Positions 1-30,951 of a stretch of DNA of 30,951 bases are shown in pieces. Made by a program: the position numbers and the translations under genes. The notes under the pieces are model-generated. The model searched no databases and was not told the DNA's origin. It worked only from the letters and a program-made list of their open reading frames with translations. Numbering within the stretch: the stretch's first letter is position 1; each line of letters begins with the position of its first letter. This DNA comes from a virus (lineage: Duplodnaviria; Caudoviricetes). The DNA lies in IMG/VR virus record IMGVR_UViG_3300025637_000005, positions 1 to 30,951 of that record; one strand, written 5' to 3'.

Positions 1-127
1 AGTTCCAAACGCCAACTTCAACAAGCCACATTTGTTTTGGTGCCTTCAGTTTAACCATGTCACAAAAGCTTTCGGCAATTGCTTGAACCTGATCTTCAAG
101 GCTTTCATCTTCATTGACAATTAATGA
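1..127. repeat. 127-bp terminal direct repeat, left copy (circular-assembly overlap)
   Basis: 1-127 (agttccaaac...caattaatga) is identical to 30825-30951. Confidence 0.95.
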
Positions 128-220
128 ATGTCTCAAAAATCCTGTACTGTAACAAGTCAAACGATCAGCAACTTCATTGCCTATCAGGTGTTCAACGGTG
201 ATGCTTTGTTTCTTGGCCAT
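1..220 (-). CDS. hypothetical protein, 5' part (84 aa; spans the circular junction and ends at 30790)
   Basis: Hand translation from ATG 220 (RBS AAGGA upstream): MAKKQSITVEHLIGNEVADRLTCYSTGFLRH...VWNSFEPVDGDGDE*, open across the join; missing from the ORF track. Confidence 0.75.
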   Translation of the reverse strand, partial: MAKKQSITVEHLIGNEVADRLTCYSTGFLRHSLIVNEDESLEDQVQAIAESFCDMVKLKAPKQMWLVEVGVWN

Positions 221-229
221 GATATTTCC

Positions 230-1552
230 TTAATTAAATGCGGATTTCTTCGCGTATGTTTTGATGATTTCTTGTTCTGGTACTTCACCAACGTAATTGC
301 TGAACCTTTGCAATGCTAGATTGTCTTTCAAGAATGCGGTTCCAGTTCTGCCATGCCTGTTTTTTCTTACTATCAACTCAGTGATTCCAGCGCGGGCGCT
401 GTGCTGTTCATACACTTCATCACGGTAAATGAATGTTACACTGTCAGCATCTTGTTCAATGCTCCCACTGTCGCGCAGATCAGCAATCAATGGGCGTTTA
501 TCATCACGCCTTTCACAATCCCTATTCAGCTGGCAAAGCAAAACAACAGGGCAATTGATGTCTTTGGCTAGGGCTTTCAATGCTGCTGTGATGTTGCCCA
601 TTTCTTCATTCTTCGATCTTGCACTACGATCTTTAATCAATCCAAGATAATCAATGACAACAAGATCAAGGCTTTGTTTCCTGTGGGCGGCCCTGACCTT
701 AGACTTTATTTCGTTTATTGATTGCCCTGCTGTGTCATCAACCAAGATAGGGCTTGCCAATTTTTTGAGATTAGAACACATAGCATTGAGCTTGTCCAAA
801 TCATCACCATTCAAGTTGCCGTTTCTCAAGTGAGTGTGATTGATGCCAGCTTTAATTGAAGTGTATCTGTCAAACACTTCGCTTTTTGTCATTTCTAAGC
901 TCATGAATAAGCAGCGTGAACCTGCATGACTTGCCCTTATTGCTATATTCAAAGCCAAGGCTGTTTTGCCCATTGCAGGGCGGGCAGCTATAACGATCAA
1001 GTTCCCCGGGTTCAACCCACCAAGCATATTGTCAAAGTCAGTGAAGCCAGTTTGAATCCCTTGAATGCCTTGGTTTTCTATCCTGTGAAGAATCTGGTTC
1101 ACTGAATCCTGTAGAAAGTCAGTCATGTTTTCAACAGATTTGGATGCCCCAACAGTGAACCCAGTGATGGCTTTTTCAGCCTGATCAGCGGCTTGTTCAA
1201 TAGTCAGCTTTTCATTCAATGCAATTTCAACCAACTGATTTGATACTGTCAGCAATTGGGTTTTCTTATTCTCTCGCATCAGAGCCTTGCAATAATCCTT
1301 AATCAGACCAACGCTAAATTCAGACTCATACACATCACGCACATCAGCAAAGCTGGCCCTTGACCCTTGGCGTATTAGTTCATCAACAATGGTGGCAATA
1401 TCACAATGCCCACGGCGTTCAACTATGGCTTCAATGGCAATGAATATGTCAGAGTGAATTCTGTTGCTGAAGTCACTGGCAGTCACGCCAAAGCCTGACA
1501 CAATATAAAAGTTTTGGGTTGCTGACTTTAAAACACAAAGGTCAATAATCAT
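230..1552 (-). CDS. dnaB: replicative DNA helicase, DnaB family
   Basis: Walker A AARPAMGKT, SLEM, VIDYLGL, LCQLNR, DLRDSGSIEQDAD, KNRHG motifs. Confidence 0.96.
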   Translation of the reverse strand: MIIDLCVLKSATQNFYIVSGFGVTASDFSNRIHSDIFIAIEAIVERRGHCDIATIVDELIRQGSRASFADVRDVYESEFSVGLIKDYCKALMRENKKTQLLTVSNQLVEIALNEKLTIEQAADQAEKAITGFTVGASKSVENMTDFLQDSVNQILHRIENQGIQGIQTGFTDFDNMLGGLNPGNLIVIAARPAMGKTALALNIAIRASHAGSRCLFMSLEMTKSEVFDRYTSIKAGINHTHLRNGNLNGDDLDKLNAMCSNLKKLASPILVDDTAGQSINEIKSKVRAAHRKQSLDLVVIDYLGLIKDRSARSKNEEMGNITAALKALAKDINCPVVLLCQLNRDCERRDDKRPLIADLRDSGSIEQDADSVTFIYRDEVYEQHSARAGITELIVRKNRHGRTGTAFLKDNLALQRFSNYVGEVPEQEIIKTYAKKSAFN

Positions 1553-1775
1553 ATTTTATCTCTTTCTTTGAGGATGCATCCCAATCACCAAATAGTTCAG
1601 GCGCTTGTTCTGAGGCTTTTATCATGTAGTATTCTCCCGGATAATGTCTAAGACATCGAGCAGCTTCTTTTCTTATTGCGCTTGAAACTCTCGGTGTTTT
1701 CTTTGGATCTAATAAGGCAATCAGAAACAGCCTTGTACTGTTTACGGCATTTCTCCGTTCATCTGGCATTGTCAT
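1542..1775 (-). CDS. small phage protein (BPSL0761-like)
   Basis: MTMPDER...TPRV...IRKEAARCLRHYP pattern; overlaps the dnaB start. Confidence 0.7.
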   Translation of the reverse strand: MTMPDERRNAVNSTRLFLIALLDPKKTPRVSSAIRKEAARCLRHYPGEYYMIKASEQAPELFGDWDASSKKEIKYDY

Positions 1776-1815
1776 TATTTATCTTCTCCCTGTGCAAGTC
1801 TGTGAGCTTCATTCT

Positions 1816-2049
1816 TTAGAACTGATCCTTTGATAAATATATTTTATCAACTGCATCAACTTCATTGCCTGTTCTTTCTTTGTGAACAGCCGCACCAATG
1901 CTGAGAATCTTTCGGGCTATGGTTCTGTTGATTCCATACCAATCCATAAAGCCTTGAACAGTCATAAAATTTTGCTGTGATTCAAGGTAAAGCTTTTCGT
2001 ATTGGTCTTTGTGCTTTTCTTTTACTGGTGTGATTTTCTTTCTGTGCAT
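1816..2049 (-). CDS. hypothetical protein (possible small DNA-binding protein)
   Basis: 77-aa ORF tightly packed in the operon; FMDWYGINRTIARKIL is HTH-like. Confidence 0.6.
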   Translation of the reverse strand: MHRKKITPVKEKHKDQYEKLYLESQQNFMTVQGFMDWYGINRTIARKILSIGAAVHKERTGNEVDAVDKIYLSKDQF

Positions 2050-2052
2050 TAC

Positions 2053-2847
2053 TCAAACCTGTTCTGTCAATGTTAGCCAAGCTTTAGCGGCTGTTTGTGG
2101 AACTACTCCATTTCCAAGCAATTGAAGTCTGTCAGACCTGTTGGAATACCCATCAACTGTTCGACCCAATCGGGGCTGTGTTCTTGGCCGCTCCCAATGG
2201 TACTGCTGTTGGTCTGGTCTGGATGGGAATCCGGGTACAAGTTCTTCATTATGTTTGGCAAACTGTCTGATGGGTTGCCCTTTTTCCTTTGTGCTTCTGC
2301 TCCCCGGGGGCCTTTGATGTCGCTGACTGTTGGTGTTGGCCATGATAAAGACCCGCTTTCTTTGGTGTGGTGCGCCAACTTCACGCGCTGAGAATATGCC
2401 CCACGCTGTTCTAAAACCATCTTCTGCCAAATCACTGATGACTGTGGAGAGTCCAAGCGAAATGTGGCCTTCGACGTTTTCAAAAAAGCATCTGTTTGGC
2501 TTGATGGCTTGGATATGTTTTCTGATATATGGCCAAAGGTGCCGTTCATCTTCAGCGCCTTTTCTTTTTCCAGCCTGGGAAAAGGGTTGGCAAGGGTATC
2601 CGCCAGTGATAAGGTCAACTTTTCCTGAAAAGATTTCTGATGGGAAGGTTTTAAGATCCGTCCAAATAGGGGCGGGATCCAACTTACCTGATTCCATTTT
2701 CTCAACCAAATTCGCAATGGCGAAGGCTTCGATTTCCACATAAGCGATGACTCGATGCTTGATTCCAGCAATATCAAGTCCCCTTTCGATTCCACCATAT
2801 CCGCTGCAAAAGCTGATGACAGTTGGAAGTTCTTTGGTAGTACCCAC
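2053..2847 (-). CDS. DNA cytosine-5 methyltransferase, alpha-like polypeptide (motifs I-VIII and X)
   Basis: FCSGYGG (I), GGYPCQPFS (IV, catalytic PC), ENVEG (VI), PHQRKRVF (VIII), RLQLLGNGVVP (X); GTG start at 2847 behind RBS AGGGGA; no motif IX in this frame. Confidence 0.9.
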   Translation of the reverse strand: MGTTKELPTVISFCSGYGGIERGLDIAGIKHRVIAYVEIEAFAIANLVEKMESGKLDPAPIWTDLKTFPSEIFSGKVDLITGGYPCQPFSQAGKRKGAEDERHLWPYIRKHIQAIKPNRCFFENVEGHISLGLSTVISDLAEDGFRTAWGIFSAREVGAPHQRKRVFIMANTNSQRHQRPPGSRSTKEKGQPIRQFAKHNEELVPGFPSRPDQQQYHWERPRTQPRLGRTVDGYSNRSDRLQLLGNGVVPQTAAKAWLTLTEQV

Positions 2848-2849
2848 AT
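2103..2849 (-). CDS. overlapping out-of-frame methyltransferase beta-like polypeptide (motif IX)
   Basis: 248 codons open in an alternative frame of the MTase gene; ATG with good RBS; SWPTPTVSDIKG and SPDWVEQLMGIPTGLT (motif IX-like). Confidence 0.8.
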   Translation of the reverse strand: MWVLPKNFQLSSAFAADMVESKGDLILLESSIESSLMWKSKPSPLRIWLRKWNQVSWIPPLFGRILKPSHQKSFQEKLTLSLADTLANPFPRLEKEKALKMNGTFGHISENISKPSSQTDAFLKTSKATFRLDSPQSSVIWQKMVLEQRGAYSQRVKLAHHTKESGSLSWPTPTVSDIKGPRGAEAQRKKGNPSDSLPNIMKNLYPDSHPDQTNSSTIGSGQEHSPDWVEQLMGIPTGLTDFNCLEME

Positions 2850-2863
2850 TTTGTTCCCCTGTA

Positions 2864-3577
2864 TTATGTTGTTTGTTGTACATGATCAAGCAGTTTATCC
2901 AGCTTGTTCTGATTGCATATATAGTCAAAAGTGACCTTCCAGCCGCGATCATTTTTGCCAAGATAGAATTCATTCTCTCTCAGGTGGATTATCATTGCTT
3001 CCCAAACTAGGCGATCATTCAACGCTTTATCTTCATTTATCCTTGCCGATAGGCTTGCACCTCTTTTGCCTCTTAACACTCTTTCAACGTCAACCTTGGG
3101 CACTGGGGTTGATTCAAAGTGAAAGTTCCAAGCCTTGGCAATGTCTTTGATCAACAGCTTATATTTGATCTTATTATTAGTATTATTATTAGTATTATTA
3201 GGATCTCGTGTGAGAGAGGGTTCACCTCTCGTGTGAGAGAGGGGTAAACTCTCGTGTGGGAGATCTTCATTTTGCGTGTTGATCCTTGCCTTATTCGCCA
3301 GCTCATACTGGCAACGTGTTCCAATCTGGCCAGCACTTTTAACAATGTATTTTTTTTCCATTAACAAGCCTGTAATGGTTGAAATGTTTTGTGTCCCCTT
3401 GATACCTGTATATAAACACAGTTGTGTGGCAGATGGCCAAGCCTTATAACCGTTTGATGGGTTTGCAAAGGCAATCAAAACACCAAGCACTTTAAGTTCA
3501 CGCAAGGTCAAAGATTGATCGGCCCAGATTTCCAAGGGGATCATTGAGAAACAACCAGTGATTACTTTTTTTTCCAT
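2864..3577 (-). CDS. phage replication initiator (lambda O-like organisation, N-terminal wHTH)
   Basis: N-terminal KVLGVLIAFA...AWPSATQLCLYTG HTH; central low-complexity linker encoded by iterons; C-terminal GKNDRGWKVTFDYI motif; upstream of dnaB. Confidence 0.85.
   Translation of the reverse strand: MEKKVITGCFSMIPLEIWADQSLTLRELKVLGVLIAFANPSNGYKAWPSATQLCLYTGIKGTQNISTITGLLMEKKYIVKSAGQIGTRCQYELANKARINTQNEDLPHESLPLSHTRGEPSLTRDPNNTNNNTNNKIKYKLLIKDIAKAWNFHFESTPVPKVDVERVLRGKRGASLSARINEDKALNDRLVWEAMIIHLRENEFYLGKNDRGWKVTFDYICNQNKLDKLLDHVQQTT
3171..3263. repeat. putative replication origin: three iterons plus AT-rich tract
   Basis: TCTCGTGTGAGAGAGGG at 3204 and 3227, TCTCGTGTGGGAGA at 3250 (23-bp period); TTATTATTAGTA tandem repeats at 3171-3201. 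Confidence 0.8.
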
Positions 3578-3609
3578 GTTGCCCTGTTCCTGTCAGTTGA
3601 ATGAATTCG

Positions 3610-3638
3610 AATATAGTTCACGTTTATTGATTACACAA
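3610..3638 (-). promoter_or_regulatory. sigma70-like leftward promoter (replication arm)
   Basis: minus strand TTGTGT-17 nt-TATATT, about 33 bp upstream of the initiator ATG. Confidence 0.6.
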
Positions 3639-3672
3639 GAAAAGAATTGAAAAATCTTGTTTTCTGATCACA

Positions 3673-3702
3673 TTGGGATCAATCGCTTCAATAACGTATA
3701 AT
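3673..3702 (+). promoter_or_regulatory. sigma70-like rightward promoter
   Basis: TTGGGA-18 nt-TATAAT upstream of the ORF at 3733. Confidence 0.55.
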
Positions 3703-3732
3703 TGAAAGACACAGCCAAAAGGGTGAAAAATT

Positions 3733-3900
3733 ATGAATGTCGTAGAACTAGTTCCAAAAACAGCGCAAAACTTGCTGGAAGAATTGTTCACTACTTGTTC
3801 AGAATTCGATGGCTTTGTGACTGATATTGAAGTTGTAGGCGCTTTGGCAATGGCCCAAGCTTACTATGCTAACACACTGATTGAATACACAGATGAGTAA
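3733..3900 (+). CDS. hypothetical protein (55 aa)
   Basis: Hand translation MNVVELVPKTAQNLLEELF...LIEYTDE*; RBS AGGGTG; stop overlaps the endolysin start; below the ORF-track cutoff. Confidence 0.65.
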   Translation: MNVVELVPKTAQNLLEELFTTCSEFDGFVTDIEVVGALAMAQAYYANTLIEYTDE

Positions 3901-4255
3901 GTTTTTTAAACCAAGCGAATACGCTTGCCGCTGCGGTTGTGGATTTACTGAAGTTCACCCTGCGACTCTCAGCGCAGCCGATACGATCCGATCATATACG
4001 GGCAAACCGCAAGGCATCAGCTCAGGATGCAGATGCCCAGATCACAACAAGAAGGTTGGCGGCGCAGCGGCAAGCTATCATCTGCCAAGGTTCCACGATG
4101 GCAAGATGGTTGGCTTTGCTTTAGATTTACCCACAGATGAACCTGAAGATTTGTTTGATTTTGTCGTGCATAACTTGCCCGGCATAAGCTGCATTAAGTA
4201 TAAAGATTTCATCCATATTGATTGCCGCCCCAAGCTTTACAGGGCCAATGGATGA
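3893..4255 (+). CDS. endolysin, peptidase M15A family
   Basis: FKPSEYACRCGCG, SSGCRCPDHNKKVGGA, SYHL, ALDL, FIHID zinc-peptidase motifs. Confidence 0.88.
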   Translation: MSKFFKPSEYACRCGCGFTEVHPATLSAADTIRSYTGKPQGISSGCRCPDHNKKVGGAAASYHLPRFHDGKMVGFALDLPTDEPEDLFDFVVHNLPGISCIKYKDFIHIDCRPKLYRANG

Positions 4256-4443
4256 AGATCAACGGTGTAATATATTTACAGTCAACCAATGAATATGCGG
4301 CTTTTATTATTTTGCCCAACGGCAACCGCAAGCATCTTGGTTTTTTTGATGATATTAGGGACGCAGCCCGCGCACGATATAAAGCGGAATTGCAAGTTTA
4401 TTCACAGCGGCCATTCTTAGCTGCAACTAGAAACACAATCTGA
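4252..4443 (+). CDS. stand-alone AP2-domain DNA-binding protein
   Basis: GV...YAAFI...NGNRKHLGFFDDIRDAARARYKAE; ATGA overlap with the endolysin stop. Confidence 0.75.
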   Translation: MKINGVIYLQSTNEYAAFIILPNGNRKHLGFFDDIRDAARARYKAELQVYSQRPFLAATRNTI

Positions 4444-4453
4444 GAATTTTAAA

Positions 4454-4834
4454 ATGTGGAATCTTGCAATCAAAGCTGTGTCTGATCTTGGCACCCAGTT
4501 CTTAAAGAACAGAACAATCAAAGCTGATCAATCATTCAAGATTGAACAAGCCAAGGTTGAGGCGCAGATCAAGATGATCAGCAACAGCGCAGAAACAGAA
4601 AAAGATTATGACCTTGCTGCATTGCATCAAACGCAATACAGTTGGAAAGATGAATTCGCCCTTCTGATTATCACACTTCCTTTCATTGCTTCATTTGTCC
4701 CCGGGCTCCAAGATTACATTGCAACAGGTTTTTCTTATATATCCAACACCCCTGAATGGTATCAAATGGCATTTATGGGCGCGATTGCGGCCAGCCTTGG
4801 CATCAGGTGGGCGTTTAAGTTCAATGGCAAATAA
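4454..4834 (+). CDS. putative holin (3TM/GTA-holin-like)
   Basis: SWKDEFALLIITLPFIASFVP and PEWYQMAFMGAIAASLGIR hydrophobic segments; in the lysis cassette. Confidence 0.7.
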   Translation: MWNLAIKAVSDLGTQFLKNRTIKADQSFKIEQAKVEAQIKMISNSAETEKDYDLAALHQTQYSWKDEFALLIITLPFIASFVPGLQDYIATGFSYISNTPEWYQMAFMGAIAASLGIRWAFKFNGK

Positions 4835-5003
4835 AATGAAGGTTTGCGAAGCAATAGAAATCATATCAAAAACAGATATTGCAGAACCAGTGATCATTGA
4901 TTTGATCAAGAAAACACGCTTGGGTTCACACTTCAGTGAGCTTGATTTAATTAAAATTGAAACAAATGAATTGTTTGTACAACTTGAACAGCTTAATAAA
5001 TAG
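4824..5003 (+). CDS. hypothetical protein
   Basis: 59-aa ORF filling the gap between holin and the next gene; start uncertain (4824 or the next ATG). Confidence 0.5.
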   Translation: MANKMKVCEAIEIISKTDIAEPVIIDLIKKTRLGSHFSELDLIKIETNELFVQLEQLNK

Positions 5004-5011
5004 GATCCTCC

Positions 5012-5302
5012 ATGGCTTCAGTGAACCCACAATTTTCAATTGCCAACGTCATCACTATCATTTTAACCTTTGTTGTGGCTTTGACAGCATTTAACACAGT
5101 TGAAGGGCAGGTTGAAAACAACAAGAAAAGCATTGAAGAAGCCAAGGTTGCGAACAATGAAATGCAACAAAGCGTTCACACACTGACAATTGATGTTGCG
5201 CTTTTGAAGCGTGACGCTGAGAATGCAGCCCAACAGCGCGAAGAAATAAAAGCTAATCAAGCAAAAATTATTGGATTATTACAAGGCAAAAACAGATTAT
5301 GA
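5012..5302 (+). CDS. membrane-anchored coiled-coil protein (lysis accessory; i-spanin/XhlA-like topology)
   Basis: N-terminal TM segment VITIILTFVVALTAF followed by a heptad-rich helix; RBS AGGA. Confidence 0.6.
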   Translation: MASVNPQFSIANVITIILTFVVALTAFNTVEGQVENNKKSIEEAKVANNEMQQSVHTLTIDVALLKRDAENAAQQREEIKANQAKIIGLLQGKNRL

Positions 5303-5345
5303 AAAAACCAAATATTAAAAAATTAAATATTAGAGGTCAATACTA

Positions 5346-6050
5346 ATGGCACAACCAACAGTAATAACGGCAGATTCAGAAACGTATAATCCAACAGCTA
5401 ATAGCGGTGACACTAGATTGTTTTCTAGCGTGTCAATTCCTGCGAACTGTAATACCTTTGTGGTTACACTTGCAGCTGGAACAAGTGAAAGCAGTATTGT
5501 ATGGACAGATGTCACTTTTAATGGTGTAGGTGCCGTAAAGCTCCATCAAATTGATGTTTCTGGTTCTGACACAGACGTGAGATCTACAGTTGCCGCTGTT
5601 TTTGATACATCAAGCATCGGCGCAGTAACCGGCACAATTGAAGGGACGCTTAGTGCATCCACAACAATATCATGCCTCGCTGGGGTAGTATGCACAACTG
5701 GCTATCTTGAAAGCTTTTCAACATCAAATGACAGGCTTGGCAGGAACGGTCAAAATGTTTCATACTCTAACAACTACGAAAACAATATATTGTTGTTGAT
5801 GGGCAGTTTGGATAGGGACCCAGAAACATTTATTGTTAGTGTCGGAACTGAAATATATGTTGACAAGCCAACAGTTCTCACGGCTCCTGTATGCTGGGCA
5901 ATATATCAAGATACAAATGACGGAAACGGTCAAAAAACAATTGCTTATAATGCGGGCTTTGAAGCTGTGGCAGAAATAAGTATGCTAATTTCAAGCCAGA
6001 AAAATCCTTTTGGTTCTTCCAAACGATTAGTTCGTCGCGGTTATGCCTAG
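5346..6050 (+). CDS. beta-rich Ser/Thr/Val protein, possible virion accessory or adhesin
   Basis: RBS GAGGT; composition and the VTFNGV motif resemble surface beta-sandwich domains. Confidence 0.6.
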   Translation: MAQPTVITADSETYNPTANSGDTRLFSSVSIPANCNTFVVTLAAGTSESSIVWTDVTFNGVGAVKLHQIDVSGSDTDVRSTVAAVFDTSSIGAVTGTIEGTLSASTTISCLAGVVCTTGYLESFSTSNDRLGRNGQNVSYSNNYENNILLLMGSLDRDPETFIVSVGTEIYVDKPTVLTAPVCWAIYQDTNDGNGQKTIAYNAGFEAVAEISMLISSQKNPFGSSKRLVRRGYA

Positions 6051-6052
6051 CA

Positions 6053-6418
6053 ATGCCATTGTCACCACCTAGGGCTTGTAAACGCTGCGGTGTTGCAGGA
6101 TGCACCCAGCACAAGCCCCAGAAGGTGTGGCACAGTTCAACAACCCAGACGCGCAACCAATACGGTTCAACCCGGTGGAAGCGCACAAGGGCGGCAGCAC
6201 TGGCAAGGGATGGACACCTTTGCCAAGTTTGCACCACCAGAGGCGTTATAAGCTCCGCTAACATAGTTGATCACATTACCCCACAGCACAAGCAACAATT
6301 CGATTTCTTTGATTTGGCAAACTTACAGGCAATCTGCAAGCCATGCCACGACATCAAGACCGCTGAAGAAGCCAAGCAAGCCAGAGGGCTTAAAGCAAAG
6401 CCTGACTATATCGTGTAA
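6053..6418 (+). CDS. HNH endonuclease, terminase-associated type
   Basis: YGSTRWKRTR...RDGHLCQVC...VDHITP...NLQAICKPCHDIKT. Confidence 0.92.
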   Translation: MPLSPPRACKRCGVAGCTQHKPQKVWHSSTTQTRNQYGSTRWKRTRAAALARDGHLCQVCTTRGVISSANIVDHITPQHKQQFDFFDLANLQAICKPCHDIKTAEEAKQARGLKAKPDYIV

Positions 6419-6458
6419 CAAAACCCTTCTGTTATTCCTTTTTATTCTATAGATTCCC

Positions 6459-6493
6459 TTTACATTTTATTTAATGGGGTACATTATGACCCC
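6459..6493 (+). promoter_or_regulatory. candidate promoter with overlapping inverted repeats
   Basis: TTTACA (6459)-17 nt-CATTAT (6482) after an AT-rich tract; TAATG/CATTA and GGGGT/ACCCC dyads over the -10. Confidence 0.4.
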
Positions 6494-6527
6494 TCAACCC
6501 AACAATCACTTAAAAAAAGGAATACAA

Positions 6528-6701
6528 ATGAATAAATATGAATATATGAATCGAACTGAAGAAGAAATTGAAGATGCGATGGCTGAAGGCGAATTACGTC
6601 AAGAGCGAGAGCTTGAACAATGGTACGAAAATGGTTGCGGTTATGGTTTGAGAGAAGCAGAACAAGAAGATGCTTACAATCGGGATCGAGGAATCTATTA
6701 A
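6528..6701 (+). CDS. small acidic hypothetical protein (57 aa)
   Basis: RBS AAGGA; hand count 17 D/E vs 7 K/R. Confidence 0.7.
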   Translation: MNKYEYMNRTEEEIEDAMAEGELRQERELEQWYENGCGYGLREAEQEDAYNRDRGIY

Positions 6702-6796
6702 TCAATCGGGGCGAAAGCCCCACCATGTTGAGGCGACATACAAGCCTAAACGCATCAATCAATACGTCAATGACGTACAGCACAGGAAGCAACCCA

Positions 6797-7234
6797 ATGG
6801 AATCAATTTATTACGGTCTTGAAGATCTAACAATCCCCAATGATTGGGAAGATATCACTTATCGCTATGACGTTTGTCCGTCATACCTATCAGGCAAATT
6901 TCAAATCTTTTGTGACCATAAAGATGCGGAGCAAAGAGAATGCCCATCATGGAAGCGCTTTCAAGTGATCCAAGTGAATGATGACTTTGAACCAATTGAT
7001 AAAGGCATAGGCTTTGAATCTGAAACAATTGAAGAAGTTCTTTCAATGTTTGAGCGCCTGGGCAATCATGACAACATAACCTTTCTTGAAAGATACATAG
7101 CTTTGTGGGAAATAGCTTGCGACACAGACAATGATTTAGAATCATTAGCAAAGGTATATCTTGGATTCTGTTCAGCCAATGGCTTTCATGGCAGCGCTGA
7201 TGACCTTCTTCAAGAACTTAAAGGCGCATTATGA
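6797..7234 (+). CDS. acidic hypothetical protein (145 aa)
   Basis: RBS CAGGA before ATG 6797; WEDITYRYDVCPSY motif; about 30 D/E vs 11 K/R. Confidence 0.7.
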   Translation: MESIYYGLEDLTIPNDWEDITYRYDVCPSYLSGKFQIFCDHKDAEQRECPSWKRFQVIQVNDDFEPIDKGIGFESETIEEVLSMFERLGNHDNITFLERYIALWEIACDTDNDLESLAKVYLGFCSANGFHGSADDLLQELKGAL

Positions 7235-7533
7235 AAGCAACAAAGAAGGCAATGGCGGTGCATAACACGCAACACCTGATTGATTATGTTGAAGGCATTG
7301 AAGCTAAGTTTGCAACCGCTTCACCATATGCCAAACGGTTGAGACTATCCAACCACAACAGGAACATTGGAATCATCTGCGATGAGATACAGCGGCGACA
7401 GATTGAAGCTATGAAGCAGGGCTTGCCTTATCCTGTGTTCAATGAGACAGGCCCAACCATGCTCATGCAATCGCGCAAGAATGGCAAGGCACACATACAA
7501 TCAAAATGGGATAAATACAATGGGACAATATAA
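7231..7533 (+). CDS. hypothetical protein
   Basis: ATGA overlap with the upstream gene. Confidence 0.65.
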   Translation: MKATKKAMAVHNTQHLIDYVEGIEAKFATASPYAKRLRLSNHNRNIGIICDEIQRRQIEAMKQGLPYPVFNETGPTMLMQSRKNGKAHIQSKWDKYNGTI

Positions 7534-7780
7534 ACTGAATCAGGCTGTGTGGAACTCAAGTTTGACAGGATCATCAAAGCTTCTGGCCTTGTGCTTGATC
7601 AGACACGCATTCGCAGGAAATTTTGAAGTTCCCAAGTCATTGATCATGCTTGAAACAAATCTGTCAAAGAAAACTATACGCAAGCACATTGATCAGCTTG
7701 AAGCCCTTGGGTGGCTCAGGGTTGAACGATCAGGTGGTGGGAGACCTAACCGCTACGGTGTGACGGTTCCGCCAGCTTGA
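7520..7780 (+). CDS. winged helix-turn-helix protein
   Basis: ETNLSKKTIRKHIDQLEALGWLRVERSGGGRPNRY. Confidence 0.8.
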   Translation: MGQYKLNQAVWNSSLTGSSKLLALCLIRHAFAGNFEVPKSLIMLETNLSKKTIRKHIDQLEALGWLRVERSGGGRPNRYGVTVPPA

Positions 7781-7930
7781 GGGCATACAGGGCGAGCCAG
7801 AGGGGGGTGCCTTTCAAAAAAAAAAAATAATTATTTCTTTTTGGGGGATGGGGGGGTGTAAACTGAAACCCTTCCAATACAGATATACGACACCAGCAAG
7901 CTTATTCACACTGTCAGTTGGGACAAAACC
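7781..7930. other. candidate packaging (cos) region
   Basis: Non-coding gap directly before terS with G runs, an A12 tract and T runs; HK97-type terminase plus HNH context. Confidence 0.4.
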
Positions 7931-7978
7931 GAAAAGTTCTATATACTTTGCCTGAACCAAACCAAAAGGCATAAGTAA

Positions 7979-8359
7979 ATGGCAAATTCGTTGAAAAGTG
8001 TGGAACTCCACAAGCTTGAAGGGACTTTCAGAAAAGACCGCCATGAACAATATGCCGCTGAGGATCCTGCTGCCAAGGGATTTCCCAAATGTCCTGAACA
8101 CATGACAGGCGAAGCAGCGATCAAATGGCTTGAACTGGAAGCGCAAGATATAGGCGTGATCAGGTCAATTGATGCTGGAAGCCTTGAGGTTTACTGTACC
8201 CTGTGGGGCGAATTCAAAGAAAATGCAGGTGATGTTCCAACGTCAAGAATCCAAACAATGAATGCCTTGGCGGGGCGGCTGTATCTTGACCCAGCATCAC
8301 GCGCAAAGATGCCAGCTAAGGAAACAGAAAAGCCCAAAAACCCTTGGTCTGAATTTTGA
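7979..8359 (+). CDS. terS: terminase small subunit (P27-like)
   Basis: LHKLEGTFRKDRH, PKCPEHMTGEA..KW, LYLDPASRAK motifs; directly upstream of terL. Confidence 0.85.
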   Translation: MANSLKSVELHKLEGTFRKDRHEQYAAEDPAAKGFPKCPEHMTGEAAIKWLELEAQDIGVIRSIDAGSLEVYCTLWGEFKENAGDVPTSRIQTMNALAGRLYLDPASRAKMPAKETEKPKNPWSEF

Positions 8360-10080
8360 AACATCATGAAATGGCACACCTGTACGCTGAAGACATTCTG
8401 TCAGAGGCAATCCCATCTTGCATCTACATGAAGAAAGCGGCTCAACGATACCTTGACGACCTTACAAGGGCATCAACAGAATGGCCGTATGAATACAACA
8501 CTGAACTTGCTAATCGCGTTTGCAGGTTTGTTGAACTACTCCCACACATCAAAGGCGAACTTGCCCGCCAGAAAAAGAACCTTCAGCTTGAACCTTGGCA
8601 AGCTTTCACCCTTTGCAACATCTTTGGATGGGTTCACAAGTCAACCGGGTTGCGCCGATTCTCTGAAGTGTATCAAGAACTGGGGCGCAAGAATGGCAAA
8701 TCAACCTTGCTGTCAGGTGCGGGCCTTTACCTTTTAGCGGCTGATCAAGAAGAAGGTGCGGAGGTTTACTGTTGTGCATCAGATAGGGAACAGGCCAAAC
8801 TGGTTTGGAATGATTCAAGACGGATGGTTGACAAATGTTCAGGCTTGAAAGAAACCCTTGGAGTAGAAACATCAGCGCATTCAATCCACGTTTTTCAAAC
8901 AAGTTCTGTGATGAAAGCCCTATCAAGGGAACAGGGCGGCAACCATGACGGGCTGAACACCCACGCAGCATTGATTGATGAACTGCACGCGCACAAAACC
9001 CGTGACCTGTTCGACGTTATAGAATCATCAATGGGAGCAAGAACCCAGCCGCTTCTGTGGTCAATCACAACAGCGGGCTTTAACACTTCTGGCATCTGCT
9101 TTGAAAAGCGCGACTTTGCAATTAAGGTATTGGATGGTGCGGCAACGGCTGACAACCTTTTTACGGTGATCTACACAGTTGACCCGGGGGATTTAAAAGA
9201 CCTTGATTCACTGTTCACTGATCCTGCTATATGGCAGAAAGCAAACCCAAACTGGGGCGTATCTGTCAGACCTGAGTTCATAGAGAAGGCAGCGGAGCGG
9301 GCAAGGCAGGACACCAAGACAAGAAATAACTTTCTTACCAAGCATCTTTGCGTATGGACTAACACTGAAAGCGCATGGATTGACATGGCAGCTTTGAACA
9401 GGTGCGCTGATCCTAGCCTTTGCATTGATGACTTCAAGGGCGAAGTTGCATACAAGGGAACTGACCTTGCATCAAAGGCTGACTTTGCATCAGATATGAT
9501 TATCTTCCCCAAGATCATTGATGGGCTTACTCACATATACGCCTTTGGAAGACACTACTTGCCAGAAGATACTGTTGCGGATTCTCAAAATGCGGCTTAC
9601 CGGGCATGGGCTGATGACGGAAAGATCAGCGTGACTGATGGCAATATCACAGATTACCAACAGATCCTTGATGACTTCATGAAAGATGCTGAAGATTATC
9701 AACTCAGAGAATGCGGATATGATCCCTACAACGCCAATCAGTTCACTTCGGAACTAACACAAAAGGGTGTTATAATGGTTGAGGTTCCCCAAACTGTCAG
9801 GTATTTATCTGAACCAATGAAGGAAATTGACGCATTGATTAGGGCGGGAAGGTTCCATTATGACGGTTGCCCTATCTTGACTTGGATGTTTTCAAACGTC
9901 ACTTGTCAGGAAGATAGAAACGAAAACATATACCCAAGAAAATCAAGGAACCAGAAAGCCAACAAGATTGATGGTGTGGTTGCCTTGATAATAGCAATGA
10001 ATCGCTTTCTTTCTTCAGGCGTTTCTGAAAATTCGCTTGATAGGTTCTTGAATTCTGAACCCATCACAATAGGTTTATAA
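8356..10080 (+). CDS. terL: terminase large subunit
   Basis: LEPWQ, GRKNGKS Walker A, IDELHAH Walker B, GTDLAS and KIDGVVA nuclease motifs. Confidence 0.96.
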   Translation: MKHHEMAHLYAEDILSEAIPSCIYMKKAAQRYLDDLTRASTEWPYEYNTELANRVCRFVELLPHIKGELARQKKNLQLEPWQAFTLCNIFGWVHKSTGLRRFSEVYQELGRKNGKSTLLSGAGLYLLAADQEEGAEVYCCASDREQAKLVWNDSRRMVDKCSGLKETLGVETSAHSIHVFQTSSVMKALSREQGGNHDGLNTHAALIDELHAHKTRDLFDVIESSMGARTQPLLWSITTAGFNTSGICFEKRDFAIKVLDGAATADNLFTVIYTVDPGDLKDLDSLFTDPAIWQKANPNWGVSVRPEFIEKAAERARQDTKTRNNFLTKHLCVWTNTESAWIDMAALNRCADPSLCIDDFKGEVAYKGTDLASKADFASDMIIFPKIIDGLTHIYAFGRHYLPEDTVADSQNAAYRAWADDGKISVTDGNITDYQQILDDFMKDAEDYQLRECGYDPYNANQFTSELTQKGVIMVEVPQTVRYLSEPMKEIDALIRAGRFHYDGCPILTWMFSNVTCQEDRNENIYPRKSRNQKANKIDGVVALIIAMNRFLSSGVSENSLDRFLNSEPITIGL

Positions 10081-10081
10081 C

Positions 10082-11296
10082 ATGGCAAAATGGACAAGAT
10101 GGTTATCTGGGGTTTTTTCAAACTCAGCGACCCAGCAACAAAACGGCGGGCAGAGTACAACCCCACCCAGTTCAGGCGTCATCAAACCCAAGTCAGTCAC
10201 AGTTGATTCGGCGCTTCAAGTTTCAGCGGTTTACGCTTGCGTTAAACTACTGACAGAAACCGTTTCATCGCTTCCCCTGAAGGTGTACAACACAGTTGAT
10301 GGCTCACTTGTTGAAGATACAACTTCACGCCTTGCAACCATCTTGGGATCAACACCCAACGCAATTGATACACCTGTTGAGTTTAAAGAAACATTGTTAT
10401 TAAACTTGAACACCAACGGCAACGCATACAGCCAGATCAGGCGCGGCGCAGGTGATCAACTGATTGCAATTGAACCTTTGGCTTCTGCTCAAATGGAAGT
10501 CAGCATGGTTGATGGTGTTGTGGAATATCGATACACAGGATCAGATGGTATTCCGAGAGTCTTGCCAACTGATGAAGTCATTCATTTTAGGTTCATGGGC
10601 AACGGCATTGTTGGCTTGAATCCCATTGAATACGCAGCGGGCAGCATCAGTAACCAACTAGCAAGCGAAGATTTTGCAAGCAGATATTTTCAATCAGGTG
10701 CCAAGCCATCTGGTGTAATGTCAACAGATATGGTTCTGACTGATGCACAGCATTCACAGGTCATGGGCCGATTTGCCAATATGTCGGATGGCACAAGCAA
10801 CGCGCACAGAACCTTGGTGCTTGAAGCTGGCATGAAATATCAACAGGTACAGCTTTCACCTGAAGCAATGCAACTATTGGAAAACAAAAGATACAACCTT
10901 GAAGACATTGCCAGATTCTATGCAATCCCAAGCGTGTTGATTAATGACACAACAGCCGGGACAACATGGGGCAGCGGCATTGAGCAAATCAAACTTGGTT
11001 GGTTATCAACTGGGCTTTCTCCATTGCTCACAAGAATTGAACAGCGCCTTGAAAGGTCTTTGACTTCCCCAGGTTCAGGCGTTCGCATTAAGTTTGACAC
11101 TACACAGTTCATGCGGGCTGACTCAAAAGGGCAAGCTGAATTTCTTTCAAAGCTTGTCACCAACGGAATCATGACACGCAACGAAGCGCGATCACGGTTG
11201 AATCTTTCAGCAATGGATAACGCAGATGAACTGACAGCGCAAGTCAACCTTGCACCTTTGGTTGATCTTGGATCAGAATCAGGAAATGAGGTTTAA
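10082..11296 (+). CDS. portal protein, HK97 family
   Basis: ALQVSAVYACV, GNAY, VIHFR, VLEAGMKY, GIMTRNEAR. Confidence 0.95.
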   Translation: MAKWTRWLSGVFSNSATQQQNGGQSTTPPSSGVIKPKSVTVDSALQVSAVYACVKLLTETVSSLPLKVYNTVDGSLVEDTTSRLATILGSTPNAIDTPVEFKETLLLNLNTNGNAYSQIRRGAGDQLIAIEPLASAQMEVSMVDGVVEYRYTGSDGIPRVLPTDEVIHFRFMGNGIVGLNPIEYAAGSISNQLASEDFASRYFQSGAKPSGVMSTDMVLTDAQHSQVMGRFANMSDGTSNAHRTLVLEAGMKYQQVQLSPEAMQLLENKRYNLEDIARFYAIPSVLINDTTAGTTWGSGIEQIKLGWLSTGLSPLLTRIEQRLERSLTSPGSGVRIKFDTTQFMRADSKGQAEFLSKLVTNGIMTRNEARSRLNLSAMDNADELTAQVNLAPLVDLGSESGNEV

Positions 11297-11298
11297 GA

Positions 11299-12093
11299 AT
11301 GAAAAATTGGTATAACGCAACCAAGACAGATGAAGGGCTTGAACTTTCAATCCTTGATGAAATCGGCATATACGGCACAAGCGCTGAAGCATTCATCAAC
11401 GATGTCAAAGAATATGATGACGTTGAATCAATCAACCTTACAATCAACTCCCCGGGCGGATCAGTCTTTGACGGTTTAGCCATTTACAATTATCTGAGTT
11501 CGCACAAGGCCACGGTAAACATTGAAGTCCTTGGCATAGCTGCATCATCTGCTTCTGTGATTGCAATGGCTGGCGATACAATCACGATCCCTGAAGATGG
11601 GTTCTTGATGATTCATTCGCCTTGGTCGGGTGCTGTGGGTGACGCTGATGAAATGCGGTCAACGGCTGATGTCTTGGACAAGATACAAGAAACCTTGATC
11701 AATATATACGTCAAACGAACTGGACTTGATAGAGAAATTATCTCTGACATGGTGAACAAAGAAACATGGCTCACAGGTTCAGAAGCTTTAGAACTTGGCT
11801 TTGCAACGCATACAAACGAAATGGCTGTTGCAGCATTAGCGAAAGGCATGGAGCGACATTTTAAAAAGATGCCCCAAGCATTGAGCAAAGAAAAGATTGA
11901 TGTTTCAGAAATCAAGAACATCAGAGATTTTGAAAAATCCCTTCGACAAGCGGGGGTTTCAAGAAAAGACGCTGTGGCTTTAGCGTCAAAGAAATTGGAT
12001 TTGCAGCGTGATGCTGAACCCGATGAAAAAGCGTCAGAGAGTGACGCAATTGAAAGCCTTATGAAAGCATTACAATCAAATCAAATCAAATAG
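11299..12093 (+). CDS. ClpP-type prohead protease
   Basis: INSPGGSVFDG, GIAASSASVIAM, LMIHSPW, ETWLTGSEALELGFA. Confidence 0.93.
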   Translation: MKNWYNATKTDEGLELSILDEIGIYGTSAEAFINDVKEYDDVESINLTINSPGGSVFDGLAIYNYLSSHKATVNIEVLGIAASSASVIAMAGDTITIPEDGFLMIHSPWSGAVGDADEMRSTADVLDKIQETLINIYVKRTGLDREIISDMVNKETWLTGSEALELGFATHTNEMAVAALAKGMERHFKKMPQALSKEKIDVSEIKNIRDFEKSLRQAGVSRKDAVALASKKLDLQRDAEPDEKASESDAIESLMKALQSNQIK

Positions 12094-12104
12094 GATTAAA
12101 TAAA

Positions 12105-13274
12105 ATGAGTAAAGAAATTGAAGCCTTATCAGGCGAAATCACAAGCTTCATTGCAAAAACCAATGAAGAAGTTGCAGCGCACGGCAAGATCGGTGCAAAG
12201 AATTCTGAAAGCCTAAAAGCTTTAGAAGGTAAAATTGAAGAAGTGAATGCTTCTTTGTTGAAAGCTGAACAAGTTTCTGCATCAAGCCGCGAAGCAGCGA
12301 TTGAAGCAGCTCATGCACGTTCATCTTTAGGCGCTCAGGTTGTCAATTCTGAAGGCTTCAAAGCTTACCAGAATGGCGGCAAGTCAACTTTCATTGACGT
12401 TCAAGGCAATACAATTGTTTCTGCCCCTGCTGACAACAGTGATTTAACTTCTGCTGAAGTTGCTTCACAGCGTTTACCGGGTGCTTATGGTGCTGACTTT
12501 GTACGTTATGGCATCTTAGATTCAATCACTACTGGTTCAACTGCAAGCAACTTGGTTGAATACGCACAAGAAACTACTTCAACAAATGGCGCTGATGCTG
12601 TTGCTGAAGCGAATGCATTACCTGCATCTGCACTTGAATTCACTTTAAAGCAAGCACCAGTTCAGTTGATTGGTACTTTCTTGAAAGTCTCAAAACAGAC
12701 TCGTGATGACGCACCAGCAATGATGTCTTTCATTGATAACCGTCTTTCTTACTTTGTTCGTCGTAAGTTAGAAAACGAAGTGATCAATGGTTCTGGTACT
12801 AGCCCAAGCCTTTCAGGTATTTTACAGGCTGGCAACTACACAGCACAGACTTTCACTGCTGCAACAAATGATGATTACCTTGGCCGTTTACGTGTAATGT
12901 TGACTACGCTTCAGCAGTCTGGTTATGAAGCTTCAGCGTTCTACATGAACCCTGCTGACATTCAGCGAATTGATTTGCAAACTGACCAAACTGGTATCTT
13001 TATCGGTTCTGATCCGCGAGCGTTCAACTTGCCTGTTGCTTGGGGTGTTCCAATCATCGCTTCAAACCTAGTACCTGCAAACACTGCAATTGCTGGCGAT
13101 TGGGCAACTGCTTCAACTTTATTCATGCGCGACAACACAACTGTTGAAATGTTTGAACAAGATGAAGCTAACGTGCAAAGCAACCTTGTCACTATCCGTG
13201 CACAGGTTCGCGGCGCTTATGCTACATTCGCACCTTCTGCGGTTGTTGCTGGCGACATCGTTACTGACGTTTAA
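12105..13274 (+). CDS. major capsid protein, HK97 fold
   Basis: N-terminal coiled-coil delta domain; VSKQTRDDA, INGSG, MNPAD, WGVPII, AGDW, NLVTIRAQVR. Confidence 0.95.
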   Translation: MSKEIEALSGEITSFIAKTNEEVAAHGKIGAKNSESLKALEGKIEEVNASLLKAEQVSASSREAAIEAAHARSSLGAQVVNSEGFKAYQNGGKSTFIDVQGNTIVSAPADNSDLTSAEVASQRLPGAYGADFVRYGILDSITTGSTASNLVEYAQETTSTNGADAVAEANALPASALEFTLKQAPVQLIGTFLKVSKQTRDDAPAMMSFIDNRLSYFVRRKLENEVINGSGTSPSLSGILQAGNYTAQTFTAATNDDYLGRLRVMLTTLQQSGYEASAFYMNPADIQRIDLQTDQTGIFIGSDPRAFNLPVAWGVPIIASNLVPANTAIAGDWATASTLFMRDNTTVEMFEQDEANVQSNLVTIRAQVRGAYATFAPSAVVAGDIVTDV

Positions 13275-13285
13275 TTGTCAGACTT

Positions 13286-13319
13286 GGCTGGGGGGCATAT
13301 TGTCCCCTAGTCTTTTTTT
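13286..13319 (+). terminator. intrinsic terminator after the capsid gene
   Basis: GGCTGGGGGGCA-TAT-TGTCCCCTAGTC stem followed by T7. Confidence 0.8.
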
Positions 13320-13335
13320 ATTAATAGGGCTGCTG

Positions 13336-13968
13336 ATGAAATACAAGAATCAAATCAAAAGAAAGTTGACGGTTGCACCAACTGCATCAGTGATGACGGT
13401 TGCTGAAGCCAAGGCAAGACTTGCCATTGAAACAACTGAAGATGATGCTTTGATTCAAGTTATGATCAACAGCGCTGAAGATTTTTGTCAACAATACACG
13501 GGCCGATTCTTTATAGAACAAACGGCTGAATATTCGCTTGATGAATTGCAAATTGACTTAAAGTATTTAGAAATTCCAAGCCACTCAGCAACAAGCATCA
13601 CATTAATCACATATACAGATTCAAGTGATTTGCTTATCACTGCAAGCTTGAATGATTTCTTTATTGATTATGAGGGGATGCCTTTACGTGTTGCACCTGT
13701 TAACACATGGCCAACAATAAGACAGAAAGGTTTTAACAATATGACCTTCACAGTTGTTGAAGGCTTTGGCGCTACATCTGCCAGTGTTCCTGATGCAATC
13801 ATCAACGCTGTGGCTTTGCTTGTTGGGCATCAATACAAGAACAGGGAATCTGTTGTGGTGGGTACAATCGCGTCAACCTTGCCAATGGGAGTCACTGAAT
13901 TCTTGGACAAGTACAGGGTTGTTTACCGCAATGATTATGGGTATCAGGTTGCAGGTGTTAGCCAATGA
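13336..13968 (+). CDS. head-tail connector (gp6-like adaptor)
   Basis: TVAEAKARL, DDALI, VPDAIINAVALLVGHQYKNRE. Confidence 0.88.
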   Translation: MKYKNQIKRKLTVAPTASVMTVAEAKARLAIETTEDDALIQVMINSAEDFCQQYTGRFFIEQTAEYSLDELQIDLKYLEIPSHSATSITLITYTDSSDLLITASLNDFFIDYEGMPLRVAPVNTWPTIRQKGFNNMTFTVVEGFGATSASVPDAIINAVALLVGHQYKNRESVVVGTIASTLPMGVTEFLDKYRVVYRNDYGYQVAGVSQ

Positions 13969-14318
13969 TACCAGCGGGGCAATTGAACAAGCGCATTGAG
14001 ATACAGCGCAGAGTTTCAACGCAGGACAACATGGGCCAAGAAACAGAATCTTGGACTGTTCTGGCTACTCGCAAATCATCAATCAGGATGACAGCGGGCG
14101 GCGAGACTGTAAGCACCACGGGTGAAATTGCGACCAATATGTTTGATATAAAAGTCAGATATGATTCAGGCACAAAGCAAGCGAACACAGCCGATAGAGT
14201 TGTGAATACTGAAAACCAAGATGTTTATGATATTGTCAGCGTCGATAATGTCATGGGTTTAAATACAGACATTACTTTGAAATGCCTATACAGAAGTCGA
14301 GGCGTGACGCATTCATGA
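13965..14318 (+). CDS. head closure protein (SPP1 gp16-like)
   Basis: AGQLNKRIEIQ, DNMGQETESW, IKVRY, YDIVSV; position in the module. Confidence 0.85.
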   Translation: MIPAGQLNKRIEIQRRVSTQDNMGQETESWTVLATRKSSIRMTAGGETVSTTGEIATNMFDIKVRYDSGTKQANTADRVVNTENQDVYDIVSVDNVMGLNTDITLKCLYRSRGVTHS

Positions 14319-14749
14319 AGGTTGAGGGTTTAGCAGAAACACAGATGCAGTTGGAAAAGCTGGCGGGCAAACTTGGCTGGCGGGCAATGTCACAAGCCTT
14401 GGCGGTATCTGGCCGCAAAATGAGAGCGGCGGCGAAGAACAACGCACCAGTTGGATCAGTTGACCATAGGACGTACAGGGGCAATTTAGTTGCGCCCGGA
14501 TTCACCAAGCGATCAATCACCTTGGTTAGATTTCCAAGGAAAAACAACAATACTGCACTTGTTGCGGTTGGTGTTAAAAAGTCAGCCTATTATGCGGTCC
14601 AGTTTGTTGAGCAAGGACACAAGACAAGAAACGGCGGCAGGGTTGCACCTAGACCTTGGTTGAAGAAATCATATGATCAAACGGTTGGTGCTGTTCCTGC
14701 TTCATTCACCAGCGCACTACGCGAAAGAGTATTGAAGGCGACCCAATGA
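14315..14749 (+). CDS. HK97 gp10-like tail completion protein
   Basis: MKVEGL, AKNNAPV, YYAVQFVEQGH, PRPWLK; ATGA-coupled start. Confidence 0.85.
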   Translation: MKVEGLAETQMQLEKLAGKLGWRAMSQALAVSGRKMRAAAKNNAPVGSVDHRTYRGNLVAPGFTKRSITLVRFPRKNNNTALVAVGVKKSAYYAVQFVEQGHKTRNGGRVAPRPWLKKSYDQTVGAVPASFTSALRERVLKATQ

Positions 14750-15120
14750 GATTAGACCAACTTTATCAGTTCATCACAGCGAACATGACCACCAAGGTTT
14801 TTCCCATCATAGTTCCTGTTGACTATACTGATGACGCTATAATATATAACCTAGATTCTGTTGAGTACGATGATTCAATGGATGGTGAAACGAATTTCTA
14901 TCAAGGCCGCGTGAATTTTGTAAGCGTGTCGAAAACTGCATTGTCAGCGATAGAAACATCTCAGGCATTAGAAACCTTACTTTCAGATTTTCAAGGTTTT
15001 TTAATACCTGGGGGGCAGTATGTTCAAGACACGCAATTGATTGACAAGGCGACAGTCTATGATCCAACAGCGGATTGCTTTGGCGTTTCCTTAACGGTCA
15101 TTTTTTCTTACAACAATTAA
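14746..15120 (+). CDS. putative tail terminator
   Basis: Size, acidity and position before the tail tube gene. Confidence 0.65.
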   Translation: MRLDQLYQFITANMTTKVFPIIVPVDYTDDAIIYNLDSVEYDDSMDGETNFYQGRVNFVSVSKTALSAIETSQALETLLSDFQGFLIPGGQYVQDTQLIDKATVYDPTADCFGVSLTVIFSYNN

Positions 15121-15145
15121 TTAACTTTTTAACGAGGCAACAAAT

Positions 15146-15568
15146 ATGTCAACTTCAGCATACATCAAAGGATGGACCTTCAGCATAGACACTGATGGTA
15201 GTTCCACATACGTTCTTATTCCAGAAGTAACAGAAGTTTCTGGCCTTGGCGCAACTGTGCCATTGGTCGATGTTACACACTTTGCATCAAGTTCAAAGGA
15301 ATACATTGGCGGTCTTGGTGACGGTTCTGAAATATCAGTGACATCAAACTTCTTGGCCGATAATGCGACACAGGATCTTTTAACGGGTGCTGGGTTTAAC
15401 GGATCAGGCAAGACTTTCGGAATGCAGTTCACCACAACTGATGGCACCAGCACAATCACTTACAGATTTCAAGTTGTGAACTTAGGTTATGAGATCACAC
15501 CAGCGATTGATGATAAAAACAGCATTGCTTACACGTTCAAAATAAGCGGTCCGATTTTAGTATCTTAA
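15146..15568 (+). CDS. major tail tube protein
   Basis: VDVTHFASSSKEYIGGLGDGSEISV and TFKISG motifs; followed by a terminator. Confidence 0.88.
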   Translation: MSTSAYIKGWTFSIDTDGSSTYVLIPEVTEVSGLGATVPLVDVTHFASSSKEYIGGLGDGSEISVTSNFLADNATQDLLTGAGFNGSGKTFGMQFTTTDGTSTITYRFQVVNLGYEITPAIDDKNSIAYTFKISGPILVS

Positions 15569-15575
15569 TATAAAC

Positions 15576-15600
15576 GGGGGCGAAAGCCCCTTGTTTCTTT
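15576..15600 (+). terminator. intrinsic terminator after the tail tube gene
   Basis: GGGGC-GAAA-GCCCC followed by TTGTTTCTTT. Confidence 0.8.
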
Positions 15601-15623
15601 AATTATAAAAGGCAACCCATACC

Positions 15624-15911
15624 ATGTTCACATTCAAGAAAAAGCAAATCCAAGTTTTAGGCCAGATGATAGACATTAAGGAACTCAGCGCGGGCGGTTT
15701 CCGCAAGTTTCAAAATGCTATCAATGACAAATCTTCTGATGAATTATTACAAATGGCTGTTCTGTTGCAACAAGGAACAGAGCAATTTTCTGCTATGTCT
15801 GAAGATGAAATTCTTGATCAGGTTCCAATGGACGTAATCAATAAGATAGTTCCTGAGATTGTAAAACTCAGCGGGCTTGATGATGAGGCTGAAGAAGAAA
15901 AAAAGCATTAG
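15624..15911 (+). CDS. tail assembly chaperone (gpG-like)
   Basis: Between tail tube and tape measure genes; ends in a slippery sequence. Confidence 0.8.
   Translation: MFTFKKKQIQVLGQMIDIKELSAGGFRKFQNAINDKSSDELLQMAVLLQQGTEQFSAMSEDEILDQVPMDVINKIVPEIVKLSGLDDEAEEEKKH
15899..15905 (+). other. -1 programmed frameshift site A_AAA_AAG
   Basis: The -1 frame continues K-A-L-D-P-E-V-G-F-L-H into the ORF that ends at 16216. Confidence 0.85.
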
Positions 15912-16216
15912 ATCCAGAGGTGGGGTTCTTGCACACGTTATCACTTGAACTAGGGATGACGGTTGCAAGGCTTGAATCAGAAATGACTTCAAGGGAACTC
16001 GCAAGCTGGAAAAAATACTATTCGGAAAACCCTTTTGGCGTTTGGCGTGACAATTACCACGCTGCTATGTTGTGTTCAATCCTGTGGAATGTAAACGCAG
16101 GAAAGGGCAAAAGCAAAAAGCCTGATGATTTCATGTTCAAGACCAAGGAACAAAGAAGCACAGACACAACAAACACCACCCTTGCATCACTGCAAGCCTT
16201 AGCCCAAAGGAAATAA
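15902..16216 (+). CDS. tail assembly chaperone frameshift extension (gpT-like)
   Basis: LSLELGMTVARL..EMTSRELASW..YY..NPFG..RDNYHAA pattern; open in the -1 frame from the slippery site. Confidence 0.8.
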   Translation, partial: KALDPEVGFLHTLSLELGMTVARLESEMTSRELASWKKYYSENPFGVWRDNYHAAMLCSILWNVNAGKGKSKKPDDFMFKTKEQRSTDTTNTTLASLQALAQRK

Positions 16217-16218
16217 AG

Positions 16219-18345
16219 ATGGCCAAAGATTTAGCCAAAATCAATTTAAAGCTAACCGCTGAAAATGAAGTTCTGATCAAGAAGCTTGAACAATCTCAGA
16301 AGAAGATTGGCAAGTTTACTAAAAAGAGCGGCAGCAAATTAAAAAAGCTTGGCGGTTTATTTAAGTCTTTAGGCAAAGGCATTACGATTGGTACAGGTGC
16401 GGCTGGCATTGCCTTGGCTGCTTTGACTGTCAAAACAATGCAAACAACTGATGCCCTTGGCAAGACATCTGACAAGCTTGGAGTAATGCCCGCAAAGCTT
16501 CAGGCAATGCAAAGAGCGGCACAGCTCACAGGTGTAAGCATAGACACTACAAACATGGCCCTTCAGCGTATGGTTCGCAGGGTTCAAGAAGCCAGCCTTG
16601 GTACAGGTGAGGCCAAGGGAGCGATTGCCCAGCTTGGACTAGAAGCCAAGGAACTTGCAGAACTTCCAGTTGATGAACAATTCAAGCGCATTGCAGATGC
16701 TATGGGCGATGTCAGCGAAAGCGGCGAAAAAGTCAGACTAGCCATGAAGCTGTTTGATTCTGAAGGTGTTGCACTGGTCAACACTTTAGCCCTTGGCAGC
16801 GCAGGTCTTGAAAAGATTGAAGCTGACATGGACGCCTTCGGTTTGTCACTCACCCGCCTTGAGATTTCAAGGGTAGAACAAGCCAATGATGCTTTCTTGC
16901 TTGCGCGTGAAAACGTCAAATCATTTGCCCAATCATTTGTTGTTGAACTTGCACCAGCGGTCAAATTGATTTCTGATAAATTCAGTGACTATGCAAAAGA
17001 GCAAGGTGGTTTTGGCAAGATTGCTGAAATTCTTTTTACAAAGCTTTTGGGTTTTGCTAAGTTCGTTATTGTTAAATTTTTAGAAATGCGAATTGCATTT
17101 AAGAAATTTACACTTGGCGCAATCAATGGCAGTGTATCAATACTACAAAGCTTTTCTTCTATCACCAAATCCGCGCAAGAATTCATTGATAAAATAACCA
17201 ATGCACCCGGCAAGCTTGAAGACCTAGAAAACAAACTTGTTTCTATAGAAAGAAAGAAAGGCATCTTTTCTCTTTTAGGTTTTGGCGAAGGTTCTGAATC
17301 TGCTGCATTCTTCAACCAACAACTTGAAGATACAAAAACACAAATTGCATCAATTGGTGAAAGCGGAGCAGTATCTTCTAGCATTGACACACTTATCACA
17401 AACCTGCAAGCATTGGGATTGGAAGCAAATACAGCTTTAACAGAAGCTATGCTTACACCTGTGACGGATGAATCTATTCAATTGATGATTGATCAGGTTC
17501 GCGCCAAGATGGATGCGATTGCCCTTGCAGCGGCAGAAGCGGCGGTTGGTGAGAAAGACCCAGCGCCAACAGCGGAAGGTGAAGGCGAAGGCGGCGAAGA
17601 AAAGGCTGGAAAAGAACTTGGCTTGCTAGACACGCTACTTGCAAACAAGTTCAGCATTAAAGAGTTCTGGAAAAATGGAGACAAAGAACTAGAAGCACAG
17701 CATGGTCAAGAAGTGCTTGACATGAACACTAGACATCAGGAAGAACTTTCAAAAATCACTGATGCTGGCGAAAAGGAAAGGCTGAAGAAAAAACAACTTG
17801 CAGAAAAAAATGAATTAAAAAATACTCAGAACTCACAAAAATCAGAAAGAGATAAAACAAAAGCTTTCTTCAAAAATGGATTGAATGAACTGGCCAAGAA
17901 CAGCCGCGCAGCTTTCAGCATTAAGAAGGCAATGGATATATCAGCGGCGGTTACTGACACTTATGCAGCGGCGATAGGTGCCTATAAATCTGTGGTTAGC
18001 ATTCCTATAGTTGGGCCAGCACTGGCCCCAATTGCGGCTGGCGCGGCGGTAGCAATGGGTGCAATGCAAGTTAAAGCAATCAAGGCTAGAAAGTTTAGCG
18101 GCGGCGGCGGAGTATCGGCGGGAAGCGCACCATCAGGCCCATCAGTATCAGCGGCATCAGCACCAGCGGAACCTGAACTAGCTGCACCTGATCTTGACTT
18201 TGAAGAAACAGCAACACCATTCAGACAGGAAGTTACAGTAACAGCATCAGACCCTTTCACGCCATCTGTCATCAGGGACTTCATCGAGAAACTACGCGAA
18301 GAAGATATTGCAGTGAACTACGATGTTAACTTTGTGGGTGGGTAG
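16219..18345 (+). CDS. tape measure protein
   Basis: 708 aa, helical and Ala/Lys-rich; C-terminal hydrophobic IPIVGPALAPIAAGAA; position. Confidence 0.92.
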   Translation: MAKDLAKINLKLTAENEVLIKKLEQSQKKIGKFTKKSGSKLKKLGGLFKSLGKGITIGTGAAGIALAALTVKTMQTTDALGKTSDKLGVMPAKLQAMQRAAQLTGVSIDTTNMALQRMVRRVQEASLGTGEAKGAIAQLGLEAKELAELPVDEQFKRIADAMGDVSESGEKVRLAMKLFDSEGVALVNTLALGSAGLEKIEADMDAFGLSLTRLEISRVEQANDAFLLARENVKSFAQSFVVELAPAVKLISDKFSDYAKEQGGFGKIAEILFTKLLGFAKFVIVKFLEMRIAFKKFTLGAINGSVSILQSFSSITKSAQEFIDKITNAPGKLEDLENKLVSIERKKGIFSLLGFGEGSESAAFFNQQLEDTKTQIASIGESGAVSSSIDTLITNLQALGLEANTALTEAMLTPVTDESIQLMIDQVRAKMDAIALAAAEAAVGEKDPAPTAEGEGEGGEEKAGKELGLLDTLLANKFSIKEFWKNGDKELEAQHGQEVLDMNTRHQEELSKITDAGEKERLKKKQLAEKNELKNTQNSQKSERDKTKAFFKNGLNELAKNSRAAFSIKKAMDISAAVTDTYAAAIGAYKSVVSIPIVGPALAPIAAGAAVAMGAMQVKAIKARKFSGGGGVSAGSAPSGPSVSAASAPAEPELAAPDLDFEETATPFRQEVTVTASDPFTPSVIRDFIEKLREEDIAVNYDVNFVGG

Positions 18346-19227
18346 ATGAGCACTTACTTATTACATAACGACCAATATGCAAACGGAAATCTTTCTATTA
18401 ATAATTTAACAACCGGTTCAGGAAGTCTTGCATCTTCAACACGGTTGACGGATTATTTAAAAACAACAGACCCAAGAGAATTTAGCTCAACAGACCTGAT
18501 AATAATATATTCAAGTACTGATCCCGGTCATTTATTGCCTTACCAAGATATTAATGTTTATTATAAAGCAGAGAAAGAAACTACGGTTGATTATGCAGCA
18601 TTTAACAAACATAACTTTTCCTTGCAAGTAAGCTATGGCGGGGTATTGGTCCAAGCTTTAGAATATGTAAAAATAAGTCACGTTTCATCAGGAGTACAAA
18701 CAACACTTGCCACGCATTACCCAACAACAACAGAAAACAAAAATTTTGTTTTAAAATTTAATAAAAAAGTTTTATCTGCAAATGATTTTATTGTTTTTAC
18801 TTATAGGTTAAATAGAACAGATTTCGTCGCCAAAGGCTCAAGACTTTTGCGGCTTTCATATGTTCAAATAGGCAAGTCAACAGAATTGCGCGAACTGGAA
18901 GCACCTTTTAATATTCCTTATGGCAAATCATACAAAACAAAACATCAGCGTTCAGACACGGGGCTTGTTATTGCCACAAGCTCAAAAGTTCTGCCAAGCA
19001 AGATTGATTTAAAATTGAAGAATCAAACAAAAGAATTTATTGACACAAACTTTCAAAACATTGCAGATGATGTATCAAAAAATCCTTTTTTTATCTTTGA
19101 TGATTCGGGAAACTTGCCATTAGTTCCTTTCTGCTGGCTTACTAAAAAAATAAAAAGCCCAAAAATAAATAAAAATCATTTGTATGATATAAGCATCAAC
19201 GCACAGGCTAAAGTATATGTCGACTAG
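18346..19227 (+). CDS. distal tail-like protein, paralogue A
   Basis: Immediately after the tape measure gene; shares motifs with the next gene. Confidence 0.6.
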   Translation: MSTYLLHNDQYANGNLSINNLTTGSGSLASSTRLTDYLKTTDPREFSSTDLIIIYSSTDPGHLLPYQDINVYYKAEKETTVDYAAFNKHNFSLQVSYGGVLVQALEYVKISHVSSGVQTTLATHYPTTTENKNFVLKFNKKVLSANDFIVFTYRLNRTDFVAKGSRLLRLSYVQIGKSTELRELEAPFNIPYGKSYKTKHQRSDTGLVIATSSKVLPSKIDLKLKNQTKEFIDTNFQNIADDVSKNPFFIFDDSGNLPLVPFCWLTKKIKSPKINKNHLYDISINAQAKVYVD

Positions 19228-20044
19228 ATTCTTTTTTAACAGCCTTACGCTTGATAATATTGACAGCATCACAGGCTATAATTATTACGATTCTGGATCC
19301 GGGCTAACACAAGGGACACCAATAAGCGCTAGGCAAATTAAGTCTTTGGTAAATTGGTCCCTTGGTGATATATATAAAACCTTTGACAATGACGGCAGTC
19401 AGTTAAGCGCTGGCGATCAGTATCCAGAATTTACCTTTGAATTTAAAGCGCCCAAATCTACTAGCTGGGTTTCTTTTGGGAACCACAACATATCAACACA
19501 AACAGATGGTTGGGTTATTTCAGTAAGTAATGACGGCGTGACATTTACAGAGGTAAGCAACTCAACAAGCACAAACTTTAACAGTGACTCGGACAGAGTT
19601 TTGTCTGTTGTTTCAGGTGGTAAAAAATATTGGAAAATCCAATTTAAAAATGTACAAGCAAATTTTAAGATTGGTTTGTTTAGTTTCTGCGATGTTGTAT
19701 ACCCACCAACATTATCAGCTTCTTTCTCTTATATTGTTGGCGATATGATTGAGCCTAGAGCAAAAGGAACGTATGGCAAAAACTATCATACCAAACAGTT
19801 TGAACAATCCTTTGATGATTTTAGTATTAACTTAAAAAATCTTAACAAGTCATACGTTGATAATTATGCTGCAAGAATACTTGAAGGGGTAAAATCACCT
19901 TTCATTTTCTATTACAGATATTCAACATCAGGTGAAAATCTGGCTGCTTACTGTTTGCCAGAGGGACAACAAAAAGGCGTTTCAATTAACAATAATCACC
20001 TTTATTCCTTGCCAATTAAAACAAAAGCGAGAAGTTGGTCATGA
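19217..20044 (+). CDS. distal tail-like protein, paralogue B (discoidin/F5-8-like insert)
   Basis: VSNDGVTFTEV...KYWKIQF carbohydrate-binding-like motif; shares motifs with the previous gene. Confidence 0.6.
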   Translation: MSTRFFFNSLTLDNIDSITGYNYYDSGSGLTQGTPISARQIKSLVNWSLGDIYKTFDNDGSQLSAGDQYPEFTFEFKAPKSTSWVSFGNHNISTQTDGWVISVSNDGVTFTEVSNSTSTNFNSDSDRVLSVVSGGKKYWKIQFKNVQANFKIGLFSFCDVVYPPTLSASFSYIVGDMIEPRAKGTYGKNYHTKQFEQSFDDFSINLKNLNKSYVDNYAARILEGVKSPFIFYYRYSTSGENLAAYCLPEGQQKGVSINNNHLYSLPIKTKARSWS

Positions 20045-21813
20045 CAGTACAATCAACACAGTTAGCCGGTTCGGATGTTTTTGCAACGGTAGAGATTCAA
20101 ACGCAATACTGTGACCTTACTTATGGCGCGTCACCTTGCACAGCAAGTTTAAATAATGCAAACGCTTGCTTTAAAACAAGAAATGTTCTAAATGACTGTC
20201 AAGATACCCCAAATTTTAACCCTAGTACCAAGTCTTTTTTCTTTACTGAAGAAGGCAATTCAACAATCATTGATGGTTATCGACCTTTAATAAAAAGCAT
20301 CTCATTTGCACCAAGCAAGCTCCCACCAAGGGGCGGGCTAGCAAACGTATCAAAAGTTAAGTTCACTTTCATTGATGAGCCTGATACTGACCTTGACACT
20401 GATGACAACATTTTGGACAGGTCATACATTGCCCGCGAACAAGGGACATTTTGGGGGAAGTTCAAGGCAAGAAATTCTTTTCTTCAAGGTCAAATTATAA
20501 AATATACCGTAACCTTTCTTGATTCAGATGGCGGCTTTAACACCCTCACTAACAGATGGCAAATTGAATCTGTGTCCTGGGCAAATAAAAATGGCGAAGT
20601 AACAATTATTGCAAAGGATCCTTTAAATTTAACTGATGCTTTGAATGCGAAATGCCCACCAGTTTCAAGAGTAAAGCTATATAGCGCCCTAGCTAGCGGT
20701 AATCATACACTAGCAGTTGATCAGGTTGTGGGTTTGAAATCACCTGATCAATATACTTATTTCAGAATCAATGATGAAATAATTCTTGTTGATGGTGCAA
20801 CGCTTGCACCTGTTGGCGACCATTTTGAAGTTAATATTGTCAGCCCACATGGTCGGGGGGCATTGGGAACAGCGCAAGCTTCTCATGATGCTGGCGCAGT
20901 TGTTCAAGAAGTTGCAAGGTTTGATGCTTTATCAATTAACGCAACGCTTTTAAAAATCCTTAATAATTATAGTGAATTGCGCCCTGATGATCTTGACTCG
21001 ATTAATTGGGCTGCTGAGATAGCTTCTTGGAGAGCATCTAATCTTTTAACAAATTACATTTCACAACCAACAGACATCAAAACTTTAATTTCTGAAATCT
21101 GTGATCAAAATCAAATAATGATTTGGTATGATGCACGAGTTGCAAAAATAAAATTAAAAGCTGTTGCGCCAGAACTTGGAACATTAAAAAGCTATAATGA
21201 TGAAAATGACATATGGGATTTGCAAGTCAAAGAAGATGACACGTTGAGATTAAACTCTTGTTCCATGTATTTCACGCCGCGATCATGGATTGGTGGAAGC
21301 AAGTCATCTGACTTTGAAAATATCGCCGTGTCAATCGACACTTTATATTATGATCTTTATGGATCACCAAAAGAAAGAAATTTATATTCAAAATGGATTA
21401 CATCAAGCGCAGTAGCATTATCGACAACAGGCGTTCTAATCAATAGGTTTAGAGCCTCACCCTTTAGAATAACTTTTAAGATGTCTTACGATAATTTCGC
21501 ATCAAGCAGGTTAAACACAGGCGACAATTTTAGACTAACAAGCAGCCAATTTCAAAACCCAACAGGCGCGGCTTACACGCCTGAGTTCATTTGTATTTCT
21601 ACTAAGTATGACAAGGACATGAACCTGAATGTTGAGGCAGTAGCTTATTCTTACTTTTCTGGCAATAATGCAGCAATCGGTGCAACGTCTTTCGATGGTC
21701 AAAACTACAGCACCTATATTGCAGCGAACCCGGACAATGGCGGCGTTCTTGCTTGGATTTCACAAGCTGATGGCACCATGGTCAACGGCGATGATTCCTA
21801 TTACATAACATAA
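20041..21813 (+). CDS. tail tip / baseplate hub protein
   Basis: CDLTYGASPCTA...CFKT...CQD Cys cluster, GTFWGKFKARN, FRINDEII...RGALGTAQASH; ATGA-coupled start. Confidence 0.75.
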   Translation: MTVQSTQLAGSDVFATVEIQTQYCDLTYGASPCTASLNNANACFKTRNVLNDCQDTPNFNPSTKSFFFTEEGNSTIIDGYRPLIKSISFAPSKLPPRGGLANVSKVKFTFIDEPDTDLDTDDNILDRSYIAREQGTFWGKFKARNSFLQGQIIKYTVTFLDSDGGFNTLTNRWQIESVSWANKNGEVTIIAKDPLNLTDALNAKCPPVSRVKLYSALASGNHTLAVDQVVGLKSPDQYTYFRINDEIILVDGATLAPVGDHFEVNIVSPHGRGALGTAQASHDAGAVVQEVARFDALSINATLLKILNNYSELRPDDLDSINWAAEIASWRASNLLTNYISQPTDIKTLISEICDQNQIMIWYDARVAKIKLKAVAPELGTLKSYNDENDIWDLQVKEDDTLRLNSCSMYFTPRSWIGGSKSSDFENIAVSIDTLYYDLYGSPKERNLYSKWITSSAVALSTTGVLINRFRASPFRITFKMSYDNFASSRLNTGDNFRLTSSQFQNPTGAAYTPEFICISTKYDKDMNLNVEAVAYSYFSGNNAAIGATSFDGQNYSTYIAANPDNGGVLAWISQADGTMVNGDDSYYIT

Positions 21814-21825
21814 CAGGCAAACAAC

Positions 21826-22470
21826 ATGACAAGCTTTGTAGATTTAGCGGGAGCAACTGGGCCAGATGCACCATTCACTGAGACAGTCGCCACGGCGCTT
21901 GATAGGAATCTGTTTGCAGCAATGGAAGGCGATGCAACTGCTATTGCGGCGGGTGTTAGATTATCAAATACAGCCATTGCTGACGGCGGTATCTCAGGCA
22001 GGGCATTAGCTGGCGGATTTGCAACCACTTCATCAACTCAGCTTTTTGATTATTTCAGAATTAATGGCAGCCGTTCATTTCAATCATCTTCAAACGATGT
22101 CACAACAGAAGAAAGCTTTATTGCTAAGGCTGGCGTTTACAGAATTAAACTGACTGCAAACCCATTCGCATCAGCTTCTTCAAGTTCCTTGGCTTGCGGT
22201 TTGAATATCAATGGGACTTTGGTTGCTCAGACAGCAAGCACAAGCGGCACAACGCCACGGGTTCTTGATGCAGTGTATGCAATCGCAGCAAACAGCACGG
22301 TATCAATAACAAGTCTGAGAAAGGGCGGCGCATCAGCAACCGCTTTGAACCATGAGTGCATTGCCCAAGTTTATACAAATGAAATCTTTTCTGAGCCTCA
22401 ACGCTCGATGTCATGGGGATATAATTACAACACATCCGCCAGATACGTTATAACATTTAGGACAATATAG
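21826..22470 (+). CDS. putative receptor-binding/tail spike protein, paralogue 1
   Basis: N-terminal TALDRNLFAAMEGDATA anchor; KAGVYRI jelly-roll-like head. Confidence 0.7.
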   Translation: MTSFVDLAGATGPDAPFTETVATALDRNLFAAMEGDATAIAAGVRLSNTAIADGGISGRALAGGFATTSSTQLFDYFRINGSRSFQSSSNDVTTEESFIAKAGVYRIKLTANPFASASSSSLACGLNINGTLVAQTASTSGTTPRVLDAVYAIAANSTVSITSLRKGGASATALNHECIAQVYTNEIFSEPQRSMSWGYNYNTSARYVITFRTI

Positions 22471-22471
22471 A

Positions 22472-23188
22472 ATGGCAACCTTCACAGACCTTTCACAATC
22501 GACACAAGCGGGCGACCCTGTTGTATCAACGCTGACTTCAGGATTAGACCGAAATCAAATAGCAGCCTTTGAGGGCGACCCTACAGCCACGGTGTTGATC
22601 CAAGCCCAGAATGATGCATTCACACCAGCATCAATCACAAGTCAAAAACTAGGCGCTTTCGCTTCTGGTTCTTCTTTGGCGGGTGTTGAATCAATAAGGC
22701 TTGCAGGTGATTGGGGTTTATTAAATAGCGGCGTTTCTCCACAGCCAAGAAATATAAACAGAAAGATTTTGAAGGCTGGAGCATATAGATTTATTGGTGC
22801 TTTAAGATTTACATCTCAAGGCGGTGGTTCAACATTGGGAACTTCATTTATCCAATTAACTTCAAACATAAACGGCATTTCAATTTCAAGCGACAAAGCA
22901 TCAACCTTAAACACTTGGGTTTATATTGATGAATTAATTCAAGTTGCTGCGGGCGAAACGCTTACTTTAACTGGCAGAGATGGTGATTATGATTCAACCA
23001 GTCAGCCACAGTTTGAAATGAATTTTAAATTGTTCACAGATGACCCAAGCTTTGAAGCACTTAAAACAGTTGGTTGGTCTTTTGATAGACATAGGGAAAT
23101 ATTGTTTCTTGGAAATAGCTACCTGCAAACACCAACAATGAAGCACATTGATTGGACATCAACACCTTATCCGGGGAACATATCTTGA
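22472..23188 (+). CDS. putative receptor-binding/tail spike protein, paralogue 2
   Basis: SGLDRNQIAAFEGDPTA anchor; KAGAYRF head. Confidence 0.7.
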   Translation: MATFTDLSQSTQAGDPVVSTLTSGLDRNQIAAFEGDPTATVLIQAQNDAFTPASITSQKLGAFASGSSLAGVESIRLAGDWGLLNSGVSPQPRNINRKILKAGAYRFIGALRFTSQGGGSTLGTSFIQLTSNINGISISSDKASTLNTWVYIDELIQVAAGETLTLTGRDGDYDSTSQPQFEMNFKLFTDDPSFEALKTVGWSFDRHREILFLGNSYLQTPTMKHIDWTSTPYPGNIS

Positions 23189-23973
23189 CAACTTATACAA
23201 ACATACAAGCCAACACGCAAGCATCTGAACCTTTGACCACAACGGTTGTGACGGCGCTTGACCGTAATCTTTACGCATTGTTTGAAGGTGATTCAACGGC
23301 CACACCATTTGCACAATTGCAAGAACCAGCAATTCAAACAGCGGCAATCAACCCAGCTAAGTTTGCACCAGTGACAGCACCAACATCAACATCAACTGGA
23401 GTTTTCACAAACGCAGCTTTTTATGATGCTTTGGGATTGCAATCTGATAGAACTTCAAGCAGCACGTCAACCTTTGTTACGGTATCAAAAAGCATAAAGA
23501 GAGCAGGGGATTATACTTTTTATTGCAGTAGTTTATTTAGACAATTTGGAACAAGCAACAATTATATTGTTAAAACTGAATTTATAGTTGACGGCGTGAT
23601 TAGATTCACACACAACTTTATTCAAGCAGCTATTCAGAAAGATCAGGTTACACTGTCATTGACAGGCGGCGAAGAGTATTTCATTAAAAACTATTATGTT
23701 TCAGGTTCAACAGGTGCTTCTGCAAGAACTGAAGTTTTCAACCAATGCTTAGTAATGATTAATCAAAACAGTTCAATGAATGACGTTGAACTTGATAGGG
23801 GTTTAAATAATTACTTTGAAAGCAATGGAACAAGGGATTTGCGTTTGTCTTACACAAATCAAGATGCAAACGATCTTACTAGAGGTGGCTTGTTTGGTGC
23901 GGTTTCTTATTGGATATTTTACTTAACACCAACTATTAATGAATCAACAACAAATTCTGTTTTTGAATCTTAA
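23185..23973 (+). CDS. putative receptor-binding/tail spike protein, paralogue 3
   Basis: TTG start (TTGA overlap, RBS GGGGA) aligns with the Met of the other two; TALDRNLYALFEGDSTA anchor; RAGDYTF head. Confidence 0.7.
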   Translation: MTTYTNIQANTQASEPLTTTVVTALDRNLYALFEGDSTATPFAQLQEPAIQTAAINPAKFAPVTAPTSTSTGVFTNAAFYDALGLQSDRTSSSTSTFVTVSKSIKRAGDYTFYCSSLFRQFGTSNNYIVKTEFIVDGVIRFTHNFIQAAIQKDQVTLSLTGGEEYFIKNYYVSGSTGASARTEVFNQCLVMINQNSSMNDVELDRGLNNYFESNGTRDLRLSYTNQDANDLTRGGLFGAVSYWIFYLTPTINESTTNSVFES

Positions 23974-23976
23974 ATG

Positions 23977-24044
23977 ATGCCCTGTGTTTGCTGCATACTG
24001 ATCAAGGGGTTGCACAGTTTACAGCTTGCACAGGGCGTTTTATT
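23977..24044. terminator. long hairpin at the convergence of the two arms
   Basis: ATGCCCTGTG/CACAGGGCGT outer stem with inner stems; T tract follows on the plus strand. Confidence 0.6.
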
Positions 24045-24308
24045 CTACCAAGGCAAATCTTCATCGTCATTGCTTATAGCTGCTGGCGCGGCAGCTTGGG
24101 GCTTAGGCGCTGATTGTTCATCCTTTGGCTGAATGCTAAACGACAGCACAGGCGCTTTGGGGTTTGCATCTGGTTTCTTCTTCCAAGCACTAAGCCAGAA
24201 TTCCTTACCGTCCACATTGATTGAACCCTTCAAATCTGGATGGCGTTCACTATCCTTCTTATCGTTTACCCAGACCTGACCACGGTTCGTATTATCATAA
24301 TTTGACAT
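24045..24308 (-). CDS. small single-stranded DNA-binding-like protein
   Basis: NDKKDSERHPDLKGSINVDGKEFWLSAW core and acidic tail DDEDLPW; downstream of the ERF gene. Confidence 0.75.
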   Translation of the reverse strand: MSNYDNTNRGQVWVNDKKDSERHPDLKGSINVDGKEFWLSAWKKKPDANPKAPVLSFSIQPKDEQSAPKPQAAAPAAISNDDEDLPW

Positions 24309-24310
24309 TT

Positions 24311-24574
24311 TCACTTTTCCTTTTTGGTTTCATTTGATGGATTTTTTAAATCTGCATCATTCATTTGAGAGCCTATTTTATACATCACAAACAGATACCA
24401 CAACAGCCCCACGACATAAAGAACAATAATATTATAAGCGCCTAAAACCCAGCACTGATATATCAATATTGTATAAGCCGCAATTGACAGATGGACCGCA
24501 AGCCTTGACGTATAAAAAACATAAGCAAGCAACGCCAACGCAGTCCCAAAGTATCCAAGCGTTAGAAGGCTCAT
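24311..24574 (-). CDS. small membrane protein (about 3 TM)
   Basis: Hydrophobic first ~65 aa; ATGA coupling to the ERF stop. Confidence 0.65.
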   Translation of the reverse strand: MSLLTLGYFGTALALLAYVFYTSRLAVHLSIAAYTILIYQCWVLGAYNIIVLYVVGLLWYLFVMYKIGSQMNDADLKNPSNETKKEK

Positions 24575-25221
24575 GACAGGCCCACCTTTAGAAGATGGCG
24601 CTCTCGTGTTGTGAAGCATCCGCCCTTGCTTGGTGCCAGCCACAGGGCTTGCTGTTCGTCCTCAGACAGTTCTGAAAAGCATTCTTTGGCAAGGTCAATG
24701 CCCGCTTGCGTTTCTTCTGCAAGATAGGCTTTCATTGCTTCAACTGTTTCTGTGTTGTTGCTTAACACCTGATCACATTCAGCTTTTCGATTATCACCAA
24801 TCGCTTTGACCTTGGTTTGATCAACCTTCAGGCTTGCTGCATTCGCATCGTCATCTGTTTGTGGAATTAAACATACTGCTGATATTGAATATCTTCTTGC
24901 ATAACTGAGCGCACTACCCACAGATTGACTATCAAACTTTGTCAGCGGCAAGAAATACTCACCTTCGATCCACTCACCAGAGGAGTGCATTATTCTGGTT
25001 GTGACTCCAACAGACTTTTCAATCAGGTTTGTGATTGGCATCTGAATCATTGACAACCCATTAGCTGCAAAGGGTTCTTTCATGGCTCGAATACAATCAC
25101 CCAGATCAGCATATGATGACTTGAAAAAAGGGTTGGTGCTTGATTTAACAGCACCACCAATTTGACTTTGAGCAATTGATAAAGCGGTTGCCAACTTAGC
25201 AATTGATTCTGATTGTTTCAT
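24571..25221 (-). CDS. erf: ERF-family single-strand annealing protein
   Basis: NPFFKSSYADL, MHSSGEWI, GSALSYARRYSISA, DDDAN. Confidence 0.92.
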   Translation of the reverse strand: MKQSESIAKLATALSIAQSQIGGAVKSSTNPFFKSSYADLGDCIRAMKEPFAANGLSMIQMPITNLIEKSVGVTTRIMHSSGEWIEGEYFLPLTKFDSQSVGSALSYARRYSISAVCLIPQTDDDANAASLKVDQTKVKAIGDNRKAECDQVLSNNTETVEAMKAYLAEETQAGIDLAKECFSELSEDEQQALWLAPSKGGCFTTRERHLLKVGLS

Positions 25222-25442
25222 TAGTGGGGTTCTCCGTCTTGGGGTTTTGAAACATATAATCTTTCTGTGAACTCAGCATAATTCAAAGCTTGTTCAAGTG
25301 TCATTCCTTCATTCATTCTTTTATTGATTTGATCAATGTCAGTATAACTGCGAACTGTGCTAATTGTCACAAAATTATCAAGCGTTCGCTCTTTTTCAAT
25401 CATATCAACTAGGGCGATGATTGACGTTGAATCATGCTTCAT
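25221..25442 (-). CDS. hypothetical protein
   Basis: 73 aa; TAATG coupling to erf; RMNEGMTLEQAL. Confidence 0.6.
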   Translation of the reverse strand: MKHDSTSIIALVDMIEKERTLDNFVTISTVRSYTDIDQINKRMNEGMTLEQALNYAEFTERLYVSKPQDGEPH

Positions 25443-26310
25443 CAGTTTGTTCTTTCTTTTGTCTATGGTATCGCGTTGAAGATGCGAATATCTCAGGGTA
25501 GTTCTGTTCCATGAATAACCATAAAGGTTTCTTTTCGTATTTCCTGCACAGATAATCAAGTGATACTTCTGTCAAATCATAGCTACCATTTGAGACTTCA
25601 TTCTTAACAAGTATCCCACGCCATTCAGTGTTCCCCTGTGCGCCAATGTAATCTTCTGAGTGTAGATAGCCAGCACCACAAACCAGCCCACGCAGACGCG
25701 CCCCATTGTTTAGGAACCTTTGCCCGGTAATATAGGTTTGTTGATGTCCCATCGAGAAAGAGAAGCCAACTGTTTTCAATCTGGTATCAATTGAGGTGCC
25801 ACCATATGGCTTGCCAGTCATGGGGTTTGAAAAGTAATGGCTGTAATGAACACCATCAATTTCAATCACATCAAGAAAGGGAATCACTTGCCAGCCTTGG
25901 CCAGCGTAGTTCAGATGATCAGTTGAAAGTACACCTGACAAGGTTGCATCATTTTGTACAGCTCGGTTGATTCTGTGTTCATGGTTGCCCAATGTCATCA
26001 CCATCTGTGGCTTCCATTGTTTGACCTTTCGCTTCAACCTTTGCTTGTTGTGTTTATGGATGGGTGCCATCATTACTTTCATTGCAGCATTGGCAGCGCT
26101 AATGTCTTTTAAATACCTTCGACCTTCAAAGGTTTTCTTGCCTTTGTCATAAGATGAAAGTGATTCCATATCAGCAAAGTCACCAATACACACGATCACA
26201 TCAGGTTGAGCCGATACAATATAGCGCCCAATCCAATTAAGGTGATCAGTTGGCGTTTCAGGTGTTACCTGCATATCTGGAATGAATAAATGTCTTCTTC
26301 CTTTCTTCAT
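25432..26310 (-). CDS. calcineurin-like metallophosphoesterase
   Basis: IPDMQ, IGDFAD, GNHE, YSHY, GHQQ metal-binding motifs. Confidence 0.88.
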   Translation of the reverse strand: MKKGRRHLFIPDMQVTPETPTDHLNWIGRYIVSAQPDVIVCIGDFADMESLSSYDKGKKTFEGRRYLKDISAANAAMKVMMAPIHKHNKQRLKRKVKQWKPQMVMTLGNHEHRINRAVQNDATLSGVLSTDHLNYAGQGWQVIPFLDVIEIDGVHYSHYFSNPMTGKPYGGTSIDTRLKTVGFSFSMGHQQTYITGQRFLNNGARLRGLVCGAGYLHSEDYIGAQGNTEWRGILVKNEVSNGSYDLTEVSLDYLCRKYEKKPLWLFMEQNYPEIFASSTRYHRQKKEQTDEA

Positions 26311-26726
26311 GCTTGGCCAATCCTTTTCAAGTGATAATTGATTTGCTGTTTCCATTCTGTTGTCATATCTATCAAATCTTGCTTGCTGTACTTGGTGACT
26401 TTGTTTCGATTAATCATCAAGTCAACTTGTTCACGGCCATACATGTCAACCATATATAAAGTGTAGGATGCTTCTGCATTACCATATCGCATTCTAAAAC
26501 CATTGCAAGCGGCGCATTGTGGATGAACATTTTCTTCAATCAATGCCCATTCATTTGTTCCGCCTTTGCCCTTAGCTATGAAATGCCCGCCTTGCATTCC
26601 TTCATTCCATTGCCTTGTGACCCCACAGGTTACACACGAACAAAACCCTTGGTCATCTGCTGCTTTAATCCTGACAAGCTTTTGAAGCGTGTTCAGCGCG
26701 TTTGTTCTTGGTGTAGTCTTTGGCAT
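26307..26726 (-). CDS. ninG: NinG/Rap-like endonuclease
   Basis: CVTCG, GGHFI, ENVHPQCAACN. Confidence 0.8.
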   Translation of the reverse strand: MPKTTPRTNALNTLQKLVRIKAADDQGFCSCVTCGVTRQWNEGMQGGHFIAKGKGGTNEWALIEENVHPQCAACNGFRMRYGNAEASYTLYMVDMYGREQVDLMINRNKVTKYSKQDLIDMTTEWKQQINYHLKRIGQA

Positions 26727-27169
26727 TACAAATCATCCCTTGATGGAAATTCTGTGATGGTGAAATTCATGCGGGCAAGAAAGAAAGCTTGGAGGGCTGA
26801 ATAGATTTTATCAACTTCTGAGGTGGTCAGTTCTGAAGTGCTGTTTTTTTGTACCAATGCCCTTTGCATGATGCGCCAAAGGTTCTTGGTTGAATCCCTA
26901 TCCCAACAAGCATGGGAACCATCTTTAAGATTCTCAAAGACAAGCTTTTGTGTCAGCCCTTCCGCATTAAGTTCCATAGCAAGCCAATCAAAGAACAAGT
27001 GAAGTGCGGCGTTCTGCGCCGTAGATCTTGGCTTTTTGACCTTTGACAATGGTTCAATTGTTATCTGATAACCACCATCAGGGAATGCGCCCTTCAGTTC
27101 TTCCAAGTGTAGCAGCTTGCCAATCTCATGCGGCCCTGTCATCACTAGCTGTTTCTTATGCTTAATCAC
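26726..27169 (-). CDS. NinB-like recombination protein
   Basis: RSTAQNAALH and STSELTTSE motifs; GTG start with RBS GGGGA. Confidence 0.6.
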   Translation of the reverse strand: MIKHKKQLVMTGPHEIGKLLHLEELKGAFPDGGYQITIEPLSKVKKPRSTAQNAALHLFFDWLAMELNAEGLTQKLVFENLKDGSHACWDRDSTKNLWRIMQRALVQKNSTSELTTSEVDKIYSALQAFFLARMNFTITEFPSRDDL

Positions 27170-27179
27170 TATTGATCCC

Positions 27180-27395
27180 CTAATAAGGACAAGTCAAAGC
27201 CCATTCATCTTCAATGATTGCGCGTATATGTTCACGCACCAGCTTACCCAGTTGAGCGTTATCATTTGATGTCAGCGCTTCTAGCATTTGTTCAAAGGCT
27301 TCTGAATCAGATTCAATGGCATAGGCCACACCATCACCAATTGCATCAGCTAAGGTTTCACGATCATTAACGAAATCAAGATAATTCATTTTCAT
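27180..27395 (-). CDS. acidic hypothetical protein
   Basis: 71 aa; ATGA coupling to the MTase stop. Confidence 0.65.
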   Translation of the reverse strand: MKMNYLDFVNDRETLADAIGDGVAYAIESDSEAFEQMLEALTSNDNAQLGKLVREHIRAIIEDEWALTCPY

Positions 27396-28129
27396 ACCAC
27401 TTTTTTAATTTGTTGTTTAAGGGTTTCTTCTGATTGTTTTATTCTCTCACTAGCTATATTAAAATATTCTTCATCAAGTTCAATGCCTATGAAGTTGCGC
27501 CCAGTATTGACGCAAGCCACACCAGTTGAACCTGAACCCATAGTGAAATCCAAAATTGTTTGATTCTCGTTTGTATAGGTTTTGATTAAGTATTCCATAA
27601 GAGCCACTGGCTTTTGGGTTGGGTGAAAGCTACCACGATCACGATTAAATTTTTGCACAGTTTTGGGGTATCGCTTGCCAGTATTAACTGTGACAACATT
27701 TTCTGACTTATTATAAAGCTGCGAATCGCTTCCTTTTTTTACAGTATATGGTTTACCTTTTGTGAATTGTGGATTGTATGTTGGTTGCTTTTTATAAAAA
27801 ACAAGGACAGATTCGGCATCTCGCAGAGGTTGCTTTTTCGCGTTTAACATGCCTGTTCCTGCTTCTTTCTGCCAAACCCAATCATATTTAAATTGTTTTA
27901 AATTAGAGCAAACTAAAACACTTGTGAATGGTTGGGCGGCTGTCAAAACAATAGCCCCATCAGGCTTAATAATTCTTTTCAATTCATGCCACATGTTATC
28001 TATTGAGATAACCGAATCCCATTTACATCGAGTAGTGCCATACGGCGGATCTGTCAATATCATATCAACACTACCATCAGGTATTTCTTTCATGCGTTCA
28101 AGGCAATCACCTTGCATCAAATTAATCAT
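27392..28129 (-). CDS. DNA N6-adenine/N4-cytosine methyltransferase, beta class
   Basis: TDPPYG precedes HPTQKPVAL and DFTMGSGSTG; no adjacent restriction enzyme gene recognised. Confidence 0.93.
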   Translation of the reverse strand: MINLMQGDCLERMKEIPDGSVDMILTDPPYGTTRCKWDSVISIDNMWHELKRIIKPDGAIVLTAAQPFTSVLVCSNLKQFKYDWVWQKEAGTGMLNAKKQPLRDAESVLVFYKKQPTYNPQFTKGKPYTVKKGSDSQLYNKSENVVTVNTGKRYPKTVQKFNRDRGSFHPTQKPVALMEYLIKTYTNENQTILDFTMGSGSTGVACVNTGRNFIGIELDEEYFNIASERIKQSEETLKQQIKKVV

Positions 28130-28316
28130 AGATTTTACCCGGGCGCGAATCATTCACTACCTTGGGGTTCCTGCTTAGATAGTCAGTCAGCCAAGGGCCA
28201 CCATCAATCCCGACAGTTGAATACTCAGATGAATTGATACCTTTACGCTTTAGCCAATGCCTGTCGCGGCGGTTCAATGTCATGTTGCCTTTCTGGTTTA
28301 GTTTTGTTTTCTTCAT
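28122..28316 (-). CDS. basic hypothetical protein
   Basis: Abuts the upstream stop (TAA-ATG) and overlaps the MTase start. Confidence 0.5.
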   Translation of the reverse strand: MKKTKLNQKGNMTLNRRDRHWLKRKGINSSEYSTVGIDGGPWLTDYLSRNPKVVNDSRPGKIYD

Positions 28317-29159
28317 TTAGTCCCCACAAAAACAAGATATTGATTGATCATTACCAAAATCAAAACCTTGTTGGTCAGTTGCAATAATTTTTAATTCTTC
28401 ATAGCCAAGTTCTAGCCTATTGAAATAATCACCCTGTTTTTTTTCTTCTCTTAACCACCAATCAGCAAGTTCTGGCTTCTGCTGAATGATTGATAATCTT
28501 TTTGATTTACCTTTAAGGAAGCAAAGATCACAATTGCCCCAATCAGTTACCCCATTATTATTGGGTAGCTGCAAATCGAATGCTTGTTTTTTCCAAAATT
28601 CGCCAATATCTTCTTTTGATATATTATCATGATAGAGAGGAAGCATTTTTTCTGAACCATCAGAAACAACACCTAGCATCTTCATTGCCCTTCTTTGTTC
28701 ATCAGCTCTAATTCCAATCATGGCTTGATAGGGTGAAGCAAAACCTTCAGATTTTAAAAACCTGTGAATGGTTCTGATTTTCATTTGCCCAGAGCACATC
28801 CGGTTCATTGGGTTTGGCAACTGGCCAACATCATTAATCAACTTGGAAAAAGGTTCGCCATTCCTGCTTGCAGTTTTATGGTCAACTTCCTTCCAGAAAT
28901 AGTTATAATTTTTTGAATCTTGCTTTTTTATTCTGCCATCATATTCTAGCCAATGAATTTTTACGCCCCAATTTGCAGAACAGTCACGCACAAAATCAAG
29001 CGTGTGGGGCATTTCTTTTCCAGTATTAGCAAAGCAGACTTTGACATAATCAGGAAGCTTGCCATCATGCGCTTCAAGTGTTTTGAACAACATGAAAGCT
29101 GAAGTTCTGCCACCTGAAAAGCTTATCAAAGTTGGTTCATCACAAAAATAATAATTCAT
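28317..29159 (-). CDS. NinC-like / PAPS-reductase-family PP-loop protein
   Basis: SFSGGRTS, FANTGKE, IGIRADE, WKKQAFDLQL, GNCDLCFLK, terminal CFCGD. Confidence 0.85.
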   Translation of the reverse strand: MNYYFCDEPTLISFSGGRTSAFMLFKTLEAHDGKLPDYVKVCFANTGKEMPHTLDFVRDCSANWGVKIHWLEYDGRIKKQDSKNYNYFWKEVDHKTASRNGEPFSKLINDVGQLPNPMNRMCSGQMKIRTIHRFLKSEGFASPYQAMIGIRADEQRRAMKMLGVVSDGSEKMLPLYHDNISKEDIGEFWKKQAFDLQLPNNNGVTDWGNCDLCFLKGKSKRLSIIQQKPELADWWLREEKKQGDYFNRLELGYEELKIIATDQQGFDFGNDQSISCFCGD

Positions 29160-29389
29160 TAAAAAGGTGATCCTAAAAAGATGCGGTCATAAATTTCTGC
29201 TTCTGGTTCAAGGTATCGTTCTGAATAGGTTTCTGAATCTGGCTTGATGCCATCAACGAAATCTTCAAAGGCAATGCAAGCAAAGCCATTCGCGCAAATC
29301 TTTATCTTTGGACAGTTGAGAATTTCACAGGGGGATTTTGTATCACCCGCGATTTCTATAAGTCTTTCGGGGGTGACAATGGCGCTCAC
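29159..29389 (-). CDS. Cys-rich hypothetical protein
   Basis: SPCEILNCPKIKICANGFACIAF; coupled on both sides. Confidence 0.6.
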   Translation of the reverse strand: MSAIVTPERLIEIAGDTKSPCEILNCPKIKICANGFACIAFEDFVDGIKPDSETYSERYLEPEAEIYDRIFLGSPF

Positions 29390-29658
29390 TTTTTCTTATT
29401 CCTTTTGACTTGCTTGACCTTGTTGGCTCTAAAAAACAAATCAAGTGCTTGTCTTGCATCCCTGATTTCAACTGGTGGCAGGTCATCTATTAAAATTTTA
29501 TTCTTGATAAGCATTTCTACAATATCCATGCGCCTTGCATAAAGCTCAGTTGTTGCGATGTCCCAATATGTAATATCAATTTTGCTGGCTATACAAAGAG
29601 CGTTCAAAAATTCAATATCACGGCCAAAGGTTTTGTATAAGTCTTTCAGATCAATCAT
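29386..29658 (-). CDS. hypothetical protein
   Basis: ATGA coupling in the operon. Confidence 0.6.
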   Translation of the reverse strand: MIDLKDLYKTFGRDIEFLNALCIASKIDITYWDIATTELYARRMDIVEMLIKNKILIDDLPPVEIRDARQALDLFFRANKVKQVKRNKKK

Positions 29659-29858
29659 GTTTCACCCACTATGTCGCGTTCAAGCATCAAATTAAAAATG
29701 TTCAATCTTTGTTCATACATCTGAATGGTTGCAAGATCACGATCACCACGGTTGATGAACTTGGCTTTGTACAAATCATTAACGCGATCAATTGCATGAC
29801 CAAGATCATCATGAAGCTTTATCAATTGCTTGTCGTATTTACTCAAATCATCATTCAT
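29655..29858 (-). CDS. hypothetical protein
   Basis: RBS GGGGTG; coupled in the operon. Confidence 0.6.
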   Translation of the reverse strand: MNDDLSKYDKQLIKLHDDLGHAIDRVNDLYKAKFINRGDRDLATIQMYEQRLNIFNLMLERDIVGET

Positions 29859-29951
29859 TTAACACCCCACTATCAAGTTTTGAAAGAGTAATACAAAAGC
29901 ATAGGCGGCGCAAATAATAGCGGCCAATTGTAATAGATCATCTTTGTTCAT
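29859..29951 (-). CDS. membrane micropeptide C (30 aa)
   Basis: MNKDDLLQLAAIICAAYAFVLLFQNLIVGC*; TAATG-coupled. Confidence 0.6.
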   Translation of the reverse strand: MNKDDLLQLAAIICAAYAFVLLFQNLIVGC

Positions 29952-30040
29952 TATATGCGCCCATCCATAATGGCTGTGAAAATAATCAAGGTGGGTATTG
30001 CCACCAAGAAAAAGCAAAAAAAGTCTTCGTCAAAATTCAT
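29951..30040 (-). CDS. membrane micropeptide B (29 aa)
   Basis: MNFDEDFFCFFLVAIPTLIIFTAIMDGRI*; TAATG-coupled at both ends. Confidence 0.6.
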   Translation of the reverse strand: MNFDEDFFCFFLVAIPTLIIFTAIMDGRI

Positions 30041-30150
30041 TATAAGGAACTCAAAAATTGATCAAGACCCCAACAATAAACACCAATAATTATAATGGCG
30101 AAAATTGCTGCTTGTATATTTTCTGCTTTGGCTGACATTCTTTGTTTCAT
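30040..30150 (-). CDS. membrane micropeptide A (36 aa)
   Basis: MKQRMSAKAENIQAAIFAIIIIGVYCWGLDQFLSSL*; RBS CAGGA. Confidence 0.6.
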   Translation of the reverse strand: MKQRMSAKAENIQAAIFAIIIIGVYCWGLDQFLSSL

Positions 30151-30215
30151 TTAATTTGATCCTGTTGTTTGGTTGATGTTTTAACAATAGACCAAATTTA
30201 AAAAGCTGCTTTGAT

Positions 30216-30232
30216 TTGTGATTTTATCACAA
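30216..30232 (-). promoter_or_regulatory. palindromic operator containing an extended -10 element
   Basis: TTGTGAT-TTT-ATCACAA; minus strand reads TGaTAAAAT; lies in a 200-bp AT-rich gap. Confidence 0.5.
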
Positions 30233-30355
30233 TTCATTTTCTTAACTTCGCCACGAAACACCCAGTAAATACAAAAATTTTAATTAATTTGTTTTAAATT
30301 AATGGCTTAGATAAAAAATCATAATCATTTATTTACAAAAATACGACATTGAACT

Positions 30356-30571
30356 TTATCTTAATACACCAGTTCCCAATGGAATAGTTTTAATTTCAAT
30401 TGAATCTTCAGAACAATTATTCGCTACATCATTATTGCTTTCATCTTGTTCTGGTTCTTCTTCTTGCTTGCCTTTTGACCAGTCTATATTGTCAAAGTTA
30501 TCATTGAATGAAACTTCATCAGCGGTCTTTCTACGCTTTGAGCCTTTGCCGTTTTGTGCTGTGTTAGCCAT
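30356..30571 (-). CDS. hypothetical protein
   Basis: NGKGSKRRK...FNDNFDNIDW motif, acidic tail. Confidence 0.65.
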   Translation of the reverse strand: MANTAQNGKGSKRRKTADEVSFNDNFDNIDWSKGKQEEEPEQDESNNDVANNCSEDSIEIKTIPLGTGVLR

Positions 30572-30797
30572 TGTCTTTTACCTTCATCAGTTCAATCATC
30601 TTGTTCATATACCAAACAGCTTTTTGTGCATCTTGGATAGGGTTTTTTTTATTATGTAAACGGCTGCCAGTATACTTAATGACATTGCCATGACAGTAAT
30701 GAATAGCACCTTCAACACCAAGAACATCAACCAGATAATCAATGGTTTCAATCTTGCCAGCGGTGTAATGACTTGGGTGGTTGACGGGATCATTCAT
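30564..30797 (-). CDS. DUF3310-family protein (T7 gp1.7 nucleotide kinase-like)
   Basis: DPVNHPSHYTAGKIETIDY...GNVIKY...DAQKAVWY. Confidence 0.88.
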   Translation of the reverse strand: MNDPVNHPSHYTAGKIETIDYLVDVLGVEGAIHYCHGNVIKYTGSRLHNKKNPIQDAQKAVWYMNKMIELMKVKDNG

Positions 30798-30951
30798 CAC
30801 CATCACCATCAACTGGTTCAAAAGAGTTCCAAACGCCAACTTCAACAAGCCACATTTGTTTTGGTGCCTTCAGTTTAACCATGTCACAAAAGCTTTCGGC
30901 AATTGCTTGAACCTGATCTTCAAGGCTTTCATCTTCATTGACAATTAATGA
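30790..30951 (-). CDS. hypothetical protein, 3' part of the junction-spanning ORF starting at 220
   Basis: Stop TGA at 30792-30790 overlaps the DUF3310 start. Confidence 0.7.
   Translation of the reverse strand, partial: SLIVNEDESLEDQVQAIAESFCDMVKLKAPKQMWLVEVGVWNSFEPVDGDGDE
30825..30951. repeat. 127-bp terminal direct repeat, right copy
   Basis: Identical to 1-127. Confidence 0.95.

Follow-up and report, generated by a model that had tools for sequence, protein, structure and literature searches.

The window analyzed here, the whole stretch of 30,951 nt, is a complete virus record that bears a terminal repeat of 127 nt, occurs in marine metagenomes and contains terminase, portal, capsid and tail genes. 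On its minus strand, two reading frames lie almost entirely on top of each other. The alpha frame runs from a GTG at 2847 to a stop at 2053 (2053..2847, 264 codons), and the beta frame, +1 relative to alpha, runs from an ATG at 2849 to a stop at 2103 (2103..2849, 248 codons), with the two starts 2 bases apart and an overlap of 745 nt. The initial annotation had described about 745 bp open in both frames from ATG 2849 and GTG 2847, and the same coordinates and codon numbers were obtained when they were re-derived. The alpha chain carries a catalytic cytosine-5 methyltransferase (C5-MTase) domain with motifs I–VIII, a low-confidence spacer and motif X; it matches PF00145 over residues 9–217 (E 8e-34), and its motifs read FCSGYGG, GYPC, ENV, QRKRVF and LGNGVVP. 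Motifs I (FxGxG), IV (PC), VI (ENV), VIII and X, together with a Rossmann-type fold, are the DNA C5-MTase features of this chain. Motif IV with the catalytic Pro-Cys is located at 2578..2601, a stretch at which beta is unconstrained, and motif X at 2098..2118, where it is predicted to pack on motif IX of beta. No IX-like LMGxP was found in the 264-aa GTG frame, in line with the earlier reading of this frame as one with motifs I–VIII plus X, without IX. The beta chain contains an overprinted N-terminus of ~165 aa, one WxTP module, which by sequence comparison is a likely target-recognition unit (2244..2342), and motif IX (2130..2180), which has His-Ser in the present copy and Leu-Asn in the family. 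The WPTP and the IX-like motif previously noticed in the ATG frame were both recovered, as WPTP at residues 170–173 and LMGIP, and beta matches phrog_1008 'DNA methyltransferase' (E 8e-17). The motifs of both chains are named by the usual C5-MTase scheme. The alpha frame stays open upstream to an ATG at 2973, inside the replication gene, so a gene caller would choose the 306-aa ORF; we infer GTG 2847 as the alpha start from the relatives.

When alpha was recoded synonymously, the +1 frame came out free of stops in only 2 of 20,000 cases, with a mean of 8.0 stops. All 12 other window genes compared have 11–39 stops in their +1 frames, the longest open run being 101 codons, and the single-chain C5-MTases used as controls have 22–28 stops (4/4). 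These controls are four small-plasmid MTases, first taken as EcoHK31I candidates and rejected as such, all of them being single-chain.

Around the gene lie DnaB, a replication initiator and two 77-aa ORFs that match no family. The lambda-O-like replication initiator lies directly upstream (2864..3577, minus strand; phrog_345, E 3e-9), and the DnaB helicase gene lies downstream on the same strand (230..1552, minus strand; PF03796, E 5e-86). No restriction endonuclease match was obtained with 43 ORFs searched against Pfam and 27 against PHROGs, and the locus does not qualify as a type II restriction-modification system. Judged from its gene content, the methyltransferase is a phage orphan without a detected cognate endonuclease, which agrees with its proposed description as a phage orphan version with near-total overlap and nested starts. 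Elsewhere in the window, an N6/N4-type DNA methylase (27392–28153, minus strand) stands beside a PAPS-reductase-family gene (28317–29159, minus strand), a pair that suggests an additional DNA modification. The window is also depleted in GGCC (O/E 0.56), CCGA/TCGG, CATG and CCGG, and has a CG dinucleotide O/E of 0.67; the depletion of GGCC, CCGA and CCGG is no pointer to the target of the enzyme. A head-tail adaptor ORF (13090–13968, plus strand) overlaps the end of the capsid gene by ~185 nt, and its start is probably over-extended, since the family match begins at about residue 90.

Two overlapping frames might also result from an assembly artefact or a pseudogene, in which compensating indels have split a single-chain gene. 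Single-base frameshifts do occur in a few loci (L090 and L124), and the X8 contig of a relative contains a pair of indels 3 nt apart, near 2574–2577. However, a contig from an independent run (X5) covers 2089–3100 with 0 differences and 0 gaps, the pieces of X6 tile the gene gap-free, and the layout is shared by 73 of 80 viral loci (best 80 of 590 confirmed stretches, 50–80% identity), so we regard this explanation as close to impossible. Indels were seen only in single contigs of relatives, and the motif-IX region is identical across runs of 2014, 2017 and 2024 and two further IMG/VR contigs. With the independent contigs free of compensating indels, the split frames stand. Three RNA runs and one DNA run gave, on this locus, only short low-depth pieces or conserved parts of relatives. 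The broken copies L090:1447-2268 and L124:628-1629, in which single-base frameshifts join the frames, are either errors or natural pseudogenes, as are L080 with its lost starts and L076 with its early beta stop.

In each of the 73 loci beta is open through motif IX, with LMGxP kept, and motif X is on alpha. Four further loci of the same 80 end at contig ends with both frames open, and the remaining three are L076, L080 and L071. The beta of L076 has a stop after the first module, L080 (L080:1481) has ATGTA with both starts lost, and L071 carries motif X on beta. ATGTG is kept in 78 of these 80 loci (best 80 of 590), with GTGTG in one and ATGTA in one. Among the viral relatives, an M.AquI-like split, in which alpha reaches no further than motif VIII and beta extends through IX towards X, is seen in L071:1460-2620, L089:1486-2413 and L088:975-1878; Camerico shows it as well, the L089 contig ends before X, and L071 and L089 retain the nested start. 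Four two-frame methyltransferase copies with differing WxTP sets (L097, L099, L100 and L103) were observed on one contig of a Dehalococcoidia MAG.

A long +1 frame of 161–460 codons with an IX-like motif was present in all eight cultured phages examined, which were chosen from the best of 1,573 records matching alpha. The cultured homologues (Lily LILY_62/63, Lc-Nu ORF40, Che9d gp80, C72C1, C75C1, yong1 and SOVA965) have xPTP and an IX-like end in the +1 frame, as here, but unlike the window none of them has ATGTG, and on this comparison of sequences the nested start is clade-specific. The GenBank record of Lily annotates the second frame as 'g62 internal gene' (L082:992-1756, next after an adenine methyltransferase) and is alone among the cultured homologues in listing both nested frames; the SOVA965 record lists beta alone. 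The expectation that standard gene callers would lose one frame describes the usual annotation, with the Lily record as the case in which it does not hold.

The beta profile matched 30,875 cluster representatives at E ≤ 0.001 and 1,483 at 1e-30. Among the best 150 beta representatives, 128 start with Met-Trp, 24 carry motif X and none carries motif IV. The betas of P0003–P0007 are 478–538 aa long, have extended arrays of modules and end in motif X, and four of the five start with Met-Leu, not Met-Trp. No single-chain fused form was found in five longer matches or in the best 150 representatives. L124 was considered as a fused single chain and rejected, as it has a single-base frameshift and alpha goes on in another frame. 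A single polypeptide could still be made by programmed ribosomal frameshifting, and a switch from alpha to beta and back to alpha would restore the canonical motif order. Such a route, which would require two shifts and would leave the selection on beta residues 1–165 unexplained, is very improbable: conservation of an X XXY YYZ slippery heptamer was not observed (the best occurs in 13 of 64 sequences), and motif IV is missing from the best 150 betas, as stated above.

The selection on both frames was assessed with 58 sequences, obtained by thinning the 64 intact distinct ones at 95% identity, and entropy was taken at alpha four-fold sites where a beta stop cannot arise. These sites were near-frozen at alpha codons 16–80 (0.60 bits, 16 sites), 126–172 (0.66 bits, 7 sites) and 215–242 (0.12 bits, 3 sites), whereas codons 81–125 (1.31 bits, 12 sites) and 243–262 (1.65 bits, 6 sites; a region that overlaps the beta tail in part) were freer. 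The difference between constrained and free regions has a P of 3e-4, which is indicative, as the regions were picked post hoc and the sequences are related. Synonymous variation is thus suppressed under the overprinted arm of beta, and the frozen wobble sites of alpha indicate that the N-terminus of beta is selected as a protein, beyond mere avoidance of stops. At the level of the compared sequences, this shows purifying selection on both chains. The ~165-aa N-terminus of beta, proposed earlier as an overprinted sequence, is accordingly found under selection, and it is also predicted to bind alpha.

The AF2 model of alpha has a confident core, with residues 183–240 at pLDDT < 50, and its Foldseek matches are M.HhaI, M.HaeIII and DNMT2 (E ~1e-12). 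Beta modelled alone reached a pLDDT of 55 and a pTM of 0.22; its model gave no Foldseek match at E ≤ 0.001, with only unnamed viral clusters returned from the ESM Atlas, and its profile gave no sequence match in the PDB below E 0.2. When co-folded, the two chains pair in the model with a score of 0.89, against 0.59 for the best of three controls; 116 of 157 solved pairs and 2 of 215 mismatched ones attained that mark. The contact agreement between runs was at least 74%, and the partner pLDDT at least 72. The predicted contacts place beta 229–235 on alpha 240–251, that is, IX on X, and beta 2–5 on alpha 60–63. The co-fold supports an association of alpha and beta, though the pass, including the IX/X contact, can stem from a resemblance to solved C5-MTases of the single-chain kind.

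The copy in the window differs from its relatives at this predicted interface. At 13 conserved beta columns it departs from the family, more often than any other sequence (rank 58 of 58); Leu224His and Asn225Ser are among these departures, and alpha has the change Arg242Gln. The close relative L112 retains the family residues at 224, 225 and 242. A His at the position of beta 224 was found in none of the 126 IX-bearing representatives. These changes raise the rather unlikely possibility that the family is truly two-chain and the window copy has been weakened, or is in decay, where motifs IX and X meet. The frames are intact, however, with every catalytic motif present, and for five of the 13 departures the nearest full-length relative, L001, also deviates at the column concerned; a sixth belongs to a module column that aligns poorly. 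The constancy of the motif-IX region across the runs and contigs named above also speaks against decay, as does the clustering of the changes on one predicted interface, where mutual compensation would be possible in the model. A loss of four codons from motif IX of the window was considered and rejected, as L112 has the same length with Leu-Asn.

WxT[PA] occurs in 56 of the 58 betas and in none of the 58 alphas. The 102 modules comprise 34 types, and differing module sets occur with alpha cores that are 97–98% alike; relatives have one to four modules or more, and the window copy has one. The spacer between VIII and X of alpha is 65–199 codons long, depending on the sequence, with neither frame interrupted, and between L112 and the window all four differences at beta 180–204 are silent in beta and alter alpha. 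The main need of this spacer may be to stay open and so deliver motif X. It seems more than filler, since an element of the FPSRP..Q..WE.PR type (alpha 207–221; 2185..2229, minus strand) is conserved in a subgroup and is a predicted contact of beta. Since nothing of alpha follows motif VIII in L071, L089 and Camerico, a target-recognition domain (TRD) could sit there on beta only. We infer that the WxTP modules serve in target recognition, as the tandem TRDs do in Bacillus phage enzymes, a role that rests on their position and modularity, given that the beta profile has no PDB sequence match. Beta is thus likely more than a donor of motif IX and would carry target recognition.

The nested starts ATGTG, beta ATG followed by alpha GTG, are located at 2845..2849 (minus strand), and the G-rich Shine-Dalgarno-like site AGGGGA, shared by both, at 2855..2860, just past the stop of the replication initiator. 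The AGGGGA named in the initial annotation was thus found in its place, at 2860–2855, but as an imperfect Shine-Dalgarno: no exact 4-nt match exists, and the wobble registers give a DtoStart of 13 as the best, followed by 11 and 12. For 33 of 71 distinct sequences, no ATG, GTG or TTG other than this GTG precedes motif I. The mean DtoStart of the family is 13.4 versus 14.4 at neighbouring genes (P 6e-4), from 56 distinct upstream regions of related sequences and 54 mechanically picked neighbouring-gene starts; with the exact-match method the values are 13.6 versus 14.5 (P 1e-3), with 14 of the 56 lacking a match. The commonest spacing is 13/15 (20.5 of 54), and 12/14 is next (16 of 54). According to the available part of PMC9841429, both codons of an E. 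coli AUGUG start at a DtoStart of 12/14, GUG only at 11/13, and AUG mostly or only from 13/15 (asnB reporters). The neighbouring-gene starts suggest a host optimum ~1 nt longer than that of E. coli. By this analogy, the spacing of the family fits tuning for dual use, especially with a host optimum ~1 nt above that of E. coli, and lends indirect support only to the earlier idea that competing starts could set the subunit stoichiometry. Against such tuning count the mode at 13, the imperfect site of the window, the fact that a Met-Trp start suffices to give ATGTG, and the separate starts of more distant homologues. No RNA structure signal was detected at the start (z −0.13).

Both chains might be made without any ratio-setting by ATGTG, which would then reflect a Met-Trp start of beta and a nearby alpha start, with output governed by, for example, coupling to the upstream gene. 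Trp2 of beta is invariant (52/52) and predicted to pack on alpha 60–63, and ATG-TGG includes GTG, so Met-Trp by itself yields ATGTG. Separate starts serve in C75C1, with two ATGs 7 nt apart, and in other phages, which start beta 20–80 codons within alpha; an upstream ORF ends ≤2 nt from the ATG in 16 of 70 sequences. Against this by-product stand the shift of the Shine-Dalgarno by ~1 nt towards the dual window, the retention of nesting as GTGTG in L079 and L089, and the frequent lack of another start for alpha. We consider this account of the start doubtful, though a real possibility.

Among known systems, the closest likeness is to M.EcoHK31I of E. coli (YGGCCR), which the available parts of PMC2836561 and PMC3404938 describe as an alpha/beta C5-methyltransferase with its TRD placed in alpha. 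As in M.EcoHK31I, alpha has motifs I–VIII plus X, without IX, and a beta ending in IX is encoded in the +1 frame of the alpha gene. An EcoHK31I-like gene, located by the published primer, was present in 81 of 5,426 E. coli genomes, and one such locus (L109) has an alpha of 309 aa and a beta of 176 aa in the same +1 phase, with an endonuclease alongside. Its alpha scores 74 bits on the alpha profile of the window family and its beta 24 bits on the beta profile; 500 shuffles reached 7.2 at most on the latter, and the four single-chain +1 frames stayed below 0; the likeness of beta follows in part from that of alpha. The beta of M.EcoHK31I starts at alpha codon 103 with an ATG of its own and lacks a WxTP module, and a restriction endonuclease adjoins the gene, whereas in the window beta starts 2 nt before alpha and contains one module. 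On these sequence comparisons, complete overlap, shuffled WxTP modules on beta and nested starts are the differences. The same phase and the weakly homologous beta make the window a variant of the M.EcoHK31I type, and not a plain member, as a TRD on alpha with only IX on beta does not describe it: the alpha spacer is variable, it is absent in L071 and L089, and the modules are on beta only. The suggestion of an M.EcoHK31I-type two-chain enzyme has support in the conservation of both frames, the selection on beta, the co-fold and this locus comparison.

M.AquI, in the available part of PMC3404938, has two chains, one with I–VIII and one with the distal variable region and IX–X. Motif X on beta is likewise found in L071, Camerico and 24 of the best 150 representatives, but the window keeps X on alpha and in this feature differs from M.AquI; that part of the source does not describe an overprinted N-terminal arm, such as beta of the window has. 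Bacillus phages such as SPR and H2 have C5-MTases that PMC8936443 describes as multispecific enzymes with tandem TRDs, each from one coding sequence. Set beside them by description only, the present enzymes are also phage orphans whose variable region holds exchangeable units in tandem, although here the units, with their putative role, are on a second chain in a second frame. The AUGUG/GUGUG starts of E. coli pqiA and tamA are also 2 nt apart, with Shine-Dalgarno spacing governing the choice there, but their second frames give 10–15 aa peptides of unknown use (PMC9841429, in its available part), unlike the two conserved ~250-aa proteins predicted to bind each other in the window. In a literature search largely confined to freely accessible papers, no paper on this phage family or its ATGTG start was found, nor was a two-frame description found in the available parts of papers on Paracoccus and Sinorhizobium phages (PMC3925955, PMC5537653 and PMC6536676).

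Overall, we consider it probable that a stretch of the phage replication module is read in two frames into two chains of one orphan DNA cytosine-5 methyltransferase, with ribosomes choosing between ATG and GTG. Ribosomes behind one Shine-Dalgarno site would likely choose the ATG or the GTG of ATGTG, and the spacing of that site may set the alpha:beta ratio, which is the weakest step. Alpha is predicted to supply the SAM-binding and catalytic domain together with motif X, and beta, poorly ordered alone, to fold onto it, with residues 2–5 at alpha 60–63 and IX on X. The WxTP modules would act as shuffled, stacked target-recognition units, as in the multispecific Bacillus phage enzymes, and with one module only the enzyme of the window would be monospecific. 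Methylation of new phage DNA might then shield it against host restriction. For the fuller proposal, in which a single AUGUG site tuned by Shine-Dalgarno spacing splits ribosomes between fully overlapping frames and so gives both subunits, with the 165-residue arm completing the fold and exchangeable modules recognizing DNA, we judge the chances to be evenly balanced.

To our knowledge, long dual-coding regions with two functional products are rare in prokaryotic systems. As annotation usually keeps one frame, cloning of the annotated frame alone would falsely read 'inactive'. The beta starts at alpha codon 103, ~60, ~25, 2 and −1 in relatives form a series for the growth of the overprinted arm. 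Whether the products of AUGUG dual starts function is left open in PMC9841429, and this clade makes the question testable via a methylation readout. If the proposal is true, it would represent natural ambiguous initiation serving two functional proteins, in a phage family of programmable methyltransferases that is very large and for the most part unannotated; if the WxTP modules set specificity, they would form a large natural collection of recognition units, carried by a chain that can be separated.
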